Positions 1-64,000 of a DNA stretch of 64,000 nt are shown here, one piece after another. The translations under genes and the position numbers were made by a program. A model generated the notes under the pieces. That model was not told the DNA's origin, did no database searches, and saw nothing but the letters and a program-made list of their open reading frames with translations. Numbering within the stretch: position 1 is the first letter of the stretch; each line of letters opens with the position of its first letter. The stretch is taken from positions 32,050 to 96,049 of the forward strand of contig CASFAV010000003.1 in assembly GCA_949292905.1 (NCBI GenBank), read 5' to 3'. The stretch is from an uncultured Eubacteriales bacterium (GTDB taxonomy: Bacteria > Bacillota > Clostridia > Christensenellales > DTU072).

Positions 1-1
1 G

Positions 2-457
2 CAGGTAATAGTCGTGTTCTACGGACCGGGGTTGTGGTTCGACACTCCGGTCAGCTCGCGGCTCACGGCGGTAATAGTGGCGTTCGTCATCAACTACGCC
101 TGTTATTTTTCGGAGATATACCGCGGCGGCATCGAGAGCATCACGCGCGGTCAGTACGAAGCGGGCGCGGTGCTCGGTATGACCAAGACGCAGATATTCT
201 TCCGCGTGATACTTTTGCAGGTCGTGAAGCGCATCATACCGCCGATGTCCAACGAGATAATCACTCTCGTCAAGGACACTTCGCTTGCCCGCGTCATCAC
301 CGTCGCGGAACTTATCAAGGAAGCGCAGGAGATAGTCAATATCTACGGCATATTGTGGCCGATATTCTTCACGGCGGTATTCTACCTTATATTCGTAGGC
401 ATATTGACGCTTCTGTTCAATTTCCTCGAGAAAAAATTATCCTATTTCAAGGCGTGA
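2..457 (+). CDS. Polar amino-acid ABC transporter permease, C-terminal part (5' end outside window)
   Basis: The reading frame is open to the window edge. It has hydrophobic TM segments and the permease loop 'EIYRGGIESITRGQYEAGAVLGMT', typical of HisM/GlnP-type permeases. The cognate ATPase gene starts 2 nt after the stop. Confidence 0.8.
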   Translation, partial: QVIVVFYGPGLWFDTPVSSRLTAVIVAFVINYACYFSEIYRGGIESITRGQYEAGAVLGMTKTQIFFRVILLQVVKRIIPPMSNEIITLVKDTSLARVITVAELIKEAQEIVNIYGILWPIFFTAVFYLIFVGILTLLFNFLEKKLSYFKA

Positions 458-458
458 T

Positions 459-1286
459 ATGGCGTTACTGGAAGTAAAGAACATTTCAAAAAATTTCGGC
501 ACCACGCGCGTGCTGAAAGACATAAATTTCGAGGTGGACAAGGGTGAAGTGCTCGTGCTCATCGGCTCGTCCGGTTCGGGCAAGACCACGCTGCTGCGTT
601 GCTTAAACTTCCTCGAAACGCCCGACACCGGGAAAATAATACTGAACGGAGAAACTCTCGTCGACGCGGGCGCGGGCTCGAAGCGCGAGAGCGAAAGCGG
701 CATACGCAAGAAAAGACTGCATTTCGGAATGGTATTCCAAAGCTTCAACCTTTTCCCGCAGTATAACGTTTTGCGCAACGTGACGCTCGCGATGGACATA
801 TTGTCGAAAGAGTCTTTGAAAAAGCCTTCGCCGTTCAAACTTGCCGAATTGAGAGAATACCGCAGGAAATGCGCCGAGATATACGCCGAGAACGAAAAGA
901 AGGCGCTCGCGCTTATAGAAAGGGTAGGGCTCATAGACAAAGTGAAGAATTATCCCTGCGAGCTGTCCGGAGGACAGTGTCAGCGCGTGGCGATAGCGCG
1001 CGCACTCGCGCTGAGCCCGGACATCCTGTGTTTCGACGAACCTACGAGCGCGCTCGATCCAGAACTTACCGGCGAAGTCCTCAAGGTCATCAAAGGGCTC
1101 AAGTCGAGCGACAGGACTATGATAGTGGTCACGCACGAGATGGAGTTCGCCCGCGGCGTAGCCGACAAAGTGATATTTATGGCTGACGGAGTTATCGAGG
1201 AAACGGGTACTCCGGAAGAAGTTTTCGGCAACCCGAAATCGCCGAAAACGAAAGCGTTTCTGAGCAAAGCCGCGGAGGTGGTGTGA
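459..1286 (+). CDS. Amino-acid ABC transporter ATP-binding protein
   Basis: Walker A GSSGSGKTT, ABC signature LSGGQCQRVAIARAL, Walker B ILCFDEPTSALD and H-loop VVTHEM are all present. It is adjacent to the permease. Confidence 0.9.
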   Translation: MALLEVKNISKNFGTTRVLKDINFEVDKGEVLVLIGSSGSGKTTLLRCLNFLETPDTGKIILNGETLVDAGAGSKRESESGIRKKRLHFGMVFQSFNLFPQYNVLRNVTLAMDILSKESLKKPSPFKLAELREYRRKCAEIYAENEKKALALIERVGLIDKVKNYPCELSGGQCQRVAIARALALSPDILCFDEPTSALDPELTGEVLKVIKGLKSSDRTMIVVTHEMEFARGVADKVIFMADGVIEETGTPEEVFGNPKSPKTKAFLSKAAEVV

Positions 1287-1570
1287 TGGAAAACAAAGAG
1301 CAAGCTATCGCCCGTCTGTACGAAGTGCTCGCGGGCATATCCGACGCCAAAGAGTGCGCCTTGTTTTTGGAAGATCTGTGCACGCATAAGGAAATAGAGC
1401 AGATGGCGCAGCGCGTAAAGGCAGCCGAACTTCTGCTCGACGGCAAAACGTACGCCCAGGTCATAGCGGAAACGGATATTTCCTCCGCTACGTTGAGCCG
1501 CGTTTCCCGCTGTATCCGTTACGGCGACGGCGGGTATCGTCGCGCACTGAAAAAGGACGGTAACGAGTGA
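1283..1570 (+). CDS. TrpR-related YerC/YecD-family DNA-binding protein
   Basis: This 95-aa protein carries 'LCTHKEIEQMAQRVKAAELLLDGKTYAQVIAETDISSATLSRVSRCIRYG', the HTH signature I recall for the Trp-repressor-like YerC/YecD family. Its start overlaps the upstream stop by 4 nt. Confidence 0.7.
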   Translation: MMENKEQAIARLYEVLAGISDAKECALFLEDLCTHKEIEQMAQRVKAAELLLDGKTYAQVIAETDISSATLSRVSRCIRYGDGGYRRALKKDGNE

Positions 1571-1602
1571 TCCTTTTCGTTTAGCGTCCGCTTCGACCGC
1601 TT

Positions 1603-1628
1603 ACCGCCCCACGGGGCGGTTTTATTTT
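1603..1628 (+). terminator. Intrinsic terminator
   Basis: GC-rich hairpin accgcccc/ggggcggt followed by ttttatttt. Confidence 0.7.
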
Positions 1629-1670
1629 GCCGAGCGGGCGTTGAGGCGTAAAAAGGCTTAAAAATGCGTA

Positions 1671-1699
1671 TTGACGAAACCTTTATTTGGTATTATAAT
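1671..1699 (+). promoter_or_regulatory. Sigma-70-type promoter for gldA-dak
   Basis: TTGACG (1671-1676), a 17-nt spacer, then TATAAT (1694-1699). It lies about 60 nt upstream of the gldA ATG. Confidence 0.65.
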
Positions 1700-1757
1700 G
1701 ATTTTACAGTGTTAATTTGCTGTTTTCAAAAAAAACTCAATAAAAGGAGATTTCATA

Positions 1758-2894
1758 ATGAGAAAAGCATTTATTTGCCCCACCAAGTACGTACAAGGCG
1801 AAGACGAGCTCCTTAACCTCGGTTACTTCGTCAAAACCTTCGGCAAGAGAGCTCTGCTCATCGCGCACAAGGACGACTCCGCCCGCGTTCAAGCGAAACT
1901 CGACGCTACCGCCGCGCAGTATAAGATCGAGTTCATCAAAGTGGACTTCACCGGCGAGTGCTCCCGTCAGGAAGTGGCAAGACTTCAGAAGATAGCCAAA
2001 GAGAACAAATGCGCTTGTACGATAGGGCTCGGCGGCGGTAAAGCCATCGACACCGCGAAATGCGTGGCCGAAGGCAACGCCCTCATTATCTGCCCCACCA
2101 TAGCGGCGACCGACGCTCCCACCTCGCACTCCGCGGTGCTTTATACTCCGGACGGCGCCTTCGACGATTACGCATACTTCAAGCAGAGCCCCAGCGTGGT
2201 CCTCATCGACACCACCGTTATCGCCAACGCTCCCGTGCGTTTCCTCGTATCGGGCATGGGCGACGCGCTCTCCACTTATTTCGAAGCTCGCGCCAACGTT
2301 CAGTCCTACGGCAACGTAAACGCGGGACTTCCCTGCGGCGCCAACCGCACCAAGGGAACGCTCCTCGCCAGAGGCACCAAAGCCGCTTTCGCGCTGGCTA
2401 CCCTCTGCTATGAGAACCTCCTCGCGGACGGCTACAAAGCCATGCTTTCCTGCGAAGCCAAGAAGGTCACTCCCGCTCTCGAGAATATCGTAGAGACCAA
2501 TATACTTCTTTCCGGTCTCGGCTTCGAGTCCGGCGGTCTTGCCGCGGCGCACGCCATTCACGACGGACTTACCGTGCTCGAGGAAACTCATAAGTACTTC
2601 CACGGCGAGAAGGTGGCGTTCGGCACCATCTGCCAGCTCGTTCTCGAGAACGCGCCCACCGAGGAGATCGACGAAGTCATCGGCTTCTGCCTCGAAGTTG
2701 GACTTCCCGTATGTCTTGCCGACCTCGGCGTAGAGGATATCGGCGACAGGCTCATGACCGTTGCGGAGAAAGCGTGCATACCGGACGAATCCGTCCACTT
2801 CATGCCCTTCCCCGTCACCGCGGCGGACGTTGCGGCGGCTATCGTCACCGCAGACAAACTCGGCGAAGCCGCGAAAGCGGGTTGCTGCTGCTAA
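1758..2894 (+). CDS. gldA: Glycerol dehydrogenase (iron-containing ADH family)
   Basis: 378 aa with 'GLGGGKAIDTAK', 'ATDAPTS' and 'AAAHAIHDG' metal/NAD motifs, as in GldA. RBS AAGGAG. It is followed by dihydroxyacetone kinase. Confidence 0.9.
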   Translation: MRKAFICPTKYVQGEDELLNLGYFVKTFGKRALLIAHKDDSARVQAKLDATAAQYKIEFIKVDFTGECSRQEVARLQKIAKENKCACTIGLGGGKAIDTAKCVAEGNALIICPTIAATDAPTSHSAVLYTPDGAFDDYAYFKQSPSVVLIDTTVIANAPVRFLVSGMGDALSTYFEARANVQSYGNVNAGLPCGANRTKGTLLARGTKAAFALATLCYENLLADGYKAMLSCEAKKVTPALENIVETNILLSGLGFESGGLAAAHAIHDGLTVLEETHKYFHGEKVAFGTICQLVLENAPTEEIDEVIGFCLEVGLPVCLADLGVEDIGDRLMTVAEKACIPDESVHFMPFPVTAADVAAAIVTADKLGEAAKAGCCC

Positions 2895-2960
2895 AAAGTC
2901 TGATTTATCGCGTGCCGATAGGGAAACCTGTCGGCACGATTTTATCCGGAGGTACAAGAT

Positions 2961-4763
2961 ATGAAGAAAATAATGAATACTGCCGATACTTTCGTATACG
3001 ATATGTGTCACGGCTTGGCGAAGGCGCATCCCGAACTCGAATTCGTGGAAAAATACAAGATCGTCAAGAAGAAAGCGCTCGACAGGAATAAAGTGTCGCT
3101 CATCTCGGGCGGCGGATCGGGGCACGAACCCGCTCACGCGGGCTTCGTGGGCAAGGGAATGCTCGACGCCGCGGTGTGCGGCGACGTATTCGCCTCTCCC
3201 TCGCAGATACAGGTCTATAACGCCCTGAAGCTCACCGCTTCCAAGAAGGGCACGCTGATGATAGTCAAGAACTATTCCGGCGACTGTATGAACTTCAATA
3301 ACGCGGCGGCGCTTGCCAAAGACGAGGGCATAGAGGTCGACGCCGTGTACGTCAACGACGACATAGCGGTCAAGGACAGCCTTTACACCGTGGGAAGGCG
3401 CGGAGTCGCCGGCACCGTATTCGTGCATAAAATAGCCGGAGCATGTGCCGAAAAAGGCGGCTCGCTCGCCGAAGTCAAAGCGGTGGCGCAGAAGGTCATC
3501 GACAATATCCGTTCGTTCGGTTTCGCGCTCACTTCCTGCACGGTACCCGCGGCTGGCTCGCCCACTTTCGAGATAGGCGAGGACGAGATGGAATTCGGCG
3601 TGGGTATCCACGGCGAACCCGGCAGAAAGAGAGAGAAGCTCCAGACCGCCGATCAGCTTGCCGCAAGAATAGTGCCCGACCTTATGGAGGATCTCAAGCT
3701 CAAGAAGGGCGAGGAAATAGCGCTCCTCATCAACGGTTTCGGCGGAAGTCCTTTGCAGGAGCTGTATCTTTTCAATAATTCGGTGACCAAGGAGCTCGAA
3801 AAAGCTGGCGTCAAGATCTATAAGACTCTCGTCGGCAACTATATGACCAGTATCGATATGGCTGGCGCTTCGGTCACTTTCCTCCGTCTCGACGACGAAC
3901 TGAAAGGGTATCTCGATTATCCCGTGGCTACTCCCGCGATCACCTGGGGCGGAGCGTCCGCGGAAGCTCTCGCTTGTCAGGAAGCGATAGCGGCTCTCGC
4001 TAAAGCGCTCAACATCACTCCCGGCGCGTTTACCGCAAAAGCGGCGGACGACGGCGCTGTGGCGGCGGAAGAGGAGAGCGACGAGGGCAAGACCTACGAA
4101 TTCGAAGGCAAAGCCGTCGTCGGCGAGAAGATCAACACCCCCGGAATGGGCAAACTCGTGGAAATGATGGCGGACATCATCATCGAGAACGAAGTCCCGT
4201 TCTGTAAAGCGGACCGTTGCGGAGACGGTGACTTCGGAATGAGTATCGCCAAGGGCTTCAAACAGCTCAAAGTCGATTGGGCTACCCGTAAGAAGGGCAA
4301 TATAGGCGAATTCCTCGTAAGCTGTTCCGAAATTATCATGGAATACTGCGGCGGCGCGTCGGGACCCATCTGGGGATCGGCATTCCGTTACGCGGGTAAA
4401 GCGGTAGCGGGCAAGAAGGAGATCGATCTTGCGGGACTCGCGGCTATATTCCAAGCGGCTGTCGAAGGCGTACAGGAAACGGGCAGAAAGAGCTTCGGAA
4501 AGGGCGCCGTGGTAGGCGACAAGACTCTTATAGACGCTCTCGTGCCGGCGGCGGACTCTTTAAGCGAATGCGCGAAGAAGGGTTGCAAGATGAAAGCCGC
4601 CATGGCTAAATCCGCAGAAGCCGCGGTGGCAGGCGCGGAAGCCACGAAGTTCATTCAGGCGAAGATGGGCAGAGCAGGAGTCACCGATTCCGAAGGTTAT
4701 CCCGACGCGGGCGCATACGGACTCGGCGTAATTTTCACCGAGATCGTCAAACGCCTCGGATAA
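2961..4763 (+). CDS. Dihydroxyacetone kinase, fused DhaK-DhaL (ATP-dependent type)
   Basis: 600 aa. The N-terminal Dak1 motif 'SGGGSGHEPAHAGFVGKGMLDAAVCGDVFASPS' is present. The C-terminal Dak2 region carries 'DGDFG' and 'GASGPIWG'. RBS GGAGG. Confidence 0.9.
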   Translation: MKKIMNTADTFVYDMCHGLAKAHPELEFVEKYKIVKKKALDRNKVSLISGGGSGHEPAHAGFVGKGMLDAAVCGDVFASPSQIQVYNALKLTASKKGTLMIVKNYSGDCMNFNNAAALAKDEGIEVDAVYVNDDIAVKDSLYTVGRRGVAGTVFVHKIAGACAEKGGSLAEVKAVAQKVIDNIRSFGFALTSCTVPAAGSPTFEIGEDEMEFGVGIHGEPGRKREKLQTADQLAARIVPDLMEDLKLKKGEEIALLINGFGGSPLQELYLFNNSVTKELEKAGVKIYKTLVGNYMTSIDMAGASVTFLRLDDELKGYLDYPVATPAITWGGASAEALACQEAIAALAKALNITPGAFTAKAADDGAVAAEEESDEGKTYEFEGKAVVGEKINTPGMGKLVEMMADIIIENEVPFCKADRCGDGDFGMSIAKGFKQLKVDWATRKKGNIGEFLVSCSEIIMEYCGGASGPIWGSAFRYAGKAVAGKKEIDLAGLAAIFQAAVEGVQETGRKSFGKGAVVGDKTLIDALVPAADSLSECAKKGCKMKAAMAKSAEAAVAGAEATKFIQAKMGRAGVTDSEGYPDAGAYGLGVIFTEIVKRLG

Positions 4764-4785
4764 AAACAAATTTAATATACGGAAT

Positions 4786-4812
4786 AAAGGCGCCCCGTCG
4801 GGGCGCCTTTAA
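4786..4812. terminator. Bidirectional intrinsic terminator between convergent genes
   Basis: Hairpin aaaggcgcccc-gtc-ggggcgccttt, with an A-run before it and a T-run after it. Confidence 0.8.
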
Positions 4813-4851
4813 TTCGGTCAAATAATTCTTACTGCGTAACGGAAACGGCTT

Positions 4852-5472
4852 CTAACGTTCGTGCGGAGCTTGCAGCTCTTTTTCGGATACCGCGGCGCGA
4901 CCGCTCGAGTATCTGTCGTAAGGTCTGCGCGTGACGCGCGCCACCGCTTTCGATATCGGTACGAAAAGCGTAGGGAACACGACGAGGTTCGTGACGATCT
5001 GCGCTATATAGAAGTATATTCCCCTTACGTAGTAAACGGCGAAGCGTTCCGCGAAGTTTTCGAAGTATCCGCTCGCGAGTCCCACGTCGACGAGCGACGA
5101 AAAGACTCCGAACGCCACCGTCAATACTACGGCTACGGCGGTATATAATATCCTGTTTGGCTTTGTAAAAAGGGACAAAAGAATGAACGCCACGCACACC
5201 AGCGGCCAATGGACGAAATAGGATATCACCCACGTTCCGAAGCCGTAGATAAGCGTTTCCGTCACGACGAAAACGTATACCGCGATAAGCCCGGTGACGC
5301 CCAGAACGTAGCCATACACGGCGCACAGAAGCGTCACTATCTCCACGTTGGGAATAGCTGAAAGTACGAACTTGCCTCCGACGAGCGTAGCGGCAGCCAT
5401 TGCCGCATATGCTATTTCTGTTGCCCCGAAACGATTTTTCGGTTGCCCTATATAACGTTTCACGTTATTCAC
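4852..5472 (-). CDS. Multi-pass membrane protein, ECF-transporter S-component-like (probable corrinoid uptake)
   Basis: 206 aa, about 5-6 hydrophobic helices, GTG start overlapping the upstream stop. It is the second gene behind a cobalamin riboswitch. Confidence 0.6.
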   Translation of the reverse strand: MNNVKRYIGQPKNRFGATEIAYAAMAAATLVGGKFVLSAIPNVEIVTLLCAVYGYVLGVTGLIAVYVFVVTETLIYGFGTWVISYFVHWPLVCVAFILLSLFTKPNRILYTAVAVVLTVAFGVFSSLVDVGLASGYFENFAERFAVYYVRGIYFYIAQIVTNLVVFPTLFVPISKAVARVTRRPYDRYSSGRAAVSEKELQAPHER

Positions 5473-5935
5473 CGTATATTGTCGTACCTATGTAAACGGT
5501 GCAGTTCGCGAGTATCGTCATCTCGCCCGCGCCCACTCCGCTCGAAGTAAGCGACGTATCTTTGTAGGTCATTGTCTTGACGTTTTCGCTGACGTCGAAA
5601 TCGGATTCCACCGTGGTAAACAGATAGATATACTCGCCTTTGGCGGAGTCCGGCTTGAGATCGCCGACTTCGTACAGCAGACCTTTTTTCTCAACGTAGT
5701 CAAGCTCGTATTGAGCCTTTGCCGCGTCGAGTACGTCCGTCAGGCTGCAATTACGTTTCATGCCGTCGAGTTCGATCTCGTATTCGGCGGGTTCTTCCGT
5801 GCCTACGACCAAGGTCATGGTATCTTTTTTGCCGAATACGTCGTCATTTTCGCAGGCGGTAAGCGCCGTTGCGGCGTTCACGGCGAAGACGACGGCGAGA
5901 ATTACGGTTACGAGTGCTTTCAGGTGCTTATTCAT
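5465..5935 (-). CDS. Lipoprotein, DUF4430/transcobalamin-like candidate B12-binding protein
   Basis: I trimmed the track ORF (5465..6061) to the internal ATG at 5935, which is preceded by GGAGG. The signal peptide plus lipobox 'ALTAC' is present. The extended N-terminus would overlap the riboswitch. The family call rests on memory of the DUF4430 pattern and the B12-riboswitch context. Confidence 0.6.
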   Translation of the reverse strand: MNKHLKALVTVILAVVFAVNAATALTACENDDVFGKKDTMTLVVGTEEPAEYEIELDGMKRNCSLTDVLDAAKAQYELDYVEKKGLLYEVGDLKPDSAKGEYIYLFTTVESDFDVSENVKTMTYKDTSLTSSGVGAGEMTILANCTVYIGTTIYGE

Positions 5936-5967
5936 GCGCCCCTCCTGATGATTATTTTCGGGCGCGG

Positions 5968-6179
5968 GAAAAACAAACCTTCCCGTAGGGGAAGGCGAAA
6001 ATACGGAAAGCTCGTTTCCGTTTTTTTGCGTCCTTCTCTTGCCCAAAGACGGCTTGTTCATCTGCGGGGCAGGTCTTCCGACTTACGGTTTTCACCGATC
6101 ACGGTAATGGCTGTTGCGACGGATTTTCACCGAGATTCCCACTGTTGACGGCTTGCGGTAACGCTTCCGAACCTCGCAG
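5968..6179 (-). promoter_or_regulatory. Cobalamin (B12) riboswitch with terminator expression platform
   Basis: The minus strand reads ...GGGAATCTCGGTGAAAATCCGTCGCAACAGCCATTACCGTG...AAGTCGGAAGACCTGCCCCGCAG. This matches the conserved GGGAA-GGTGAAA-TCC core and the B12 box (AGTCGGAAGACCTGCC). P1 pairs ctgcg (6179-6175) with cgcag (6066-6062). A downstream hairpin ccttccc/gggaagg plus T-run lies at 5968-5996. Confidence 0.85.
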
Positions 6180-6249
6180 TTTTAAGTTTTGACGGAGTAT
6201 TCCCCGTATGTTTAAGTTTACTGCCCGAAAGGGCGTTTGTCAACGGTAT

Positions 6250-8628
<2,379 letters not shown>

Positions 8629-8638
8629 AGAGTCGTCC

Positions 8639-9277
8639 TCAGCGTTTGTCTCTGCGGTAGGCGCAATCGGTTTTTGCGCATAAGGCGCACCGCGAAGCGC
8701 AAGCTTTGCGGGTCTCGCCTTCTTTAAGAATGCCTATCACCGCCGTGACCGATTTGAGCGGGGAAAGGGTATAGTTCTCGTCGACGCACACTCCTATGCG
8801 CGTAGGCGTATTGAGCAGAGCGCAAATATCCTTCTGCGCGGATATCGGGAAGTCGCCGTATCCGCAGGAGAAGCGCGGAAGAAGTATCCTTGAGCATTCT
8901 TTTTCAAGTTCTTCCGCGCGCTCGTCAAGATAGCTTTCTATAGCGCACGACGCCGCGGCGTCGAATATGAGAGCGTCGGTGCGGCTTACGGCAGTAAGCC
9001 GCGTAAGTTCGCGTTCTATACCCGCGCCAACGGTCGCCGCAATCAGATATACTTCGTCTACTCCTGACAAATATCCGACGATATCGGATCCCTCAAACTT
9101 AACTCCGGTATCCGAAAGCGCGCCGTTCGCGTAAGCGAATTTACGTACCACCGAGCGCGGCGCGGCTACTTCCAAGCACCGCGCGCTCATTCTTTCCAAA
9201 GAGTCCGACGTAACGCCGTCGAGCGGTTGACCCCGCCAACCGAGGTATCTCAGAAGCTCCGCGCGATCGATTTTCAT
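8639..9277 (-). CDS. Stand-alone MetH reactivation (AdoMet-binding) domain protein
   Basis: 212 aa. 'LPRFSCGYGDFPISAQKDICALL' and 'LSPLKSVTAVIGI' resemble the Met_synt_B12 activation-domain pattern. It sits between metF and metH. It has a C-terminal Cys cluster, CASRCALCAKTDC. Confidence 0.65.
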   Translation of the reverse strand: MKIDRAELLRYLGWRGQPLDGVTSDSLERMSARCLEVAAPRSVVRKFAYANGALSDTGVKFEGSDIVGYLSGVDEVYLIAATVGAGIERELTRLTAVSRTDALIFDAAASCAIESYLDERAEELEKECSRILLPRFSCGYGDFPISAQKDICALLNTPTRIGVCVDENYTLSPLKSVTAVIGILKEGETRKACASRCALCAKTDCAYRRDKR

Positions 9278-10152
9278 TGTCTGTTCACGCTTCGGAGCAT
9301 CGGCGAAACGTTGCTCGTAAGCTTGCGCGCAACTTCGGCATTGTTCATCACGTACAGGTGTACGCCGTCCGCGCCCGAAGCTATCAGATCCGCTATCTGG
9401 TCGGTCGCATACGCGATACCCGCCGCCATGAGCGATTCCGGTTCGTCGTAAAAACGCGCTATCATGCGCGAAATCTTATTGGGTATCTTTGCGCCCGACA
9501 GACTTATTATTCTGTCCACGTGATTCTTTTTCACGAGGGGCATTATTCCCGCCTGCACCGGCACGTTTATGCCAGCCGCGCGTATTTTATCGATGAAACG
9601 ATAAAAATCCTCGTTGTCGAAGAAAAGCTGCGTCACGAGATGAGTGACGCCGCAATCCACTTTCATTTTGAGGTATTCGATATCCTTTTCCGGCGACGGA
9701 CTTTCGGGGTGACATTCTGGATAACAAGCCGCCGCGACGTCGAAACCGTAATCGGATGCGTGAATGTGGCGGATAAGATCGCCCGCGTAACGGAATTCTC
9801 CCGAATCGGCCACGCCCGCCATTCTGTCGCCTCTGAGAGCAAGGATGTTTTCGACTCCTTTTTCTTTCAGGAAGGCGAGAGAAGCGTCTATTTCTTCGGC
9901 GGAGGAATTCACGCAGGTAAGGTGCGCCAGCGGCTCTACCCCGTATTTGTTGCGGAGCATGTCGACTATTTCGGGCATTCTCGAATTTCCCGATCCGCCC
10001 GCACTGCAGGTGACCGATATGTAGTCGGGTGCAAGACTCGCGAGCTCCGATATCGCTTTTTCGATCACGCCGAGGTCGGCGGTGGGCTTGGGCGGGAATA
10101 TCTCGAAAGAATAAAGCGCCTTCTTGTTTCTGAACAGTTCGGAGATCCTCAT
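9274..10152 (-). CDS. metF: 5,10-methylenetetrahydrofolate reductase
   Basis: 292 aa with an N-terminus 'YSFEIFPPK...' and an overall MetF-like TIM barrel. It overlaps the downstream gene by 4 nt. Confidence 0.9.
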   Translation of the reverse strand: MRISELFRNKKALYSFEIFPPKPTADLGVIEKAISELASLAPDYISVTCSAGGSGNSRMPEIVDMLRNKYGVEPLAHLTCVNSSAEEIDASLAFLKEKGVENILALRGDRMAGVADSGEFRYAGDLIRHIHASDYGFDVAAACYPECHPESPSPEKDIEYLKMKVDCGVTHLVTQLFFDNEDFYRFIDKIRAAGINVPVQAGIMPLVKKNHVDRIISLSGAKIPNKISRMIARFYDEPESLMAAGIAYATDQIADLIASGADGVHLYVMNNAEVARKLTSNVSPMLRSVNRQ

Positions 10153-10206
10153 ATAACACTACCTTCCGCATAACGCACGCGCGGAGCGCGCCCGATAATA
10201 TAAGTT

Positions 10207-10235
10207 ATTATACTCGTAAGCAGTCCAATAATCAA
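10207..10235 (-). promoter_or_regulatory. Sigma-70-type promoter for the metF-metH operon
   Basis: The minus strand reads TTGATT (10235-10230), a 17-nt spacer, then TATAAT (10212-10207). Confidence 0.65.
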
Positions 10236-10265
10236 GGCAAATTAACGAAATCCGTGCCCGATAAC

Positions 10266-10297
10266 GAAAAAAGCCGGAACGACGAAACGTTCCGGCT
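10266..10297 (-). terminator. Intrinsic terminator of the upstream redox-pair operon
   Basis: Hairpin agccggaacg/cgttccggct followed by a T-run on the minus strand. Confidence 0.8.
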
Positions 10298-10324
10298 GTC
10301 GAGCGTAAGTGAATTGCGCTTGAT

Positions 10325-11482
10325 TCATTTGACGTTTTGCGGAGGAACGATGAGTTCCATATCGGAATCGGGATACGAGCAGCACGGATGGATATACGAG
10401 AATTTTGCGTCCGCGAGCCTGCGTTTGTCGGCGCCCGCTATGGAGAACTTGCCTTTTACGAGTTTGCTGTGGCAATATCCGCAACCGCCCGCGCGGCACA
10501 TGGCGGGTACGCGCAATCCCGCGCGTTCCATTGCGACAAGCAGAGTTTCTTCGGCTTTTGCGGGGATCTCGTAAACTTCGTCGAGGATATGAACGGTAAG
10601 TTTATATTCGGCGGGCTTAACGTCGCGATTGGTAACGCAGTTGGCTTCTTTCTTGACGTATTTGCCGCCTACGCCTATCGACGCCAGCTCCTTGTCGAGG
10701 AAATTGTACATGGCGTTAGGACCGCACATCATGACGGTGAAATCCTCGTCGACGTATTTTTTGATGAGCTCGGCGGTCACGAAACCGTGTTCGAATTCCG
10801 CGTTCTCCTCGTCGCTTAAAACGTATACGACTTTGAACTTGTCGCTTACCAATTCGTCGAGCTTGTCTTTGAATACGAGATCGGCTTCGGTACGCGCGCC
10901 GTAGAAAAGCACGAGCCTGAAATCTTCACTGCCTTCGGCTATCGCCTGCGCCATGCTGTAGAAAGGCGTGATACCGCTTCCGCCCGCTATACCTACCACG
11001 AGAGGTCGGTCTTTGAGCGCTTCGTAATGGAAGAAGCCGGAGGGTCCGTTTACGGCGAATTCTCCGCCGACTTCGGCGTTATCGAAAAGCCAGTCGCTGA
11101 AGAAGCCCGCTTTTTTGACGGTGACCGCGACTTTGCCCTCCCTGAGCGCAGTGTACGGAGAGCTCGAGACGGCGTAAGGTCTTGCTACGTAGCTTTCTCC
11201 GACTTTGGCGGAGACGGTGACGTACTGACCGGCGCGGAAAAGCATCTTCGTGCCGAGATCGAATACGTAAGTTTTGGTATCTGCGTTCTCGGTGACGATC
11301 TCGGTGAGGATGGCTTTACGGTTGCCCGGGTGCAATATACGCGCCGTCAGGTTGACGCGATAATCGTTCGGCAGGGGAGCCGCGGAGCCTTCCGCTAATT
11401 TGGCGCGGCGAACGTCGACGGCTTTGCTGAAACGGATGAGATCGAGAAAACCGAATATCTGTTTTTTGAAACGGTATGCCAT
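10325..11482 (-). CDS. FNR-like flavin reductase with C-terminal plant-type [2Fe-2S] ferredoxin domain
   Basis: I trimmed the track ORF to the ATG at 11482 (MAYRFKK...), which is preceded by AAGGAGGG. It has an FAD/NAD-binding fold ('RPYAVSS', 'GIAGGSGITPF') and a C-terminal 'CRAGGCGYCHSKL' cluster motif. Confidence 0.8.
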   Translation of the reverse strand: MAYRFKKQIFGFLDLIRFSKAVDVRRAKLAEGSAAPLPNDYRVNLTARILHPGNRKAILTEIVTENADTKTYVFDLGTKMLFRAGQYVTVSAKVGESYVARPYAVSSSPYTALREGKVAVTVKKAGFFSDWLFDNAEVGGEFAVNGPSGFFHYEALKDRPLVVGIAGGSGITPFYSMAQAIAEGSEDFRLVLFYGARTEADLVFKDKLDELVSDKFKVVYVLSDEENAEFEHGFVTAELIKKYVDEDFTVMMCGPNAMYNFLDKELASIGVGGKYVKKEANCVTNRDVKPAEYKLTVHILDEVYEIPAKAEETLLVAMERAGLRVPAMCRAGGCGYCHSKLVKGKFSIAGADKRRLADAKFSYIHPCCSYPDSDMELIVPPQNVK

Positions 11483-11484
11483 TG

Positions 11485-13011
11485 TTAACCCTCCTTCTTG
11501 ATATCGCCTACGGTCTGACGTCCGCTGATGTCGCCCGAGAAATATGCGCTCGAATATCCCGAAAGCCTCATCGAGAATCCGCCCGCGAATCTCAAGCCTC
11601 TTGTGCGGTAATCTTCGTCCATCATCATCAGACGGGGCATAAGACCGTCCCAATATTGAGATTCGTAGCCGTAGATACCGCCTTCCGGATGACCGCAATA
11701 TCTCGCATAGGTCATCGGGGTGGCGATGGAAATCTCTTCTATACTGTCGCGTATCTTACTTCCCGTGTCTTCCTCGAAGCGCGTGATCATTTCGGAGGCA
11801 ACGTATTCTTTGGTGCGTACGTAATCCTCCGGTTTGACCTTCGCCCAGTCGTTGGAGGTATAAAGCGTGGTGAAGTACATCATGCAGGTGCCTTTGGGCG
11901 AGCAATCGGGATATGCGTTGTTAAGGCATACCGTGGCCTGCACCTTATTGGTCTCTATGCGCTTCATGGCTTCGTACTGCTTTACGGAATCCATCGTGTC
12001 GTAGAGGAAGTAGTTGTGGTTCTGTATGCCTAGTTCTTCCGCAGACTTGTTCAAGCCGAGGAACATCGTATAGCCTCTGCCGGCAAACTTGCGGGCATTT
12101 GTAGCTCTGACTACGGATTCAGGCACGTTCTTCATCATCTTGCCGTAGACGACGTGAGGGGAGCAGTTGGCTACGACGTGGCGCGTTTCGATTATTTTGC
12201 CGTTCGCGAGCACCACGCCTTCGATACCGCCGTCGGTGTCGGAGGTGAGAAGCTTGACTGCTTCGGTGTTGAACCATATTTCGCCGCCGAGCTCGCGTAT
12301 GCGTTCTGTGAGCGCAAGCGAGATCTCGTGCGAACGCATTTTCGGCATGGACGCTCCCTTGGTAAGGTAGCGGTACACCATCGACGCATAGTGTACGAAA
12401 CTCAGATCGTCGCAATGCGCGCCGAGATAACACCAGTAAGCGTTGAGTATCTTGATCGCCTCTGTAGGCATACGAAGCGCTTTGAGCACTTCGTTGACGG
12501 AGTAGGAGCCTACGCGCACGAAGTTGGAATACTTGTCGAGCATGACCTTTTTGTCGGTCTTGCCGTTGACGGAAGAGCTGTAAGCCTGCGCCGCGTGTAT
12601 CTCTTTGCATAGCAGGAAGAATTTTTCCATCGAGGGACGGCTACCCGGTACGTAGGACTCCATTTTGTCGGTGAACTCTTCCACGCCGAAAGGCATCAGC
12701 GCGTCGAGTTTGTCTTCGCGGGAAATGACGCGGTAGGCGTCGGGGATCTCCGTCCAGTCGATCTTGTCCGTTACGCCGAGCGCGTCGAAAAGATCGCGGA
12801 CGTCGCCGCCGTTGTCCTTTGTCCCGAAATCGTTGAGCTCGTGCAGAGAAGCTTCGAATTCGAATCTGCCTCTGCGGAAACTCGTTGCGAATCCGCCGGG
12901 CAGATTGTGTTTCTCGACGACGAGTACGCTGGCGCCGCCTTGCAGCAGGCGTATTGCCGCGACAAGTCCGCCGTTTCCGGCTCCTATCACGACAGCATCG
13001 TATTTATTCAT
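11485..13011 (-). CDS. FAD-dependent oxidoreductase, phytoene-desaturase (CrtI)-like family
   Basis: 508 aa with the N-terminal dinucleotide fold 'YDAVVIGAGNGGLVAAIRLLQGGASVLVVEKHNLPGG'. It is translationally coupled to the FNR-like gene. Confidence 0.75.
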   Translation of the reverse strand: MNKYDAVVIGAGNGGLVAAIRLLQGGASVLVVEKHNLPGGFATSFRRGRFEFEASLHELNDFGTKDNGGDVRDLFDALGVTDKIDWTEIPDAYRVISREDKLDALMPFGVEEFTDKMESYVPGSRPSMEKFFLLCKEIHAAQAYSSSVNGKTDKKVMLDKYSNFVRVGSYSVNEVLKALRMPTEAIKILNAYWCYLGAHCDDLSFVHYASMVYRYLTKGASMPKMRSHEISLALTERIRELGGEIWFNTEAVKLLTSDTDGGIEGVVLANGKIIETRHVVANCSPHVVYGKMMKNVPESVVRATNARKFAGRGYTMFLGLNKSAEELGIQNHNYFLYDTMDSVKQYEAMKRIETNKVQATVCLNNAYPDCSPKGTCMMYFTTLYTSNDWAKVKPEDYVRTKEYVASEMITRFEEDTGSKIRDSIEEISIATPMTYARYCGHPEGGIYGYESQYWDGLMPRLMMMDEDYRTRGLRFAGGFSMRLSGYSSAYFSGDISGRQTVGDIKKEG

Positions 13012-13225
13012 TTTGACCTCCTTTGGGTAATGGACTTGTGCGCTTCATGCGCGTAAGCCCGCACGCTACTATTATGCAACGTTTTCTATACTAAATTATA
13101 TATTAAAGCGGACGCTCGTTTTTGTCAATATCTAATTGCGCGCATATACTTTTAAGCCGCTTATTCGTTGGACAAACGGAGCCGAATAATATACAATATG
13201 TCTATTCGAAAATACGGAGGGAGCA

Positions 13226-14881
13226 ATGCTCAGCGATATAGAGATAGCGCGCAAAGCGCATCCGTTGCCGATAGTGACGGTGGCGGAGAAATTGGGATAT
13301 TCGCCCGACGAGGTGGAGTGTTACGGCAGGTTCAAAGCCAAAGTACCTTATACCGACGGGGTGAAGCGCGGGAAGCTCGTATTGGTGACCGCAATGAATC
13401 CGACTCCGCTCGGAGAGGGGAAAACTACGGTCAGCATAAGCCTTGCGGACGCTTTGAACAGGCTTGGCAGGAATGCGGCGCTCGCGCTCCGCGAGCCTTC
13501 GCTGGGACCCGTTTTCGGGATAAAAGGCGGCGCCTGCGGCGGAGGATACGCTCAGATAATACCGATGGAAGAAATAAATCTGCATTTTACCGGAGATTTC
13601 CACGCGATAACTTCGGCGAACAATCTTTTATCCGCGCTTATCGACAATCACATACATTTCGGGAACGCGTTGGGGATAAAAGAAGTGATTTGGCGGCGCT
13701 GTCTCGATCTGAACGACAGGGCGCTGCGCGAAGTGGAAGTGGGACTGGGCGGAAGCGTCAACGGCGTTCCGAGAAGGGACGGATTCACGATAACCGCGGC
13801 TTCCGAGATAATGGCGATACTTTGTCTTGCCGATTCGCTCGGAGATCTCAAAAGGCGCATAGGGAACGTGACGATAGGGTACGGCGAAGGCGGTAAGCCG
13901 ATACGCGCGCGGGATCTGCACGCGGAAGAATCGATGACGGTACTGCTCAAGGACGCCATCAAGCCCAATCTCGTGCAGACGCTCGAAGGTACTCCCGCGT
14001 ACGTGCACGGCGGACCTTTTGCGAATATAGCGCATGGCTGTAACAGCATACTCGCTACGCGAGCGGCGCTCACTCACAGCGACTATACCGTAACGGAAGC
14101 GGGCTTCGGCGCCGAGCTCGGCGGCGAGAAGTTCCTCGATATCAAATGCAGAAAAGCGGGAATATCGCCCGACTGCGTGGTGTTGGTAGTAACGGCGAGA
14201 AGCCTCAAATTCAACGGCGGCGTAGCCAAAGAGGAAGCGGCAAAAGAGAACGTCGAAGCCTTGAAAGCGGGCTTTGCCAACGTCAAGCGTCATCTCGAAA
14301 ATCTCGGTAAATTTAACGAACGCGCGGTAGTCGCCATAAACAGATTCACTTCCGATACCGAAGCTGAGCTTCGTACGATAAAAACGCTTTGCGCCGAATG
14401 CGGGGCGGAAGCGGTGGTGACGGAGGGCTTCGCGTACGGCGGCGTAGGCGCGCTCGCGCTTGCCGAAAAAGTCATGGAATATTGCGATAAGCCGAAGCGC
14501 GGGATAGACTATATGTACGCGCTCGACGCTCCGCTCGCCGAGAAAATAACCGCGGTAGCCACCAAAGTGTACGGAGCAAAAGAAGTAAAATTTTCCGAGG
14601 AAGCCGTGCGAACGCTCGAAAGGCTGAGCACGGACGATGAGATCAGGGAATACCCGGTCTGCATAGCGAAAACGCAATATTCGTTTTCTTCCGACGACAA
14701 GGCGCTCGGAGCGCCCGAAGGCTTCACTTTCGAAGTGCGCGACATTATACCCAGAACGGGAGCGGAATTCGTTGTAGCCGTGTGCGGGAAGATACTTCTT
14801 ATGCCGGGGCTCGGCGCTTCTCCGAATACGGAGCGTATCAGAATAAACACGGACGACGGCGAAGTTTCCGGACTGATGTAA
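13226..14881 (+). CDS. fhs: Formate--tetrahydrofolate ligase
   Basis: 551 aa with 'TPLGEGKTT' P-loop and a full-length FTHFS-like sequence. RBS GGAGGGAG. Confidence 0.95.
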   Translation: MLSDIEIARKAHPLPIVTVAEKLGYSPDEVECYGRFKAKVPYTDGVKRGKLVLVTAMNPTPLGEGKTTVSISLADALNRLGRNAALALREPSLGPVFGIKGGACGGGYAQIIPMEEINLHFTGDFHAITSANNLLSALIDNHIHFGNALGIKEVIWRRCLDLNDRALREVEVGLGGSVNGVPRRDGFTITAASEIMAILCLADSLGDLKRRIGNVTIGYGEGGKPIRARDLHAEESMTVLLKDAIKPNLVQTLEGTPAYVHGGPFANIAHGCNSILATRAALTHSDYTVTEAGFGAELGGEKFLDIKCRKAGISPDCVVLVVTARSLKFNGGVAKEEAAKENVEALKAGFANVKRHLENLGKFNERAVVAINRFTSDTEAELRTIKTLCAECGAEAVVTEGFAYGGVGALALAEKVMEYCDKPKRGIDYMYALDAPLAEKITAVATKVYGAKEVKFSEEAVRTLERLSTDDEIREYPVCIAKTQYSFSSDDKALGAPEGFTFEVRDIIPRTGAEFVVAVCGKILLMPGLGASPNTERIRINTDDGEVSGLM

Positions 14882-14895
14882 TTCAAATAATTTGA

Positions 14896-14938
14896 ATTCA
14901 GGGGTTCCGTAAATGCAAAAACGGAACCCTGAATTTTT
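14896..14938 (+). terminator. Intrinsic terminator after fhs
   Basis: Hairpin attcaggggttccgt/acggaaccctgaat followed by ttttt. Confidence 0.85.
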
Positions 14939-15069
14939 ATATAGACGACTTACCGTTGCGGCGCTTGCCGGTTCGCTCCGAAGTTCTATAAGCCCGTTCT
15001 ACGATTCGTAGAGAGATATTTGAGACTTTACTCTTGTGCGGTGCGGACGCGCTATTATATAATCGGTAT

Positions 15070-15840
15070 ATGGAGACTTCGATGGACAAAAACAAAGATA
15101 TGACAGCCGCTAACGTTAAAGCGTTGCGCGAAGAAAAAGGCTGGACTCAAGCCGAACTGGGCGAGAAACTTTTCGTATCGGATAAGCTCGTCAGCAAGTG
15201 GGAGAGAGGGGAGAGCGTGCCCGACACGGATACCGTGGTAAGACTTGCGGAGCTTGCCGGGAAAAGCGTGGGCGAGTTTACGGGCGGCGAAAAACTTTGG
15301 TCGGAAGAAAACGTGACCGCGCCGGCAGTGAAGCGCCGACTCGTCTACAATGCGGTTTCGTTTATAGCCGATCTCGGTATCGTAGCGTTTCTGGTCGCAA
15401 TGTGGGCGATAGCGATCATGAAGTATTCGTCGCTTCCCGAAGTCATAGGGATACATTTCGGTCTGAACGGCGAAGCGGACGGTTTCGGCGGCAAAGGCTT
15501 CGTGTTCCTCATGCCCGCTTTGTCTACCGCCGCCGCGGCGGCGGCAATACTGTTTAACTCCGTCAAAATGCGATGGTCTATAAACCTCGTCGTCCCCGTT
15601 TATCTCGATACCGTGGCTGAGGGCAAAGAGTACGAAAAGCTCCTTAAAATAATGTCGATCGGCGTGAATATCACGATATTGCTCATTGTCGCCATGTTTT
15701 TTCAGGCGGCATATTCGGTAGCGATGCAGGTGAGGATCGTGATGTGGCTGTATTTAGGCTGGATAGGTCTGATAGTCGTGACGGTCTTCGCGTGCGTCGC
15801 GGCGGGTATCGCCGTTGTCAAAACGCGTGAAGAAAAGTAA
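15070..15840 (+). CDS. Membrane-tethered XRE-family HTH regulator with DUF1648-like region
   Basis: The N-terminal HTH is 'LREEKGWTQAELGEKLFVSDKLVSKWERGESVP'. This is followed by 4-5 TM helices and 'IGIHFGLNGEADGFGGKG'. The start is uncertain (ATG at 15070 or 15082). Confidence 0.7.
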   Translation: METSMDKNKDMTAANVKALREEKGWTQAELGEKLFVSDKLVSKWERGESVPDTDTVVRLAELAGKSVGEFTGGEKLWSEENVTAPAVKRRLVYNAVSFIADLGIVAFLVAMWAIAIMKYSSLPEVIGIHFGLNGEADGFGGKGFVFLMPALSTAAAAAAILFNSVKMRWSINLVVPVYLDTVAEGKEYEKLLKIMSIGVNITILLIVAMFFQAAYSVAMQVRIVMWLYLGWIGLIVVTVFACVAAGIAVVKTREEK

Positions 15841-15846
15841 ACTTCT

Positions 15847-16581
15847 ATGGAACTCAACGAGAAGATCAAGGCGTTAAGGACCAGGCGAGGGCTCACGCAG
15901 AAAGAGCTTGCCTCGGCGATAGGCGTTTCCGATAAAACCGTAAGTAAATGGGAATGCGGAAGGGGCGGGATAGCGCTAAAAGAAGCGTTGAAGATCGCAG
16001 AAGCGCTCGGCGCGCATATAGACGATCTTCTGCCCGTAGGCGCGGTTGCGAACAAGGAGTTTTTTCCTCATAAAATTACGATGAGTCCGCTGTCGAAAAT
16101 ATTGCTTACGCTCGCGGCAGCGCTCACGGCGGCTTCGCTTGTATGGATGGCTGTGCTTACGGCGCACGCTTACGAAGCGAGTATGCTTATCGGCTGGTTG
16201 CACGCGTGCTTCGGCGTATTGCTGTTTGCGGCGGCGATCGTCGTATTCGCCGTGAGATATCGCGCCGACAGCGTTACGGCTTCGTGCTTCGGGAAGCTCA
16301 AACCGTTGCAGATACGTTCCGTTTATAATCTTAAAAAGGCGTATGCGCTCGCGGGCGAAACCGTTTCGCTCGCCGTCTGCGTTCTCGAGGCGGCGCAGTT
16401 TGCGGGAGTGGCGTTCGTCGCTACGGGCGCAGCTTACGCGATATCCGTGTCCGTAAGAATAGTCTTGTTGCTGTCTGCTTTTGCGGGCGCCGCGACGTTA
16501 TACTATGTCAAATTCGCAAAAATACGCCGTGACGAAAGCATTATACGTTCGACTTTGGATAGCGGCGTGCTACAGGAATAA
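15847..16581 (+). CDS. Membrane-tethered XRE-family HTH regulator
   Basis: The HTH is 'LRTRRGLTQKELASAIGVSDKTVSKWECG', followed by about four hydrophobic helices. Confidence 0.7.
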   Translation: MELNEKIKALRTRRGLTQKELASAIGVSDKTVSKWECGRGGIALKEALKIAEALGAHIDDLLPVGAVANKEFFPHKITMSPLSKILLTLAAALTAASLVWMAVLTAHAYEASMLIGWLHACFGVLLFAAAIVVFAVRYRADSVTASCFGKLKPLQIRSVYNLKKAYALAGETVSLAVCVLEAAQFAGVAFVATGAAYAISVSVRIVLLLSAFAGAATLYYVKFAKIRRDESIIRSTLDSGVLQE

Positions 16582-16633
16582 ATATTACGATAAAGGTATC
16601 TTAAGTACGTATATCGGTTGCCAAAATAAGTAA

Positions 16634-16659
16634 AAAGCGCACCGTATTCGGTGCGCTTT
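16634..16659. terminator. Bidirectional intrinsic terminator
   Basis: Hairpin aaagcgcacc/ggtgcgcttt flanked by A and T runs, between convergent genes. Confidence 0.8.
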
Positions 16660-16684
16660 AATACGGTTCCGCAGATCCTGCGGC

Positions 16685-18325
16685 TTATTTTTCCTCTCCG
16701 CCTTCGCTTGCGGCGACTTCCGCCCCCGTGTTTTCGGCGTTAGCCGTTTCGGCGCTTTCCGTAAGATACGGATCCGCAAGTCCCGTTTCACCCTGCATGG
16801 CGCGTTCCTCGAGAGAGACGGAAAGCTCCTCCGGTATCTTGCCGTCCGCAGTCGCCGCGCGTATTTTGAGCACTTCCATTATCGATTTGTGTTTGGCTTC
16901 CGTCATATCCCAGAAGAAGTAGGGGATGGCAGCAAGCACAGCGCTTAAAAGTCCCACAGCCGCTATCCTGCTCGTGATACCGAAAAGCACTCCGTTGTCG
17001 TACAGGACGCTCGCGTCGTCTATGTATCCGAAAGACTTTTGGATAGCGGGTCCGATGAACGCCGTGCCCATGCTCGCGGCGGTAAGGAATATCGTTCCGA
17101 ATTGACCGAGGAAGCCTTCTATCCGGTCACCCGTTTCGTATTGCTGGAAGTCGTTGATCTCGGCTTGGCAGGCGGGACCGGTGACTATCTGGAAGCTGTT
17201 GAACAGAGTCAATACGTACACGCATACGATATGTACCCACGAATTCGGTATGAACAGCATAGGTATTGAGGCTGCGGCGATACCGAAATTCGATATCAGT
17301 ATCAGTTTCTTTTTGCCTATTTTGTTTATGACGAGAGGCGCAAGCAACATTCCGGGGACGGAAGCGGTGCCCAGAACGAGGGTGACCAACGAGTGCGTGA
17401 CCGAAGCGAGATCTCCCAAGCCGCGCGCCGTGAGATCGGGCGCGATGTCGTATGCCACATACCACAGCGCAAGGCCGTTCGCGGTGAGTTTCATTACTCC
17501 GAGAAGATTGGATATATTGAGTATCCAGAAATATTTATTTTTGAAGGTCTTGCGGCAACCGTCGATGAAGGTCTGCCTTTGACGGAACGTCGCGGGGACC
17601 ACGGTACGTTCCTTGACGCCGAGCGCGAGGAAGATCCCGAGCAGCATGAATACGCCCACCGTGAGCGGCAACGCCCATTCGTAAGCGCCTATGCTGTGCA
17701 CGCCGTCGCTCATGCTCCCGGGAGAGGAATAGAGCCTGTTGGCGATGACGGGGTAGAGGAAATTGGCGATCGTGGGTCCCAACGATATCGCGAACGTGCC
17801 TATCGACATGAGCTGTATGCGTTCGTTCATGTTAGGCGAAATGACCTGCGGGATACTGTTGAAAGCTATCGTGTAAAGTCTGTTGAGCAGGGACAGTATA
17901 TTGTATATTATCGTGAAAAGTATTACAAGCGCAAGATAATCGTCTATTTTGACTATCTGACCTATCGCGAAGAAACACGCCGTCATCGGAAGCGGAATGA
18001 TGAGAAGGTATGGTCTGAATTTTCCGAAGCGCGTTCGCGTGTTGTCTATTAGCCAGCTTACGAATGGCGTCGTCGCGATGGTGAAAAGCGACGAAGCGAT
18101 ACCGATAATGGCGACGTGATCGACGTTGATATTGCATGCGGCTGCGACGTACACGCCCTGCGTTATCGTAACGTAAGTCATCAGCACCGTTGCGCCCAGA
18201 CCTCCTATGCCGCCGATCAGATACATCACCCATTCTTTGAGAGTCATGCACATATTCGGCGCGGGCTTATCCCAGCGCGGCAATTTGTCTTTAAGAGATC
18301 TGAGTTTAGCTATAGTTGCGCCCAT
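16685..18325 (-). CDS. GPH-family (glycoside-pentoside-hexuronide:cation) symporter with acidic C-terminal tail
   Basis: I trimmed the track ORF to the ATG at 18325, preceded by GGGAGGG. It has about 12 TM helices and the GPH-like motif 'DNTRTRFGKFRPYLL'. It is a paralog of the 34277..37006 product. Confidence 0.8.
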   Translation of the reverse strand: MGATIAKLRSLKDKLPRWDKPAPNMCMTLKEWVMYLIGGIGGLGATVLMTYVTITQGVYVAAACNINVDHVAIIGIASSLFTIATTPFVSWLIDNTRTRFGKFRPYLLIIPLPMTACFFAIGQIVKIDDYLALVILFTIIYNILSLLNRLYTIAFNSIPQVISPNMNERIQLMSIGTFAISLGPTIANFLYPVIANRLYSSPGSMSDGVHSIGAYEWALPLTVGVFMLLGIFLALGVKERTVVPATFRQRQTFIDGCRKTFKNKYFWILNISNLLGVMKLTANGLALWYVAYDIAPDLTARGLGDLASVTHSLVTLVLGTASVPGMLLAPLVINKIGKKKLILISNFGIAAASIPMLFIPNSWVHIVCVYVLTLFNSFQIVTGPACQAEINDFQQYETGDRIEGFLGQFGTIFLTAASMGTAFIGPAIQKSFGYIDDASVLYDNGVLFGITSRIAAVGLLSAVLAAIPYFFWDMTEAKHKSIMEVLKIRAATADGKIPEELSVSLEERAMQGETGLADPYLTESAETANAENTGAEVAASEGGEEK

Positions 18326-18610
18326 ATACCCTCCCGTGCGCGCACGGCGCGTTCGCGTGCCGCGCATATATTGTAACCCCTGCGCACCGCGAAAGCAATA
18401 GCGAATTTATACCGTTTTGCGTTACGGCGTCGTTTCCGAACGAAATTACGCCTACGAGATAGTTTACGGAGAAAACACCGCTGTCGAGGTCGACGTGCTG
18501 AAGTAAGGACTTTATCAATATACCGCTTACGCCACCGACGTCTACGGCAACCGTTTTGCCGCGGGAACAGCCGTGATCGGCATAGACGACGGGCAAACCG
18601 CAACTCTTTG

Positions 18611-18629
18611 CGTAACGTCCGACGTTACC
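18611..18629. promoter_or_regulatory. Perfect 9-bp inverted repeat, candidate operator
   Basis: cgtaacgtc-c-gacgttacg lies in the leader upstream of the symporter gene. Confidence 0.3.
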
Positions 18630-18801
18630 GATTACAACGCTTAACCGTCAAAAGCAAATAAAAATAAAAAGCACTTATTTTTGCGTTCGGAAGGCTTGTT
18701 TTCTTGAGATTCACGATAAAGCAGTCGATCGATCGAACATGATAATGTGTAAAAATATATTGCACGCCTGAAGCGTGTAAAAAATTATTTTGCGAAAAGA
18801 C

Positions 18802-18830
18802 TTGAAATTTTTTTTAACCGGTGGTAAGAT
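18802..18830 (+). promoter_or_regulatory. Candidate sigma-70 promoter of the E1/E2/JAB operon
   Basis: TTGAAA (18802-18807), a 17-nt spacer, then TAAGAT (18825-18830). It would give a leader of about 390 nt. Confidence 0.35.
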
Positions 18831-19219
18831 TTATAACAAGGGGAAATATTTCGACAAGAAATTTTATTTTTCGTGAGCGAACGTCACAACAGAAACATCT
18901 TGCCGGAGAATTACCGTTTGAAAGGTTTGAATTTATAGACGCATAAGGCGCGTTTATGCCTTGAGCGGCTTTACTTCAGGTTTACTTCAAAAAAACTACA
19001 GTTTGCAAGCGCGGGAGTATTTTACGTCGTACATCCGTCGTCCGCCCGGGCATTACCGAGTACGTATATTGCCGGTCCGCCGATCGGGGGAACGTTTTAT
19101 GGGAGGTTTACTTTCTTGCGTTATCAAAGGGAAAGACTGCCCGATTTAATCAAAGCTTACCGTATTTTTCAATTTCCGAATAAGTAATTAAAAAAATTTT
19201 TTATAAAGGAGAAACAATT

Positions 19220-19549
19220 ATGAAAAGAAAAGTAGTACTCAACATCAGTGGTCAGAAAGCCATTTCCGAAGAGATCGAGATGGAAGCCGTCATCTATAAG
19301 GATCTTGCGCGCCTCGCGCCCAAATATCCCAATACTTTCGGCAGGGCAGACGACAGCAACTCTTACGCCTATAAGCTGATCAACGTCACGTTCGACAAGA
19401 ATCAGTCCACGGTCAAGCTAACCTGTAAAGACGGCGCCAGAATGGCGTTGGACATGATGCTCCCGTGGAATCAGGCGGAATCCGAGTTCGCAAAGATCAA
19501 CGGAGCCGCCGACGTCGAGCTCACGCTCGCAGGTACGGTAGGCGATTGA
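19220..19549 (+). CDS. Small protein, candidate ubiquitin-like modifier (C-terminus ...ELTLAGTVGD)
   Basis: This 109-aa protein is the first gene of the operon, with RBS AAGGAG. It shows an alternating beta/alpha pattern. The last strand-like segment, 'VELTLAGTVGD', has a penultimate Gly. The call rests on context only. Confidence 0.45.
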   Translation: MKRKVVLNISGQKAISEEIEMEAVIYKDLARLAPKYPNTFGRADDSNSYAYKLINVTFDKNQSTVKLTCKDGARMALDMMLPWNQAESEFAKINGAADVELTLAGTVGD

Positions 19550-19551
19550 AA

Positions 19552-19580
19552 GGCTGCGGGCTCGGGTAAAGCCCGCAGCC
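19552..19580 (+). promoter_or_regulatory. Intercistronic 11-bp GC-rich stem-loop
   Basis: ggctgcgggct-cgggtaa-agcccgcagcc lies 3 nt after the stop of the first gene. No T-run follows it. Confidence 0.6.
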
Positions 19581-19611
19581 CGCAATCGCAAAAGTCAGGA
19601 GGTGAAGATCT

Positions 19612-20211
19612 ATGACCGGTATGGACGTTTACAGAATGCTTGCAAATACGATCAACGCCGCGTTGGGGTCCCCGGGCAATGTGTCGCTCGAGAGGACCGT
19701 AGACCAGAAATGCAAGATAATCATCAGCGATATTCCCGTATATCCTTCGGGGAAAGGGGGGTATCTGGTAGTTTATTTTCCGCTTGATTTCGTAAAAGTC
19801 GCGGGAAACAACGATCTTATCTGCAGAGAGCTTACGCAAAACGAGATACGGATATTCAACGGCAGCAGACCGGATACGAAAAAAGCGCTCGCGCATACCA
19901 ACGTTTTCGAAGACGGGCATCCTTGCTTGGGCGGTGGCGGCAGTTTGGTAAGGATATCCGGCGTTTACGATTTCGCCGCGTATATAGTGGAGTCCGTTCT
20001 GCGCGTAAACATGACGGAGCAAGCTTTTTTAAGCCCTGCCACACGGAAATACGGCGCAACCGTCGAGCAGATGAGAGCGTTCAAGGTAAAGGTCAGGCGC
20101 ATGCTTGCCTCGAGTTTCCGCGAACGCGTTATGAATCAGGTCGATCATTCCCAGATATACAGATACGTTCGGGAATATTTCAACGATCAATATTGCGCTA
20201 ATATCGGGTGA
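19612..20211 (+). CDS. E2 (UBC)-like conjugating enzyme, divergent
   Basis: 199 aa. 'AHTNVFEDGHPCLGGGG' mirrors the eukaryotic E2 active-site pattern HPN-x(5-8)-G-x-I-C-L. The candidate catalytic residue is Cys105 (nt 19924-19926). It is preceded by 'YPSGKGGYLVVYFPLDF'. RBS AGGAGG. Confidence 0.65.
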   Translation: MTGMDVYRMLANTINAALGSPGNVSLERTVDQKCKIIISDIPVYPSGKGGYLVVYFPLDFVKVAGNNDLICRELTQNEIRIFNGSRPDTKKALAHTNVFEDGHPCLGGGGSLVRISGVYDFAAYIVESVLRVNMTEQAFLSPATRKYGATVEQMRAFKVKVRRMLASSFRERVMNQVDHSQIYRYVREYFNDQYCANIG

Positions 20212-20215
20212 CGTT

Positions 20216-21199
20216 ATGAAAAAAGTTATTATCGACACAAGGTTATACGAAGATATACTTACTTTCGGCGAAAAATACGATTCGTTTTGCGTTAAACTCA
20301 GCTGTTCGCTCGTAAAGCTGAACGAAAACGCGGAACTTTACGCTTGCGTGAGAGGCGGGGAAGGGATACCTTGTCCCGTCTATCTTGCCGACAGTCGTAT
20401 GCGCGCGGAAGAAAACCGGAACGCCGATGCGTGCGACAAATGGATCGAAGCGATACGTAGAGCGGATACCGCGGAGCTCAAGTTCTATGAGAAGACCGCA
20501 GACGGCGTCACCGGCGTAGAGGTCATCGCAGGCGAGCATACGCTCAGGATCGCCAAACCGTTAGCCGCGACAATGCGGCGACTGTCTACCGAGCGGAATA
20601 AAGTGATAATAATTTCGCACGAAAAGCGTTACGAAGAAGCGGATAAGGCGGAATTTCAGAGCCGTAGCGTGCTCTCGCTGGCCGAACTGGATTCTTCCGC
20701 GGTCGACATCGTATATTTCGAAGGAGCGGATAAGCTTTTGGAGAAATTGTTGTACGCCGGCTGCAGAGAGCTCAACGTATTCGTTCCCCATACCCGAAAC
20801 GACAAAAATATTGTCAAGACGCTCAGAAAATTAAGTAAAAAGGCTCCGTTCGGTAACCGTATCGCCGTTGCGATAGGTAACGATTACGAGCCCGGCAGTT
20901 GTTGTAAGCTCATAGTGGGACCGGCCGAAAGGATAGCCGGGTGTAACGCTTATAAAGTGTTCTTTTCCACGGCATACAATGGAGAACTCGGAAAGTTCGT
21001 CTACGTGGGGCAGAATACCGCAGACCTTATCCCGGAGCAAACGCGGTACCGCCTTAAGCCGCATACCGTTCATTACATAACTTCCGTCATGAGCGAACTC
21101 ATCTTGGCAGCGCTTTCGGAGAAGAAGTATTCGTCCGGTAGGCTGTATACGGTCAAAGCCAACGATCTTACCACAGAAACGATTTATAAGGAGGATTAA
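20216..21199 (+). CDS. Hypothetical protein, Rossmann-like; possibly a degenerate E1-like domain
   Basis: This 327-aa gene lies 4 nt after the E2 gene. 'KVIIISHEKRY' sits where an E1 would carry GxGxxG. 'VDIVYFEGADKLLEKLLYAGC' and the C-terminal 'HYITSVMSELILAALSEK' loosely parallel ThiF-fold segments. This is weak, by-eye similarity only. Confidence 0.3.
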   Translation: MKKVIIDTRLYEDILTFGEKYDSFCVKLSCSLVKLNENAELYACVRGGEGIPCPVYLADSRMRAEENRNADACDKWIEAIRRADTAELKFYEKTADGVTGVEVIAGEHTLRIAKPLAATMRRLSTERNKVIIISHEKRYEEADKAEFQSRSVLSLAELDSSAVDIVYFEGADKLLEKLLYAGCRELNVFVPHTRNDKNIVKTLRKLSKKAPFGNRIAVAIGNDYEPGSCCKLIVGPAERIAGCNAYKVFFSTAYNGELGKFVYVGQNTADLIPEQTRYRLKPHTVHYITSVMSELILAALSEKKYSSGRLYTVKANDLTTETIYKED

Positions 21200-21202
21200 A
21201 CC

Positions 21203-21865
21203 ATGTTCGTAATTGCCGTTCAGACGGAATTGAAGTCTCTTGCAAATTGTGCGGAGACTAACGTAATGACAAGAAGCGGTTATCAGATAGTGACGGATCA
21301 CGAAGTCTATTTCGTCAGCAAAGAACGCTTCCTCAATAAATACAAGGGTAATCTTTATATGGTGCCTTCAGCAAAAGACAGACTGCTTACTTTCGAAGAA
21401 GCGAGCGTATTAAGGAGCGCTATCGAAGAACTCGAGAGCGGTAAGCTGATCAAAGTCAAGGGGAAAAACCGCTACGAAAAGTTTGACAGGGACGGAGCCA
21501 ATTACAGTATATCGCTCCCGTCGTCCGACGTTGAGATAGAGGCTAAAGCCATACGTTGCGAATTCAGCGGAAACAACAGCAACCTCCGCGTCAAGACCGA
21601 GAATTCCGCGCTTGACGCGACCGCATCCAATTCGACCTTCGATATTTCGGCAAACGATACCGTAGCCACCATGTACGTTTCCAACTGCTTCATCGAGTTG
21701 AGCGGAGTGGGCTTAAAAGTGATGATCGTCGGAAACAACAATACCGTTAGCGGTATTACCGACGGGATCGAAGTTTTTTCGAGGGGCAGAAAAAACGAAT
21801 TCCGCAGAAAGTCGGAAGCCACGAGTGAGGATACCTCCAAACGCAATATCCGAGGAGGACGATAA
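21203..21865 (+). CDS. Hypothetical protein with beta-helix-like repeats and a basic disordered tail ending RGGR
   Basis: 220 aa with RBS AGGAGG 8 nt upstream. Residues ~115-195 are short N/S/T/V-rich repeats, bactofilin or beta-helix-like by eye. The tail is 'RKSEATSEDTSKRNIRGGR'. The stop overlaps the next ATG (TAATG). Confidence 0.5.
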   Translation: MFVIAVQTELKSLANCAETNVMTRSGYQIVTDHEVYFVSKERFLNKYKGNLYMVPSAKDRLLTFEEASVLRSAIEELESGKLIKVKGKNRYEKFDRDGANYSISLPSSDVEIEAKAIRCEFSGNNSNLRVKTENSALDATASNSTFDISANDTVATMYVSNCFIELSGVGLKVMIVGNNNTVSGITDGIEVFSRGRKNEFRRKSEATSEDTSKRNIRGGR

Positions 21866-23463
21866 TGGATAAAAAAGCCTTGGTTTATATGCCTAAATCC
21901 TGTTACGACAGAATGATAAAGCATATTTATATCGATCCTTCCAACGAGTGCGGCGGCTATTTGATAGGGAACCGCGTCGATCTCGACAACGCTTATGTCT
22001 TTTCCGTGAGGGAGCTGTACAGCGAGGTGCGTTTCGGGACGCAGAGCCGCTTCGAATTCAAGTTGGATTATACCTCGAACGCGCAGGAATTTACAAGGAA
22101 GTGGCAGAGAGCGCGTCGTTGCGACGATTTTCTGGTTGGGACGTATCATTCGCACGGGACGTTCGACGCATTCCACAGCAGCGTCGACGACGTATTCGCG
22201 AGACTTTTCAACCTTATGATCATTCTGAGTCCCGCGACCGGCAGGATAGAAGTATGGTATTGGTGCCTCGGGCTCGCGCAATGGTTCGAGGGAGAACTAA
22301 TAGTATACGACGACGAGGAAAATGACGGGAAACGGCGTCCCGTCTACGTCGAAGAAAGCGAGCTTTGTTCCGGTAAGGAAAAATTCCGTATGCGCATATT
22401 TCGCAGGAACAAAAAAGAGCTCGCGCCGCAAAAGAAGGTCCTGATAGTCGGCTGCGGAACTCTCGGCAACCTGCTCGCGGAGCATTTAATAGACGCTAGG
22501 CACAATGCCGAGATCACCTTCATCGACAGAGACCGTTACGAGACAGCCAATCTCCCGCGCAGTCCCGTTATAGACGCGACGGCGGTAGGCAGCCCCAAGG
22601 CGTTCGCGCTTGCCGAAGCGGTCGCGAGGGAAGCGCGAATGTCCTACGCCGTAAGAGGAATAATAGGGGACGTAAGAGAATTTTCGCTTGATTTTTTCGA
22701 GCAATTCGACGTAATAGTCACCCCTTTAGATAACCTCGAATGCAGGTATTACGTCAATTATTGCGCTACCGTTCTCAATAAAGCTTACGTCAATCTCGGT
22801 ACTTCGTATACGGGATTTAACGGACTGCCTTTATTCGGCGGAGACGTATTCTATAAGCCCTTCCGGGCTACGACGTGCCTGGATTGCTTTTACCTCCTGT
22901 ACAGAGGAAACGAGGAGATGCTCCGTAAGCGCGTGTCGTGCGGAGGCGCTCTGCCCGAGAAGGTGGTCCCGCAAGTCATCTCTTCGTCTATGCTGATAGC
23001 TTCGATCGCTTTCGTGTGTCTTAAGAAAGCTCTGAGGCACGACCGATCCACGGTGGCGACAGGCTATAACATAAACGACGTAAGCGCGTCCTACGACAGG
23101 TTTTTCAATGTCGCCCCCGTAAGGACGAGCGCCCGATGCAGCTTTGCCGCGGCACACGCTGAGAGCGACGGGATAGAGACTATAGAGATATCCGCCGGAA
23201 CGCATCTGCGTACGTTATATCGGCGCGTGCGCAAAATATTCAATGACAAAACCGAAGACAAAGTTTACGAGATAAACATGATGTCGTCGTGCCTTACGCA
23301 GGTCAAATACCGTACCGAGAATCCCATTCATTCGATAACCCTCGACAAAGAGAGTATCGGACGGATGCGCGACGTCATTCGCTACGATTATTTTCCAGCA
23401 GACCATATATACGCGGTCAGCTCCGCGGAGAACGTCAAATATATCCGTATAAAATTAAGATAA
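21865..23463 (+). CDS. JAB/JAMM isopeptidase fused to E1-like (ThiF/MoeB-fold) adenylating enzyme
   Basis: 532 aa. The JAMM motif is complete: Glu28 ('NECGG') and H95-S-H97-x7-S105-x2-D108 (nt 22147-22188). The E1 half has 'VLIVGCGTLGN' (GxGxxG, nt 22450-22467), 'FIDRDRYETANLPRS', 'PLDNLECRYYVNYC', the pair C338xxC341 and 'VSC359GG'. Confidence 0.85.
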   Translation: MDKKALVYMPKSCYDRMIKHIYIDPSNECGGYLIGNRVDLDNAYVFSVRELYSEVRFGTQSRFEFKLDYTSNAQEFTRKWQRARRCDDFLVGTYHSHGTFDAFHSSVDDVFARLFNLMIILSPATGRIEVWYWCLGLAQWFEGELIVYDDEENDGKRRPVYVEESELCSGKEKFRMRIFRRNKKELAPQKKVLIVGCGTLGNLLAEHLIDARHNAEITFIDRDRYETANLPRSPVIDATAVGSPKAFALAEAVAREARMSYAVRGIIGDVREFSLDFFEQFDVIVTPLDNLECRYYVNYCATVLNKAYVNLGTSYTGFNGLPLFGGDVFYKPFRATTCLDCFYLLYRGNEEMLRKRVSCGGALPEKVVPQVISSSMLIASIAFVCLKKALRHDRSTVATGYNINDVSASYDRFFNVAPVRTSARCSFAAAHAESDGIETIEISAGTHLRTLYRRVRKIFNDKTEDKVYEINMMSSCLTQVKYRTENPIHSITLDKESIGRMRDVIRYDYFPADHIYAVSSAENVKYIRIKLR

Positions 23464-23474
23464 GGAGGACTACA

Positions 23475-23987
23475 ATGAAATACGCAATACTCGTATGCAA
23501 TCAAAGAGATAGATTCCAATGCGCTGAATGTAATAAATTGACTTCCGCCGGCTATCAATTAGTCGACGATAACGAAACGAAGTTCGTTTGCAGTGAGTGT
23601 TATTCGGACTTTATGCGGCAGTATCCTCAACAAGGAAACAGCGTGAAGCAGCTTATTCCGGCCGAAGTGCTTTTTGCCGACGGGGACGTCGCGCGGAATA
23701 CCGTAGATGAAAGCGTCGAGTCCGTAGCGGAGGAAAGCTCCGGCTATATAGGAGAGCTCGTATCCGACGGTCACGGAGGGTGGCGCGAGCCCACGGCGGA
23801 AGAACTCGCGGCGATGAACGCGAGCGCGAACGCAGTTGACTACGGCGCTTCGTGTATAACTGAAGACACTCATGCCGTCAATATCCGTTATCGCTTCACT
23901 ACAGATAATAAACTCCAGATTATGTTACCCAAACGGTGTCGGATAGACGACAGAACCTACGAGATCGTCGTCACGACCACGGATTAA
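23475..23987 (+). CDS. Zinc-ribbon protein (4-Cys), candidate adaptor or E3-like factor
   Basis: I trimmed the track ORF to the ATG at 23475, preceded by AGGAGG. 170 aa with C16xxC19...C39xxC42 at the N-terminus, an acidic linker and a C-terminal beta-rich domain. Confidence 0.55.
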   Translation: MKYAILVCNQRDRFQCAECNKLTSAGYQLVDDNETKFVCSECYSDFMRQYPQQGNSVKQLIPAEVLFADGDVARNTVDESVESVAEESSGYIGELVSDGHGGWREPTAEELAAMNASANAVDYGASCITEDTHAVNIRYRFTTDNKLQIMLPKRCRIDDRTYEIVVTTTD

Positions 23988-23992
23988 AACGT

Positions 23993-24685
23993 ATGGACGA
24001 ACTCGAAAGATACAATAACCGTATCGACACGATCATTCCGCGCGAGACCGTGTTTCCGTGTTGCTTCGTGACTACGCCCAAGCAGATGTTTATGTCGCTT
24101 ATGGCGGGAGAAAGGGTGTGCTTTAAGGGATACAACGAAGCGGCGCGATATTATTTGCGGACTGCGGAAATATTCCGCAGTCTGTATGCGCCCGGTATGA
24201 GCGATTACGGCTTCGTCCTCGCGTTGAATAATTACATTGTGCGCAATATCCGTTACGATTACGACGTATTGACTAAAAAAACGCTTACGCCGGAAGATAT
24301 GGAAAGCTTCGAGATAGACGCTCCGCTTTTCAAGGGAAAGGGAGTATGCTCCGCCAAAAGCAAGTTTTTTTCGCTGCTGTGCGCGTTGGCCGATATCCGC
24401 ACGGTATTAGTGACGGGTTCTCTCAAGGGTTGTAAAGACGACTCGAGACACGCTTGGAACAAAGTGTTTCTGCAGAAGCCGGGCGATAGCGCGCCCAAAT
24501 GGTGGAATATCGACGTAACCAACAATCGCGTGCATCACCGTTTCGATCTCGGCTACAGAGATTATTTTCTTGTAACCGACAGAGAGATCATGCGCACGCA
24601 TTTTTTCATAGAATACGACGAAACCTTCGAATACAGGCAGATCAACCGTCTTGTCACCGGTTCTCTCGATTATCCTGCGGCGTGA
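23993..24685 (+). CDS. Transglutaminase-like cysteine protease-fold protein
   Basis: I trimmed the track ORF to the ATG at 23993. 230 aa with a Cys-His-Asp triad in the canonical spacing: 'GKGVC119SAKSKFF', 'SRH153AWNKV' and 'WWNID174VT'. Confidence 0.7.
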   Translation: MDELERYNNRIDTIIPRETVFPCCFVTTPKQMFMSLMAGERVCFKGYNEAARYYLRTAEIFRSLYAPGMSDYGFVLALNNYIVRNIRYDYDVLTKKTLTPEDMESFEIDAPLFKGKGVCSAKSKFFSLLCALADIRTVLVTGSLKGCKDDSRHAWNKVFLQKPGDSAPKWWNIDVTNNRVHHRFDLGYRDYFLVTDREIMRTHFFIEYDETFEYRQINRLVTGSLDYPAA

Positions 24686-24762
24686 ATCCTCGACTTCGGT
24701 CGTTGCGGAGCGGGCAAACTGAGTTTATATTGCGTAACACGATACCGTTTCGGTATAAGGGC

Positions 24763-24806
24763 GGCAAACGCGCGTAAATCATTATACGCGCGTTTGCCGT
24801 TTTTTC
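24763..24806 (+). terminator. Intrinsic terminator ending the seven-gene operon
   Basis: Hairpin ggcaaacgcgcgta/tacgcgcgtttgcc followed by tttttt. Confidence 0.85.
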
Positions 24807-24942
24807 GCGGAAGTGCGGAGAAATACCGCTATTGAAAGATACTTATTCGGTTGCGCTTGCGCGCGGGAGAGTGTAATATTAATGTATGTCGGTATGTCGG
24901 CGGCGAAAAAAGGAGTAATCGAAGTGATAGCGGAGGGCGTAA

Positions 24943-25398
24943 ATGATACTTGAAGCGGATCGTAGCAGCGTAGACGTTTTGACGGAGATGTCGTGCCTGT
25001 TATGGAAGGACGCGAAGCCCGCCGAACTGTACAAGGAGTACGACGGAGCGATGTCCTGCGGCGATAACGCCTTCTTTATCAAATATGCAAACGGCGAGGC
25101 GGCGGGATTTGCGCATTGCTCGTTGCGCAGAGAATACACGGAAGGAGTAACGAGCTCGCCTGCCGGCTATCTCGAAGCGGTGTTCGTGAAAGAGAAGTAC
25201 CGTCGCAAAGGTTTTGCGCGCGAACTCGTCGCGGCGGCGGAAGATTGGGCGCGCTCGAAAGGTTGCGCCGAATTCGCAAGCGATTGCGAAACCGTTAACG
25301 CGGCGTCGATAGCTTTCCATGAAGCGATCGGTTTTACCGAAGCCGGCAGGATAGTTTGCTTCGTCAAAAAACTCCGAGTCGAGCGTCTGCAGCATTGA
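24943..25398 (+). CDS. GNAT acetyltransferase, aminoglycoside 6'-N-acetyltransferase [AAC(6')-I]-like
   Basis: 151 aa. 'SSPAGYLEAVFVKEKYRRKGFARELVAAAEDWARSKGCAEFASDCETVNAASIAFHEAIGFTE' closely parallels the AAC(6')-Iy-type core as I recall it. RBS GGAGGG. Confidence 0.6.
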   Translation: MILEADRSSVDVLTEMSCLLWKDAKPAELYKEYDGAMSCGDNAFFIKYANGEAAGFAHCSLRREYTEGVTSSPAGYLEAVFVKEKYRRKGFARELVAAAEDWARSKGCAEFASDCETVNAASIAFHEAIGFTEAGRIVCFVKKLRVERLQH

Positions 25399-25462
25399 AC
25401 GAAACAGAGACCGTTTAACGGTCGGAAGCAAAACAAAAAAACTAACGTTCGAGAGGCCGAAT

Positions 25463-26251
25463 ATGAGTAATACCGCAATGACGGTACTGGGATTTTTGAT
25501 AATTTTCGTCTCCACCACGCTGGGTAGCGCGTTGGTATGGTTTTTCAGAAAGGATATTTCCGAGAAGGCTAATACCGTTATCCTCGGATTCGCGTCCGGC
25601 GTGATGGTTGCCGCGTCGGTGTGGTCGTTGATAATACCTTCTATCGAAGGCGCATCGGAATGGGGAACGTGGAGCTTCGTGCCGGCATTGGTAGGTTTTC
25701 TGGCGGGAGGTTTGTTCCTCGTGTTTCTCGATAAGGCAATACCGCATTTCCATAAAGGGACTTCGGAGGAAGAAGGCCCGAAAGTGGCGCTCGACAAGCC
25801 GGCGAAAATGTTTCTTGCCGTCACGATACATAACATTCCCGAAGGACTTGCGGTGGGGTTCGCGTTCGGCGCCGCGGCGACTTTAGGGGAAAGCGGCGCG
25901 TATGTTTCGGCGCTCGGACTCGCGATTGGGATGGCGATACAGAATTTCCCCGAGGGCGCCGCAGTGGCGCTACCGATGAAAGCGGCGACCGGCAGCAGGA
26001 CGAAAGCCTTTCTGTACGGAACGGCGTCCGGTGCGGTCGAGCCGATAGCGGCGACGATAGGGTATTTCCTCGCGGCGGCGCTTACCGTAGCTCAGCCGTG
26101 GTTCCTGGCGTTTGCCGCAGGCGCGATGATCTTCGTCGTTGCGGAGGATCTCATACCCGACGCCCGCATAGGCTCTCACCCCCATCTCGGCACCTGGGGA
26201 GTCATGATAGGTTTCGCGGTAATGATGGTCCTCGACGTCGCTCTCGGGTAA
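25463..26251 (+). CDS. ZIP-family divalent metal transporter (ZupT-like)
   Basis: 262 aa, multi-pass, with 'HNIPEGLAVGFAFG' and 'QNFPEGAAVA' ZIP signatures. Confidence 0.85.
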   Translation: MSNTAMTVLGFLIIFVSTTLGSALVWFFRKDISEKANTVILGFASGVMVAASVWSLIIPSIEGASEWGTWSFVPALVGFLAGGLFLVFLDKAIPHFHKGTSEEEGPKVALDKPAKMFLAVTIHNIPEGLAVGFAFGAAATLGESGAYVSALGLAIGMAIQNFPEGAAVALPMKAATGSRTKAFLYGTASGAVEPIAATIGYFLAAALTVAQPWFLAFAAGAMIFVVAEDLIPDARIGSHPHLGTWGVMIGFAVMMVLDVALG

Positions 26252-26339
26252 ATCCCGCCACGGGTGAATTGTGGTGCGCAAGCACTTGTCTCGGGTTTGC
26301 GAAGCTTTCACCTCCTTACGAAACGGAATTGTCCGCGAA

Positions 26340-26575
26340 CGAAGAAACATACGCGATAACTTTCGAACCTGACTGGGGCGAGTATTATACGGAAGGAGTG
26401 CGGGGCTTCGCCGAGCGTATTTTAATACTCACGGAGGAGCCCATAAAAAAGGCTTCGAATTCTGCGGTCGGTATGCGGATCCCGAATTCAGAACGGCATA
26501 CGATTTCGCTCCCGTCAAATCGGATATCACCGTCTATGCGAAGAGTGGAAGGAACTTCAAACGTAAGTTGTAATG
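26340..26575 (+). pseudogene. Remnant of a Listeria-Bacteroides (InlB B-type) repeat from a surface protein, frameshifted
   Basis: 'ETYAITFEPDWGEYYTEGVRGFAERILILTEEPIKK' continues in the adjacent frame, after an A6 run, as 'GFEFCGRYADPEFRTAYDFAPVKSDITVYAKSG'. This matches the t-V-t-F...P.k.GY.F.GWY...ydF..pV..d.tLYAkW repeat pattern. There is no start codon or upstream body. Confidence 0.4.
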
Positions 26576-26702
26576 AGCTGTTGTAGAGGTCATGTCTGCT
26601 TTTCGTTTAGCTCGTCAGGTTCGCGCCGTAGAACCGCGCAAACTTGCGCACCCCAATGCGCTGAAGCGCACGGGTAAGCTATCCCTCTCGTCCGACAAAA
26701 AG

Positions 26703-26730
26703 GAACCTATCCGAAAGTTCGAATAGGTTC
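26703..26730 (-). terminator. Displaced native tRNA terminator next to the tRNA 3'-end remnant
   Basis: On the minus strand the 14-nt tRNA 3' remnant is followed by hairpin gaacctat/ataggttc and TTTTT (complement of 26697-26701). Confidence 0.55.
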
Positions 26731-26733
26731 GCT

Positions 26734-26749
26734 TTTGGCGGAGAGAGTG
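26734..26749. repeat. Distal att-like direct repeat, copy of the tRNA-Ser 3' end
   Basis: tttggcggagagagtg is identical to 38987-39002, with mismatches immediately outside on both sides. It coincides with the switch to AT-rich DNA. Confidence 0.75.
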
Positions 26750-26878
26750 TAACGTAAATCGATTTTTTAAGATTATCCGATTGTTTTTAATGTAAAATCG
26801 ATTTTAATATTTTCTTTTTTCATCATACGTATTGCCACATATCTTTATGGACACTTTATCATTGCAAAAGCAATTCAT

Positions 26879-29647
26879 TTAAATTAGCGTGTATTTAGCT
26901 TTTCTAACATTAAACGCTTCTTTACCACCTTCAAGAATTTCACATATATGCCCTTGAATACCGGTTTGATTTAAAATACCGCTTTTAATTGAACCATCGT
27001 CATTTCTAATTACCATATTGTTTTCAATAGCTCCGGATCGATATTCAAATCGATAAGTTTCATTAGGACTATTTGTACCTCTTTGGTTGGCAACAATAAT
27101 TTCTTCCGAATCGGCCCCAACAACAATATTAGCATTATGCGTAACTACAATTATTTGCCTATCATATTTCTTTTGTCGCAGAAAATTAACTAGTTCATAG
27201 TAAATTGAACGATTATCTAAATCATCTTCAGGTTGATCTATTAATATTGGGCAATCGGCATCTGCCAAGTTAATCAGCAATTTAAGTAAAACTAATGCTT
27301 TTTTGCCTGGAGACATCGTTTGAATTTTATCGTTATCAAGTTCAATCGTGTAAATAATGTTATACCAATTGGATAATATAGCACGTAAAGCCTCTTCAAT
27401 AGTAACGCTTTTCTTCAACAATGATTTTCCATTAAATTCAAATAATGGATGAATCAATTTCTCTATAATGTCCTCGCTGATATCGGCAGGATCAGCATCT
27501 TCATAAAAAGCATAGATTGTTTTCAGTTTTCTGTTATCAAATAAATCTCTTATTTTAGCGTCAAAAGCTTCTAGCCTAAATGGTGCCGTTGCAAGAAAAG
27601 TCATGGAACTATCAAGATTTGTTGCTTTTTCGTTTACAAAACTCGCATATTTTTGATGTAATTCATCAAAAATTGCTAGTTTGTGAACTATGCTATTTAA
27701 TAGATTTTCAAAAACCTGTGTTTGTGTTTGTACTTGTAAGGTCAATGTTTCAGATGTCTTAAGTTTTCGTTCTTCCTCCAATAACAATTCATTTGTGATC
27801 TTTAACGCTTCAGTTTTTTCAAGTAATTGTTCTTTTGTTTCTATTTCAGTCTTAAGTGTATCTAATTCACTATTAATTTTTTCAATTTCAGCATTTAAGT
27901 TAATTATTAATTCTTGTCTGGCATTATTCCATTTTGTAGCTATTTCGTTTGTGAAACCAGATATAACAGCATCGACCTTATGCAAACTATCCGCAGACAA
28001 TTCCTCGGATTCATTTGACATTTTTACAACTAAACCTAAATTTGAAAGAAGTTTAATGTCATTATGTTTTGTTTGCAGCAATTTAGATAATGTTGCAAAT
28101 TGTGTTTTGCATTGGTCATATTTCGTTATGTCTTCTTCGCTTATTTGTAATAGTTTTGTTATTCGATCTCGTTCCTTTTGCAGTTTTGCAATCTCTTTTT
28201 TTATTGAATCTACGCTACCATTTTCCGTAAGTTGTTGAGAATACTGCATAAGTAATTCATGTGCTTTAACAGTGTCATATATTTCTTTGTCCAAATCAGT
28301 TTTTGTTGTCTCTAAATCGCGCTGAAACTGACCAAAGGCTTCTTTAATATTCTCATCTTGCAAAATAATATCCTGTATGATCTCATCAATTTCCGTCTTT
28401 TCTTCTTGATTGTCACTTAAACTATTTAAATAGGTTTGTGGTATATACACAATATTCTTCTTATCAGTACCGTCGCTTATTGTTCCATCTTTCCAATAAA
28501 CCCTCATATTTTGAATAGTAAAATCTTTTCCGCTGTATTTAAGCTTATATTGGTCACAATCAATAAGTCGTGCCATATTGTTGAGAATTATTGATTTCCC
28601 GGTAGATTTCCCTCCAATGAAACAAGTTAGATTAGGATTAAAAACAATTGGTGCAGGGGAAAATCTATCGTCGCTGATTGTGATTTTATCGATTACATTA
28701 TAGTCTCTCTTTTTTTCAGGATGCACATCGCAAATTTTAACACGTTCTTGAGGTTCATAAATGATTTGTTTGAGTCCTTCAAAAGTGCAATCAGCTTTTA
28801 TCCAACAATATCTATTATTATCAGGAGACAGAATGTCAGAATTTTTATGCGCATCACAACCATGTACACATGGCTTCAAACGCCCATATTTTTGAACGAT
28901 TTCTTCTTTAGTGAGAGAACCTTCTCCAAGAAAATATTTAATAGAGCTTTCTGTAGCGGAAAAAATTATATCAGCAAAATAACATAGATCATCTCTAATT
29001 ACTGTCAAATCTGAGTTTACATTAGGACGAGAAGGATTGCCTATTCCTGAAGCGCCATCGTTCGAACTATTAGAAACAGCAACTATTACATTATCTCTTA
29101 AATCTTTATCATCCTCCAGTATCTTTTTAAGATTTGATAAATCAACTACAAATTGTTCAATACCTTTTTTGTATGCTGCTTCGTCATTTAGGGTGGTGTC
29201 ATATAGCTGACCAAGTTTAATGAAATCATCTTTAACAGCGTGAAAAGTCTGCCCATTACTATGCTTAAACGTTAACTGACTGAAAAGTTTTACATCCAAT
29301 TGAGAAACAATCATCGGATTGCAAATGAAATGTATGTTTATTGCTGCTTTACTTGAAACGGGAGTAATACGCATTTCAATATTTGGCAATATCAGCTCAA
29401 ATTTATCAGTTATTCTACTATCAGATATAACTTTTCTATAGTTGTCAATAGAAAAGTAATCGGTTATTCCCAATACCGCAACTTTTTTAGTTGGATCTTC
29501 GGAATTGATATATAATAAAATGTCCTCGTAAAATTTGTCCCATTTTTCTTGAGGCGTTGATCCCACAAATTGATCATTCTTCTTTGTTTGTGGAGTGTGT
29601 ATATGTAAATCCCAACGTCTCCATTCAGAACCACGGCAAAAATCCAT
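26879..29647 (-). CDS. PHP-domain phosphoesterase fused to coiled-coil ABC/SMC-like ATPase
   Basis: 922 aa. The N-terminus has 'WDLHIHTPQT' and 'LGITDYFS' (PHP-type His motifs). Walker A is 'FIGGKSTGKS'. A ~300-aa heptad-rich insert follows. Walker B/D-loop is 'ILIDQPEDDLD' and the H-loop is 'IVVTHNANIVV'. It is the last gene of the AT-rich operon. It may correspond to what pipelines label TrlF-like ATPase, which I could not verify. Confidence 0.7.
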   Translation of the reverse strand: MDFCRGSEWRRWDLHIHTPQTKKNDQFVGSTPQEKWDKFYEDILLYINSEDPTKKVAVLGITDYFSIDNYRKVISDSRITDKFELILPNIEMRITPVSSKAAINIHFICNPMIVSQLDVKLFSQLTFKHSNGQTFHAVKDDFIKLGQLYDTTLNDEAAYKKGIEQFVVDLSNLKKILEDDKDLRDNVIVAVSNSSNDGASGIGNPSRPNVNSDLTVIRDDLCYFADIIFSATESSIKYFLGEGSLTKEEIVQKYGRLKPCVHGCDAHKNSDILSPDNNRYCWIKADCTFEGLKQIIYEPQERVKICDVHPEKKRDYNVIDKITISDDRFSPAPIVFNPNLTCFIGGKSTGKSIILNNMARLIDCDQYKLKYSGKDFTIQNMRVYWKDGTISDGTDKKNIVYIPQTYLNSLSDNQEEKTEIDEIIQDIILQDENIKEAFGQFQRDLETTKTDLDKEIYDTVKAHELLMQYSQQLTENGSVDSIKKEIAKLQKERDRITKLLQISEEDITKYDQCKTQFATLSKLLQTKHNDIKLLSNLGLVVKMSNESEELSADSLHKVDAVISGFTNEIATKWNNARQELIINLNAEIEKINSELDTLKTEIETKEQLLEKTEALKITNELLLEEERKLKTSETLTLQVQTQTQVFENLLNSIVHKLAIFDELHQKYASFVNEKATNLDSSMTFLATAPFRLEAFDAKIRDLFDNRKLKTIYAFYEDADPADISEDIIEKLIHPLFEFNGKSLLKKSVTIEEALRAILSNWYNIIYTIELDNDKIQTMSPGKKALVLLKLLINLADADCPILIDQPEDDLDNRSIYYELVNFLRQKKYDRQIIVVTHNANIVVGADSEEIIVANQRGTNSPNETYRFEYRSGAIENNMVIRNDDGSIKSGILNQTGIQGHICEILEGGKEAFNVRKAKYTLI

Positions 29648-29677
29648 ACGAAGTATCTCCTTGGTGTATAGTGAGGT

Positions 29678-31264
29678 TTATTGATGTAAAAGGTCTACTA
29701 ATCGTTCATTGCTTGCTATGTCTTTTATAAACTCTTCGATCGCGTATGTTAGTATATCCACATTATACTGATATTTTGAATATCCTGCCATATACTTTGT
29801 GTCAGCATGGATAGCGGGCGCAACTAATATGGAAAACACAATTTTATCGGGATATTTAGTGACTGCCTCCTGTAAATGTCGTGTGATTGCCGGCATTTCC
29901 ATAGTTGCTTGAGTCCTTGCCGTAATCAAAGTTACTTCGACGAGTGGATTGCAATCCGTATCGAAGCACTCAATATCGGCTAGCCCACCCGATGCTGTGA
30001 AGGTTGGTAAGCCTTCGTCATCAACATGATAATTAGGACAAACCGTCAATCCTTCAAAGTTCTGTTTTAATGCGATACTGGTTAAGAATTCAAATCTTGT
30101 GGGTTTGTCAATAATCCTCAGTACGGGATTACGGCTTTCACCTCTTTTGCTACAAACGATAAGCAATTCGTTGAAAATTTCCTGTTTATCATAGTTTGTC
30201 GCCCACTCATTGAGGGTTCTTGTTCTAACATCATTGATGTTCTCTTCCTGAATGGTGGTAGTGGCCAGAATATGAGCGTCAATCGAGCCCATATACCTAA
30301 AATAATCTTCTTTGGAGGCATATCGGGTATAAGTACTATAATTTTCTAATATGTAGTTAATTTTATCTGCTTCAAATTGGTTAAAATCCAAGAAGCGACC
30401 ATTACCTCTGAGAGAGATTATACCTGTAATACGCATCTTGCGTATAAATTCATCAACAGCTTCGCCTGTAATCTGCTCAATTTTAAAGCGTTTCTTTTTA
30501 TCTTCACCCGCACCTAACAGTTGTAAGCAGTCATCATAAATGACTTCATCGCTATAATTGTAGCCATACTGAGCGCGTAATTCTTTGATTGTGCGGTAAA
30601 GCCGTTCAGCATCGTTATCAGGCCAGCAAATTATGAGCGATAATTCGCTTCTTAATATACCTGCATCGTTTTCGTTAGGATCTTCCTTCAAAAGTTTTAT
30701 AACCTGAAGCAAGAGAACGAGCGGGACATTATCATTTGCATTCTTTCTGAATGGATTGCTTGTCTGATACTTCATCAGTGCATTCAAAAAGACATTCTGT
30801 ATCTTTGAATCGTTGGCGGGAACTTCATTAAAAGCATCTATCAGCATGTGTCCCGTTTGGGAGATTATAATTTGCTTACCCATTTCATAATAGATAAAGC
30901 CGAACTCCATAGACAGCTTGTACCAAGTGTCAAATCGAGAATCCCATCCTTTTTCAAAGCCAGCTTCTTTATGGTCTTGCGGGCTATTTGCTATAATGTC
31001 TTCAACTTGTTCACGAGTAAAAGAAAGCTCATCACTTTTATATATCCTTTTATATTCTGGCACTTTCATTTCATACTTTTCGGTATAGTACAATTTTGCC
31101 ATAATTAAATTAACTGCAACCTCGTGAATAATATCGCTCGTTAAAACATGACCTTCATACGGTAAAATACAATTTAAGAACGCCGCTATACGAGCAGGGT
31201 TACGCATGGTGGTAGAGAATGAAAGTGGTTTGTATTCTTTTCGTCTTTCTTTTGCCATAGACAC
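29678..31264 (-). CDS. AlwI/BstNBI-family type II(S) restriction endonuclease
   Basis: 528 aa. The N-terminus 'LSFSTTMRNPARIAAFLNCILPYEG' and the catalytic region 'ASGGLADIECF...LVEVTLITARTQATMEMPAITRHL' parallel the N.BstNBI/AlwI-family segments I recall ('AAGNQPDMEIIY...LGEVTTSKGATQFKMESEPVTRHYL'). It lies 1 nt downstream of two MTase genes. Confidence 0.65.
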   Translation of the reverse strand: MSMAKERRKEYKPLSFSTTMRNPARIAAFLNCILPYEGHVLTSDIIHEVAVNLIMAKLYYTEKYEMKVPEYKRIYKSDELSFTREQVEDIIANSPQDHKEAGFEKGWDSRFDTWYKLSMEFGFIYYEMGKQIIISQTGHMLIDAFNEVPANDSKIQNVFLNALMKYQTSNPFRKNANDNVPLVLLLQVIKLLKEDPNENDAGILRSELSLIICWPDNDAERLYRTIKELRAQYGYNYSDEVIYDDCLQLLGAGEDKKKRFKIEQITGEAVDEFIRKMRITGIISLRGNGRFLDFNQFEADKINYILENYSTYTRYASKEDYFRYMGSIDAHILATTTIQEENINDVRTRTLNEWATNYDKQEIFNELLIVCSKRGESRNPVLRIIDKPTRFEFLTSIALKQNFEGLTVCPNYHVDDEGLPTFTASGGLADIECFDTDCNPLVEVTLITARTQATMEMPAITRHLQEAVTKYPDKIVFSILVAPAIHADTKYMAGYSKYQYNVDILTYAIEEFIKDIASNERLVDLLHQ

Positions 31265-31265
31265 C

Positions 31266-32186
31266 TCAATAATTTTTTACAAGAACTTCGTAAGTATCCT
31301 TTTCGCTATTGTCATTAAAACTTATATAATTGCTTTGAATACGCACGATATTATATTTCTGTGCCCAATAATTGAACGTACCGTTATATTTCCTTCTGTG
31401 CCATAGCACGTTTGACACGGCAAAACGTATATGCCGTTCGTTTAATTCATCGAGGACTTTAATAAGACGCATTTCGCTATCTTCGTTCCACAACTTGTTA
31501 TATTCACTGAATGTAATAAGATATGGCGGATCAAGATATACAAAATCTTTTTCAGTAAGTTCAAGAGAATTGAGGAAATCTTCAAAATCCATACTGAATA
31601 GAGAGATGTCTTTATCTTTTACATACTCAAAATATGAGTTAAGTGCGTCGACCACATTCTCGTTGAAATCTACATTCCCTACGGGAAGATTAAAGTCGCC
31701 CTTCCCATTAAAACGCAACATACGGTTAAATCCATAAATCAGTAACAGATAAAGGAGCATCATATCTGTCTTATCGGCATTGAAATCTGTTCTTAATTGC
31801 GTATAAGCTTCTTTATTGTATTTGGCAAAATAAGTTTTAGGGAATTGTGTGCGCAATTCTTTCGGCACAGTCTTTCCCATGTATGTGGCAGATAGGGCAT
31901 ACTTGTTTATGATTGTATTGATACTATCCCAGAACTTGACTTGATTCTTACTATAAGCAATAAGAAACTTATGCAATGAAATCATATATGAATCAATGTC
32001 ATTAAGGATATATTGATTTGCCTTAGTATTTAAGAAAACGCTGCCGCCCCCACAAAAAGGCTCAACAAACTTGTCAATATCTTTAGGGAAATTATCTTTT
32101 AGCTGCGATAGCAACTTAAATTTATCTCCAACGTAGAAAAATGGTGAACGACGAAACTCTGTTTTTACTGTTACATTCTTTTTCAT
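31266..32186 (-). CDS. D12-class (Dam-like) N6-adenine DNA methyltransferase
   Basis: 306 aa with 'FYVGDKFKL', motif I 'FVEPFCGGGSVFLN' and motif IV 'VYLDPPY'. Confidence 0.85.
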   Translation of the reverse strand: MKKNVTVKTEFRRSPFFYVGDKFKLLSQLKDNFPKDIDKFVEPFCGGGSVFLNTKANQYILNDIDSYMISLHKFLIAYSKNQVKFWDSINTIINKYALSATYMGKTVPKELRTQFPKTYFAKYNKEAYTQLRTDFNADKTDMMLLYLLLIYGFNRMLRFNGKGDFNLPVGNVDFNENVVDALNSYFEYVKDKDISLFSMDFEDFLNSLELTEKDFVYLDPPYLITFSEYNKLWNEDSEMRLIKVLDELNERHIRFAVSNVLWHRRKYNGTFNYWAQKYNIVRIQSNYISFNDNSEKDTYEVLVKNY

Positions 32187-32187
32187 T

Positions 32188-33216
32188 TTAATTAACCTTA
32201 ACTAAAAAGATAAATTCTTTGTGTTCCGTAAAATCTGTTTTGCCGGCATTAAAAAAGGAATGTTCCTTTTCGAAACAAGTCAGTTCACCTTTGGTTTTCA
32301 GCACATCTTTTATATTTTCAAGCGTCATCTTGTTTCGTGATGAGGTGCTTTTTGAGGCATAGGTGTTATTATAAGAAACAACTATATACTTGCATTGCAA
32401 ATCACGTATTAAATCAGCAAAAGCTTGGAGGGCACCGCTTCGGCAATACTCGCTCATATTCTCAGGTTCTGGCTTCAACGCTTCACCATATAGTTTTGGC
32501 TTTTTCCAAGTTGTCAAGTTTTCTAAGACATGATAAAAACGGCTGTATTGTCTTGAATTATAAGGCGGATCAATATAAACGATATCAACGCTCAAAGATT
32601 TTGCTAAAATATTTGCGTCTTCACGGTGAATTTCGATTTCTGCCGTTGTGGCGTATGGGGAAATTAGGTCAAACTTGAAAGTATCAGGTATATTATGACC
32701 TTTTATATAAGCGTCATAATGTCCGACAGTGTTTGCCGCTTTATCTGCAGAGTATAAAAGTGAGGCGATCAAAATAGCCCGTTCTTTTTCATTAACATCA
32801 TTTATAGAATCAATGACATCTCTTATTGCTCCAATATGTAACGCATCGGCATAAGAGAAAAACTTATTACTATAATTTATAGAAGCGTAGTTATCTTTAA
32901 TAGATGAGGTATCAATATTTTGAAAATTGGTTTTATAGTTATTTATCTTATTGACATCGAACGGTTCTTGCAGAAAGAACGCCTTATAGATAATTTCATT
33001 TGAATAAAGGAAGTCGTTGATGACGACCTTTTGCATATTTTTTATTGCGTGTTGAGCTATTATCCCTGTGCCGGCAAAAATATCACAAAAAGAACTTCCC
33101 GTACAGTGACTATTTATTAAATCAAAAATCCAATCAGCAAGCTTAAATTTACTTCCTGTATATCGCCTATTCCATATTTCAAAAGACATGCTTCTTACGC
33201 TCATATTATTATCCAA
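32188..33216 (-). CDS. D12-class N6-adenine DNA methyltransferase (second MTase)
   Basis: 342 aa with 'RRYTGSKFKL', motif I 'CDIFAGTGII' and motif IV 'VYIDPPYNSRQY'. Confidence 0.85.
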   Translation of the reverse strand: MDNNMSVRSMSFEIWNRRYTGSKFKLADWIFDLINSHCTGSSFCDIFAGTGIIAQHAIKNMQKVVINDFLYSNEIIYKAFFLQEPFDVNKINNYKTNFQNIDTSSIKDNYASINYSNKFFSYADALHIGAIRDVIDSINDVNEKERAILIASLLYSADKAANTVGHYDAYIKGHNIPDTFKFDLISPYATTAEIEIHREDANILAKSLSVDIVYIDPPYNSRQYSRFYHVLENLTTWKKPKLYGEALKPEPENMSEYCRSGALQAFADLIRDLQCKYIVVSYNNTYASKSTSSRNKMTLENIKDVLKTKGELTCFEKEHSFFNAGKTDFTEHKEFIFLVKVN

Positions 33217-33222
33217 ATAAGT

Positions 33223-33453
33223 CTACTGTATTGAATTTTGAACTATTTCCATTTTGGAAACAGTTGCCGGCTGACTTAATTCTCCTTCTACGTAAATATT
33301 AGCCAAATGTTTTGAAATGGCGGAAACATTGACATCAAACAATTCTGCCATACCGCGTTGTGTAACCCAAATGGTTTCATCCTTGATAGCAACTTTGACC
33401 TTTATATCTTCATTGTCTATACTGTACAAAGTATACTGAATTTCGTTAGACAT
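33223..33453 (-). pseudogene. Truncated RhuM-family N-terminal fragment
   Basis: 'IKVKVAIKDETIWVTQRGMAELFDVNVSAISKHLANIYVEGEL' matches the RhuM N-terminal pattern (...ETVWLTQ.QMAELF....NIS.HIKNIF.EGEL). It stops after about 76 aa, whereas the full-length family is about 300 aa or more. Confidence 0.5.
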
Positions 33454-33658
33454 TTGCATCCTCCACAATCTCCATGATATCTGCAATATCGCAATTTAAG
33501 GCGGTACAGATTTTTACCAGCATTTCGGTATTAACATTTTCATTTTTACCGAGTTTAGCCATAGTGTTGGTAGAGATTCCAGCTTTGAGTCGCAAATCTT
33601 CCTTTCTCATGTCCTTGTCAATAAGTAGCTTCCAAAGTTTTTTGTAGCTGATAGCCAT
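33446..33658 (-). CDS. Cro/C1-type HTH protein, possible controller of the R-M operon
   Basis: 70 aa with 'LRLKAGISTNTMAKLGKNENVNTEMLVKICTALNC'. It is the first gene of the operon. Confidence 0.75.
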   Translation of the reverse strand: MAISYKKLWKLLIDKDMRKEDLRLKAGISTNTMAKLGKNENVNTEMLVKICTALNCDIADIMEIVEDANV

Positions 33659-33690
33659 ATAATTGCACTCCGAAGGTGTCGATTGAAATA

Positions 33691-33719
33691 ATTATATCAT
33701 AACGCAGCGTAGATTGCAA
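33691..33719 (-). promoter_or_regulatory. Sigma-70-type promoter of the AT-rich operon
   Basis: The minus strand reads TTGCAA (33719-33714), a 17-nt spacer, then TATAAT (33696-33691). Confidence 0.65.
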
Positions 33720-34219
33720 GAAAATCTTTGCGAACACAAAATAATAATTGACAATTTTATTATTTGGCACCGTGGCGTGTGCTTGTCACAGACAAGTGCG
33801 GCTCGGCTGCGCCTCGCCGTTCAAGCACACGCCGCGAAAATGCAACAAGAGTGGCGCGGAAAACCAAATCGAAAGGCGCGGCGGCGCGGAGCCGTCCCCG
33901 CTAAACCGCTCGGGGATCGGCTGCCGCTTTTCCGCCGTGCGATTTTTTCTCTTTATTGATTTTGCCGTTCCAGTTACCTCTTGAATTTTGCCTCATTCGG
34001 CAGGCTTAGGTTAGCATAGTCCTCGCGGACGCGCCGACGCTTTGCTATCGTCTCGTCCTGCCGAGGTCCTACGCCCTGTCCGTGCAAAACGGGCGCCGAA
34101 AGCGTCGCCCTCCCGTCGTCGGACCGCGCCGGGGCAGACATGTCGCAAGGCGCGTCTGGGACGGAGTAAGCCGCAAAACCGCCTTCGGGTCCTTAAAAAT
34201 AAATAAAATCAAAAATGAG

Positions 34220-34249
34220 TTGCCTACCTGCGCATAGGCGTGATAGAAT
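34220..34249 (+). promoter_or_regulatory. Candidate promoter for the symporter-lipoprotein pair
   Basis: TTGCCT (34220-34225), an 18-nt spacer, then TAGAAT (34244-34249) preceded by TG. Confidence 0.5.
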
Positions 34250-34276
34250 AGATGCAGTACGGAATTGAGGGATATT

Positions 34277-37006
34277 ATGGCCAGTACACTCAAGCGCAAG
34301 ATCAACGAAGGCCTGACCCAGGTCAAAAACACCGCGTCCTTCATCGTGACGGACGTCACCTCGCATTGGAGCAAACCGGGCAAAGACAACTTCGTTTCGT
34401 ACAAAGAAATCCTCAACTACTCAATCGGCGGCATGGGCCAAAACATGCTCATATATCTGCTCGGATATATGGCTCTCGGCGTCACGAACACTCTGTTCGC
34501 GTCGACGATCGGCATCCGCCCGATGCACTTGCAGAACATGCTCACCGTGCAGACGATCCTCAACATCGTCTTCCAGATCATCCGCGGCAAGCTTGTCGAC
34601 AACACCAATACCCGGTGGGGCAGGTTCAGACCATATCTGGCGATCATGGGCGCGCCGCTTGCGATCGTCAGTATCATCTTCATCTTTTTGCCGTTCGAAT
34701 CGATGTCGTACAGCGACAAGTACACGGCGGTGTTTGTGTTTGCGATAGCCATATCGATAGGTCAGCCGCTTTATCAGACCGCATACACCAACCTGGGCAG
34801 TGTCATCTCGCCCAGTACGGCGGAGCGCTCGAAGATCCTTGCGATCAGCTCGCTGATCTACTCTTTCGCGCCGACGATATATCAATTGTTCGTGCCGATA
34901 TTCTCCAACCTCACGGGCGGCTTTACCGACATCAGGACATACAAGTACATAGTCGTGCCCATCGGTATACTGGGCGTTTTCCTCAGTTTCTTCGCGTTTT
35001 TCGGATGCAAGGAGCGCATCGTTTCGTCCAAGCACTTCGTCAAAAAGGTCAGCATCATCGGCGGCTGCGTCGCCGTATGGCGCAACAAGTACTGGTGGTT
35101 TAGGACGATCTCGACGTGGTTCAACTTCCTCGAAGGCGCGTACCTGGTGTTGTTCGGCTGGATCTACATCTACGGCACCCAGGACATGAACGCCTACGGC
35201 ATCCTGCAGACGGTGCTGTCGATCGCGTCGGGTCTGTCGATGTTTGCGACGCCGTTCTTCCTCAAATGGCTGGGCAACAAGGGGATACTGCTGTTCCACA
35301 ATATCCTCAACATCGTGTTCATCTCTTGTATGCTCGCGTGTTATGAGATCCCGCTGCTCTACTTCCTCTTCTTGTGGATCAACACGTTCATCAACCAGCT
35401 GCAACTGGTCTACAACCCGGTGCTCAACGCCGAGGTCAAGGATTCGATCCAATGGCAGTCGGGCAAGCGCGTCGACTATATGCTCGAAGTCGCGGCGCTG
35501 ATCGGCACGCCGGTCACGATACTGTCGGGATACTTCCTGCCGTTCATCTACGAGTCGTACGGTCTCACCGTCAACTATGACGTGCTGTATGACCCGAGCG
35601 TGCGCAACAGTCTTTTCTATATGCTATGCGCGCTGTCCATCCTGGGCGCCGCGCTCAACCTCGCGCCGTACTTTTTGTACAACCTGTCCCGCGAAAAGCA
35701 CAGCATGATCGTGCTGGCGCTCAAATACCGCGCCGCCAACACCGACTACCGCACCGGCGACCTCACTCCCCACCAGGTCAAAGACCTTGTCGAGAGCTAC
35801 AACTATATGGTCGAACGCCGCGACGCGGTACAGCCCGACATCAAGGAAAAGAAGCAGGAGATGAAGGCGGCGAAGGCGGTCTACAAGTCCGCGAAAAACG
35901 AGTACGAGGCGTTGTACGAGCGCATCGAAAAGGATACGCCGCGCGGAGAGGAGGTCGTCAAGACGCAGGAGCTGCTCGATCTGGAAGAGATCTATCATCG
36001 GCAGAAACAGGCGTACAGGGACGCGCACTTCGCCTACAAGGATGCGCGCAAACTCAAACGCGACAAAGAGGCGATCGAAGAGTTCATCGTACCCGAACTG
36101 AAAAAGTGGGAGACGCCCAAAATGCAGGTCAGGCTCGCGCTGGCTCAGGCAATCACCGCGGTGGACAAAAAGGACGTGGTCGCGACCGACGTCGACTTCT
36201 CCGCCGTCGCACTGCCCGATCTGACCGATTGGACCGCAAAACTCGCCGCGCGCAAATATGCCAAAAGGCAGGCGGCGTTGATCAGACGCGGCAAGATCGA
36301 AGCGCCCGCGCAGACCGAGAACGTCCCGGCGGATGCGATAGACGCGGACATCCTCGCCTGGGCGGACAAAAAGGCGGACAGACAGCGCCGCTCGCTGCAG
36401 GCGCTGATCAAACGCACCGCTTTGCGCTATCGGATCATGCAGAAGCTGTCTAAGCTGTTCTTCCGCAACGGGCTCGAACACGACTATGAAGAAGCGTACA
36501 AGAGAGAGCTCGAAGTCCAATGCTTCACCAAAGAGGAGAAGCGCGCGCAGAACAAACGCATCCGCGCCGCGCAGTTCAAATACAACCGATTCGCCTCGGC
36601 GTACAAATTGTATATCGAGTGCGAACATGTCATTCTCGATTACAACGACCGCAACAACTTCTTCGACCACATCCTCGGCATGTACGAGGACAGCGTCGCC
36701 GAGGCAGCGCGCATAGACAGAGAGGAAGAAGAAAAGGCGCGCGCCGAAAAGGCGGCAAAGGACGCCGAGATCGCCGCGATCAAGCTGGAGCGCCGCATCC
36801 GCAAGGACGCCAAGAAGGACGCCAAGGCGCACGGCGCGACGTTTGACGAAGCGTATCTCGAACAGTTCAAAACAGACCATGCGGCCGATTATGAAGAACC
36901 GACGACGGCGGTCGACGAGATCGCGGACGCCGCCGCGGACGCCGAGCCGACAGATTCGCAGGCCGCAGACCAAGAAGACAAGGAGGGCTCCGACAATGAG
37001 GACTAA
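34277..37006 (+). CDS. GPH-family symporter fused to a ~440-aa charged coiled-coil C-terminal extension
   Basis: The ATG at 34277 follows GAGGGA; the track begins at a TTG at 34265. The N-terminal ~470 aa have 12 TM helices and 'DNTNTRWGRFRPYLAIMG'. The remainder is K/E/R/A-rich with an acidic end, 'DSQAADQEDKEGSDNED'. Confidence 0.8.
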   Translation: MASTLKRKINEGLTQVKNTASFIVTDVTSHWSKPGKDNFVSYKEILNYSIGGMGQNMLIYLLGYMALGVTNTLFASTIGIRPMHLQNMLTVQTILNIVFQIIRGKLVDNTNTRWGRFRPYLAIMGAPLAIVSIIFIFLPFESMSYSDKYTAVFVFAIAISIGQPLYQTAYTNLGSVISPSTAERSKILAISSLIYSFAPTIYQLFVPIFSNLTGGFTDIRTYKYIVVPIGILGVFLSFFAFFGCKERIVSSKHFVKKVSIIGGCVAVWRNKYWWFRTISTWFNFLEGAYLVLFGWIYIYGTQDMNAYGILQTVLSIASGLSMFATPFFLKWLGNKGILLFHNILNIVFISCMLACYEIPLLYFLFLWINTFINQLQLVYNPVLNAEVKDSIQWQSGKRVDYMLEVAALIGTPVTILSGYFLPFIYESYGLTVNYDVLYDPSVRNSLFYMLCALSILGAALNLAPYFLYNLSREKHSMIVLALKYRAANTDYRTGDLTPHQVKDLVESYNYMVERRDAVQPDIKEKKQEMKAAKAVYKSAKNEYEALYERIEKDTPRGEEVVKTQELLDLEEIYHRQKQAYRDAHFAYKDARKLKRDKEAIEEFIVPELKKWETPKMQVRLALAQAITAVDKKDVVATDVDFSAVALPDLTDWTAKLAARKYAKRQAALIRRGKIEAPAQTENVPADAIDADILAWADKKADRQRRSLQALIKRTALRYRIMQKLSKLFFRNGLEHDYEEAYKRELEVQCFTKEEKRAQNKRIRAAQFKYNRFASAYKLYIECEHVILDYNDRNNFFDHILGMYEDSVAEAARIDREEEEKARAEKAAKDAEIAAIKLERRIRKDAKKDAKAHGATFDEAYLEQFKTDHAADYEEPTTAVDEIADAAADAEPTDSQAADQEDKEGSDNED

Positions 37007-37964
37007 GAAGACGCTTTGTTTGGTAATTACGGCGATATTCCTCCTTTGCATAGGAGCGACCGCGCTGACCGGATGCAACACCCCGTTGACCGCCCGCGAG
37101 GCGTATGACGAACTGATGGCGGCGCTCGATCTCTCCGTGTCGGGCGACATGTACGGCCCCGCCTACGACCCCGAAACGAGCGCGACCAACGGATATATCT
37201 TCTATTATAAAGAATCGGTGCGCACCGACTCGATGATCGTCAACACCAACGTCAACGTACACTGCGACCAGGACGCGGCGTACAAACTGCACGTCGACGA
37301 AGACCTGATGGTCGACCTCTATCAGGAGACCTGGAGCATCAGCAGCGTCACCGGCGGCACAGGCACGAAGATCGGCGACTTCGGCTTTATCGTAGGGCCG
37401 TATCCCGACGCCGACTCGGCGGAAGAGCGCCTGTTCTACACCGAGCGCCCGTCCGACGGAGTCAGCGCGACCGCGCCCGAATATACCGACGTCACGCTGT
37501 ATGACGATATGACGGCGGAGGACTTTGTCGCAAGCGATTTCTTCCGCGGATACAGCCTCTCTTCGCGCCTGGAAGAGTTGCGCAACATGCCGTTCGAGGC
37601 GTTTGTCTTCGACGAAGAAGTCAACGGCGACTACGGCGCGTACAGACAGATCAACCTGGTCAAACTCACCTTCGGCGTGACGGACGAATATATCGCCGAT
37701 TATGCCGAACGCACAGGAGAAAGGTCGATGTTCGAGGGCTGCACCTATGTGGAGATCGAACTCACCTTCGGCAGAGTCAGCAACATCTATGTGTACAGAA
37801 CCGAAAATCTCGGCGGCGGCTTCTTCAACCTGCCGCAGGAGATGTACAGCCTTTATATTTCCTACCTCGGGCCCAACATCTCCTTCCCCAATGCGGGCGG
37901 ATATACCGCCGATCCGGCGCTTTTGGACAGGACCGATCTCGCCTTTTCGAGAGCGACGTTCTGA
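36996..37964 (+). CDS. Lipoprotein, unknown function
   Basis: I trimmed the track ORF to the ATG at 36996, preceded by AGGAGGG. It has a signal peptide plus lipobox 'ALTGC'. It overlaps the upstream gene by 11 nt. Confidence 0.75.
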   Translation: MRTKKTLCLVITAIFLLCIGATALTGCNTPLTAREAYDELMAALDLSVSGDMYGPAYDPETSATNGYIFYYKESVRTDSMIVNTNVNVHCDQDAAYKLHVDEDLMVDLYQETWSISSVTGGTGTKIGDFGFIVGPYPDADSAEERLFYTERPSDGVSATAPEYTDVTLYDDMTAEDFVASDFFRGYSLSSRLEELRNMPFEAFVFDEEVNGDYGAYRQINLVKLTFGVTDEYIADYAERTGERSMFEGCTYVEIELTFGRVSNIYVYRTENLGGGFFNLPQEMYSLYISYLGPNISFPNAGGYTADPALLDRTDLAFSRATF

Positions 37965-37984
37965 TCGACAACAAACCTCATGAC

Positions 37985-38012
37985 AAGAGCGCGTCGAAAG
38001 ACGCGCTTTTCT
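37985..38012 (+). terminator. Intrinsic terminator
   Basis: Hairpin agcgcgtc-gaaa-gacgcgct followed by tttc-tt. Confidence 0.65.
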
Positions 38013-38018
38013 TGTATT

Positions 38019-38710
38019 ATAAAACCCCCGGATAGTCCGGGGGTACAGTAGAGCTTTAGCGGTGAGCAGAAAAAAATCCTCCATATGCCAGAATGTGAAG
38101 AGTAGTCCGCAAAACTAACACACATAAAGCAAGGAGGATTTTTACAAATGAAAGATGTAAACAGTTTATCACACACGTCTTGGAATTGCAAATATCATAT
38201 GGTGTTTGCTCCGAAGTATCGTCGGAAAGTGTTCTATGGGAGCAAAAGACGGGAAATAGGAGCAATTCTAAGACAGTTGTGTGAATGGAAGAATGTGGAA
38301 ATAATAGAGACGGAGGTGTGTCCGGATCATATACACATGCTGGTGGCAATCCCTCCCAAAATCTCTGTTGCGAGTTTCGTAGGATTTTTGAAAGGGAAAA
38401 GTTCGTTGTTAAATTATCAAAAATGGGCGAATATGAAGTATAAATATCGCAACAGAGAGTTTTGGTGCCGTGGATATTATGTAGACACGGTGGGCAAGAA
38501 TACAACGAAAATAAAAGAATATATCGCCAACCAACTGAAAGAAGATAAGTTAACGGAACAAATGACAATAACGGAACTATTGGATCCGTTCAAACAATAG
38601 AGTTGGCGAATCGCAAAAGGCGGACTATGGGTAAGCGATTTCGCTAAGCTAGTATCAGAGGGCTATGCCCTCAAATTAAAAACCACCAGCTAGGCTGGTG
38701 GATTTTTTTA
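38019..38710 (+). mobile_element. IS200-type insertion sequence (IS200/IS605 family, tnpA only)
   Basis: The element is about 690 bp. A left-end hairpin lies at 38025-38043 and a right-end hairpin at 38683-38701. It encloses a Y1 HUH transposase gene. Confidence 0.8.
38148..38600 (+). CDS. tnpA: IS200/IS605-family Y1 (HUH) transposase
   Basis: 150 aa with 'KYHMVFAPKYRRKVF', 'PDHIHMLVAIPPK' (HUH) and 'FWCRGYYVDTVG' (catalytic Tyr region). Confidence 0.9.
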   Translation: MKDVNSLSHTSWNCKYHMVFAPKYRRKVFYGSKRREIGAILRQLCEWKNVEIIETEVCPDHIHMLVAIPPKISVASFVGFLKGKSSLLNYQKWANMKYKYRNREFWCRGYYVDTVGKNTTKIKEYIANQLKEDKLTEQMTITELLDPFKQ

Positions 38711-38944
38711 CGAAAAACAACTCAAAATGCCGTATGTAAGACAAAACAAGAAGGATTTGCAATACCGCAAGTTTACGATTGTGCTTTCCGTCTGATATAC
38801 AAAAACAGCTATTCCAAATCTGGCGAGGGTTCGAATCGCAACCTCTCGGGCAGGATTTTACCGCTTTTATCCGAACCCCCGTCAAAGATATAAAAATCGC
38901 TCAAAAGCGCTTGTTTTTAAGCGAAATACCGTATTTTGGACAAG

Positions 38945-38984
38945 AAAAAATCCTAAACCGAATTTATGTGTTCGATTTAGGATT
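38945..38984 (-). terminator. Intrinsic terminator downstream of tRNA-Ser
   Basis: On the minus strand, hairpin aatcctaaa.../...tttaggatt immediately follows the CCA end and is followed by a T-run. Confidence 0.7.
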
Positions 38985-38986
38985 TG

Positions 38987-39002
38987 TTTGGCGGAGAGAG
39001 TG
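38987..39002. repeat. Proximal att-like direct repeat (overlaps tRNA 3' end)
   Basis: tttggcggagagagtg is identical to 26734-26749. Confidence 0.75.
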
Positions 39003-39083
39003 GGATTCGAACCCACGAAGCCCTTATTAGGGGCTTACACGATTTCGAGTCGTGCGCGTTCAACCGGGCTCCGCCATCTCTCC
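38989..39083 (-). tRNA. tRNA-Ser (anticodon CGA), CCA encoded
   Basis: Hand-folded. Acceptor stem GGAGAGA/TCTCTCC. Anticodon stem CACGA/TCGTG with loop CT-CGA-AA. A long variable arm (GCCC...GGGC). T arm GTGGG-TTCGAAT-CCCAC. Discriminator G plus CCA. Confidence 0.9.
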
Positions 39084-39294
39084 GTTTTGCCCGTGCTTTT
39101 CAATAATACATTATTTGTTTCCGTTTGTAAAGTTTTTTTGGCTGTGACTTTAGGCTTTTTTGTTTTATTATTTCGGTATGCGCGCGCACGCCTCATCGCG
39201 CGCGTTCGCATTATTGCGTATTGATATTTTTGCCAATCCGTGATAATATTACATATATTTGATATTATACCTAAATAAGGAGTGCAGATATTCT

Positions 39295-39861
39295 ATGAAA
39301 AAAATAATTGCCGTTGCGGGTAACGCGATCGCCCCCGACGATTCGGTAAATTTCAAGCTTGCTTTCGATACCGGCAGAGCCATCATCGATAACGGTTACC
39401 GCCTCCAGTGCGGCGGATTGAACGGCGTCATGCGCGCCGCCTGTATGGGCGCGAGATCTTCCCCCAAATATACGGAAGGCGACATAATAGGGTTGCTCCC
39501 CTCGTTTGACCCCAACACCGCCAACGAGTATGTCGACATCATCATCCCCACGGGACTCGACGTTTTCCGTAACGTGATTGTCGCAAGCGCTTCCGCAGTC
39601 ATAGGCGTAGGCGGCGGCGCGGGCAGTCTTTCCGAGATGGCGAACGCATGGGCTCTGCAACGTCTCGTAGTCGCCTACCGCACCGCGGAAGGATGGAGCT
39701 CCAAACTCGCAGATACGCGTTTGGATACCCGAATCCGCTATCCCGATATACCCGAAGACAGAGTTTACGGCGCGGATACGGCGGAGGAAGCCCTCGAAAT
39801 AATCAATAAATATATCGACCGTTACGACCGCTATCACCTTGGCATAACGCCCAACAACTGA
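39295..39861 (+). CDS. TIGR00725/LOG-like (SLOG-fold) family protein
   Basis: I trimmed the track ORF to the ATG at 39295. 'GGLNGVMRAACMGA' and 'VIGVGGGAGSLSEMANAW' resemble the lysine-decarboxylase-like/LOG Rossmann pattern. Confidence 0.6.
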   Translation: MKKIIAVAGNAIAPDDSVNFKLAFDTGRAIIDNGYRLQCGGLNGVMRAACMGARSSPKYTEGDIIGLLPSFDPNTANEYVDIIIPTGLDVFRNVIVASASAVIGVGGGAGSLSEMANAWALQRLVVAYRTAEGWSSKLADTRLDTRIRYPDIPEDRVYGADTAEEALEIINKYIDRYDRYHLGITPNN

Positions 39862-39991
39862 GGTAAGCCGAGCGCGCGTGCCGCGGCTCGAACGACGGAA
39901 GAAAATTCCTTCTATTAAAGCCTTGAAAAATGCGCGGATATAGTTTATAATAACAATATCTATGCGGAGGTTTTGCCTCAAGGGATGAACG

Positions 39992-40963
39992 ATGCGTAAC
40001 TTATCGGAACAGAAAAAGGTTGCTACACCTGCCATTGCGCTATTCTTCATGGCGATACTTTTCGCCGTGATCTTCATCGTCTTTTATCTTAACCGTTTCG
40101 ACGTGGACGCGACGATAGCGGGGTACCGTTTCTACGACTTTACCGACGAAGTGGAGAAAGTCGACGATTACGACATCGACGACGGTGACGCGATGAAATA
40201 CATTGCGCAGGGTTCGAAGGTCCTCGTCAAAGAGACGGCGGTAGCGGATCTTAAGGAAAACGACGTCATAGCGTTCTACTATAAAGACGGCGTCGAAAAC
40301 GTGATCGTCACCCAGATCTTCAAATTTTCGGAGACCGATTATAACGGCGAGACCGTATATCATACGCACGATCTCGACGACGCGACCATGCATTCGTTCA
40401 CCATCGATTCGGGTAAATTCATGGGCGTATACGTAGCTCACGTTCCGGTACTCGGCACAGTGTCGGAATATCTTGCGGCGCAAAGCTGGCTGATGTATTT
40501 TTCGCTCGTGCTTCTCGCGCTTATCATGCTCGGTACCCCGATAGTGTTCCTTATCATTCGCATTAAGTCGAGGCAGATGGGAAGTCCCTTCCCCGAAGGC
40601 GTCAATATTAATAAATTAAAGACGGAAAATCTCTATATTTACGAAAATATCCGTGAATTCATATTGAGTTCGGGCATGACGCTCGACAAAGGTTACGACT
40701 GCGACCTAATATATCTCGGTAAAATACTTTTCGGCATATTGCATTGCACCAACGGGAACATTTACGTTAATATCAACAAGAATTTCCAAAGATACGACAA
40801 CAAGATTGACCGGGCGGGATATATCTGCATACCGCATGCGGCTAATCTCGAGAACGCGAAGAAGCGTATCAACAGCATATATCGCGCATACTTTATGAAC
40901 AAGAAGCCTTATGCCGCGATGCCCGCGCGGCGCAGACCGCGTCCGGCGCAAAGGACGAAGTAA
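39992..40963 (+). CDS. Membrane protein, unknown function
   Basis: 323 aa with two TM helices flanking a beta-rich segment, and a basic proline-rich C-terminus. I recognise no catalytic motifs. Confidence 0.6.
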   Translation: MRNLSEQKKVATPAIALFFMAILFAVIFIVFYLNRFDVDATIAGYRFYDFTDEVEKVDDYDIDDGDAMKYIAQGSKVLVKETAVADLKENDVIAFYYKDGVENVIVTQIFKFSETDYNGETVYHTHDLDDATMHSFTIDSGKFMGVYVAHVPVLGTVSEYLAAQSWLMYFSLVLLALIMLGTPIVFLIIRIKSRQMGSPFPEGVNINKLKTENLYIYENIREFILSSGMTLDKGYDCDLIYLGKILFGILHCTNGNIYVNINKNFQRYDNKIDRAGYICIPHAANLENAKKRINSIYRAYFMNKKPYAAMPARRRPRPAQRTK

Positions 40964-40980
40964 TTATACACCGATACGCA

Positions 40981-41006
40981 GGCGGCGCGGAAAGCGCCGC
41001 TTTTTT
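40981..41006 (+). terminator. Intrinsic terminator
   Basis: Hairpin gcggcgc-ggaaa-gcgccgc followed by tttttt. Confidence 0.75.
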
Positions 41007-41040
41007 ATATTCCAAATATTTGCGACGGGGGTTTCGCTTA

Positions 41041-41069
41041 TTGACAGGGGCGGGGGAATATATTATAAT
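41041..41069 (+). promoter_or_regulatory. Consensus sigma-70 promoter
   Basis: TTGACA (41041-41046), a 17-nt spacer, then TATAAT (41064-41069). Confidence 0.75.
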
Positions 41070-41120
41070 TACTTTAATCGTGCGTACCGCGTACGCGCGA
41101 AATAATCGGCGGACCGGACA

Positions 41121-42680
41121 ATGAGCGAACCCGAAAACGAAAAAAAGACGGAAACCGAAGCCGAAACCGTATCCGTAAAGAACGGCGGCGGTAAAAGCGG
41201 ATCCGAGAATAAAAAGAAACGCGGCGTCGTTATCGCGATAATATGCGTGGTACTCGCGCTCATTATCGCCGGTACTGTCACTGCCGTCGTTTTGCTTACG
41301 CGCGACGAGGAAACGAATTACGCGGCGCCTACGGAATTGAAGCAATACGCTTATTACATCGATCCGTCCGACACGGTGGGATTTTATCTGGACGATTCGT
41401 TCCGCGCGGGAATACCTTTAGGCGATCTGGTAAGGACGGTTAAACTCGAAGCCAAGGGCGTAACGCTCACGGACGATCTCAGGCTGTACGTGTCGGGCGA
41501 AGCTTCGACGGGCGCGGTAGGGATATACGAGTATGCTTACAAGGGTGTTACCGTGGCGGTGATAAACGTCAAAGTGACCGGGATCGACGCTACGATAAGC
41601 GACGCGGCGGCGTTGAAAGCGATAAGCGACAACGGCACGTATGCGCTCGCCGCCGACATAGACATGACCGGCGTAACGGAAGGGATAGATTATTTCAGCG
41701 GCAATCTCTACGGCAATCATCACGAGATAAAAGGTCTGGGAATTGCCGGCGGATTATTTACGAACCTTTACGGAGCGCACGTCAGCGGCATCGAATTCAC
41801 GTCCGTCAACGTAGCTTCTGAGGTTTCCGCTTACGGCAATTACGGCGTGATAGCGGGAACGGTACGCAACTCGGACATTTCGTATTGCACCGTGGAAGGC
41901 AGCTATACGCTCAACGCCCGGTTAGGTAAAAACGATATAATCTACGTGGGCGGCGTCGCCGGATACGTTTCGTCGCTCGCGCGCAAGAACGAAGCTTTCG
42001 ACAATCTCAAGCAGATATCTTATTGCGTTACGCGGCTTGCGCTTACCGTGAACGCTACGGGCGACGTCAAGATAGGGGGTATCGCCGGGGGCGTGGTGAA
42101 TTCTTCTCTGCGCGAATGTTATAATTACGGGAGCGTGACGTTCACCGGAACGGACGCGACGGAAATGTCGGGCGTTTACTTCGGGGGGCTTGCGGGAGTG
42201 TTGACGAAGGAATACGAACAGGTCAATTCTTTCAAAGAGCTCGACGAGGGCGCGAGGCTGTATTCTTACGCCGCGCTCAAAGCTACGGTGATCGGAGATA
42301 ACGGCGGTATCGCGGTATACGCGGGAGGGATATTCGGCACGGTGGAGAATCATTCCTTGGCGAATTCGTCTTTCGGCGGATCCATTGAAGTCCGTCTCGG
42401 GAAGGTGGCTTCCTACGTGGGCGGGATAGCGGGCAACGCCGTCAACAATACCCTGCTCGTTATGCGGGTGCGCGGCGTGGGCGTGAAAGAGGGCGCCTCC
42501 GTAAGCGTATACTCGTTATACAACGCTTATGCGGGCGGGATAGCGGGGCGTTTCGCGGGAAACGTCACCTACGAAAAGATAACCGGATCTGTCATGCCCG
42601 TTATAACCACGGACAGTTCGTCGAATACGGGACTGCACGTAGCGAACGAAGGCGTGGCGCGCAACGAGAACGCCGCATAA
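41121..42680 (+). CDS. Membrane-anchored GLUG-motif repeat surface protein
   Basis: 519 aa with an N-terminal TM anchor. Repeated 'GG(I/V/L)AG' units are present (GGVAGYVSS, IGGIAGGVVNS, GGLAGVLT, GGIFGTVEN, GGIAGNAVNN, AGGIAGRFAG). Confidence 0.7.
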   Translation: MSEPENEKKTETEAETVSVKNGGGKSGSENKKKRGVVIAIICVVLALIIAGTVTAVVLLTRDEETNYAAPTELKQYAYYIDPSDTVGFYLDDSFRAGIPLGDLVRTVKLEAKGVTLTDDLRLYVSGEASTGAVGIYEYAYKGVTVAVINVKVTGIDATISDAAALKAISDNGTYALAADIDMTGVTEGIDYFSGNLYGNHHEIKGLGIAGGLFTNLYGAHVSGIEFTSVNVASEVSAYGNYGVIAGTVRNSDISYCTVEGSYTLNARLGKNDIIYVGGVAGYVSSLARKNEAFDNLKQISYCVTRLALTVNATGDVKIGGIAGGVVNSSLRECYNYGSVTFTGTDATEMSGVYFGGLAGVLTKEYEQVNSFKELDEGARLYSYAALKATVIGDNGGIAVYAGGIFGTVENHSLANSSFGGSIEVRLGKVASYVGGIAGNAVNNTLLVMRVRGVGVKEGASVSVYSLYNAYAGGIAGRFAGNVTYEKITGSVMPVITTDSSSNTGLHVANEGVARNENAA

Positions 42681-42723
42681 GGCTCGCGGCTGAATAGAGA
42701 TACAAAAATCCACGGAGGGATTT

Positions 42724-45700
42724 ATGATATACCGAATCAAAGATAAGGCTAACTACAAGAATTTCAAAGTTTTTAAGGACAACCGACTGGAGCACAGGGC
42801 GTACTTCATACCTTTCCCGAACGAAAAGGAAGCCGCCGCGGCAGGGTTGCTGGATAAGCGGTATTCGAGCGAAAAAGTGATCGTGCTCAACGGAGAATGG
42901 GATTTCGTCTATTACCGCAACAACAAGGAAGTTCCCGCGGTATTCGATACGGAAGCCGTCAGTTTCGATAAAGTCAAGGTTCCTTCGTGCTGGCAGTTCA
43001 CGGGTTACGAGCCTCCGTTTTATACCAACATTAAATATCCTTATCTTTGCACTCCTCCGAAGCCCCCGATCAACACGGCGGAAGGTATTTACAAGGGCGC
43101 AATCGACGGTGAAACCTATAAGGTCGGCGATAAGCAATACAACAGCGTAGGCGTGTATCGCAGATTTTTCACTATCAAAGACCTCGGCAAACGTTACATT
43201 CTGTCCTTCCTCGGCGTGGCGAGCAACGCGGAGATATACGTCAACGGCAATTACGTGGGATACAGCGAATGTTCTCACAATACCGCCGAATTCTATCTGG
43301 ACGAACATCTCCGTCTGGGCGAGAACGAGCTCGTCGTAGTAGTGCATAAGTGGTGTAACGGCTCCTATCTCGAAGATCAGGACATGTTCCGCAACAACGG
43401 CATCTTCAGAGACGTGCTCCTTTTCGTCAACGAAAAGACTTTCATATACGATTTTGAATTTTTCACGACGAAGCGGAACGATATGTACGACGCGATCATC
43501 AACGTCAACGTAGTCGATTTCGACGGTGCGAGCGTGACGGTGACGCTTACCGATAAGGGCAAGCTGATGGCGATACGCAGCGTAGAAGCGGCTTCGTGCG
43601 CGAAAATAATGCTCAATTCGCTCAAAGTAGAAGAATGGAGCGCCGAGGTGCCCAGGCTTTACGATCTCACGATAACGCTGTCCGTACACGGCACGGTCAT
43701 CGAATGTATACGCAAGAAAGTCGGTTTCAAGACGATAACCATAGAGGGCAGAGTCTATAAGCTTAACGGCAAAAAAATCAAAATTCTCGGCGTGAACCAT
43801 CACGATACCAATCCGAAAACGGGATATTATCTGACGCCCGAGGAAATAGAACGCGACGTGTTGCTCTGCAAGGAATACAATATCAATACCGTACGCACGT
43901 CGCATTATCCGCCCGATCCGTTGTTCCTGGAGCTTGCGGACTATTACGGACTGTACGTCATAGACGAAGCCGATATCGAGACGCACGGCACGCGCACGCC
44001 CGGGCAGATAAGCAACCGTCTCAAATGGAAAGACCATTATTGGGACAGGGTGAAAGGAATGTACATGCGCGACCGCAACTCGCCGAGCATAATACTTTGG
44101 TCGCTCGGGAACGAGTCCGGAGGGGTGCGTTGCCAGGATTATTGCTACAAGATGCTCAAGCCGCTTACCCTTATTCCCGTACATTACGAAGGCGCGATAC
44201 GCACGCGCAGGGGAGGATACGACGTAGTCAGCGCGATGTATCCCGACGTGAGAGCGGTGGCGAAAGTCGCGGAAGTGCATCCGAGCAGAAAGGATTTATA
44301 CGCGATAGGGCCAAGCAAGGCAATTAAAGCAAAACCTTTCATACTTTGCGAATACGCTCACGCGATGGGGCTCGGACCCGGCAACCTCGAGGAATACGTC
44401 GAAACCTTCTTCAAGTACGACGTACTCATGGGCGGCTGCATATGGGAAATGGTGGATCACGCGGTATTGCACGGCTGCGACAAACCGTATAAATACACTT
44501 ACGGTGGCGATCACGGCGAATATACCCACGACGGCAACTTCTGCGTGGACGGACTTTTCTATCCCGACCGCACGCCGTCCACGGGCGCATACAACGTAAA
44601 GAACTGCTATCGTCCCGTCAAGGCTCGTCTCGTCGACGCGGGGATAATAGAACTTACCAACCGCAATTATTTCCGCAATTCTTCCTATATCACGGTGAAA
44701 GGCACGGTCATGTTCGAGGGGAAAGCGGTATTCAGATTCGAATTCCCCTGCGACATAGAACCGCGCTCGAAGCATATTTACAACCTGAACTTCGACGTGA
44801 GGGGCGGGGATACGATGATAAACCTCGATTATTACGACGGCGCGAGACTGGTGGCGTTCGAGCAGCTCGAAGTACACCGCGCGCTTACCGAGGTGAGACC
44901 CATTCGCGGTAAGAAAGTTTCCGCGGAGCCTTACGGCGACATTTTGGAAGTTATCTTCGACAACGGCACGGTGCGCTTCGATCGTACCACGGGCGCGATA
45001 GCGAGCTACGTCTATGACGGCATATCGTATTTTGCCGACAAGCCCGCCAAATCGGGCAGAGGCAGATTCTACACCAACATTTTCCGCGCGCCGAGCGACA
45101 ACGACATGCGTTTCTACCGTAAATGGAAGGAATACGGCTATAACGCGCTCATTTCCCGTAACGATACCTTCAATTATCAGGTATATGCGGACAGAGTCGA
45201 GATCAACGCCGTCAACGGAATGTACGCTTCCGGCGGAAGAAAGGTGCTTACGGTCAAAGACGTTTATACCGTGTTCGCGAGCGGAATAATCAGGGCTGAA
45301 AGTTCGGTGACTCCTTTCATCAAGTTCGGTCCCATCCTTCCGAGAGTGGGCAAGACCTTGGAACTGAAAAAGGAATTCCGCGACATCGTGTATTACGGAA
45401 GAGGAGACAAGGAATGTTATCCCGATTTCAAGGCGCATGCGAGAATAGGCGTCTACAGGTCGGATATCGGAGATTTCGTCGAGCCGTATATCCGCCCGCA
45501 GGAATCCGGCAACCGTACCGACGTGCGTTATGCCGCGGTGCGCAATTCGGCAGGGGCGGGATTAATGTTCCTTGCCGATTTCGCTCCCTTCAATTTCGGC
45601 GCGAAAGAATATTCCGATCAGGCGCTCGCCGAGTTCAGGCACCGCGAAGACATAGTGAAGGAATCCGAAGTGAATTATTATTCCGTGGACGGCTTCACCG

Positions 45701-45846
45701 GCGGAGTCGGCAGCGCGAGTTGCGGTCCGATGACTCTACCGGCATACAGATTGAAATGCAACCGCAGTTATACTTATTCTTTCAAAATGATACCGTTTAC
45801 TTCTCTCGAGGAAGACGTGTTGAAACCTAACAATATAACGGAGTAA
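42724..45846 (+). CDS. Beta-galactosidase, GH2 (LacZ-like)
   Basis: 1040 aa with 'WSLGNESG' (acid/base Glu) and 'ILCEYAHAMGLGPG' (nucleophile Glu), in LacZ-like order. RBS GGAGGG. Confidence 0.9.
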   Translation: MIYRIKDKANYKNFKVFKDNRLEHRAYFIPFPNEKEAAAAGLLDKRYSSEKVIVLNGEWDFVYYRNNKEVPAVFDTEAVSFDKVKVPSCWQFTGYEPPFYTNIKYPYLCTPPKPPINTAEGIYKGAIDGETYKVGDKQYNSVGVYRRFFTIKDLGKRYILSFLGVASNAEIYVNGNYVGYSECSHNTAEFYLDEHLRLGENELVVVVHKWCNGSYLEDQDMFRNNGIFRDVLLFVNEKTFIYDFEFFTTKRNDMYDAIINVNVVDFDGASVTVTLTDKGKLMAIRSVEAASCAKIMLNSLKVEEWSAEVPRLYDLTITLSVHGTVIECIRKKVGFKTITIEGRVYKLNGKKIKILGVNHHDTNPKTGYYLTPEEIERDVLLCKEYNINTVRTSHYPPDPLFLELADYYGLYVIDEADIETHGTRTPGQISNRLKWKDHYWDRVKGMYMRDRNSPSIILWSLGNESGGVRCQDYCYKMLKPLTLIPVHYEGAIRTRRGGYDVVSAMYPDVRAVAKVAEVHPSRKDLYAIGPSKAIKAKPFILCEYAHAMGLGPGNLEEYVETFFKYDVLMGGCIWEMVDHAVLHGCDKPYKYTYGGDHGEYTHDGNFCVDGLFYPDRTPSTGAYNVKNCYRPVKARLVDAGIIELTNRNYFRNSSYITVKGTVMFEGKAVFRFEFPCDIEPRSKHIYNLNFDVRGGDTMINLDYYDGARLVAFEQLEVHRALTEVRPIRGKKVSAEPYGDILEVIFDNGTVRFDRTTGAIASYVYDGISYFADKPAKSGRGRFYTNIFRAPSDNDMRFYRKWKEYGYNALISRNDTFNYQVYADRVEINAVNGMYASGGRKVLTVKDVYTVFASGIIRAESSVTPFIKFGPILPRVGKTLELKKEFRDIVYYGRGDKECYPDFKAHARIGVYRSDIGDFVEPYIRPQESGNRTDVRYAAVRNSAGAGLMFLADFAPFNFGAKEYSDQALAEFRHREDIVKESEVNYYSVDGFTGGVGSASCGPMTLPAYRLKCNRSYTYSFKMIPFTSLEEDVLKPNNITE

Positions 45847-45847
45847 T

Positions 45848-48253
45848 ATGAAATTCTACGTATTGGACCGCTCCGCGGCGGTAACTGACTACAGAGACAG
45901 AAGCGTCATAGAAGGGCTGACGCCTGCGCGTGAGTTCGATTTTCGCGCTTCCAGGCACGAATATTACGTCGTGCAGCTGATACTGGATCCCGAATACGAC
46001 ATCAGATCGGTAGCGATCAAGACCGGAGCGTTGGAGAACGCGTCCGGAGGTAAGCCCGTGGAACGCGCGGTGACCTGCTTCAATGCGGGCGGCGTGAACG
46101 CCGCGGGAGAAAAATTCACCCGCGATATAAGCGTCTCCGAAGGCGTACTGCAGCCGTTGTTTTTCGGTTTCGACCTTTCGCGGGCGGACATCGGCGAATA
46201 TTTTACCGTGGTGACCGTCGGCTCCGAAAAGCTCAGGCTCAATTTCGTTATCGACGACGAGCTCGTATTCAGTCAGGGCACGGAGGACGGCAACACTCGC
46301 GCAAGACTCAAATGGCTGAATTCCTCTCTTTGCAGCGACAAAAAGATATTGCAAGGGTACGAAGCCATTACTGTGGAAAAGAACGCCGTCGGATTCACCG
46401 GCAAGAGAGCTTTGCTCGGAAACGACGGTCTCATAGAGAACGTGGAAAGCCGTTTCGGCGAGTCCAACGCGCTCACGGACGAGGTCGAGAAGGAATTGTT
46501 CTACCGTCCGATGGAGTTTCTGGCGGCGGGACAGAAATTCAAATATAACAAACTCAAAATAGCCGCGCGCGCCGGAGCGGCTGTGCTCGCCGCGGACGGC
46601 AGAAGCGAAAAACTGCGCATAGACGTAAGCGCGGAAGCCACTTACGAAGGGGCGTTCCGCTACGAGATAAAACTTACGGCGGACTCCGACGTGATAGCTG
46701 AAGACGTGTGCCTGAAAGCATATTTCAAGGCAGCCGACTATTTCTCCGGATTGGGCAGAGAGGGCGGCAGATTCACCGAAAACGTCGAATACAAGCGCAG
46801 TCCTGGGATCTATTCCGACTCGCTGTTTATAGGAGACGTCAACTGCGGCGCGAGGTTCGCGTTCGGCGCCGACAAAGGGGCGTGCGCGCCGGTGTACGGC
46901 AGATTCTCCCGCTACGAAAGCAAAGACGACGAATGGTACAACTTCGGCAAGGGCGGCGTCAACGTCGCGCGTACCGCAGACGGAGCCGAGCTCACCGTAT
47001 ATACCGGCAAAACGGTATTTACGGCAGGGGCGTCCAAGACCTTCCGCTTCACTATACATTTGACGCCGTTCAAGCCGCTCGATCTCGCCAACGCCTTCGC
47101 CAATCGCTTCGCTGCGGACAAAATAGCCGCGCATTACGGCGATATGCTCGCGCGCGCCGAAGCCGACGGAATGAAGTACCTCGATCTTCAATACGGCGGC
47201 GAACTCAACAAGTGTATAAATTCGCCGTTTGACGGAGTAGAGGCTCTTAAAGACCTCGCTTTGGAAGCCCATAAGCGCAAGATAGGACTTGCTATCGCAT
47301 ATACTCCGGGATCGGTGGCTACGGATTCCGCAGAGGCTTGCGCTTTCCATGCTTTGGGCGACGAGGTGCTTATGAGAAGCGGCGGCGGCGCGGAAGATTA
47401 TTCTCCCTGCGTGCTTCCGTGCGTCACCGGCGCCGGACGAGAGGGCGGCGCCACGCTGATCACGGTGCCCGGATCGCGCGCCGAGAATTATTATGTGGAA
47501 GGCGTAAACTATCTTATCAACAACGCCGACCTTAACGCCGTAACGATGCTCGATCCTTCGCTTACGCGCAATACGGCGGAGCGCGTCGCGAAATGCGTCA
47601 AGCGCAAACGCGGCATTGAAGGGCTTGTCGAGATAGGATTCGGAGATAGGTATAACGAGGAAAACGGTTTTGCAGGAGCTTTGAACGTATATGCGGATAT
47701 ACTGCCTTTTGCGGACAAGCTCTACGCCGCAGACGCCGACGTGACGCGGCAGGCGGATAAAGTGTTGGCGGAAGTTTCGGGCATCCTGTACGGGCTCAAC
47801 GCCGACTGCCGTTACGACGCGAGCATATGCAGGAGCCTGCTTTTCGGAATGCTGCCGAGATACGGCGAGGAGGAGGAAACGAGCGCGGCGCTTGCCGACG
47901 TGAAAGCCGTATTCTCATGTCTGGACATGAGCAAAGCCGAGATGAAAGGGTACTGGGACCGTACAAATCCCGTGCGCGTCGACACGCCGAGCGTGCGTTG
48001 CACCTGCTATATCGACGGCGGAAACATGATCGTGGCGATCTACAACGAGAATTCGAAAGCCACCCGTTTCGAGATAGGTATAGAGAACAAGCTCGGGTTC
48101 ACTACCGTGGGCAAGCGCGTGTACGCGCCCGAGATCGCCGGACTGCAGAAAAAGAAACGCGTCAATTTCAATAAGCCGCTGAAGCTCGCGGGACATCGCG
48201 GTATCATTGTGGCGGTGCGTGAAAGGAAGCACGCGAAGGCAAAAGAATTGTAA
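45848..48253 (+). CDS. Glycoside-hydrolase-like protein, family uncertain (possibly GH123/DUF4091-type)
   Basis: This 801-aa gene starts 2 nt after lacZ. I cannot name a catalytic motif with confidence. The call rests on context only. Confidence 0.4.
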   Translation: MKFYVLDRSAAVTDYRDRSVIEGLTPAREFDFRASRHEYYVVQLILDPEYDIRSVAIKTGALENASGGKPVERAVTCFNAGGVNAAGEKFTRDISVSEGVLQPLFFGFDLSRADIGEYFTVVTVGSEKLRLNFVIDDELVFSQGTEDGNTRARLKWLNSSLCSDKKILQGYEAITVEKNAVGFTGKRALLGNDGLIENVESRFGESNALTDEVEKELFYRPMEFLAAGQKFKYNKLKIAARAGAAVLAADGRSEKLRIDVSAEATYEGAFRYEIKLTADSDVIAEDVCLKAYFKAADYFSGLGREGGRFTENVEYKRSPGIYSDSLFIGDVNCGARFAFGADKGACAPVYGRFSRYESKDDEWYNFGKGGVNVARTADGAELTVYTGKTVFTAGASKTFRFTIHLTPFKPLDLANAFANRFAADKIAAHYGDMLARAEADGMKYLDLQYGGELNKCINSPFDGVEALKDLALEAHKRKIGLAIAYTPGSVATDSAEACAFHALGDEVLMRSGGGAEDYSPCVLPCVTGAGREGGATLITVPGSRAENYYVEGVNYLINNADLNAVTMLDPSLTRNTAERVAKCVKRKRGIEGLVEIGFGDRYNEENGFAGALNVYADILPFADKLYAADADVTRQADKVLAEVSGILYGLNADCRYDASICRSLLFGMLPRYGEEEETSAALADVKAVFSCLDMSKAEMKGYWDRTNPVRVDTPSVRCTCYIDGGNMIVAIYNENSKATRFEIGIENKLGFTTVGKRVYAPEIAGLQKKKRVNFNKPLKLAGHRGIIVAVRERKHAKAKEL

Positions 48254-48279
48254 AATTTCTTAAATTTAGATCTGTAGGG

Positions 48280-48312
48280 AGCCGTTTTCGTTTTTCGGGG
48301 ACGGCTTTTTTG
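48280..48312 (+). terminator. Intrinsic terminator
   Basis: Hairpin agccgt...acggct followed by tttttt. Confidence 0.6.
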
Positions 48313-48498
48313 TTTCTACGGGAACCTCGTCGGCCTGTCGCGTATTGCCGGAAGCATTCGCGCGCACGCGCTTCCGCGTATAATATTTAATGGAAATTTC
48401 CGAAAGCGTATTGAAATGCGCGCTCGCGTATGTTACAATTTATCCGTATATATTCCCAAACCCATTATGCTTCGGCATATTAGCATATTCGAAAAGGT

Positions 48499-51400
48499 GT
48501 GCCTATGTATTCTGCTGCAGGAAATCGGAAAGTTTTATTGATGATCTCGGTGTTGTTCGCCGTTGTTTGCGCGTGCATTTTCTTTTACGCGGGCGCGGGC
48601 GACGCGCGCTCGGCGGTGGAAGCCGAAGCCGCGGACGAGTTGAACGGCGGCGGCACCGAATTGAATCCGTATATCATTTCCGACGCGGAAGACCTCGCGA
48701 TAATGTCCGATCTCGTCAATAACGGCGACGAAGCCACATACCGCAGTGCGTATTACTCGCTCACCGCTTCAGTAGATCTCGACGACCTCGTCGGCACCGA
48801 ATACAAATTCGCTCCCATAGGAACGGCAACCAAGCCTTTCATTGGGAACTTCAACGGCAACGGTAACCTCGTCTATAATCTCGATATCGTCGAAAATTCC
48901 GCTACGGCTCCGCTCCTTGCGGATCGGTACATAGGATTATTCGGCTACGTGGGCGCGGGCGGCAACGTTTCCAACGTCGGCGTCACGGGAGCGTCTTACG
49001 GCAAGAATACGGCTTTCGTAATAGGCGGTATAGCCGGATATAACGCGGGAACGATCTATCAATGCTTCTTCGAAGGGACTATCACGGGAAGCGACACGAT
49101 AGGCGGAATAGCGGGGCATAACGCGGGTACGGTACGCAGCTGTTTCGCCAACGGCGCCCTCTACGCCGGAGTCAACAACGCCAAGCTCGGCGGACTTATC
49201 GGCGTCAACGATTTTTCCGGCTCCGTTTCGTACAGCTACAACCAGTGTTCTCTGAATGTTTCCGTGCAGAACGCTTATAACGTCGGCGGCATAATAGGCA
49301 ATCAGCTCGCCGTCACGGCGCATTCCTATTGCTATTACAATTCTTCTCTCAATCCTTCGCTCAAGGCGCTCGGCGCGTCTTCCGCCGGGGCTTCCGCGCC
49401 CGCAGATACGGATACTTTCAGAGGTATGACTTCGCAGGAAACGGATTCCGCGGCGCTCACCGAGATATTCGGGCTCGAAACGTCTAATTCGTGGGTGAGA
49501 AAATACAGGCTCAACGACCACACGGGCTATACGGGACTGTTGCTCAAGGTATTCGACGTCGCGGGTTGCGACGACAGCGCTTTGTCCGCGGCGGTCACCG
49601 TGAGAATGTTCGGCATAGACCGCTCCTCTTCCGCCGTGTGGGGGAGCGAGGAAAATCCTTATCTCGTGACGAACGCCGCGCAGCTCGACAACCTCGCCGT
49701 CGCGGTCAACGATTATTCGGAGAGCTTTGCCGGAGATTATTTCCTGCTCACCGCTGACGTCACGCCTTCTGCAAGTTTCAAAGGGATCGGCGTTTACGCC
49801 AACAATTCCGCTCTGAACAGACCTTTCGCCGGCACTTTCGACGGAGGCAATCACACCGTGCGCGGATTGAATATCTCTTCCGCATCGGACAACTATCTCG
49901 GATTTTTCGGTTACGCTTCCGGCGCGCAGATACGCAATCTCACGCTTGAGGAAAACTGCCTTGTGAGCGGCGGCAATTACGTGGGAAGTCTTATAGGTTA
50001 TGCGGTGAACGCAGTCGTTAAAAACGTGGCGAGTTTCGCCGTAGTCGAATCCGCTTACGGCAATTCGGGCGGCATAGTGGGCTACGACGAGCGCGGCGCT
50101 TACGATTCCGTTCTGAGCGCGGTCACGCTCGCCGCTCCCGATAACGTTTCCGCCGTGTACGGCTTCATCGGCAACGGGCGTACCGTGCTTTCCGTAAGCA
50201 ACGTGTGGTATCTCGCTCAGGACGTCAAAGGCGGCAAAGTCAACCGCTTCCTTACTTCCAACAATCTCGGCGCCGTTCTGCGCGTCGATACGGCTTACGG
50301 TAACGTCGCGGCGAGTAAAGACGCCGACGGCAACATCACTTTCGCCGCGGCAGCTTCGGGCGGCTGGAGCACCGAATTCAGACTCGCCACAGAGAGCGTG
50401 GTAATGGCTGGAGAGGTATTCACCGCGCCGAGATCGGCGTATTACAACGCCAATACCGTTTACGCGCGCTTCGTGAAGGAGATAACCGCGAGCGTCACGG
50501 GAGCGGCCACGGCGACTTTCCGCGAAACGGGAACTTCCTCGGGCAAATATTACGTAGGACAGCAATACCGTCTTGCTGTCACGGTGGCAGACGGGCATTA
50601 TCTTAAATCGATAAGCGGCGCGGGAGAAGGAACGTTTGTCTACGAACCGCAATCGCTTTCAGTGGTATACACCGACGTGATGCGGGAGAAGACTTCCGTA
50701 TTGGGTGTGACCATCGAAGAAATAATCTACGACGACATCAACTTTCCGATAACCCGCGTCTACAACGCGCAACCCGTGGAATTCGATAAGGGCATACTTC
50801 GCAATATGCCCGCCGACTTCCGCGCGGACGTGCTTTATTCGAGCGGCAGCGCGCCCGTCAATGCTTCCGCCGACGGAGTGCCGTATACCTTGACCATAGT
50901 TTACTATAACGCCGCCGACGTGCGCGTAGGCTCCAAAAACGTGGCGTTCACCATAACCCGCGCGGAACTTTCCGTTACCGACGCGACGGGACTTCCGTAT
51001 TCCAAACAATGGGACAATTCCGACACAGCGGAAGGCGTAACGGTGGATATTTCCGCGGTGAGCGGGATCTACGCGGGCGACGAAGTGACTGTGACCGCGA
51101 ATATGCGTTTCGGTTCTTCCGATATCACCGGCGATACCAAAACGGATATCACTTATACTTTCGCCGTTTCCGGAAGGTCGGCTTCCAATTATACCGCGCC
51201 GTCGTCCGTGACGCGCTACGGAGTCGGAGAAATAACCAAACGCGACGTGTATTTCAAACCTCTTTCGCTTACGGGTATCTATAACGCGCTTTATCCTTCT
51301 TTCGGCTCGTGGGACGTGATAGACGAAATAACCGGCGCCAAGGTCAATCCTTCCTTCGAGTTTGTCAAAGTCATCGAAGACGGTAGCGGAGGCTACGCGG

Positions 51401-54156
51401 AAGATCCTTCTTCCTATGCCGTCGGAGACGTAGGACTTTATAAAGTGACTATTGCCGACGTAAGCGACTCGGAGCATTACGTGCCGCATCTGTACGGCGC
51501 GGAGAACGCCGCGGACGGTACGGAGTATCTTATTTATACCGTGGTACCGCGCGAAGTGAGCGTGTCTTACGCCGTGGCGGGGCAACCTGCGGCTTCGGCA
51601 GAGCTCGTATATAACGACTCCGCGTTTAACATAGGAGCCCAATTCACGGACGCTCTGGGTAAAACCGTTTCTCTTGCCGGATATCTGAAGATATATCTCG
51701 GCGGCACTCCCGTTACGGAAGTGAAAGACGCGGGCGATTACGAAGTCCGCGTGGAGAATTTCGATAACGCCAATTATACACTCTCCAACCCTTCGCAGGA
51801 GTTTACGGTAGCCAAAGCGGATCAGACGGCGATAGCCGTTACCGCTGTAGTAGGCGGCGTCACTGCGACGGAGGCGGCTTTTACGGACGAGATAACGTTC
51901 GGCGTTACGGGCGGAACTCTTGTCGGCTCCGAAACGGTATTCGAGCTTGTCACGGGAGATGAGGTCACCGGAGAGGGTACGGTAGCGGACAGCGTATTGA
52001 TACCTTCCAAAGCTGGCGTTTTCCGTGTGAGGGCGACGCTTATCGGCAACGAAAATTATAACGACGTTTCGGCGGAAACCGTACTCACCGTCAATAAATC
52101 CGAACTGAAAATTTCGTTCGGCGGCGAAGCTGAGTTCAATTATCTGGACGAGATAATATTCCCGATAGTGTACGAAGGGCTCCGCGCGGACGAAAGCGAA
52201 CCTGCAGGGCTTGCGGGAATAGCGATTTATTTGAACGGCGAGCCGTTCGATCCGCAGAAGGCATACGACGCCGACGTGTACGAGCTTACGTTGGACGTTT
52301 CGGGCGCTACGGCGTACGGATATACGCTTGCGCTCGGAGAAAACGCCGTCAGCACGCTTACCGTGAATAAGCGCGCCGTGACGATCCGCGCGTCGGGCGC
52401 GACTTCCGTTTACGGCGAACCGGACGCGGAAATACGATTCGAGATCATGAACGACGACAAAGTTACCGTCGGCATGATAGCGGGCGAGTTATCGAGAGAC
52501 GAGGGTGTTGCCGTAGGCAAATATGCGATCACACTCGGCACGCTCAACGAATCCAACCCCAATTTCTCGATTTCTCTCTATGAAGGAGAGGACGCGGGCG
52601 TATACGTTATAACCGTAGCTCAACTCACCGTCAGGATAACCGCTCAATCGAAATATTACGGGGAACCCGATCCCGCAGTCCGGTACGTTGTGGACGGACT
52701 GGCTTATGAAGATACCGAAGAAAGTATCGGTCTTATCGACGTCGCTACCGTCGTCGACCGCGTTCAAGGCGAATCCGCCGCAATAGGCACCGTCGTGGGC
52801 GTCGGTTACGATTATACGCTCAGACAGGGCGCCGCGATAACGCACTCGTCCGCCAACTACGCAAGTACCGTTATATTCGAAAAAGCGGCGCTTACGATCT
52901 TACCCGCCGCTCCGACTCCCGCGGAAATACCTTCTGTGTCGCTCGACGCGAAGTGCTCGCTTTCGGCTGTTTCCGCGCCGCAGGTAGCGTTTAACGGAGC
53001 TAAAGGCGAGGGACTCACAGGCGTTTACGCCTGGAAGGACGGCGCTTACGTTCCGGATTTCACCGACAGCGCGACCGTGAAGTGCGTGGCGGTATTTACT
53101 CCCTACGATCTCAATTACGCCGCTACGGAATATCCCGTAAACGTGAAAGTCATTCCCAAGAATGTGACCGTCACTTTCTCGGGTAGCTCCACCGTCACTT
53201 ATACGGGCGGTCAACAGCCCGACGTCGAATTCACGATAGACGGCGTTGACGAGGGTGACGATCTCGGAGTTTCGGTAACGTACAGCGGCGACCGCACGAA
53301 TGCCGGAACATTCAAAGCCACCGTAACGATATCCAATATGAATTACGCCGTATCCGGAAGCGCTACGCGCACGATAACGATAGAAAAGGCAGTACTCAAC
53401 GTGTCGTTGACCGAAAGCGAGATCACCGTCAACGAAGGCGATACCGTGGAATACGAAATTTACTATTTCGGATTTGTGGGAAGCGACGACGAGAGCGTCC
53501 TCAACTCGGCGGCTACCGTGACCTTCCCCGCCGAACCGGGCGTGTATAACGTTTCGCCGGAAGGCGTTTCGGCGGATAATTATACCGTTAAATACGGCGT
53601 GACCGTATTCCGCGTAAACAGAGGAATGCTTTATTCCGAAACTTCCGACGTCATTATGGAAGGAAGTTTCCCCGCTTCGATAGAGGTGTCCGTAGTCGCG
53701 AAGGAAAACAACGAAGACGGTATCGACTCCGAATTCAACGCATTGAAAGCGGCTTACAATGTTCTCGGAGACAAAACGCTGAGCGAAGTACTCCGTATAG
53801 AATATCTTGACGACGGCGAAGCGTACGAATACAGAGACAAAGTAAGCATATCGATGATGCTCGACGAGAAATACGAGGACACGACCAAGCTCGCTTTCGC
53901 GGTAAAGACTTACGACGGCGACATCCTGTACGTTTCCGACGTTACATACAAAGACGGCAGGGCGATATTCGACGTCGAGAATGCCGAATACGTCATCGTC
54001 GCCTACGCGACCGGCGAAGAGAGCAATGTTTTATTGTATGCCGGAATAGGCGCGGGCGCTGCGGTCATCGTGATAATCCTCGTAGCGGTCGCGGTGAAAC
54101 TCAAACGCAAACGCGCGGCGCGCTTCATCAAGTACCGCGACGATATCGAGGATTGA
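48499..54156 (+). CDS. Giant cell-surface protein with GLUG motifs, MBG-like repeats and a C-terminal TM anchor
   Basis: 1885 aa, starting at GTG 48499 or ATG 48505. It has a signal peptide. GLUG units are present (IGGIAGYNAG, IGGIAGHNAG). There are many ~80-aa modules ending in '...NY(T/A)...' followed by 'V.KA.L' (for example 'ANYTLSNPSQEFTVAKA', 'MNYAVSGSATRTITIEKAVL'). A C-terminal hydrophobic helix plus 'KLKRKRAARF' closes the protein. Confidence 0.8.
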   Translation: MPMYSAAGNRKVLLMISVLFAVVCACIFFYAGAGDARSAVEAEAADELNGGGTELNPYIISDAEDLAIMSDLVNNGDEATYRSAYYSLTASVDLDDLVGTEYKFAPIGTATKPFIGNFNGNGNLVYNLDIVENSATAPLLADRYIGLFGYVGAGGNVSNVGVTGASYGKNTAFVIGGIAGYNAGTIYQCFFEGTITGSDTIGGIAGHNAGTVRSCFANGALYAGVNNAKLGGLIGVNDFSGSVSYSYNQCSLNVSVQNAYNVGGIIGNQLAVTAHSYCYYNSSLNPSLKALGASSAGASAPADTDTFRGMTSQETDSAALTEIFGLETSNSWVRKYRLNDHTGYTGLLLKVFDVAGCDDSALSAAVTVRMFGIDRSSSAVWGSEENPYLVTNAAQLDNLAVAVNDYSESFAGDYFLLTADVTPSASFKGIGVYANNSALNRPFAGTFDGGNHTVRGLNISSASDNYLGFFGYASGAQIRNLTLEENCLVSGGNYVGSLIGYAVNAVVKNVASFAVVESAYGNSGGIVGYDERGAYDSVLSAVTLAAPDNVSAVYGFIGNGRTVLSVSNVWYLAQDVKGGKVNRFLTSNNLGAVLRVDTAYGNVAASKDADGNITFAAAASGGWSTEFRLATESVVMAGEVFTAPRSAYYNANTVYARFVKEITASVTGAATATFRETGTSSGKYYVGQQYRLAVTVADGHYLKSISGAGEGTFVYEPQSLSVVYTDVMREKTSVLGVTIEEIIYDDINFPITRVYNAQPVEFDKGILRNMPADFRADVLYSSGSAPVNASADGVPYTLTIVYYNAADVRVGSKNVAFTITRAELSVTDATGLPYSKQWDNSDTAEGVTVDISAVSGIYAGDEVTVTANMRFGSSDITGDTKTDITYTFAVSGRSASNYTAPSSVTRYGVGEITKRDVYFKPLSLTGIYNALYPSFGSWDVIDEITGAKVNPSFEFVKVIEDGSGGYAEDPSSYAVGDVGLYKVTIADVSDSEHYVPHLYGAENAADGTEYLIYTVVPREVSVSYAVAGQPAASAELVYNDSAFNIGAQFTDALGKTVSLAGYLKIYLGGTPVTEVKDAGDYEVRVENFDNANYTLSNPSQEFTVAKADQTAIAVTAVVGGVTATEAAFTDEITFGVTGGTLVGSETVFELVTGDEVTGEGTVADSVLIPSKAGVFRVRATLIGNENYNDVSAETVLTVNKSELKISFGGEAEFNYLDEIIFPIVYEGLRADESEPAGLAGIAIYLNGEPFDPQKAYDADVYELTLDVSGATAYGYTLALGENAVSTLTVNKRAVTIRASGATSVYGEPDAEIRFEIMNDDKVTVGMIAGELSRDEGVAVGKYAITLGTLNESNPNFSISLYEGEDAGVYVITVAQLTVRITAQSKYYGEPDPAVRYVVDGLAYEDTEESIGLIDVATVVDRVQGESAAIGTVVGVGYDYTLRQGAAITHSSANYASTVIFEKAALTILPAAPTPAEIPSVSLDAKCSLSAVSAPQVAFNGAKGEGLTGVYAWKDGAYVPDFTDSATVKCVAVFTPYDLNYAATEYPVNVKVIPKNVTVTFSGSSTVTYTGGQQPDVEFTIDGVDEGDDLGVSVTYSGDRTNAGTFKATVTISNMNYAVSGSATRTITIEKAVLNVSLTESEITVNEGDTVEYEIYYFGFVGSDDESVLNSAATVTFPAEPGVYNVSPEGVSADNYTVKYGVTVFRVNRGMLYSETSDVIMEGSFPASIEVSVVAKENNEDGIDSEFNALKAAYNVLGDKTLSEVLRIEYLDDGEAYEYRDKVSISMMLDEKYEDTTKLAFAVKTYDGDILYVSDVTYKDGRAIFDVENAEYVIVAYATGEESNVLLYAGIGAGAAVIVIILVAVAVKLKRKRAARFIKYRDDIED

Positions 54157-54196
54157 CGACGTGACCGTTTAGTCCGAACGTATATCGACTTCGAAG

Positions 54197-54228
54197 AAGC
54201 TCTCTCCCGCAACGAGAGAGCTTTTTTG
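54197..54228 (+). terminator. Intrinsic terminator
   Basis: Hairpin aagctctctc-ccgcaac-gagagagctt followed by ttttt. Confidence 0.85.
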
Positions 54229-54403
54229 TGCGGAGCATGCTTGTGCGGCGGACAGAGACGATATTTTTGTTCAGGTTACCTTTTTACAAGTTTACGTTGC
54301 CGCAACTTCAATGTTCACGGCAGGATGCGTTGCTTGCGCCTCCGCGCCGGCTCCGTCGACGCACGGTTGCATACGCGCGCGGCGCGGGTACAATATATTA
54401 CAT

Positions 54404-54432
54404 TTGACTTTTGTCTCATTTTATAGTAATAT
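54404..54432 (+). promoter_or_regulatory. Sigma-70-type promoter for citrate synthase
   Basis: TTGACT (54404-54409), a 17-nt spacer, then TAATAT (54427-54432). Confidence 0.6.
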
Positions 54433-54469
54433 ATTTAGCATACAATATTTTTCTGTAAGGAGGTGCATA

Positions 54470-55843
54470 ATGGCCAAAACGGAAAATCCCAAACAGCGCG
54501 TCGCCAAACGTATCAAAGGTCTGGCGAATATGGCGAGGAAAAGCACCATTATCAAAGAGGAGTACTATGAACAGCACGACTGTAAACGCGGACTGCGCGA
54601 CATTAACGGTAAAGGCGTAGTCGTAGGTCTTACGGAGATAAGCGAGATCATAGCTTCCAAAGTGAACGACAAGGGCGTCAGGGAACCTTGCAACGGCGAA
54701 CTTTATTATCGCGGCATCCTTCTCGACGACATAGTCAAAGGTTTCATCCGCGAGAAGCGCTTCGGCTTCGAAGAAGTCACTTACCTTTTGCTTTTCGGTA
54801 AATTGCCCAATGCCGAAGAACTTTCGGCTTTCAACAATATGCTCGCCGAGCTCAGGACGTTGCCGTCCGGATTTTTACGCGACGTCATCATGAAAAGACC
54901 GTCCGTCGACATGATGAACGTGCTGCAACGCAGCGTGCTCACGCTTTACGCGTACGACGACAACGCGGACGACATTTCCATAGAGAACGTGTTGTTGCAA
55001 TGTATGGACCTTATAGCCAAATTCCCGATGCTTTCGGTTTACGGCTACCAGGTATTCAAGCATTATTACGATGACGGAAGCCTCATAATACACAATCCCG
55101 ATCCCGCCATGAGTACGGCGGAGAATACTTTGCGCATGCTTCGTCCCGACGGCGAATACAGCGCGCTCGAAGCCAAGCTTCTCGACCTGTGTCTCGTGCT
55201 TCACGCGGAACACGGCGGCGGCAACAACTCCACTTTCACCGACCACGTGGTGAGCAGCTCCGGCACCGATACTTATTCCGCTATAGCGGCTTCGCTCGGC
55301 TCGCTCAAAGGACCCCGCCACGGCGGCGCGAACGTGAAGGTCATCAAGATGATGGAGGATATCCGCGAACACGTTGATCCGTATTCCGATTCCAGCATCG
55401 AGAATTATCTCAATCAGATACTCGACAAAAAAGCCTTCGACAATTCGGGACTCATATACGGAATGGGACACGCGGTGTATTCGCTTTCCGACCCGCGCGC
55501 GAAGATACTCAAGAGCTTCATCAAACCTCTCGCGATAGAGAAGGGGCTCGAGGACGAATATAAATTCTATCGCAAGATAGAGACCATAGCTCCTCAGGTC
55601 ATCGCCGCGAAACGCAAGATGTATAAAGGCGTTTCCGCCAACATCGACTTCTATTCGGGGCTCATATACCGTCTGCTCGGCATTCCGACCGAACTTTTCA
55701 CTCCCATATTCGCTATGGCGCGTATGTCCGGCTGGAGCGCCCACCGCATCGAGGAGCTTGCCAACGGCGGTAAGATAATCCGTCCCGCCTACGACGCGGT
55801 AGCGGAACACAGTCCCTACGTCAAACTCAGCGAAAGGAAATAA
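54470..55843 (+). CDS. Citrate synthase
   Basis: I trimmed the track ORF to the ATG at 54470, preceded by AAGGAGG. 457 aa with 'LHAEHGGGNNSTF', 'GPRHGGAN', 'YGMGHAVY' and 'NIDFYSG' citrate-synthase motifs. Confidence 0.9.
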   Translation: MAKTENPKQRVAKRIKGLANMARKSTIIKEEYYEQHDCKRGLRDINGKGVVVGLTEISEIIASKVNDKGVREPCNGELYYRGILLDDIVKGFIREKRFGFEEVTYLLLFGKLPNAEELSAFNNMLAELRTLPSGFLRDVIMKRPSVDMMNVLQRSVLTLYAYDDNADDISIENVLLQCMDLIAKFPMLSVYGYQVFKHYYDDGSLIIHNPDPAMSTAENTLRMLRPDGEYSALEAKLLDLCLVLHAEHGGGNNSTFTDHVVSSSGTDTYSAIAASLGSLKGPRHGGANVKVIKMMEDIREHVDPYSDSSIENYLNQILDKKAFDNSGLIYGMGHAVYSLSDPRAKILKSFIKPLAIEKGLEDEYKFYRKIETIAPQVIAAKRKMYKGVSANIDFYSGLIYRLLGIPTELFTPIFAMARMSGWSAHRIEELANGGKIIRPAYDAVAEHSPYVKLSERK

Positions 55844-55879
55844 CATTAAATAAGGATACTGTAGATCCGACGAGGTTAT

Positions 55880-57505
55880 ATGCTTAACGTTATCCCCAGA
55901 CCGGCTTATGCCGAGGAGAAATTCGGAGAATTCGTGATCAATTCCGATACCACCGTGTACGCGGACGACCAACTCGCTTATGCGCGCGACGCTCTGATCG
56001 GCTGCGTCGAAAAGGCGTGCGGCTACCGTATGCAGGTAGTAGTCAGCCGCAAAGCTAAAATACAGTTTCTTTTCGACAGGCACGTAGCCCGCGAGGGCTA
56101 CGTGCTCGAAGCCACCACAGACAGCCTTGTCGTGAGGGCGTCCGCCATCGCAGGCGCTTTTTACGCGGTACAGACCGTAAGACAGCTTACCATGGCGGAT
56201 CTCATAGATTCGCCTACGGTGCTGTCGATGCACGCCGTGTCGATCAAGGACGAGCCCGCTTACGCATACCGAGGACTGATGTTCGACGAAGCAAGGTATT
56301 TCCACGGGGCGGATACCGTCAAGACGATCCTCGACATGATGGCGTTTCATAAGCTCAACGTTTTCCACTGGCATCTCACCGATAACGAAGGGTGGCGCGT
56401 AGAGATCAAGAAGTATCCCAAACTTACCGAAGTGGGAGCCTATCGTAAAGGAAGTCAGTATCTTGCCTGGGGCAACAAATCGATAGAAAAGACTCCTCAC
56501 GAAGGCTTTTATACGCAGCAGGAGATCAAAGAGATCGTGGCGTACGCCGCGAGGCTCAACATTATGATAGTACCCGAGATAGATATGCCCGCGCATTTAG
56601 GCGCGGCTATCGCGGCGTATCCCGAATTAAGCTGCCGCGACGTGCTCACCGACGTCCCGATCATACACGGCGGCACACCCGAGAATCAAGGTATCGGCGA
56701 TATAATAGGGTGCGCGGGCAAGGAATTCACTTACAGGTTCATATACGACGTTATAGACGAATTGTCCGCTTTATTCCCCGCGCCGTATTTCCATATCGGC
56801 GGAGACGAAGCGCCCAAAAGCGAATGGAAAAAGTGTCCTCACTGCCAGGAAATGATGCGAAAATACGGACTTGAGAACGAGGAACAGCTGCAGGGATACA
56901 TGAATAACAAGATAGCCGTTTACCTCAAGCGCAAAGGCAAAAGGCTCATCGGTTGGAACGAGATACTCACCGCAAAGAAGCTCGACAGTTCCGTCATAGC
57001 TCAATACTGGACTTACAGGCGCGATCCGCGAGTGGAAAATTATCTTATGAGCGGGCGCGACGTCATAGTCAGCAAGCATCAGGCTTTCTATTTCGATATG
57101 CCTTATGCGCAGAATTCTCTGCGTACCACCTACGAATTTACTCTCGACAAGTACAATATCGGCGAGTATCCGGCGGGTATCCTCGGCGTGGAAGGCACGC
57201 TATGGACGGAATGGATGCCCACCGAAGAAAGAGTGGAATATCAGCTTTTCCCAAGAATGGAAGCGCTCGCGGAGGTCGCGTGGACGCCCGAATCCGAGCG
57301 CAATTACAAAGATTTCATCGCAAGACTCAGGAAGTTCATGCCTATACTCGAGAAAGCGCGCGTCGAATATTGCCCGCTTTCCATGGTCAACGTCAGAAAT
57401 CCTTTCAAGCGGCTTAAGATAGTCAGGACCTTCCAGCGCAAGAACGCTCACGTCGAATACAACAGGGCGATGGTGATCAAGAAGAGAAGAAGATACCGCG
57501 CGTGA
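55880..57505 (+). CDS. Beta-N-acetylhexosaminidase, GH20
   Basis: 541 aa with 'RGLMFDEARYF', 'LNVFHWHLTDNEGWR' and 'HIGGDE'. Confidence 0.9.
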   Translation: MLNVIPRPAYAEEKFGEFVINSDTTVYADDQLAYARDALIGCVEKACGYRMQVVVSRKAKIQFLFDRHVAREGYVLEATTDSLVVRASAIAGAFYAVQTVRQLTMADLIDSPTVLSMHAVSIKDEPAYAYRGLMFDEARYFHGADTVKTILDMMAFHKLNVFHWHLTDNEGWRVEIKKYPKLTEVGAYRKGSQYLAWGNKSIEKTPHEGFYTQQEIKEIVAYAARLNIMIVPEIDMPAHLGAAIAAYPELSCRDVLTDVPIIHGGTPENQGIGDIIGCAGKEFTYRFIYDVIDELSALFPAPYFHIGGDEAPKSEWKKCPHCQEMMRKYGLENEEQLQGYMNNKIAVYLKRKGKRLIGWNEILTAKKLDSSVIAQYWTYRRDPRVENYLMSGRDVIVSKHQAFYFDMPYAQNSLRTTYEFTLDKYNIGEYPAGILGVEGTLWTEWMPTEERVEYQLFPRMEALAEVAWTPESERNYKDFIARLRKFMPILEKARVEYCPLSMVNVRNPFKRLKIVRTFQRKNAHVEYNRAMVIKKRRRYRA

Positions 57506-57506
57506 C

Positions 57507-57953
57507 ATGAGAGTGTTTTCCGTAAAAACGGTCGTAACTCGCGACGATCTCCGTAAACACCTTAAATATCCTTTCAGGCTCGACGGCGACGCTGAAAAAC
57601 TGACGGTCAGGTATTCGTATTCTCCGAAGAAGTACGAGGGCGCGGACTCTTACGCGCTTGCGCGCGCGGCTTTCGAAGAGGCATATCCGGAGGGCGTCGA
57701 GCCTTCGCGCGAGGATATAGAAGCGGAGCTGCCGCTCAACAATCATCTTACGCTGTCGCTCGAGAGAGAGGGTGCGCTCGTGGGCACGGCGCACAGACAC
57801 GAGCCTGTCGCGGAGTATCACGTGTCCGCTTCGGACGCAAGTCCGGGATTTTCACCGACAGCCGTCGAAAAGGGCGAATGGGCGGTAGTGCTTTCGGCGC
57901 ACGCCGTTCTGGACGAAAAACTTACGGCGACGATAGAGGTCGAAGCGGAATGA
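57507..57953 (+). CDS. Hypothetical beta-rich protein, coupled to the PHP gene
   Basis: 148 aa. The stop overlaps the next start (ATGA). I recognise no motifs. Confidence 0.5.
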   Translation: MRVFSVKTVVTRDDLRKHLKYPFRLDGDAEKLTVRYSYSPKKYEGADSYALARAAFEEAYPEGVEPSREDIEAELPLNNHLTLSLEREGALVGTAHRHEPVAEYHVSASDASPGFSPTAVEKGEWAVVLSAHAVLDEKLTATIEVEAE

Positions 57954-58639
57954 ACGACGCGGTATATTATCCCTTCGAATTGCATTGTCATACGTTACAC
58001 AGCGACGGCGCGTTTACGCCGCGGGAACTGGTAAAGGCGGCGGCTGAGCGAGGGCTGAGAGGGATAGCGCTTACCGATCACAATACCGCCACGGGTAACG
58101 CGGAAGCGTTGCGCGCAGGCGAAGAATTCGGTATCGTAGTGATACCGGGGACGGAGTGGACTACCTTTTACGGGCACATTACCGTGCTCGGCGGTCGCTC
58201 CGATATCGACTGGCGAAGCGTGACGCCCGCCAACGCCGCGGATAAGACGGCGCGCGCCGTTGCGCTCGGCGACGTCGCCGTGCTCGCTCACCCTTATAGA
58301 GTGGGATACCCCGTATGCACGGGAGGCAGATCGGAGTTTCCTGAAGAAATTTTCGACGCTCTCACCGGTTACGAGGTGTTTTCGGGACTGCTGTCCGATC
58401 CAACTAACCTGCGGGCTCGCGAGGAATACCTCGGATTGACTGCGGCGGGTAAGAAGTTATCCGCGCTTTACGGCAGGGACTGGCACGGTCCTGGCTCAAA
58501 TAACGGTTACGGGGTGACTATGCTCGGTATATCGGGGACCCTTAATGCCGAGAACGCGCTTGAAGCTATACGTCGCGGGCGCACCGCGGTAGCGGACGGA
58601 TGCGGAAATACGATTATAATAACGCCTTGGCAGGCGTAA
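57950..58639 (+). CDS. PHP-domain metallohydrolase (CehA/McbA-like)
   Basis: I trimmed the track ORF to the ATG at 57950. 'FELHCHTLHSDG' and 'GIALTDHNT' are PHP motifs. Confidence 0.75.
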   Translation: MNDAVYYPFELHCHTLHSDGAFTPRELVKAAAERGLRGIALTDHNTATGNAEALRAGEEFGIVVIPGTEWTTFYGHITVLGGRSDIDWRSVTPANAADKTARAVALGDVAVLAHPYRVGYPVCTGGRSEFPEEIFDALTGYEVFSGLLSDPTNLRAREEYLGLTAAGKKLSALYGRDWHGPGSNNGYGVTMLGISGTLNAENALEAIRRGRTAVADGCGNTIIITPWQA

Positions 58640-58653
58640 TGCGGGAGGAATCT

Positions 58654-59289
58654 ATGATCACGGCTCACGGCGGATCGCTCAACACGGAAAGGAACAGTTA
58701 CGAATATTTCGAAGCCGTCGCAAATTGCGGAATGGACGCCATCGAGGTCGATATACGTTCTGTCGGCGGCAAACTTTATCTGGGGCACCTGATCGTGCCG
58801 CTTTTCAAGTCGAAAAGAATACCTCTCGAATATGTCTTCGAGTATTGCAAGGAGCACCGTCTTAAAGTGAACTGCGACGTAAAAAAAGGCGGCTTGGTGG
58901 CTCCCGTGGCGAAACTCGCCGCGGACATGAACGCCACTCAGTACGTGTATTTCACGGGCTCTGTCAAAGGCGAGGAGATAGCGTCTCTGGGCGGTTGCGA
59001 AGCCTATATGAATAACGGGTTTTATCCGTTCTCGCTCAAAGAAGAAAATCTGGAGAAGATAAAAAAATATCTTGATTCCTTCTCGTCGCCGCGAATTAGA
59101 GGACTCAACGTCAACTACCTTTTTACTCCGGAGAGCCTTCGCGACGCCGTAGTCGCCGCCGGAATGGGACTTTCGGTGTACACCGTGGACAACGAAGAGG
59201 AGTTGAGAAAAATAGTCAATAAAGGTTACGACAACGTCACTACCAACAAGCCCGACAAAGCTCTGGCTTTTATGGAGAACGGAGTATGA
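58654..59289 (+). CDS. Glycerophosphodiester phosphodiesterase-family protein
   Basis: The ATG at 58654 follows GGGAGGA. 'ITAHGGS...' and 'GMDAIEVDIR' are GDPD-type motifs. Confidence 0.7.
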   Translation: MITAHGGSLNTERNSYEYFEAVANCGMDAIEVDIRSVGGKLYLGHLIVPLFKSKRIPLEYVFEYCKEHRLKVNCDVKKGGLVAPVAKLAADMNATQYVYFTGSVKGEEIASLGGCEAYMNNGFYPFSLKEENLEKIKKYLDSFSSPRIRGLNVNYLFTPESLRDAVVAAGMGLSVYTVDNEEELRKIVNKGYDNVTTNKPDKALAFMENGV

Positions 59290-60428
59290 CGGATTTCATC
59301 GTTATAGGTATCGGGAGAATGGGAAGCATACACGCCAAAAATCTCGCGGCGGGCAGAGTGCGCGGCGCGCGGCTCAAGGCGGTATGCGACACGGACGCCG
59401 CCGTGCTTGCGGCTTTCAAAGCGGCTCATCCCGACGTAGAGGTCTATACCGATTACCGCGAGGCGGCGGAGAAGTCCGGAGTAAAAGCGGCAATCGTCGC
59501 GACTCCGCATTATTCGCATACCCGGATAGCGGAGTATTACGTTACGAGAGGGATACACGTTTTGTCCGAGAAGCCGCAGACGGTAACGGTGGGCGAAGCG
59601 CGCCGAATGAACGTGGTCGCCGAGGCGCATCCCGACGTGCTGTACGCGATAATGTATAATCAACGCACCAACCGCATGTATGCTTACGCCAAAAAACTTA
59701 TGGACGAAGGCGCGCTCGGCGAACTGAGAAGGGTGACTCTCATAGTGACGGACTGGTACCGCGCGCAGTGCTATTACGATATGGGAGGCTGGAGAGCGAG
59801 CTGGAACGGCGAAGGCGGCGGATTGCTTATAAATCAATGCGTGCATCAACTGGACATATTGCAGTGGCTTGTGGGGCTTCCCGAATCCCTCATCGCGGTG
59901 GCGAAGACGGTGAACCGCAATATCACCGTAGAGAACGACGTCGCGGTCATAATGCGTTATCCGGGAGGGGCGACGGGCGAATTCGTCGCTTCGGGGCACG
60001 AGCCTCGCGGCACCAATCGTCTCGAAATAGCGGGGGACAAAGGTAAAATAGTCATCGACAAGCACAAAATGGTATATTTCGCATACGAGAAATCGGAACG
60101 CGAGATCAACGCGACCGTGACCGAAGGCTACGGCGGCACGCGGGTGAAAAAAACGCGGGTGACCTACGGCGCTATAAGAAAGCTTACCGATCTCGTTTAC
60201 GGACAGCAGCTGCGCGTGGTGAAGCGTTTCGCGGACGTTCTGAACGGCAAAGCCGCCGCGCCTACGGCGTACGGAGTCGAAGGGGTGCGCGCGCTCGAAT
60301 TCATCAATGCGGTATATCTTTCGGCATATTCAGGCAAAGAAGCGGTATTCCCCGTCGACGCAAAGGAATACGACGCTTTGATAGACAGACTCAGAGAGGA
60401 GGAGAAGAAGCATGTCCGTAAGTTATAA
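59286..60428 (+). CDS. Gfo/Idh/MocA-family NAD(P)-dependent oxidoreductase
   Basis: 380 aa with the N-terminal Rossmann segment 'IVIGIGRMGSIHAKNL' and 'SEKP' following the fold. Confidence 0.8.
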   Translation: MTDFIVIGIGRMGSIHAKNLAAGRVRGARLKAVCDTDAAVLAAFKAAHPDVEVYTDYREAAEKSGVKAAIVATPHYSHTRIAEYYVTRGIHVLSEKPQTVTVGEARRMNVVAEAHPDVLYAIMYNQRTNRMYAYAKKLMDEGALGELRRVTLIVTDWYRAQCYYDMGGWRASWNGEGGGLLINQCVHQLDILQWLVGLPESLIAVAKTVNRNITVENDVAVIMRYPGGATGEFVASGHEPRGTNRLEIAGDKGKIVIDKHKMVYFAYEKSEREINATVTEGYGGTRVKKTRVTYGAIRKLTDLVYGQQLRVVKRFADVLNGKAAAPTAYGVEGVRALEFINAVYLSAYSGKEAVFPVDAKEYDALIDRLREEEKKHVRKL

Positions 60429-62331
60429 AAACGGGGCGATAGTGTACTCGGACGCTTTCCATAAGAAGGCGTTGTACGATATTTCCAACAATTTGTTGAC
60501 GGCGCAGTTCGACGGAACGGGAGCCATATCGAAATACGCGGTTATCAATAAGTGGGATTTCATCGAATGTTATTACAGCCAGCTTGCTTTCAACGGCAAA
60601 GTGTTCGATCTGTATACGCCGAAAAAGGTAACTATGGCAGGCAGGACCCAGATAACCGAAACGGAAACGGAGGACGCCGAGCTCAGGATCACACAGTTTG
60701 CCGACGGCACGACCAACGCGTTGTTCGAGGAATATGAGATAACCGCGAAAAAAGACGTTAAATTCGAAAAAGTCGTCAATTTCGGATTGAATATTACCTC
60801 ATGGATGAAAAACTTTTTCTCTACTAGATTTACATTCCGCAATCTCATGCGGCTTATTTTCGGCACGCTCGGTTCGGAGATAAAAGGGCATCGCAAGAAT
60901 ACCGTATACGACGGGTTTACCGCGATAAGAAATACCGTTATCGAGAGTTTTTATTTCGATTTCGCTGTCGGCAATCCCTGTGAGCCGCTCGAGACCAATC
61001 ATCTGTACACAAACCAGTTCGCCGCGACTCTCGAAGTGCCCGCGGGCGAAACGCGCAGAATGCGTATCGTGCTGAGCGCGGGTACGAAAAAGGATTTCAG
61101 TTACGCCGACGTGGCGGAATGCTACCGCAATTTCGACGAACATAAAAAGGCGGCGGAGAAATATATAGCCGAGCTGCCCTGCCCCGAGACGTGCAAGGGC
61201 GACGAATTCCTCGAAGCGTATTTCAAGAGTTTGTATAACTGCTCTCTTACCATGTACAAAGAGGTGGGCAGATTCCGCGGGTTCCTCGCCGGCATAGTGT
61301 ATCAGTCGCCCGCGAGAACGTATTTCCGCGACGGGTACTGGACGGTATTGAGCGTATTGCCGTACCGCCCCGACCTCGTGAGGAACGAGATAATAACGCT
61401 CGCTACCGGTATAGATAAGGACGGCAAATGTCCTTCCGCCGTCAAATACAATTTCAAGAACTGGTGGGGCAACCACTACGACAGCCCGTCCTGTTTCGCG
61501 GCGATGCTGTACGACTACGTGCGCGCTTCGGGAGACGAAACGATACTCGACGAGCCGTGGCGCGGCGGAACCATACTCGACGCCGCCGTCAAAGTCGTGG
61601 ACAAGCTGTCCGAATACGCCGACGGTACGGGATTGCTTTACAAGGGCGGCGCATATAACCGCAGAGACTGGTGCGACAACGTGTTCCGCAGCGGCTATTG
61701 CACCTACGACGAAGCCTTCTACGCACGCGCTCTGTACGCGTTGAGCGTGATGCTCAAGGACAGGGACAAAGCCGCATCCGACAAGTACGCCGCCAAGTAC
61801 GAGAAAGTGTGCAAAGCCGTCAACGACATACTTTGGGACGCCGAACTCGGCTATTACGTCAACTATAAAAACGAAACGTTCACCGAGGACAATCTCTCGG
61901 TGGATACGGTCACAACGGTATTGTTCGGACTTGCTCCCGAGGACAGGGCGCGCTCCGTGCTCTCGAAGATGGAGAGTCTGTTGGAGTCCCGCAACAACAA
62001 AGAACAGAAAGCGGGGGATTACGGCGTGTTGTCGGTCTATCCTTTCTATAAGGACAACCGCTCCGTGGTACTCAAATCCAGTCTGCCTTATTATTATCAT
62101 AACGGCGGCGATTGGCCGTATTGGTCCGCGGCGTACGCTTACGCCAAGCTCATGTACGGTATGGATTATAAGTATCCGCTTACCCGCTGGTTCGAATACA
62201 ACGTGGCGAAGAACAACTTCACGCCCGTCGAATTCTATGCTCCGCCGCACGCGGACGGTTCGCTCCTGCAGGCGTGGTCGAGCGTGGGCGCTTTCGTCCT
62301 GAGCTACCCCGACGGACGCTTCTTCGAGTGA
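60412..62331 (+). CDS. (alpha/alpha)6-barrel glycoside hydrolase-like protein (GDE_C/GH63-like)
   Basis: 639 aa. The C-terminal 'YHNGGDWPYWSAAYAYAKL' and 'LLQAWS' are typical of amylo-alpha-1,6-glucosidase/GH63-type barrels as I recall them. Confidence 0.5.
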   Translation: MSVSYKNGAIVYSDAFHKKALYDISNNLLTAQFDGTGAISKYAVINKWDFIECYYSQLAFNGKVFDLYTPKKVTMAGRTQITETETEDAELRITQFADGTTNALFEEYEITAKKDVKFEKVVNFGLNITSWMKNFFSTRFTFRNLMRLIFGTLGSEIKGHRKNTVYDGFTAIRNTVIESFYFDFAVGNPCEPLETNHLYTNQFAATLEVPAGETRRMRIVLSAGTKKDFSYADVAECYRNFDEHKKAAEKYIAELPCPETCKGDEFLEAYFKSLYNCSLTMYKEVGRFRGFLAGIVYQSPARTYFRDGYWTVLSVLPYRPDLVRNEIITLATGIDKDGKCPSAVKYNFKNWWGNHYDSPSCFAAMLYDYVRASGDETILDEPWRGGTILDAAVKVVDKLSEYADGTGLLYKGGAYNRRDWCDNVFRSGYCTYDEAFYARALYALSVMLKDRDKAASDKYAAKYEKVCKAVNDILWDAELGYYVNYKNETFTEDNLSVDTVTTVLFGLAPEDRARSVLSKMESLLESRNNKEQKAGDYGVLSVYPFYKDNRSVVLKSSLPYYYHNGGDWPYWSAAYAYAKLMYGMDYKYPLTRWFEYNVAKNNFTPVEFYAPPHADGSLLQAWSSVGAFVLSYPDGRFFE

Positions 62332-62359
62332 CTTGAGGTTAATTTACCGTAAAATTTGC

Positions 62360-62400
62360 GCCCGCGCATACGTGTTACACGTTGCGCGGGCGTGTTCTTT
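62360..62400 (+). terminator. Intrinsic terminator
   Basis: Hairpin cgcccgcgca/tgcgcgggcg followed by a T-rich tract. Confidence 0.7.
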
Positions 62401-62493
62401 TTACGCGCGCCCGAATATTTCTTAAAATAAAGTATTGCATATTCGGAACTTTTAATTTATAATTAAATCAATTATTACGCCCCGGAGAACGCA

Positions 62494-64000
62494 ATGCGGA
62501 AATTCGTACGCCCTGTAATTTTCATGATACTCGTTTTGTGTATGGCGGTGGCGCTGCTTACGGCTTGCAGCGGGACCGATTCGTCGGGTACCGTAAGCGA
62601 TATATTGTCGGTGCGTATAAATTCTTTCCCGTTCGCGTCCACCGAAGTTTTCTACGGCGACGAACTCGATCTCGAGGGGGCAACGCTGCTCGTGGTACGT
62701 AAGGGCGGCACCTCCGTGGTGGACATCACCCCCGACATGATCTCCGGCTACGACAAACTCGCCACCGGCAATCAGGCGCTCACGGTTTCGTACGAAGGGC
62801 ATACCGCCGTCGTCGAGATCACCGTCAAAGAACTCGCCGTGAGCCGCATAGACATAATAGACGGCTCCGAGACGATCAGCGTAGTGCAGGGTAGCGAACT
62901 CAATCTCGCCGGCATCGCTCTCAAAGTCACTTATCAGAACGGCAGAACGGTCACCGTTTCGCAGATAACCGACGTCATGGTACGCGGCTACAGCCCCGAT
63001 CTCGCTCCCGGCATGCACGATATTTTCATCGATTATTCCGGTTATTCCGTGGCGCTCGAGATAGAAGTGGTCGCCAAGACGGTGATCTCCGTCGAGATCG
63101 TCTCCGAACCCTCCATCAACAGCTATTTCGTCAAGACCGCCGAGGAGAACGAAGGCGCTCTCGATCCTACGGGACTGGTCATACAACGCAATTTCGACAA
63201 CAACACCTCCGATACTTTGGTTTATACGGAAGGGGACGAGGACTTCGTATTCGAGTACGACTTCACGATAGTCAACTCCCGTTCGCAGGTCGTGATGTAT
63301 TACCGCGGTTGCTACGAGAGCTTCAACGTGAAGGTCCTCGAACCGCAATGTTCCCGCGTGCAGATCACCGAATATCCCGTTCCCGTGGGCATACACCTCG
63401 ATCCCGATCACGTCTCCGACCTCAATTCCCTCATCCAGGGCGACAGAATAGATTGGTCCACGGGCGCCGCGACGGTGTATTTCAACGACGGCACGGTAAT
63501 AGCCGATATACCTCTTTCCGATCTCGTGTTCGGCGTATTCGTCGACAGATTCGACGACAGCGGATATATTCAGAATAAGGAAACTTACGTATTCGACGAG
63601 GTCGGGACGCATACCGTTTACGTGCGCTACGGCAATTACGACGTTCCCTCCGAAATAAGCGTCAACGTCGTGGCGAAACAGCCGTACTTGCTCCTGTTGG
63701 CGGATTCGCGTCTCGCTGACGGCGGTACCGCCGCGGACGGCTCCGTCACCATTGAGGACCGCGAATTCATAGAGGGTACGAGATTCGACACCGGTTATCT
63801 CAGATACAATATCCGCTACGACAACGGTACTTACGAGTATCCCGTCGACGACGTTTCCGCATGGGCGTCGATAAACGCCGACATGCTTGCGGACGCCGAG
63901 AACAACTCGCTTACGCTATACGTCGAATACACCGACGCGCAAGGCTATCAGAGCATTATTTTCGAGGCGCGCGGCGTGCAGAACAGTTTCCGCGTCAAGG
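62494..64000 (+). CDS. Lipoprotein with tandem bacterial Ig-like modules (3' end outside window)
   Basis: This ORF is not in the supplied track because it has no stop inside the window. I translated it by hand from the ATG at 62494 (GGAG 7 nt upstream) and found no stop through 64000. It has a signal peptide plus lipobox 'LLTAC'. Repeated 'Y.GDELDL.GA.L.V....G....VDITPDMISGYD....G.Q.LTVSY.G' modules are present. Confidence 0.75.
   Translation, partial: MRKFVRPVIFMILVLCMAVALLTACSGTDSSGTVSDILSVRINSFPFASTEVFYGDELDLEGATLLVVRKGGTSVVDITPDMISGYDKLATGNQALTVSYEGHTAVVEITVKELAVSRIDIIDGSETISVVQGSELNLAGIALKVTYQNGRTVTVSQITDVMVRGYSPDLAPGMHDIFIDYSGYSVALEIEVVAKTVISVEIVSEPSINSYFVKTAEENEGALDPTGLVIQRNFDNNTSDTLVYTEGDEDFVFEYDFTIVNSRSQVVMYYRGCYESFNVKVLEPQCSRVQITEYPVPVGIHLDPDHVSDLNSLIQGDRIDWSTGAATVYFNDGTVIADIPLSDLVFGVFVDRFDDSGYIQNKETYVFDEVGTHTVYVRYGNYDVPSEISVNVVAKQPYLLLLADSRLADGGTAADGSVTIEDREFIEGTRFDTGYLRYNIRYDNGTYEYPVDDVSAWASINADMLADAENNSLTLYVEYTDAQGYQSIIFEARGVQNSFRVK

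Follow-up and report, generated by a model that had tools for sequence, protein, structure and literature searches.

Organization of the seven-gene cassette

The DNA that we analyzed is a 64-kb stretch from an uncultured Eubacteriales bacterium (hereafter, the window), in which a compact run of seven genes raises the question of whether they form a complete ubiquitin-like conjugation system and, if so, how it is related to the systems already described. A first-pass annotation made from the sequence alone had proposed such a cassette, and its observation as a whole was confirmed. The operon spans positions 19220-24685, runs in one direction and has a strong terminator at its 3' end. From g1 to g7, the intergenic gaps are 62, 4, 3, -1, 11 and 5 nt (the start of g7 was chosen by homologs and gene calls), which agrees with the seven co-directional genes and the gap range of -1 to 62 nt that had been given. 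The features are as follows.

18641..19219, + strand: upstream AT-rich region, GC 0.40-0.46 versus 0.50-0.56 in the surroundings
19220..19549, + strand: g1, 109 aa, C-terminus VGD; putative ubiquitin-like modifier, beta-grasp
19612..20211, + strand: g2, 199 aa; E2-like conjugating enzyme
20216..21199, + strand: g3, 327 aa; clade-specific orphan
21203..21865, + strand: g4, 220 aa; Cys-less degenerate ribbon copy with a repetitive C-terminal domain; clade-specific
21865..23463, + strand: g5, 532 aa; JAB/JAMM peptidase-E1 fusion
23475..23987, + strand: g6, 170 aa; 4-Cys zinc-ribbon protein
23993..24685, + strand: g7, 230 aa; transglutaminase-fold Cys-His-Asp enzyme
24757..24806, + strand: intrinsic terminator, hairpin and U-tract at the end of the operon

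The terminator that had been proposed is indeed strong: a perfect stem, GC-rich and about 20 bp long, is followed by UUUUUU (-37.2 kcal/mol, z = -6.5). The AT-rich DNA upstream had been put at about 850 nt. This description holds for about 18640-19219, whereas 18368-18640 is GC-rich and contains remnant-like ORFs. The promoter and the leader presumably lie within 18641..19219, at the end of which a ribosome-binding site, AAAGGAG, is found 8 nt 5' of the g1 ATG. Promoter-like matches in this region were no commoner than in shuffled sequence, so that the promoter was not located, and the region gave no Rfam match.

The predicted modifier and the E2-like enzyme

None of the models in Pfam, NCBIfam or PADLOC covers g1, g2, g3 or g4. 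The AlphaFold2 model of g1 (pLDDT 80) displays the beta-grasp expected for 19220..19549, with the element order b-b-a-b-b-a-b. In a Foldseek comparison with the PDB, its top matches were Ubl domains: the RAWUL domain of Ring1B (5e-4), then TBCE-Ubl, ISG15, ubiquitin and Hub1, with a probability of ~1. The length of 109 residues and the VGD end were as annotated. In the homologs, an invariant C-terminal L-A-G-x-V-G is followed by 0-3 variable residues, and we predict that Gly108 is the conjugation terminus and Asp109 a removable tail. In the distant operon L004, the Ubl-like ORF ends in Ala and not in Gly.

The AlphaFold2 model of g2 has the element order of an E2 enzyme (a helix, a beta-meander, the active-site loop, helices), in line with the UBC-like fold expected for 19612..20211. 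The best PDB matches found by Foldseek were mostly the E2 enzymes UbcH5b, UbcH8 and UbcH7. They were weak (E = 0.03-1, TM 0.3-0.44), which leaves the structural case for an E2 statistically weak, and the pLDDT of the active-site loop is below 50. The Pfam Prok-E2 model did not match g2, and HMM comparison gave no E2 similarity. In the superfamily alignment, H95, P104 and C105 are invariant, H95 and C105 across 15-64% identity, including relatives at 15-22%. The sole local match between g2 and UbcH5b in hhalign pairs H95..C105 with H75..C85, and the H95-x9-C105 spacing is that of the HPN...C motif of UbcH5b. The E2-like active site pointed out in the first-pass annotation is thus borne out, and His95 and Cys105 are predicted to form it.

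The JAB-E1 fusion

The g5 protein consists of a JAB/JAMM domain (residues ~1-135), an E1 adenylation domain (~186-400) and a conserved C-terminal domain (~401-532) to which no fold was assigned. Pfam recognizes Prok-JAB at 2e-12 and ThiF at 4e-22. The JAMM and ThiF/E1 signatures quoted earlier are all present, and E28, H95, H97, S105, D108, G196xGTLG, C338xxC341 and C359 are invariant in 15 homologs; judged by these residues, the JAB metal site is intact. C359, which is located in the crossover loop, is invariant across the superfamily even where the CxxC has been lost, and it probably corresponds to C187 of MoeB, with which it aligns.

A g5 profile matched the eukaryotic UBA6, UBA3, SAE2 and UBA1 best in the PDB, at 2e-10 and ahead of MoeB and MccB, and its E1 profile retrieved no Bub protein there at E <= 0.001. 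As the E1 domain matches ThiF, MoeB and MccB too, the enzyme might conjugate no protein at all and might instead serve sulfur transfer (ThiS/MoaD-like) or the maturation of a peptide natural product (MccB-like), with g1 as the carrier or precursor. We consider this extremely unlikely. A rhodanese domain and thiamine, molybdopterin and export genes are all absent, a JAB peptidase is present together with a conserved E2 that has an invariant His and Cys, and the E1 enzymes of eukaryotic ubiquitin, NEDD8 and SUMO outrank MoeB and MccB.

The zinc ribbon, its paralog, the orphan and the transglutaminase-fold enzyme

All four Cys residues of the g6 zinc ribbon that had been recognized (C16, C19, C39 and C42) are invariant in the homolog alignment. 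The protein also carries an acidic linker and a conserved beta-rich motif at its C-terminus. It gave no significant match in the PDB or Pfam and no model match in NCBIfam or PADLOC. The C..C..GY..C..C arrangement of g6 recurs in zinc ribbons of L004, L012 and L015, all of them distant operons, and g6 is predicted to be an adaptor or substrate selector. The N-termini of g4 and g6 align in hhalign with a probability of 93.5% (E = 2e-7), and by this comparison the two proteins are paralogous over the N-terminal domain, the ribbon of g4 being degenerate and Cys-less. In the locus L003, the g4 ortholog is the N-terminal domain alone (90 aa).

The RGGR end of g4 was considered as a second modifier tail and rejected. 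It is literally present, as had been noted, but it is not conserved across homologs: it is the Shine-Dalgarno sequence of g5, translated because a recent change of TGA to CGA, which the sister strains lack, removed the stop codon. Of the two possible Gly-terminal substrates proposed in the first-pass annotation, g1 is therefore the only modifier with a terminal Gly in the cassette. The "beta-helix-like" description of g4 was a by-eye reading.

The length of g3 (327 aa) and its orphan status stood up: only 9 relatives were found among 1.84 billion (1.84e9) representative proteins, and neither the PDB nor hhalign gave a match. Its Rossmann-like character comes from a weak NAD_binding_7 match (E = 0.12) and a motif seen by eye. 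The conserved polar residues are E78, K137, R150 and E294, and the gene is missing from the distant variants L004, L010, L012 and L015. The protein could serve the E1 as a Rossmann-like partner or could be an enzyme. As no relatives of known function were detected for g3, g4 or g6, nearly half of the cassette is left unexplained.

In g7, the Cys-His-Asp transglutaminase fold that had been suggested is supported both by Pfam (Transglut_core, 1.7e-10) and by the C119/H153/D174 triad, which is invariant even in the 19-21% identical relatives from L004, L010 and L012. Its predicted activity is that of a thiol (iso)peptidase.

Proposed mechanism

From the folds and motifs of g1, g2, g5 and g7, the gene order and the genomic contexts, we infer that the cassette encodes a complete thioester-type pathway of ubiquitin-like conjugation and travels as a mobile unit, and put the probability of this explanation at about 0.7. 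The modifier would be the beta-grasp protein g1, from which the JAB domain of g5 would remove the 0-3 residues beyond Gly108. The same domain probably also strips conjugates, because it is intact even where the modifier has no tail. The E1 domain would adenylate Gly108 and then load the modifier onto Cys359, from where it would be handed on to Cys105 of g2, in a site that mirrors the eukaryotic one, and would finally be attached to lysines of target proteins. Most likely, g6 and g4 choose or localize targets while docked to this machine, or are themselves targets.

The most likely role of g7 is that of a second, thiol-type isopeptidase, which would reset or restrain conjugation in the manner of BubE in Bub systems, where a JAB-E1 fusion occurs together with this second peptidase that strips conjugates. 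The fold could fit a ligase or transamidase, or an output protease, equally well. Transglutaminase-fold enzymes can both form and cleave isopeptide bonds, and g7 might accordingly act as an E3-like transamidase in the final, isopeptide-forming step, or as a protease effector triggered by g1 conjugation. Of the four distant operons inspected closely, three (L004, L010 and L012) have a gene of the g7 type, and since some of these encode 2-3 separate JAB peptidases as it is, a further deconjugase looks redundant; moreover, the cassette offers no other recognizable effector candidate. Nonetheless, given the precedent of BubE and the fact that Bil E2 enzymes work without an E3, we regard g7 as the output or ligase as rather unlikely.

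Conservation, genomic contexts and proposed biological role

The co-occurrence of the seven genes extends beyond this genome: at least 8 independent loci contain all of them in this order, with all ORFs intact, 42-90% identity of the E1 and unrelated flanks. Among these flanks are genes for T4SS coupling proteins, for TIR proteins and for a WYL regulator accompanied by an FtsH-like protease, as well as a hot spot of R-M and SIR2-STAND genes that varies between strains. Operons of distant relatives (25-30% identity) retain the Ubl, E2, E1 and JAB, and most of them also have a zinc ribbon (L004, L012, L015), a transglutaminase-fold gene (L004, L010, L012) or both. Based on this context, a defense or accessory role is plausible, and the whole cassette is most likely a conflict module, either for anti-phage or anti-plasmid defense or as the element-borne counterpart of such a system.

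The links to T4SS and conjugative elements may, alternatively, mean that the cassette serves offense or establishment instead of defending the host. With the same biochemistry, the cassette would be conjugative cargo that modifies recipient or donor proteins in order to blunt defenses, aid establishment or exclude rivals. A T4SS coupling protein of the TraG/VirD4 family is encoded a few genes 5' of the cassette in L001, L006 and L020, and a related ATPase 3' in L004. The neighbors are small genes of unknown function, in long co-directional series that are common to several elements, and Iyer et al. noted related E1/JAB operons on ICEs and plasmids. In the species of the window, however, the cassette is chromosomal and occupies a defense-type variable slot, and the 64 kb contain no conjugation genes; the cassette had no match in 72,556 plasmids, and in L023-L025 it is accompanied by a WYL/WCX regulator typical of defense loci. 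Service to a mobile element is thus a tentative possibility.

In the same loci, L023-L025, a gene for a soluble AAA_2+AAA+Peptidase_M41 protein (FtsH/Cdc48-like, 966 aa) and two small genes lie just 5' of g1, co-directional and with overlapping stops and starts, and a ClpP gene is found 5' of the cassette in L006 and L020. The modifier might then be a degradation tag that passes conjugates to an AAA+ protease, in a bacterial counterpart to the ubiquitin-proteasome or Pup pathway; the FtsH ternary systems of Aravind likewise join an FtsH-like protease with Ubl conjugation. This is distinctly unlikely, as the association is confined to one lineage and the AAA+ protease is missing from the window and from most loci, which places it outside the conserved unit.

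Comparison with known systems

No such seven-gene operon was found in the literature searched, and no named system in PADLOC, NCBIfam or Pfam matches the cassette gene for gene. In PADLOC only g5 is hit, over its generic E1 and JAB portions; the matches to PADLOC E1-E2, PADLOC JAB and the NCBIfam 6A-MBL cap2_3 model range from 1e-11 to 1e-6 and cover ~100 residues of the Rossmann core. The absence of a classical effector also held, none being recognized by Pfam, PADLOC or NCBIfam. The folds, the co-occurrence and this comparison had been named in the first-pass annotation as tests that could refute its interpretation; none of them did, and the interpretation is supported.

Type II CBASS Cap2/Cap3 and the 6A-MBL and Pycsar relatives share the E1 and JAB domains, but Cap2 is an E2-E1 fusion that conjugates the CD-NTase rather than a Ubl, and Pfam and PADLOC found no cyclase, effector or MBL gene in the cassette. 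The PRTRC cassette (ParB-related, ThiF-related) of proteobacterial ICEs is likewise a set of ThiF-family genes that travels with conjugative elements. It occurs in other taxa and has no transglutaminase gene, and NCBIfam PRTRC models were not among the matches of the seven proteins. The eukaryotic-type Ub/E1/E2/RING/Rpn11 operons of Caldiarchaeum and some bacteria resemble the cassette in the canonical-looking H-x-N...C site of the E2, with its eukaryotic spacing, and in an E1 that is nearest to the eukaryotic enzymes. In contrast to them, the cassette has no RING E3, its JAB is fused to the E1 and the sequence of g1 is not ubiquitin-like.

Bil (BilABCD, types I and II; 6C/CEHH) is also thioester-type, combines Ubl, E2, E1 and JAB activities, with the first three on separate genes, and is found in defense islands. 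Its BilA-type Ubl has the same signature, a universal Gly and a short non-conserved tail removed by the JAB peptidase. However, this peptidase (BilC) is separate in Bil and fused to the E1 in the cassette. BilD, a large E1, has the IAD-AAD-CYS layout and a mobile Cys domain, whereas g5 has one adenylation domain and a crossover-loop Cys. In the Bil E2 the Cys precedes a downstream His (CEHH type), whereas in g2 the His is 10 residues before the Cys, as in eukaryotic UBCs. Bil also lacks zinc-ribbon and transglutaminase genes.

Among known systems, type I Bub (6E; type 6e or 6E.1 of Iyer, Burroughs and Aravind; BubAB, BubCD, BubE) comes closest. The architecture that had seemed unfamiliar is apparently new as a full set but not in its JAB N-terminal to a single-domain E1, which is the defining trait of Iyer's type 6e, now type I BubCD. 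The JAB positions are nearly equal (E28/H91/H93/D104 in BubCD, E28/H95/H97/D108 in g5). Common to both systems are a Ubl, an E2 and, besides the JAB, another peptidase of a non-JAB type, which is zinc-binding or has a zinc-binding partner protein, and both systems are set in mobile elements or defense loci. Bub differs in its oxyester chemistry: the crossover loop of its E1 contains no Cys and its E2 has a Ser, whereas the invariant Cys359 and Cys105 mark the cassette as thioester-type by sequence. Ubl and E2 are fused in Bub and separate in the cassette, which has the transglutaminase-fold Cys enzyme in place of the DUF6527 protease and g3, g4 and g6 in addition. In summary, the cassette is a very rare relative, apparently undescribed so far, of the bacterial ubiquitination-like systems of phage and plasmid conflicts.

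Organization of the cassette

The first-pass annotation had proposed a tightly packed set of seven co-directional genes closed by a strong terminator, and this layout holds. All seven genes lie on the plus strand, the gaps from g1 to g7 being 62, 4, 3, -1, 11 and 5 nt, and the terminator is a hairpin with a perfect GC-rich stem of about 20 bp followed by a U-tract (-37.2 kcal/mol, z = -6.5). Both the homologs and separate gene calls made on identical contigs bear out the starts of g6 and g7.

Genes and terminator of the cassette in the window
19220-19549, plus strand: g1, putative ubiquitin-like modifier (Ubl), 109 aa
19612-20211, plus strand: g2, putative E2, 199 aa
20216-21199, plus strand: g3, orphan, 327 aa
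21203-21865, plus strand: g4, zinc-ribbon paralog, 220 aa
21865-23463, plus strand: g5, JAB-E1 fusion, 532 aa
23475-23987, plus strand: g6, zinc-ribbon protein, 170 aa
23993-24685, plus strand: g7, transglutaminase-fold protein, 230 aa
24757-24806, plus strand: terminator hairpin

A good ribosome-binding site (AAAGGAG) is found 5' of g1. The upstream region had been described as about 850 nt of AT-rich DNA, which is true of approximately 18640-19219 (GC 0.40-0.46). The preceding stretch, 18368-18640, located between an MFS gene and the AT-rich leader, is GC-rich and possibly a gene remnant; its short, remnant-like ORFs occupy both strands and are annotated differently by different gene callers (75 aa on the plus or 96 aa on the minus strand). 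In the sister strain L038, the MFS gene itself has shrunk to an 84-aa remnant. A promoter scan of the upstream region did not pin down a promoter, and an Rfam search of the leader for regulatory RNA returned nothing meaningful.

Conservation and the wider family

The seven genes co-occur outside this genome, as the first-pass annotation would have it. The complete order, with all ORFs intact and an E1 identity of 42-90%, is found in the window, in its sister strains (L029-L038) and in the loci L001, L002, L003 (where g4 is short), L006, L020-L022, L023-L025 and L026-L027. The g1 and g2 genes are separate ORFs in the window, 62 nt apart, and in every close-relative locus checked. Among 5.8 billion proteins, the E1, the E2 and the Ubl are represented by 16, 13 and 11 clusters, respectively, and just two relatives, both distant (29% identity), came out of a scan of the GTDB species representatives. 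Searches of INPHARED, PLSDB and IMG/VR gave no match that would indicate carriage by a phage, plasmid or virus. The family is limited to uncultured bacteria that are apparently gut-associated.

More distant operons, in which the E1 is 25-32% identical, all contain a Ubl, an E2 of the same family, an E1 that may or may not be fused to a JAB, and one or more JAB domains. Their composition was derived from L004, L010, L012 and L015, with L005 and L009 being short contigs that give a partial view.

Composition of the distant operons
L004 (Faecalibacterium MAG): transglutaminase-fold enzyme plus zinc-ribbon proteins; last residue of the Ubl-like ORF is Ala, not Gly
L010: additional free-standing JAB; transglutaminase-fold gene, encoded on the other strand; zinc ribbon not seen; Ubl terminus IVG
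L012: two free-standing JABs; C..C..GY..C..C zinc ribbon; transglutaminase-fold enzyme; Ubl terminus G plus the tail LFT
L015: two free-standing JABs; zinc ribbon; within the stretch inspected, no gene of the transglutaminase fold found; Ubl terminus VVG
L005 (Oscillospiraceae MAG) and L009: short contigs on which the E1 alone, or E2 and E1, are visible

Because these operons all share the Ubl, E2, E1 and JAB and differ beyond them, these four form the core of the wider family, usually accompanied by a zinc ribbon, a transglutaminase-fold enzyme or both. The g3 and g4 genes are additions particular to the clade of the window.

Several further features of the distant loci were recorded. A conserved protein of 190-200 aa directly follows the E1 in L010 (11778-12380), L012 (4377-4952) and L015 (10914-11486), and separate JAB proteins lie beyond it, two in L012 and L015 and one in L010. 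One of the separate JABs of L012 is fused to TPR repeats, and the E2 gene of this locus is split by a frameshift. In L004, the protein after the E1 (11592-12224) has a zinc ribbon and, towards its C-terminus, a region resembling by eye an inactive MPN/JAB-like domain (GYLLG...LLGIYRTSP), and a second zinc-ribbon protein of 137 aa is encoded 5' of the Ubl-like ORF.

The putative modifier and E2

The AlphaFold2 model of g1 (pLDDT 80) has its secondary structure elements in the order b-b-a-(a-a)-b-b-a-b, and the C-terminal tail is disordered. In a Foldseek search of the PDB it matched almost exclusively beta-grasp and ubiquitin-like domains, the best being Ring1B RAWUL (5e-4), followed by TBCE-Ubl, ISG15, ubiquitin and Hub1 (probability about 1, TM scores 0.45-0.62), in agreement with the fold anticipated for this product. 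The motif L-A-G-x-V-G is invariant near the C-terminus of at least 12 g1 homologs and is followed by an unconserved tail of 0-3 residues (none, or D, A, TN, VAV, RG, INY and others). The same signature of a conserved Gly with a short tail has been reported for BilA of the Bil system, the tail of which is cut off by the Bil JAB peptidase. The model and the motif point to g1 being a beta-grasp modifier with a conserved C-terminal Gly. In L001, two near-identical Ubl genes are found in tandem (7034-7725), and their post-Gly tails are INY and LH.

The AlphaFold2 model of g2 (pLDDT 74) begins with a helix, continues with a beta-meander and, after a long loop, ends in helices. The active-site loop (residues 91-112, low confidence) carries the sequence H95-T-N-V-F-E-D-G-H-P-C105-L, in which the first-pass annotation had recognized an E2-like 'HTN...GHPCLG' site. 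The best Foldseek matches in the PDB were mostly E2s (UbcH5b, UbcH8, UbcH7, UBE2E2, UBE2W) or RWD-like domains, at E = 0.03-1 and weak TM scores of 0.3-0.44, so the UBC fold expected of this product agrees, though weakly, in both the order of its elements and the identity of its matches. A giant-virus E2 was the most probable match in a viral library. An HMM search of PDB sequences gave no match, and the Pfam Prok-E2 families matched neither g2 nor its distant relatives. Residues P45, G47, P57, H95, P104 and C105 are invariant in 11 members of the g2 family, down to 15% identity. Against UbcH5b, hhalign produced a single local alignment that places H95...C105 of g2 on H75-P-N...C85 of UbcH5b. 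The spacing from His to Cys is 10 residues in both proteins, which also have a Gly at +7 in common, and the F56-P-x-D-[FY] motif of g2 resembles UbcH5b by eye. It is the convergence of these weak lines with the gene context, rather than any single significant score, that makes g2 very probably an E2 and upholds the original assignment.

The JAB-E1 protein

The g5 protein had been read as a JAMM isopeptidase fused to a ThiF/E1 domain, and the profile searches confirm this: it matches the Pfam families Prok-JAB (2e-12) and ThiF (4e-22), with the JAB located N-terminal to a single ThiF domain (residues 185-399). In an alignment of 15 homologs (42-100% identity), the JAMM residues E28, H95, H97, S105 and D108 are invariant, as are the G196xGTLG nucleotide loop, the predicted catalytic Asp D289, C338xxC341 and C359 of the E1. 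When the g5-family profile was compared with the PDB, the best matches were the eukaryotic UBA6, UBA3, SAE2 and UBA1 (2e-10 to 1e-8), and MoeB (1e-7), MccB and Cap2 ranked below them.

The E1 of g5 is predicted to be of the thioester type because C359 is invariant and is aligned with C187 of MoeB, the crossover-loop cysteine. This column comes from a MAFFT alignment that also included E. coli MoeB and the 25-33% identical E1s of distant operons, and the cysteine equivalence depends on this alignment, as BLASTP of the g5 E1 domain against MoeB aligned the Rossmann half only. The CxxC is not universal across the distant E1s in the MAFFT alignment. A comparison of the C-terminal domain of g5 with the Ubl by hhalign found no homology.

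The zinc-ribbon paralogs, g3 and g7

In g6, the four cysteines of the proposed zinc ribbon (C16xxC19...C39xxC42) are invariant. The ribbon is followed by an acidic linker and then by two conserved elements, the motif GELVPDGxGGWRxPT and a beta-rich segment at the C-terminus. The N-terminal 60 or so residues of g4 are homologous to this ribbon (hhalign probability 93.5%, E = 2e-7), with three of the four cysteines gone; the remainder of g4 is repetitive and rich in Asn, Ser and Gly. In L003, g4 is the N-terminal domain alone (90 aa). Because a conserved head is joined to variable tails, which are beta-rich in g6, repetitive in g4 and made of a coiled coil and transmembrane segments in L012, the zinc-ribbon module looks like an adaptor or receptor.

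The g4 protein of the window ends in RGGR, and two possible Gly-terminal substrates had been proposed for the cassette. In the sister strains, g4 ends with ...AATATC TGA GGAGGCCGAT ATG, that is, with a stop codon and then the Shine-Dalgarno sequence of g5. At 21850-21867 of the window, CGA replaces the TGA stop, and hence the Shine-Dalgarno sequence is translated as RGGR and g4 overlaps the start of g5 by 1 nt. The tail is not conserved and results from the loss of a stop codon, which rules out g4 as a second Gly-terminal modifier.

The description of g3 as a Rossmann-like orphan was correct as to the orphan, since an exhaustive phmmer search of 1.84 billion representatives recovered nine proteins, all apparent orthologs. 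Its Rossmann-like character is suggested by a weak Pfam match to NAD_binding_7 (E = 0.12) and, by eye, by a beta-alpha-beta segment, VDIVYFDGAxKLxEKLLYGGC, downstream of an FQKRSV motif. Profile searches of the PDB found nothing. The idea that g3 is an inactive E1-like partner is not supported: its alignment with the JAB-E1 protein by hhalign has a probability of 0.2. The conserved polar residues are E78, K137, R150 and E294.

For g7, the Pfam match to Transglut_core (1.7e-10) and a C119/H153/D174 triad that is invariant in all homologs, including those 19-21% identical, corroborate the proposed Cys-His-Asp transglutaminase-fold protein. By analogy with BubE, g7 would most simply be a second, thiol-type isopeptidase. 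A live rival is that it acts as a ligase or effector instead, because some distant operons that already possess two or three JABs still keep a g7-type gene. The isopeptidase is the simpler of the two readings.

Genomic setting

The window is chromosomal. It encodes FTHFS, citrate synthase and glycoside hydrolases, whose neighbours within the 64 kb include none for conjugation. Its homology to the sister strain L033 (89.5% identity) ends exactly at the g7 stop codon. The right flank is a variable, defence-type slot. In the window, it is occupied by a GNAT-ZIP gene and then a low-GC island encoding an SMC-like ATPase, an AlwI endonuclease and two Dam methylases, and in other strains by an IS200-type transposase with SIR2-STAND, or by SfsA/FtsK. 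Every strain recovered via the flanking genes has the cassette, leaving no empty site for comparison. The window's single tRNA-Ser(CGA) gene (38989-39083, minus strand), located about 5.8 kb past the restriction-modification island, may be a landmark for integration of the variable region.

At other loci, a TraG/VirD4 coupling protein precedes the cassette (L001, L006, L020) and ClpP is found near it (L006, L020). The 5' regions in question, L020 1-9551 and L006 4359-7233, encode ClpP, a 200-aa orphan and the coupling protein, and that of L020 additionally contains a transglutaminase-kinase fusion, TIR-Sel1 and TIR-TPR proteins and a PG_binding/Peptidase_C39-like protein. These upstream genes look like the cargo of conjugative elements. 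In L002, the cassette comes after a PP2C and a kinase-Card1 protein. In L023-L025, it is preceded by an HTH-Zn-ribbon gene, a divergent WYL/WCX regulator and a soluble AAA_2+AAA+Peptidase_M41 protease, and Ubl conjugation may be linked to the AAA+ protease there. In these loci (L023 3434-9956), the genes immediately 5' of the cassette, which run in its direction, encode a 108-aa protein, the 966-aa FtsH/Cdc48-like protease and a 395-aa orphan. Since the flanks vary from coupling proteins, TIR and WYL/WCX proteins to SIR2-STAND and restriction-modification genes, the cassette is a mobile unit placed among conflict genes, which may either defend its host or serve the element that carries it.

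Predicted mechanism

A thioester cascade is the best-supported reading of the cassette, judging from its motifs and by analogy to Bil and Bub. The JAB domain of g5 would cut off the tail of g1, whereupon the E1 would adenylate Gly108 of g1 and form a thioester on C359. The modifier would then be handed to C105 of the E2 and joined to target lysines. The JAB probably deconjugates as well, since some g1 orthologs are tailless and yet their JAB sites are intact.

A broader reading joins all these elements. The cassette would represent an ancient, distinct family of ubiquitination machinery in bacteria, with an E2 active site of the eukaryotic type (H-x-N...C), a transglutaminase-fold ligase or effector in place of a deconjugase, and zinc-ribbon paralogs as interchangeable substrate receptors; conjugative elements would carry the module to tag the proteins of the other party, and some lineages would feed an FtsH/Cdc48-like AAA+ protease. 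Taken as a whole, we regard this as improbable. If it is true, the AAA+ lineages represent a bacterial ubiquitin-to-unfoldase degradation route.

Comparison with known systems

That the ubiquitination-like pathways of bacteria (type II CBASS, Bil and Bub) conjugate proteins was demonstrated only recently, and these pathways figure centrally in thinking on the origin of eukaryotic ubiquitination. The cassette is a real, conserved and very rare operon in which the E2 and the Ubl each represent a new family and three components are orphans. It supports, with the corrections described here, the first-pass reading of a ubiquitin-like conjugation system. It would add a fourth architecture, with a predicted thioester-type E1 carrying a fused JAB, a free E2, a transglutaminase-fold thiol protease and zinc-ribbon paralogs, which may be primitive substrate receptors. 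The His-Cys geometry of the E2 is like that of eukaryotic UBCs, yet the protein is invisible to current Pfam and PADLOC models. The compact cassette is a tractable target for biochemistry because the family is very rare and confined to uncultured, apparently gut-associated bacteria, and the orphans g3, g4 and g6 offer a chance of new activities.

The composition had been called unrecognised. We found no gene-for-gene match, but the fusion of JAB to E1 is already known from Bub (BubCD), and several sister architectures are known as well. A PADLOC run for a matching named system hit the generic Rossmann core of g5 alone, the other six proteins being without a match. Five types of JAB/E1 operons (6a-6e) were described by Iyer et al. 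(2006), and none of them matches the cassette. A description of this operon was not found in the later literature examined, although a prior one may exist.

Three identities were rejected as their defining components were not found. Type II CBASS has an E2-E1 fusion, a CD-NTase and an effector, whereas the cassette has no such fusion and a Pfam search found no cyclase in it. PRTRC proteins A-F and the PRTRC-type ThiF (NCBIfam/TIGRFAM) were absent among the matches listed, which for g5 are the best 25 of 31. The ThiS/MoaD sulfur carriers have no E2, unlike the cassette, and neither the cassette nor its flanks contain rhodanese, thiamine or molybdopterin synthesis genes.

Type I Bub, which shares the JAB-E1 fusion with g5, has a Ubl-E2 fusion (BubAB) where the cassette has separate g1 and g2, and it lacks catalytic cysteines and forms Tyr/Ser oxyesters, whereas C359 of the E1 and C105 of the E2 are invariant here. 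The second peptidase of Bub is BubE, and that of the cassette would be the transglutaminase-fold g7; no Pfam match to the DUF6527 serine protease family (PF20137; BubE) was found in the seven proteins at E <= 1. Bil resembles the cassette in its thioester chemistry, which is predicted for the latter, and in its free Ubl and E2. However, the Bil E1 has an IAD-AAD-CYS arrangement as opposed to the one ThiF domain (residues 185-399) and JAB of g5, the Bil JAB (BilC) stands alone, and the Bil E2 is of the CEHH type, with a His downstream of the Cys, whereas the His of g2 lies 10 residues before the Cys. In summary, while it lacks defining features of both systems, the cassette is predicted from its sequence to work like Bil and to be built like type I Bub.

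Follow-up and report, generated by a model that had tools for sequence, protein, structure and literature searches.

The window, by which we mean the whole stretch of 64,000 nucleotides analysed here, contains a compact 5.5-kb operon of seven same-strand genes whose first gene, ORF1, very probably encodes the ubiquitin-like modifier (Ubl) of a bacterial protein-conjugation system. An initial annotation had proposed ORF1 as the Ubl of the system, and this is well supported by a predicted beta-grasp fold, an invariant terminal glycine followed by a variable tail, and the presence of JAB, E1, and E2-like genes alongside it. Directly behind ORF1 lies a hairpin that is very likely a selected mRNA element. 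The best explanation of the whole, a Ubl cascade combined with a hairpin that yields the tag in excess, is one that we hold to be reasonably probable. The main novelty would be the operon architecture, above all its predicted two-chain E1. The features of the operon are as follows.

18802-18830, forward strand: promoter-like site found by a scan (TTGAAA-17-TAAGAT with a TG extension), some 390 nt ahead of the ORF1 start.
19220-19549, forward strand: ORF1, 109 aa, predicted single beta-grasp ubiquitin-like protein with the putative precursor end L-A-G-x-V-G108 plus one residue.
19542-19589, forward strand: longer version of the hairpin, in which an outer 7-bp stem (19542-19548/19583-19589) takes in the final ORF1 codons and the stop codon; overlooked in the initial annotation.
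19552-19580, forward strand: intercistronic hairpin, an 11-bp GC-rich stem without a U-tract, with the core GGC(U/A)(G/A)C and compensatory changes in relatives.
19597-19605, forward strand: strong Shine-Dalgarno sequence of ORF2 (AGGAGGTGA), outside the conserved 11-bp stem.
19612-20211, forward strand: ORF2, 199 aa, E2-like, with invariant H95-T-N97 and G-H-P-C105-L-G; weak fold support.
20216-21199, forward strand: ORF3, 327 aa, no family match; may be an inactive adenylation subunit encoded on its own, with ORF5 as its predicted binding partner.
21203-21865, forward strand: ORF4, 220 aa, no family match; position kept in the related locus L003.
21865-23463, forward strand: ORF5, 532 aa, JAB peptidase fused to a ThiF-type E1.
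23475-23987, forward strand: ORF6, 170 aa, putative N-terminal zinc finger (C-x2-C...C-x2-C), also present in L003; weak matches only.
23993-24685, forward strand: ORF7, transglutaminase-like (Transglut_core, E 1.4e-10), a candidate for the role of deconjugase or acyl transferase.
24762-24805, forward strand: hairpin and T6 run 3' of ORF7, a canonical-looking operon terminator unlike the internal hairpin.

Successive genes are separated by 62, 4, 3, -1, 11, and 5 nt, so only ORF1 is set apart from the others, as had been observed previously. The same seven genes occur in the same order in the metagenome locus L003, where the first gap is likewise the sole long one, and ORF1 and ORF2 are found together in L004-L006. 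Upstream of the operon, an AT-rich stretch of about 850 nt (18376-19219) holds no called gene; the gene that precedes ORF1 lies 110 nt away in L003 and 45 nt away in L004. The promoter scan performed at chance level overall (8 sites found against 6.5 +/- 2.6 expected), and the 390-nt leader shows no unusual degree of folding (z 0.43). Comparison of 18300-25000 with Rfam gave no family match of note, the 3 chance matches all being below the gathering score.

The translation of 19220-19549 is 109 residues long and ends in DVELTLAGTVGD, a glycine with one further residue, just as the initial annotation read it. Structure prediction had been suggested there as a check for a beta-grasp, and the AlphaFold2 model (12-row alignment; pLDDT 79.6, pTM 0.75) has this fold, with the order strand-strand-helix-(two short helices)-strand-strand-helix-strand, the lowest confidence at residues 91-109, and ubiquitin-like domains as most of its top matches. 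The top Foldseek match is the C-terminal domain of Ring1B (E 9.6e-4, TM 0.55), followed by the tubulin cofactor E ubiquitin-like domain. With VIA-align, the model matches SHANK3 SPN (Z 8.1) and YukD (Z 7.9, rmsd 2.2, 77 aligned); a Z of at least 5 is reached by 192 of 48161 chains, and the best 50 of these 192 are largely ubiquitin-fold domains. Each Z-score of about 8 is middling, and it is the agreement across matches that carries weight, pointing to the fold rather than to function. YukD, RA, and FERM domains share the fold yet are not conjugated.

The C-terminus adds a second line of evidence. L103, A104, G105, V107, and G108 are invariant in all 12 aligned family members, and among 27 ORF1-family proteins, 12 of which form a single 90% cluster, the conserved glycine is followed by 0, 1, 2, or 3 residues in 4, 12, 10, and 1 proteins, respectively. 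An unchanging glycine followed by a freely varying tail is what a precursor typically shows. The final Asp of ORF1 is strain-specific: in the 90% cluster, 11 of 12 proteins terminate in Gly-Ala, and position 19545 is a C in 4/4 aligned sequencing runs, which replaces the Asp109 codon with an Ala codon.

The ORF1 family is small. A homologue search recovered 11 proteins of 108-112 aa with 52-97% identity, and a profile search of 1.84 billion representatives gave 5 matches, namely one protein already in the set, two new relatives (P0025 and P0026), and two long repetitive proteins (P0027 and P0028), which were dropped as false matches before the 27-protein tail count. P0025 (119 aa) matches ORF1 relatives over its last 74 residues and has an unrelated, hydrophobic N-terminus; it is probably a chimeric assembly or a fusion. 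Searches of Pfam, NCBIfam, PADLOC, and PDB profiles returned no match for the family, and an atlas search with ORF1 gave no usable match.

ORF5 carries the clearest enzymatic domains of the operon, with matches over the cut-offs to ThiF (E 3.6e-22) and Prok-JAB (E 2.1e-12); both domains are present in 16/16 homologues. Residues E28, H95, H97, S105, and D108, the glycine motif G196-x-G-x-x-G, R232, the pair C338-x2-C341, C359, C425, and H431 are invariant in 15/15 sequences. These motifs have functional roles in the JAB and E1 families, and C359 would, from its position, be the catalytic cysteine. The protein consists of the JAB and a single adenylation domain, with about 27 residues from C341 to the next helix. 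Its closest PDB entries by sequence are UBA6, UBA1, UBA3, and UBA2 (E 2e-10 to 4e-9), with MoeB (1.3e-7) and Cap2 (2.7e-5) further down. Beyond the zinc ligands, the protein continues at its C-terminus for about 95 conserved residues (residues ~432-532, window 23160-23463). An impression gained by eye, that this C-terminus is the ubiquitin-fold domain of canonical E1s, a domain missing from BilD, found no support in a profile comparison with ORF1, for which the alignments are shallow.

ORF2 is likely to be the E2. Its H95-T-N97 and G-H-P-C105-L-G motifs are invariant in 14/14 sequences, and we take the H95-T-N97...C105 arrangement to resemble the E2 signature. The model has a pLDDT below 50 at residues 92-112, around the active site; its best structural match is Cap2, whose Z of 5.2 is equalled by that of an unrelated capping protein, and its fold matches to Cap2, BubB, and UBC proteins are weak (Foldseek E 0.06 or worse). 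Since the model is poor at the active site and the matches are weak, the E2 assignment is no more than likely. Profile searches of Pfam, PDB, PADLOC, and NCBIfam gave no match for ORF2.

The weak fold support for ORF2 as an E2 bears on a very improbable alternative, in which ORF1 is a sulfur or amino-acid carrier of the ThiS/MoaD/CysO kind that the JAB matures and the E1 activates for use in biosynthesis rather than for conjugation to proteins. ThiS, MoaD, and CysO are carrier families, and JAB-matured carriers with ThiF-type activators exist, which gives this alternative a precedent. However, ORF1 ends in x-V-G without a Gly-Gly, 12 family members show no match to a ThiS profile, and the domain search of the operon turned up neither a rhodanese nor a sulfur-pathway domain. 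Contig C14 also carries a ThiF and a ThiS of its own, with 2 kb between them, the latter being the one ThiS match in the genome. Further, the E1 of ORF5 favours protein-conjugating E1s over MoeB (E 2e-10 against 1.3e-7), and the invariant His-x-Asn...Cys motif of ORF2 argues for conjugation as well. A third ThiF-family match in the genome, at G000:C4:204733-205413, has one internal TAA stop in the matched stretch.

The preferred reading of ORF1 as a conjugated modifier raises the question of how the E1 is built. Predicted as a complex with full-length ORF5, ORF3 gives an ipSAE of 0.82 (0.82, 0.86, and 0.82 in the individual runs) against 0.00 for the best of three controls, suggesting that the E1 consists of two chains. 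In a benchmark, the score mark was reached by 116/157 solved pairs and by 2/215 mismatched pairs. At least 48% of the contacts agree between runs, with partner pLDDT of 61-74, and the 88-109 confident contacts are centred on ORF5 helix 369-387 and ORF3 helix 281-298, presumably the position of the E1 dimer helices. In the three-row alignment of ORF3, K137, Y139, F147, Q148, and R150 are invariant (3/3), and Y139, F147, and R150 lie in the predicted interface. On this modelling, the E1 is fairly likely to be a two-chain pseudo-dimer, with ORF5 as the active half and ORF3 as the inactive half.

It is somewhat unlikely, by comparison, that ORF3 is no E1 subunit and that ORF5 forms a homodimeric JAB-E1 like BubCD, the predicted contact having been borrowed from E1 dimer structures. 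The passing score may indeed reflect likeness to solved E1 dimers, and hhalign found no profile homology between ORF3 and ORF5, for both of which the alignments are shallow. F174 and R177 of ORF5 are also kept; they precede the nucleotide-binding loop, in the region that holds a trans-acting Arg in homodimeric E1s. The language-model atlas places ORF3 next to BilD_N/ThiF clusters at 0.82-0.85, scores that serve as leads only; even so, the best 10 atlas matches of ORF3 that have a family all share the BilD_N/ThiF family or clan (10/10), and together with the score of 0.82, the 88-109 confident contacts, and the 0.00 of all three controls they weigh against this alternative. Two ideas formed by eye, that the N-terminus of ORF3 is an inactive JAB and that ORF3 is a detectable paralogue of ORF5, had no support in profile comparison; like that on the ubiquitin-fold end of ORF5, these are weak negatives because the alignments are shallow.

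With ORF5 and ORF3 as the predicted E1, the anatomy of the genes suggests the following cascade. The JAB of ORF5 would, with good probability, remove the residue or residues after Gly108. The E1 would then adenylate Gly108 and form a thioester on Cys359, and the tag would pass to Cys105 of ORF2 and from there to the target. ORF6 and ORF4 are possible adaptors, and the JAB, ORF7, or both may reverse the tagging. A more specific picture is tentative and has a less than even chance: a thioester cascade like that of NEDD8 or SUMO, with a two-chain E1 (a separate inactive subunit and a JAB-fused active subunit, perhaps with a ubiquitin-fold end), a Cys E2, ORF6 as a zinc-finger E3, a transglutaminase-fold deconjugase, and a stem-loop that sets the tag in excess.

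Bacterial ubiquitination has only recently been demonstrated, for CBASS Cap2, Bil, and Bub. In type I/II Bil systems (BilA Ubl, BilB E2, BilC JAB, BilD E1; 10.1101/2023.09.26.559546, 10.1101/2023.09.04.556158), as in this operon, the Ubl gene is first and the E2 gene second, and both stand alone. Shared as well are a terminal glycine with an optional short overhang, Cys-based E1 and E2 enzymes, and an inactive plus an active adenylation half, of which the ORF3 half is predicted. BilA is cut between Gly97 and Ala98 (10.1101/2023.09.26.559546), and overhangs of 2-9 residues are given for 12 BilA homologues (10.1101/2023.09.04.556158). Unlike the stand-alone BilC, the JAB is fused to the E1 here, and there are seven genes rather than the four of the Ubl-E2-DUB-E1 set, ORF4, ORF6, and ORF7 being extra. 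The inactive half is predicted to be the separate ORF3, whereas BilD is a single IAD-AAD-CYS chain; the ~27-residue crossover of ORF5 leaves no room for a helical CYS domain, and ORF5 has its conserved ~95-residue C-terminal extension. Nor do ORF1 and ORF2 show sequence similarity to any library model.

Type I Bub (6E.1/DUF6527; BubAB, BubCD, BubE) resembles the operon in its N-terminal JAB fused to an E1 domain and in a JAB that matures the Ubl by cutting after a conserved glycine, which is predicted here (PMC11601596). However, the Bub Ubl and E2 are fused, whereas they are separate in the window and in 4/4 related loci (PMC11601596), and Bub uses Tyr (E1) and Ser (E2) oxyesters, whereas C359 (15/15) and C105 (14/14) are invariant here (PMC11601596, PMC11601603). 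The Bub E1 is homodimeric and accompanied by a DUF6527 protease (PMC11601596), in contrast to the E1 here, which is predicted to be heteromeric. None of the seven operon proteins has a Pfam match to DUF6527 at E <=1 in a library that may lack the model, and the Cys spacing of ORF6 differs from the signature given in PMC1779556. Because neither the E1 and JAB layout of Bil nor the Ubl-E2 fusion and Tyr/Ser chemistry of Bub is present, the operon, although it would operate in a similar way, belongs to neither system, and it matches none of the types 6a-6e as PMC1779556 describes them.

The eukaryotic E1s NAE1-UBA3 (NEDD8) and SAE1-UBA2 (SUMO) have separate inactive and active subunits, as predicted here (PMC12355090, PMC12687455). 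They also carry zinc-binding motifs in the active subunit and figure near the top of the PDB entries that ORF5 matches by sequence, and their Ubl is made as a precursor. The present operon differs from them in its JAB fusion, its lack of a helical Cys domain, and a Ubl that ends in x-V-G instead of G-G. A literature search of open papers, with passages of three reviews (PMC12355090, PMC11354881, PMC12687455), found heterodimeric E1s described only in eukaryotes. Bacterial E1s in the literature examined are homodimers or one IAD-AAD chain (PMC11601596, 10.1101/2023.09.26.559546).

The junction between ORF1 and ORF2 holds the second element of the proposal. An 11-bp GC stem without a T-run had been reported at 19552-19580, and it is present as described: 19552-19562 pairs with 19570-19580 through 9 G-C and 2 U-A pairs around a 7-nt loop, followed by CGCAAUCGCAAA without a U-run. 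The region 19540-19620 folds at -40.1 kcal/mol (z -5.30), which is equalled by 0/200 shuffles, and the gap alone at -27.6 kcal/mol (z -3.21; 4/300 shuffles). The outer 7-bp stem is probably incidental and strain-specific, since the C at 19545 in 4/4 runs disrupts one of its pairs, barring a compensating change. A search of the genome that allowed up to 5 mismatches gave 1 match, so the hairpin is no repeat element.

A hairpin is found in 4/4 related loci, with a gap of 62-64 nt, z-scores of -3.0 to -5.4, and 23-31 nt from the stem to the ORF2 start; ORF1 fourfold sites differ between loci at 57-81%. Inside the core GGC(U/A)(G/A)C, a U-A pair changes to A-U and a G-C pair to A-U or G-U, and the surrounding positions vary freely yet stay paired, in a motif-anchored table whose hand-chosen anchor leans towards structure. 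An automatic DNA alignment of the loci placed the stems out of register. RNAalifold on a trimmed alignment found two-sided changes at 4 of 10 pairs with an unfavourable covariation term (+0.76), which amounts to no formal covariation support. As the loci are kin, the five of them show retention of the hairpin and not five origins.

The initial annotation held that the hairpin is not a terminator, which for the canonical type is supported by a census of hairpins at gene ends, based on crude in-house gene calls (1424 genes). At convergent gene ends, 141/194 have a hairpin of -15 kcal/mol or better, of which 104 are followed by at least 5 U and 8 by at most 2 U. Same-strand gaps of 30-100 nt hold such a hairpin in 26/237 cases, and 13 of these 26, the ORF1 hairpin among them, have at most 2 U (13/26 against 8/141, Fisher p 1.4e-7). 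The organism thus uses U-tract terminators, and the ORF1 hairpin falls in a distinct, common class. The 8 nt 3' of the stem contain 1, 2, 3, 1, and 2 U in the five loci, with 1 U in the window, below the 5 U of a canonical intrinsic terminator, and the terminator/promoter scan of the window does not list the hairpin. Stable, placed inside the operon, poor in U, and lacking a poly(U) tail, it is of the type that the rule in PMC8219983 classes as a stabiliser (SRPS).

Low-U stem-loops of this kind have clostridial precedents. In Ruminiclostridium cellulolyticum, intergenic stem-loops of the cip-cel operon set the cellulosome stoichiometry (PMC4423207, PMC10311766) and stabilise processed transcripts at both ends (PMC10311766), and low-U internal terminators raise substrate-binding proteins in clostridia (PMC9045158). 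These internal terminators have long GC stems and low U, some types with hardly any U-rich tract, and transcription was not halted by a stem-loop that lacks the U-rich tail (PMC9045158); the low-U rule (SLOFE) classes such stems as stabilisers (PMC8219983). The likeness of the ORF1 hairpin to the SRPS stem-loops and internal terminators in the cip-cel and ABC importer operons of R. cellulolyticum is that of a GC-rich, low-U stem-loop directly behind the gene whose product is required in the largest number (PMC4423207, PMC10311766, PMC9045158, PMC8219983). A literature search found no report of such a stem-loop in ubiquitin-like operons.

By these precedents, the hairpin would let transcription reach the enzyme genes while marking and protecting the 3' end after ORF1, either by processing with an exonuclease block or by partial termination. 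We consider it probable, to about the same degree as the explanation as a whole, that it yields more of the consumed tag than of the catalytic enzymes. An alternative in which the hairpin is not a decay barrier but terminates leakily inside the operon or acts as a pause site (low-U intrinsic, or NusA/NusG- or Rho-assisted) is unlikely; it would have a similar outcome, more Ubl, by a mechanism other than the one first proposed. The genome encodes Rho as well as RNase Y, and the low U and long GC stems of the clostridial internal terminators (PMC9045158) fit such a site. Besides the ORF1 hairpin, 21 U-poor hairpins were listed for the genome, and 20 of them had their flanks annotated. One lies between an ABC substrate-binding gene and its ATPase, the classic case of a product made in excess; many separate unrelated genes, several of them downstream of hpf, rpoC, clpB, or rplS, and at such places they may be no more than 3' ends. 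These flanks fit a 3' end behind an abundant gene and do not separate stabilisers from weak terminators. Against leaky termination, a stem-loop without a U-rich tail let transcription continue in PMC9045158, tails of 1-3 U in 8 nt make all five loci "stabilisers" under the SLOFE rule (PMC8219983), and the six downstream genes need read-through, the scan having found no promoter-like site in the gap.

Quite unlikely, too, is a functional hairpin that does not raise the Ubl over the enzymes and instead insulates the ORF2 ribosome-binding site or shields a processed mRNA 5' end. The conserved gap (62-64 nt) and stem-to-start distance (23-31 nt) would suit such a role, as would the stabilisation of cip-cel transcripts at both ends (PMC10311766) and the weak codon evidence of excess. 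On the other side, the spaced junction sits only behind the component that is consumed stoichiometrically, in L003 too, and the codon adaptation (CAI) of ORF1 is the highest of the seven genes, at the 63rd-71st percentile against the 3rd-31st for the other six.

The proposal of a stabiliser that produces the Ubl in excess therefore stands in part: the hairpin is under selection and has clostridial precedent, but the codon signal is weak, with the ORF1 value reached by 564 of 20000 codon resamples and a C/U test at Phe, Tyr, Ile, and Asn that is not significant in 5/5 loci. The Shine-Dalgarno sequence is equally strong in ORF2. Four of six sequencing runs were aligned, all of them in the form of contigs; one (X4) is recorded as RNA, and two of the four are flagged as probably DNA. 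The 8 X4 pieces listed lie in 19318-24648, with no depth in bins outside 19209-24927, in a data set whose contig depth cannot rank genes, several of whose pieces diverge by ~10% and come from another organism, and which may include DNA; it was given no weight as evidence. The piece that covers the hairpin is not counted as bridging because it ends 29 nt past the stem. An excess of tag over enzymes would fit the logic of the system, in which the tag is consumed and enzymes turn over.

The operon appears to be rare, and to occur in gut bacteria. It was found in 0/80 other genomes of the family, 0/400 of the order, and 0/398 scored genomes of the class (2 more being unscored), from which we take its distribution to be patchy; searches of viral contigs, GTDB pattern scans, plasmids, and phages did not find it either. 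A low-GC (32-40%) island (window 26879-33216) starts 2.2 kb from the operon. It encodes a TrlF-family AAA ATPase (over the cut-off, with a weak Ppl match), a probable restriction enzyme of 528 aa without an NCBIfam match, a Dam-family methylase, and a second methylase-like gene. Elsewhere in the window, a 150-aa ORF (38148-38600) resembles an IS200/IS605 TnpA transposase. In L003 (4922-7796), a ClpP-like gene lies 2.4 kb upstream of the operon and a VirD4-like gene directly next to the operon, both below family cut-offs, and in L004 (18-794) a Lon-like AAA gene, also below its cut-off, adjoins the operon upstream. Protease parts near the operon, at two loci only, could hint at mobility or at a link to proteolysis. 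Given the analogy to Bil, which acts against phages by conjugation to tail fibres, the patchy distribution, and the nearby low-GC island, our best guess for the purpose is anti-phage or stress defence, for which we see an even chance by this likeness.

The hairpin by itself is of an ordinary kind, and it allows a test of whether the ratio of tag to enzymes is tuned at the mRNA level in bacterial Ubl operons. If the proposed E1 is correct, the operon would represent a third architecture beside Bil and Bub and contain a bacterial heterodimeric E1. Among bacterial enzymes, such an E1 of two chains would come nearest to those that activate NEDD8 and SUMO, and it would bear on the origin of canonical E1s.

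What the first reader, a model, noticed from the sequence alone, without database searches (positions are those of the whole stretch)
21865..23463. Single polypeptide joining a JAMM deconjugase to an E1 activating enzyme
Seen: both halves retain complete catalytic motifs. The JAMM metal site lies at nt 22147-22188. The E1 half has its glycine-rich loop at 22450-22467 and the Asp/Arg of 'FIDRDRYETANLPRS'. It also has the CxxC pair C338/C341 and Cys359, in the position of the ThiF/MoeB/E1 catalytic loop.

Established: in type II CBASS the fusion is E2-E1 (Cap2) with a separate JAB (Cap3). In Bil systems all four activities are separate.

Inference: physically coupling C-terminal trimming (or deconjugation) to adenylation suggests the JAB half first exposes a Gly on a precursor and hands it directly to the E1 site. 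Candidate precursors are VG|D in gene 1 or RGG|R in gene 4.
Basis: partly seen in the sequence, partly recalled or inferred. Interest (0 to 1): 0.72.

Follow-up and report, generated by a model that had tools for sequence, protein, structure and literature searches.

The report
JAB–E1 fusion in ubiquitin-like operon
The gene is a real fusion of a trimming protease and an activating enzyme; this design is already known in bacteria, but here it sits in a rare, apparently undescribed seven-gene ubiquitin-like tagging operon.

Summary
The 532-aa ORF at 21865-23463 carries an intact JAMM/JAB protease domain and an intact E1 adenylation domain.

The novelty claim is wrong. N-terminal JAB–E1 fusions were described in 2006 (operon type 6e). 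In Type I Bub (BubCD) the JAB half was shown to cut a precursor after Gly so the E1 half can adenylate it.

The operon around the fusion is the new part:
- Gene 1 (19220-19549) is a predicted β-grasp protein. It has an invariant C-terminal Gly108 followed by 0-3 variable residues.
- Gene 2 (19612-20211) is an E2-like protein with an invariant HTN…C motif spaced as in UbcH5.
- The E1 keeps an invariant crossover-loop Cys359.
- A zinc-ribbon protein and a transglutaminase-like Cys-His-Asp protein complete the conserved core.

The operon fails four of five defining features of Bub. It also does not fit Bil, CBASS Cap2/Cap3 or 6A-MBL. The family is very rare: 22 clusters among 1.84 billion representatives. 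It occurs near defence and mobile-element genes. Gene 4's RGG|R is not conserved and is rejected as a substrate. The conjugation target and the biological role are unknown.

The parts
19220..19549 (+). Gene 1: 109-aa ubiquitin-like (β-grasp) modifier precursor. Invariant Gly108 (codon 19541-19543) is followed by a one-residue tail, D109.
   Evidence: The alignment A2 shows invariant LAGxVG followed by 0-3 variable residues. The AlphaFold2 model has pLDDT 79.8 and pTM 0.75, with β-β-α-β-β-α-β order. The top Foldseek PDB hits are all β-grasp/Ubl domains: Ring1B RAWUL at 5e-4, TBCE Ubl, ISG15, ubiquitin and Hub1. There is no Pfam, NCBIfam or PADLOC hit.
19612..20211 (+). Gene 2: 199-aa E2-like (UBC-like) protein. 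The candidate catalytic residue is Cys105 (codon 19924-19926), within an HTN…GxPC motif.
   Evidence: H95-T-N97-x4-G102-H-P-C105-L is invariant. The H-to-C spacing matches UBE2D2 H75PN…C85. hhalign aligns exactly these segments, with P=0.0012 but only 19% probability. The AF2 model (pLDDT 74, pTM 0.79) has helix, β-meander, loop and helices in that order. The top Foldseek hits are UbcH5b, UbcH8 and UbcH7, but at weak E-values of 0.03-1. H…PC is conserved in distant homologues that sit next to related E1s.
20216..21199 (+). Gene 3: 327-aa protein of unknown function. It is an accessory gene, absent from distant relatives.
   Evidence: It is syntenic in L001 and L004-L007. It has no Pfam or PDB hit. 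Its resemblance to the E1 Rossmann region is not significant (hhalign 1-3%).
21203..21865 (+). Gene 4: 220-aa accessory protein. The N-terminus is a cysteine-less paralogue of the gene 6 zinc ribbon. The C-terminal RGGR is not conserved.
   Evidence: hhalign of g4 against g6 N-termini gives 92.8% probability, E 4e-7. The C-termini of orthologues differ, and L006 has only a 90-aa version.
21865..23463 (+). Gene 5: the finding itself, a 532-aa JAB–E1 fusion. JAB is roughly residues 1-135 (E28; H95xHx7Sx2D108 at nt 22147-22188). A linker follows. The E1 adenylation domain is roughly residues 185-400: GxGxxG at 22450-22467, R232, K245, D289, C338xxC341 at 22876-22887, and crossover Cys359 at 22939-22941. 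A conserved C-terminal domain spans roughly residues 400-532.
   Evidence: Supported by Pfam, the alignment A1 and a PDB profile search. In that search the E1 half best matches UBA6, UBA1, UBA3 and SAE2 (about 1e-10), and the JAB half best matches Rpn11 (3e-6). The start codon overlaps the gene 4 stop by one base.
23475..23987 (+). Gene 6: 170-aa protein with an N-terminal CxxC…CxxC zinc ribbon and a conserved C-terminal domain. It belongs to the conserved core.
   Evidence: It is syntenic in all close loci. Zinc-ribbon proteins occupy the same position in distant loci L012, L013, L014 and L016. Only weak Zn-ribbon Pfam hits were found.
23993..24685 (+). Gene 7: transglutaminase-like (papain-fold) protein, about 230 aa, with an intact Cys-His-Asp triad. 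It belongs to the conserved core.
   Evidence: Pfam Transglut_core scores 1.7e-10. C119, H153 and D174 are invariant, including in the distant L002 and L013 proteins. The ATG at 23993 matches the orthologue start sites.

Best explanation
Gene 5 is the combined processing protease and activating enzyme of a cysteine-based (thioester-type) bacterial ubiquitin-like conjugation operon, genes 1-7 at 19220-24685.

Proposed path:
1. The JAB domain removes the short variable tail after Gly108 of the gene 1 β-grasp protein. It probably also reverses conjugates.
2. The E1 domain adenylates Gly108 and takes it onto crossover-loop Cys359.
3. The modifier passes to Cys105 of the gene 2 E2-like protein, and from there to a lysine on an unknown target.
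4. The zinc-ribbon protein (gene 6) and the transglutaminase-like Cys-His-Asp protein (gene 7) are conserved partners. They may act as a specificity factor and a second peptidase or ligase.

The system is most likely a defence or mobile-element conflict module.

Shown here by computation: the domain identities, the invariant catalytic residues, the conserved Gly with variable tail, the predicted β-grasp fold, the synteny and the rarity. Inferred: every chemical step, the target and the biological role.
For: - **Domains and motifs:**
- **Modifier:** gene 1 is a predicted β-grasp with an invariant terminal Gly and a variable 0-3 residue tail.
- **E2:** the HxN…C motif has the same spacing as UbcH5, and E2s dominate the fold-search ranking.
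- **E1 cysteine:** Cys359 is conserved in relatives at 25-32% identity, whereas the CxxC is lost in L002.
- **Operon structure:** genes are tightly packed or overlapping, and order is conserved in L001 and L004-L007.
- **Minimal core:** a small Gly/Ala-terminated protein, the E2-like protein and the E1 recur in distant loci.
- **Precedent:** a JAB fused to an E1 cleaves its Ubl precursor after Gly in BubCD (PMC11601596). The standalone JAB BilC trims one residue after Gly in Bil (PMC10557695).
- **Context:** a Ppl-like gene and a type II R-M island lie 2 kb away. A T4SS coupling protein, a serine recombinase, a WYL-type regulator and a kinase-Card1 gene lie next to relatives.
Against: - There is no experimental evidence for any step.
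- The E2 assignment rests on a motif and on weak structural matches (Foldseek E 0.03-1; hhalign probability 19%). The active-site loop of the model has pLDDT below 50.
- Homology between gene 1 and the small Gly-terminated proteins of distant loci is not statistically supported (hhalign 1.4%).
- Two distant relatives end in Ala, not Gly.
- No target or effector is evident, and no known defence-system model matches beyond generic E1/JAB hits.
- The promoter and terminator scans are not above chance.
- The defence context is suggestive only.
Confidence: 0.6

Rival explanations
1. The JAB half is mainly a deconjugase or brake, like CBASS Cap3, and not a maturation protease. It removes the modifier from targets to limit or reset the system. 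Tail removal is incidental or is done by the transglutaminase-like protease.
For: Several orthologues of gene 1 already end exactly at the Gly (P0033, P0037, P0038, L004, L005, L006), yet the JAB is fully conserved. Distant relatives carry up to two extra JAB proteins. A second conserved thiol peptidase-like protein, gene 7, is available.
Against: Most orthologues, including the window's, carry a tail that must be removed before adenylation. In BubCD and BilC the JAB performs this cut. The two roles are not exclusive.
Confidence: 0.25
2. The operon is a sulfur-carrier or small-molecule biosynthesis system of the ThiS/MoaD/CysO or PdtFGH type. The β-grasp protein would be thiocarboxylated by the E1 and unmasked by the JAB, with no protein conjugation.
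For: Associations of JAB, E1 and ThiS/MoaD-like proteins in sulfur metabolism are well known (Iyer 2006, table rows 4a-4e). ThiF/MoeB NCBIfam models hit the E1 half, though far below their cut-offs.
Against: The operon has no rhodanese, cysteine synthase, ThiG, MoaE or any other biosynthetic gene. An E2-like protein with an invariant Cys is conserved next to the E1. The E1 profile matches eukaryotic conjugating E1s (1e-10) better than MoeB (1e-7). The family is rare, sporadic and linked to mobile elements.
Confidence: 0.07
3. It is a diverged Type I Bub (6E.1) operon that works through oxyester (Tyr/Ser) intermediates.
For: It shares the N-terminal JAB–E1 architecture with BubCD.
Against: It has no Ubl–E2 fusion and no DUF6527/BubE. 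The E1 has an invariant crossover Cys, and no Tyr is conserved across the family. The E2-like protein has an invariant Cys, not Ser. BubCD is not among the PDB sequence matches.
Confidence: 0.03

Closest known systems
Type I Bub (6E.1) BubCD, JAB/JAMM–E1 fusion (Ye, Gong, Chambers & Corbett 2024, PMC11601596; operon type 6e of Iyer et al. 2006, PMC1779556)
   Same: It has the same domain order: N-terminal JAB, then a C-terminal ThiF-type E1. Its demonstrated logic is the one inferred here: the JAB cuts after a conserved Gly of the Ubl precursor and the E1 adenylates that Gly.
   Different: The Bub E1 lacks a catalytic Cys and uses a Tyr. The Bub E2 uses Ser. The Bub Ubl is fused to the E2 (BubAB), and the operon has a DUF6527 serine protease. 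Here the E1 and E2 have invariant Cys residues. The Ubl is a separate gene with a 0-3 residue tail. The partners are a zinc-ribbon protein and a transglutaminase-like protein. No sequence match to BubCD was found in the PDB.
Bil systems (BilABCD; operon types 6C/6D; Chambers et al. 2023, PMC10557695)
   Same: It has a separate Ubl, a Cys-based E2 and a thioester-type E1. Its JAB peptidase trims one residue after the Ubl's Gly. It functions in defence.
   Different: The Bil JAB (BilC) is a standalone protein. [quoted passage not shown] Here there is one adenylation domain with a crossover-loop Cys, fused to the JAB, and the accessory genes differ.
Type II CBASS Cap2/Cap3 and the 6A-MBL triple fusion (E2–E1–JAB)
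   Same: They combine E1, E2 and JAB activities in a bacterial defence context, partly as fusions.
   Different: Cap2 is an E2–E1 fusion with a separate JAB, and its substrate is a CD-NTase. 6A is an E2–E1–JAB fusion paired with a metallo-β-lactamase. Neither partner is present here. The NCBIfam 6A-MBL model scores 39.5 bits against a cut-off of 320.
Minimal homodimeric E1s with a crossover-loop cysteine (UBA5, MoeB/ThiF) and Rpn11-type JAMM proteases
   Same: The position of Cys359 matches the crossover-loop Cys of ThiF, MoeB and UBA5 (my own knowledge of those families, plus the alignment pattern CxxC…C…QV). The JAB half's best sequence match is Rpn11.
   Different: These are not fused to each other. 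The E1 here has an extra conserved C-terminal domain of about 130 residues whose fold is unknown.

Membership tests
JAMM/MPN+ metalloprotease | Catalytic Glu plus an HxHx7Sx2D zinc site | tested here: met
   E28, H95, H97, S105 and D108 are invariant in 15 sequences. Prok-JAB scores E 2.1e-12.
E1/ThiF adenylation domain | GxGxxG nucleotide loop, Arg finger (NLxR), Lys, and the Mg-binding Asp of 'LDN' | tested here: met
   G196xG198xxG201, R232, K245 and D289 are invariant. ThiF scores E 3.6e-22.
Thioester-forming E1 | Conserved cysteine in the crossover loop | tested here: met
   C359 is invariant in the close family and conserved in relatives at 25-32% identity. The chemistry itself is not testable here.
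β-grasp ubiquitin-like modifier (gene 1) | β-grasp fold with an exposed or exposable C-terminal Gly | tested here: met
   The AF2 model has pLDDT 79.8. Foldseek top hits are all Ubl/β-grasp domains, at E 5e-4 to 1e-2. Gly108 is invariant and followed by a variable tail.
UBC/E2 (gene 2) | UBC fold with HPN-type motif and catalytic Cys about 10 residues downstream | tested here: inconclusive
   The motif H95-T-N97…C105 is invariant with the same spacing as UBE2D2. For the fold, E2s top the Foldseek list, but at E 0.03-1 and TM 0.3-0.4, and the active-site loop has low confidence.
Type I Bub (6E.1) | JAB–E1 fusion | tested here: met
Type I Bub (6E.1) | Ubl–E2 fusion (BubAB) | tested here: not met
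   The Ubl and the E2-like protein are separate genes, with 62 nt between them.
Type I Bub (6E.1) | DUF6527 (PF20137) serine protease BubE in the operon | tested here: not met
   No such Pfam hit was found on any of the seven genes.
Type I Bub (6E.1) | E1 without a crossover Cys and with an invariant Tyr instead | tested here: not met
   Cys359 is invariant. No Tyr is conserved across the broad family.
Type I Bub (6E.1) | E2 with catalytic Ser | tested here: not met
   Cys105 is invariant at the E2 active-site position.
Bil (BilABCD) | Standalone JAB (BilC) and a multidomain IAD–AAD–CYS E1 (BilD) | tested here: not met
   The JAB is fused to the E1, and there is a single ThiF stretch.
Type II CBASS | Cap2 E2–E1 fusion, a CD-NTase and an effector in the operon | tested here: not met
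   The E2-like protein is a separate gene. There is no CD-NTase or effector hit. PADLOC E1-E2 models match only the Rossmann region.
6A-MBL | E2–E1–JAB triple fusion plus a metallo-β-lactamase | tested here: not met
   NF058523 scores 39.5 bits against a cut-off of 320. There is no MBL gene.
ThiS/MoaD sulfur-carrier systems | Partner sulfur-transfer or biosynthetic enzymes (rhodanese, ThiG, MoaE, cysteine synthase) | tested here: not met
   None is present in the operon.

The most novel reading that the evidence does not exclude
The seven-gene operon defines a previously undescribed, very rare family of bacterial ubiquitin-like conjugation systems. Its chemistry would be canonical, eukaryote-like thioester chemistry, with an E1 closest in sequence to UBA1, UBA6 and UBA3. 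A transglutaminase-like Cys protease or ligase and zinc-ribbon proteins would replace the RING, CEHH or DUF6527 partners of known systems. It would act as a new anti-phage or anti-plasmid mechanism carried on mobile elements of gut Firmicutes.
Probability: 0.4. Interest if true: 0.65.

Novelty: new variant of a known kind. Interest (0 to 1): 0.45.

Why it matters
The JAB–E1 fusion itself adds nothing new. It repeats an architecture known since 2006 and dissected biochemically in 2024.

The value lies in the operon. It would add a further family of bacterial ubiquitination-like systems to CBASS type II, Bil, Bub and 6A-MBL.

- It combines the Bub-style fusion with Bil-style cysteine chemistry.
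- It brings two unexplored conserved partners: a zinc-ribbon protein and a transglutaminase-like thiol enzyme.
- Five of its seven proteins have no family assignment.
- It gives a compact, testable system with a 109-aa modifier, a 199-aa E2 and a single-chain protease-E1.

Such a system could be used to ask how E3-less or novel-E3 targeting works in bacteria, and how eukaryote-like E1-E2 thioester relays arose.

Tried and rejected
1. **Gene 4 'RGG|R' as precursor: rejected.** The C-terminus is not conserved, one orthologue is truncated to 90 aa, and the gene is absent from distant loci.
2. **Gene 3 as an inactive E1-like partner (heterodimeric E1): not supported.** By eye, 'VDIVYFEGADKLLEKLLYAGCRELNVF' resembles the E1 Rossmann start. 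hhalign against the family E1 gave 0.2-2.7% probability, and against a 124-sequence E1-domain profile 1.2%. There is no PDB hit.
3. **Sequence searches of genes 1, 2 and 3 profiles against the PDB:** nothing meaningful.
4. **Homology of gene 1 to the small Gly-terminated proteins of distant loci:** not significant (hhalign 1.4%). Only position, size and C-terminus agree.
5. **Extra 'E1-like' HMM hits in distant loci:** these turned out to be additional JAB proteins, not E1s.
6. **Species-representative genomes:** a single-sequence scan found nothing. The alignment scan found only two distant relatives, in a Faecalibacterium and an Oscillospiraceae MAG.
7. **tblastn against the plasmid and phage collections:** no match.
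8. **Promoter and terminator scan of the operon:** counts not above shuffled expectation.
9. **Literature searches for a described operon combining JAB–E1, an E2 and a transglutaminase-like protein:** none found. This is absence in the searchable library, not proof that it is undescribed.
Full report
**1. Observation**

The + strand ORF 21865-23463 encodes 532 aa. Pfam places Prok-JAB on residues 10-128 (E 2.1e-12) and ThiF on residues 185-399 (E 3.6e-22). PADLOC and NCBIfam give only generic JAB and E1 hits, far below any family cut-off.

- nt 22147-22188 encodes H95-S-H97-G-T-F-D-A-F-H-S105-S-V-D108, the JAMM HxHx7Sx2D motif.
- nt 22450-22467 encodes G196-C-G-T-L-G201.
- FIDRDRYETANLPRS is residues 219-233.
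- C338, C341 and C359 exist.

A search of 5.8 billion proteins returned only 16 homologues, and all carry both domains. In the 15-sequence alignment A1 (42-90% identity) these residues are invariant: E28, H95, H97, S105, D108, G196, G198, G201, D221, D223, N229, R232, K245, D289, C338, C341 and C359.

**2. The fusion is not new**

[quoted passage not shown] Ye et al. (2024, PMC11601596) renamed 6e as Bub. They showed that the JAB domain of the BubCD fusion cleaves the BubAB precursor immediately after a conserved Gly. The E1 domain then adenylates that Gly. The proposed mechanism is already demonstrated for another JAB–E1 fusion.

**3. The operon around the fusion**

Seven genes are tightly packed on the + strand, with gaps of -1 to 62 nt:

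| Gene | Coordinates | Length |
|---|---|---|
| g1 | 19220-19549 | 109 aa |
| g2 | 19612-20211 | 199 aa |
| g3 | 20216-21199 | 327 aa |
| g4 | 21203-21865 | 220 aa |
| g5 | 21865-23463 | 532 aa |
| g6 | 23475-23987 | 170 aa |
| g7 | 23993-24685 | about 230 aa |

The same order recurs in independent contigs L001 and L004-L007. Only g5 and g7 (Transglut_core, 1.7e-10) have Pfam matches.

*Gene 1.* Twelve orthologues share invariant …LAG[TVI]VG108. A tail of 0-3 unconserved residues follows: D, A, TN, VAV, RG, MI, SN or none. L001 has two tandem, near-identical copies that differ in the tail, INY versus LH. The AlphaFold2 model (pLDDT 79.8, pTM 0.75) has the β-β-α-β-β-α-β order of a β-grasp, with an extra helical insert and a disordered C-terminal tail. 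The top 50 Foldseek PDB matches are mostly ubiquitin-like or β-grasp domains; the highest-ranked include Ring1B RAWUL (5e-4), the TBCE Ubl, ISG15, ubiquitin and Hub1. This is the signature of a ubiquitin-like modifier made as a short-tailed precursor.

*Gene 2.* Fourteen orthologues have invariant H95-T-N97-x4-G102-H-P-C105-L. The H-to-C distance of 10 residues equals that of UBE2D2, H75-P-N…C85. hhalign aligns precisely these segments (P = 0.0012, probability 19%) and gives a collinear global alignment. The AF2 model (pLDDT 74, pTM 0.79) shows an N-terminal helix, a β-meander, a loop and then helices. The motif loop itself has low confidence. The best Foldseek matches are UbcH5b, UbcH8, UbcH7 and Ube2e2, but at E-values of only 0.03-1. 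I call it E2-like, with the fold test inconclusive.

*Gene 5.* As a profile, the E1 half matches eukaryotic UBA6, UBA1, UBA3 and SAE2 best (about 1e-10 to 1e-9). MoeB (1e-7), MccB (1e-6) and Cap2 (3e-5) follow. The JAB half matches Rpn11 best (3e-6). BubCD does not appear among the matches. Residues 400-532 form a conserved extra domain of unknown fold.

*Gene 7.* It keeps an invariant Cys119-His153-Asp174 triad, even in distant relatives.

*Genes 4 and 6.* The g4 N-terminus is a cysteine-less paralogue of the g6 zinc ribbon (hhalign 92.8%).

**4. The wider family**

Metagenome and genome scans found relatives at 24-32% identity over the best aligned segment: L002, L010-L015 and L017, plus an E1-only match of 39% in L016. 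Where these contigs extend upstream of the E1 gene, they encode an E2-like g2 homologue beside it. Most also encode a small protein of about 110 aa that ends in …VVG, …IVG, …TAG+LFT or …VVA. Genes 3 and 4 are absent from these loci.

In L013 and L016 the E1 lacks the JAB, and JAB domains lie on separate proteins of the same operon. L011 and L014 have both the fusion and an additional JAB protein. The crossover-loop Cys is conserved throughout. The CxxC is lost in L002. The fusion is therefore a variable, 'Rosetta-stone' feature of the family.

An exhaustive HMM search of 1.84 billion cluster representatives found only 22 with E ≤ 1e-30. These are a mix of fusions of about 540-580 aa and E1-only proteins of about 370-440 aa. 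The family is very rare. There are no matches in the plasmid or phage collections.

**5. Context**

- In the window, a low-GC island (26.9-33.2 kb) lies 2 kb downstream. It carries a Ppl-like ATPase, an AlwI-type restriction enzyme and two Dam-class methyltransferases.
- L001 follows a T4SS coupling-protein gene.
- L016 follows a large serine recombinase.
- L005 follows an HTH protein, a WYL-type regulator and an FtsH-like ATPase.
- L004 follows PP2C and kinase-Card1 genes.

This points to defence islands and mobile elements, but it is circumstantial.

**6. Mechanism (inferred)**

The JAB removes the tail after Gly108 of g1. The E1 adenylates Gly108 and forms a thioester at Cys359. The modifier is then transferred to Cys105 of g2 and conjugated to an unknown target. 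The JAB, and possibly g7, reverse conjugation. Because several orthologues have no tail yet keep the JAB, deconjugation is probably part of its role.

Rivals considered:
- A sulfur-carrier system. No partner enzymes are present, and an E2-like protein is.
- Bub-type oxyester chemistry. Cys, not Tyr or Ser, occupies the key positions.
- A JAB that acts only as a deconjugase.

**7. Comparison and verdict**

The system works like BubCD in its fusion and its trimming logic. It works like Bil in having a separate Ubl and Cys-based E1 and E2. It fails four of the five defining features of Type I Bub. It does not meet those of Bil, Cap2/Cap3 or 6A-MBL (see the membership table). I found no description of this gene set in the searchable literature.

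The finding as written (the fusion) is already known. The operon as a whole is best rated a new variant of a known kind, of moderate interest.

Noticed in passing
window 26879-33216 (- strand): A low-GC (0.32-0.37) defence island lies here. It holds a 922-aa protein with a PADLOC 'Ppl' hit (4e-16), an AlwI-like type II restriction endonuclease (29678-31264) and two Dam-class methyltransferases (31266-32186, 32188-33216). It starts about 2 kb from the end of the Ubl operon.
   Followed up: partly
L001 7034-7369 and 7393-7725: The Ubl gene is tandemly duplicated. The two copies are near-identical except for the residues after the conserved Gly (INY versus LH). In this contig the operon follows a T4SS coupling-protein (TraG/VirD4-like) gene.
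   Followed up: partly
window 21203-21400 versus 23475-23680: The N-terminus of gene 4 is a paralogue of the gene 6 zinc ribbon that has lost its cysteines (hhalign 92.8%). In L006 gene 4 consists of this domain alone (90 aa).
   Followed up: partly
L013 and L016 (metagenome relatives): Here the related E1 lacks the JAB domain, and two separate JAB proteins are encoded downstream. L016 also has two E2-like paralogues flanking the Ubl gene and a large serine recombinase immediately upstream.
   Followed up: partly
L011 11387-14119: In this relative the zinc-ribbon protein is 910 aa long. It carries GLUG, Fib_succ_major and TonB_C-like regions, so the C-terminal part of the zinc-ribbon partner varies between loci.
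   Followed up: no
window 23065-23460 (gene 5 residues about 400-532): This is a conserved C-terminal domain of the E1 (motifs KYR…NPIHS and YFPxDH[IV]Y) with no family assignment. It could be a ubiquitin-fold-like E2-recruiting domain, but this was not tested.
   Followed up: no
window 15034-16581: Two adjacent membrane proteins with XRE-type HTH domains lie upstream of the operon region. The first contains DUF1648. Any relation to the operon is unknown, and they are not conserved next to orthologous operons.
   Followed up: no
L005 1480-6126: Upstream of the orthologous operon lie an HTH protein, a WYL-like (WCX) regulator and a 965-aa FtsH-like AAA+/M41 protein. This recalls regulators and FtsH-linked Ubl systems described for other conflict systems.
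   Followed up: no
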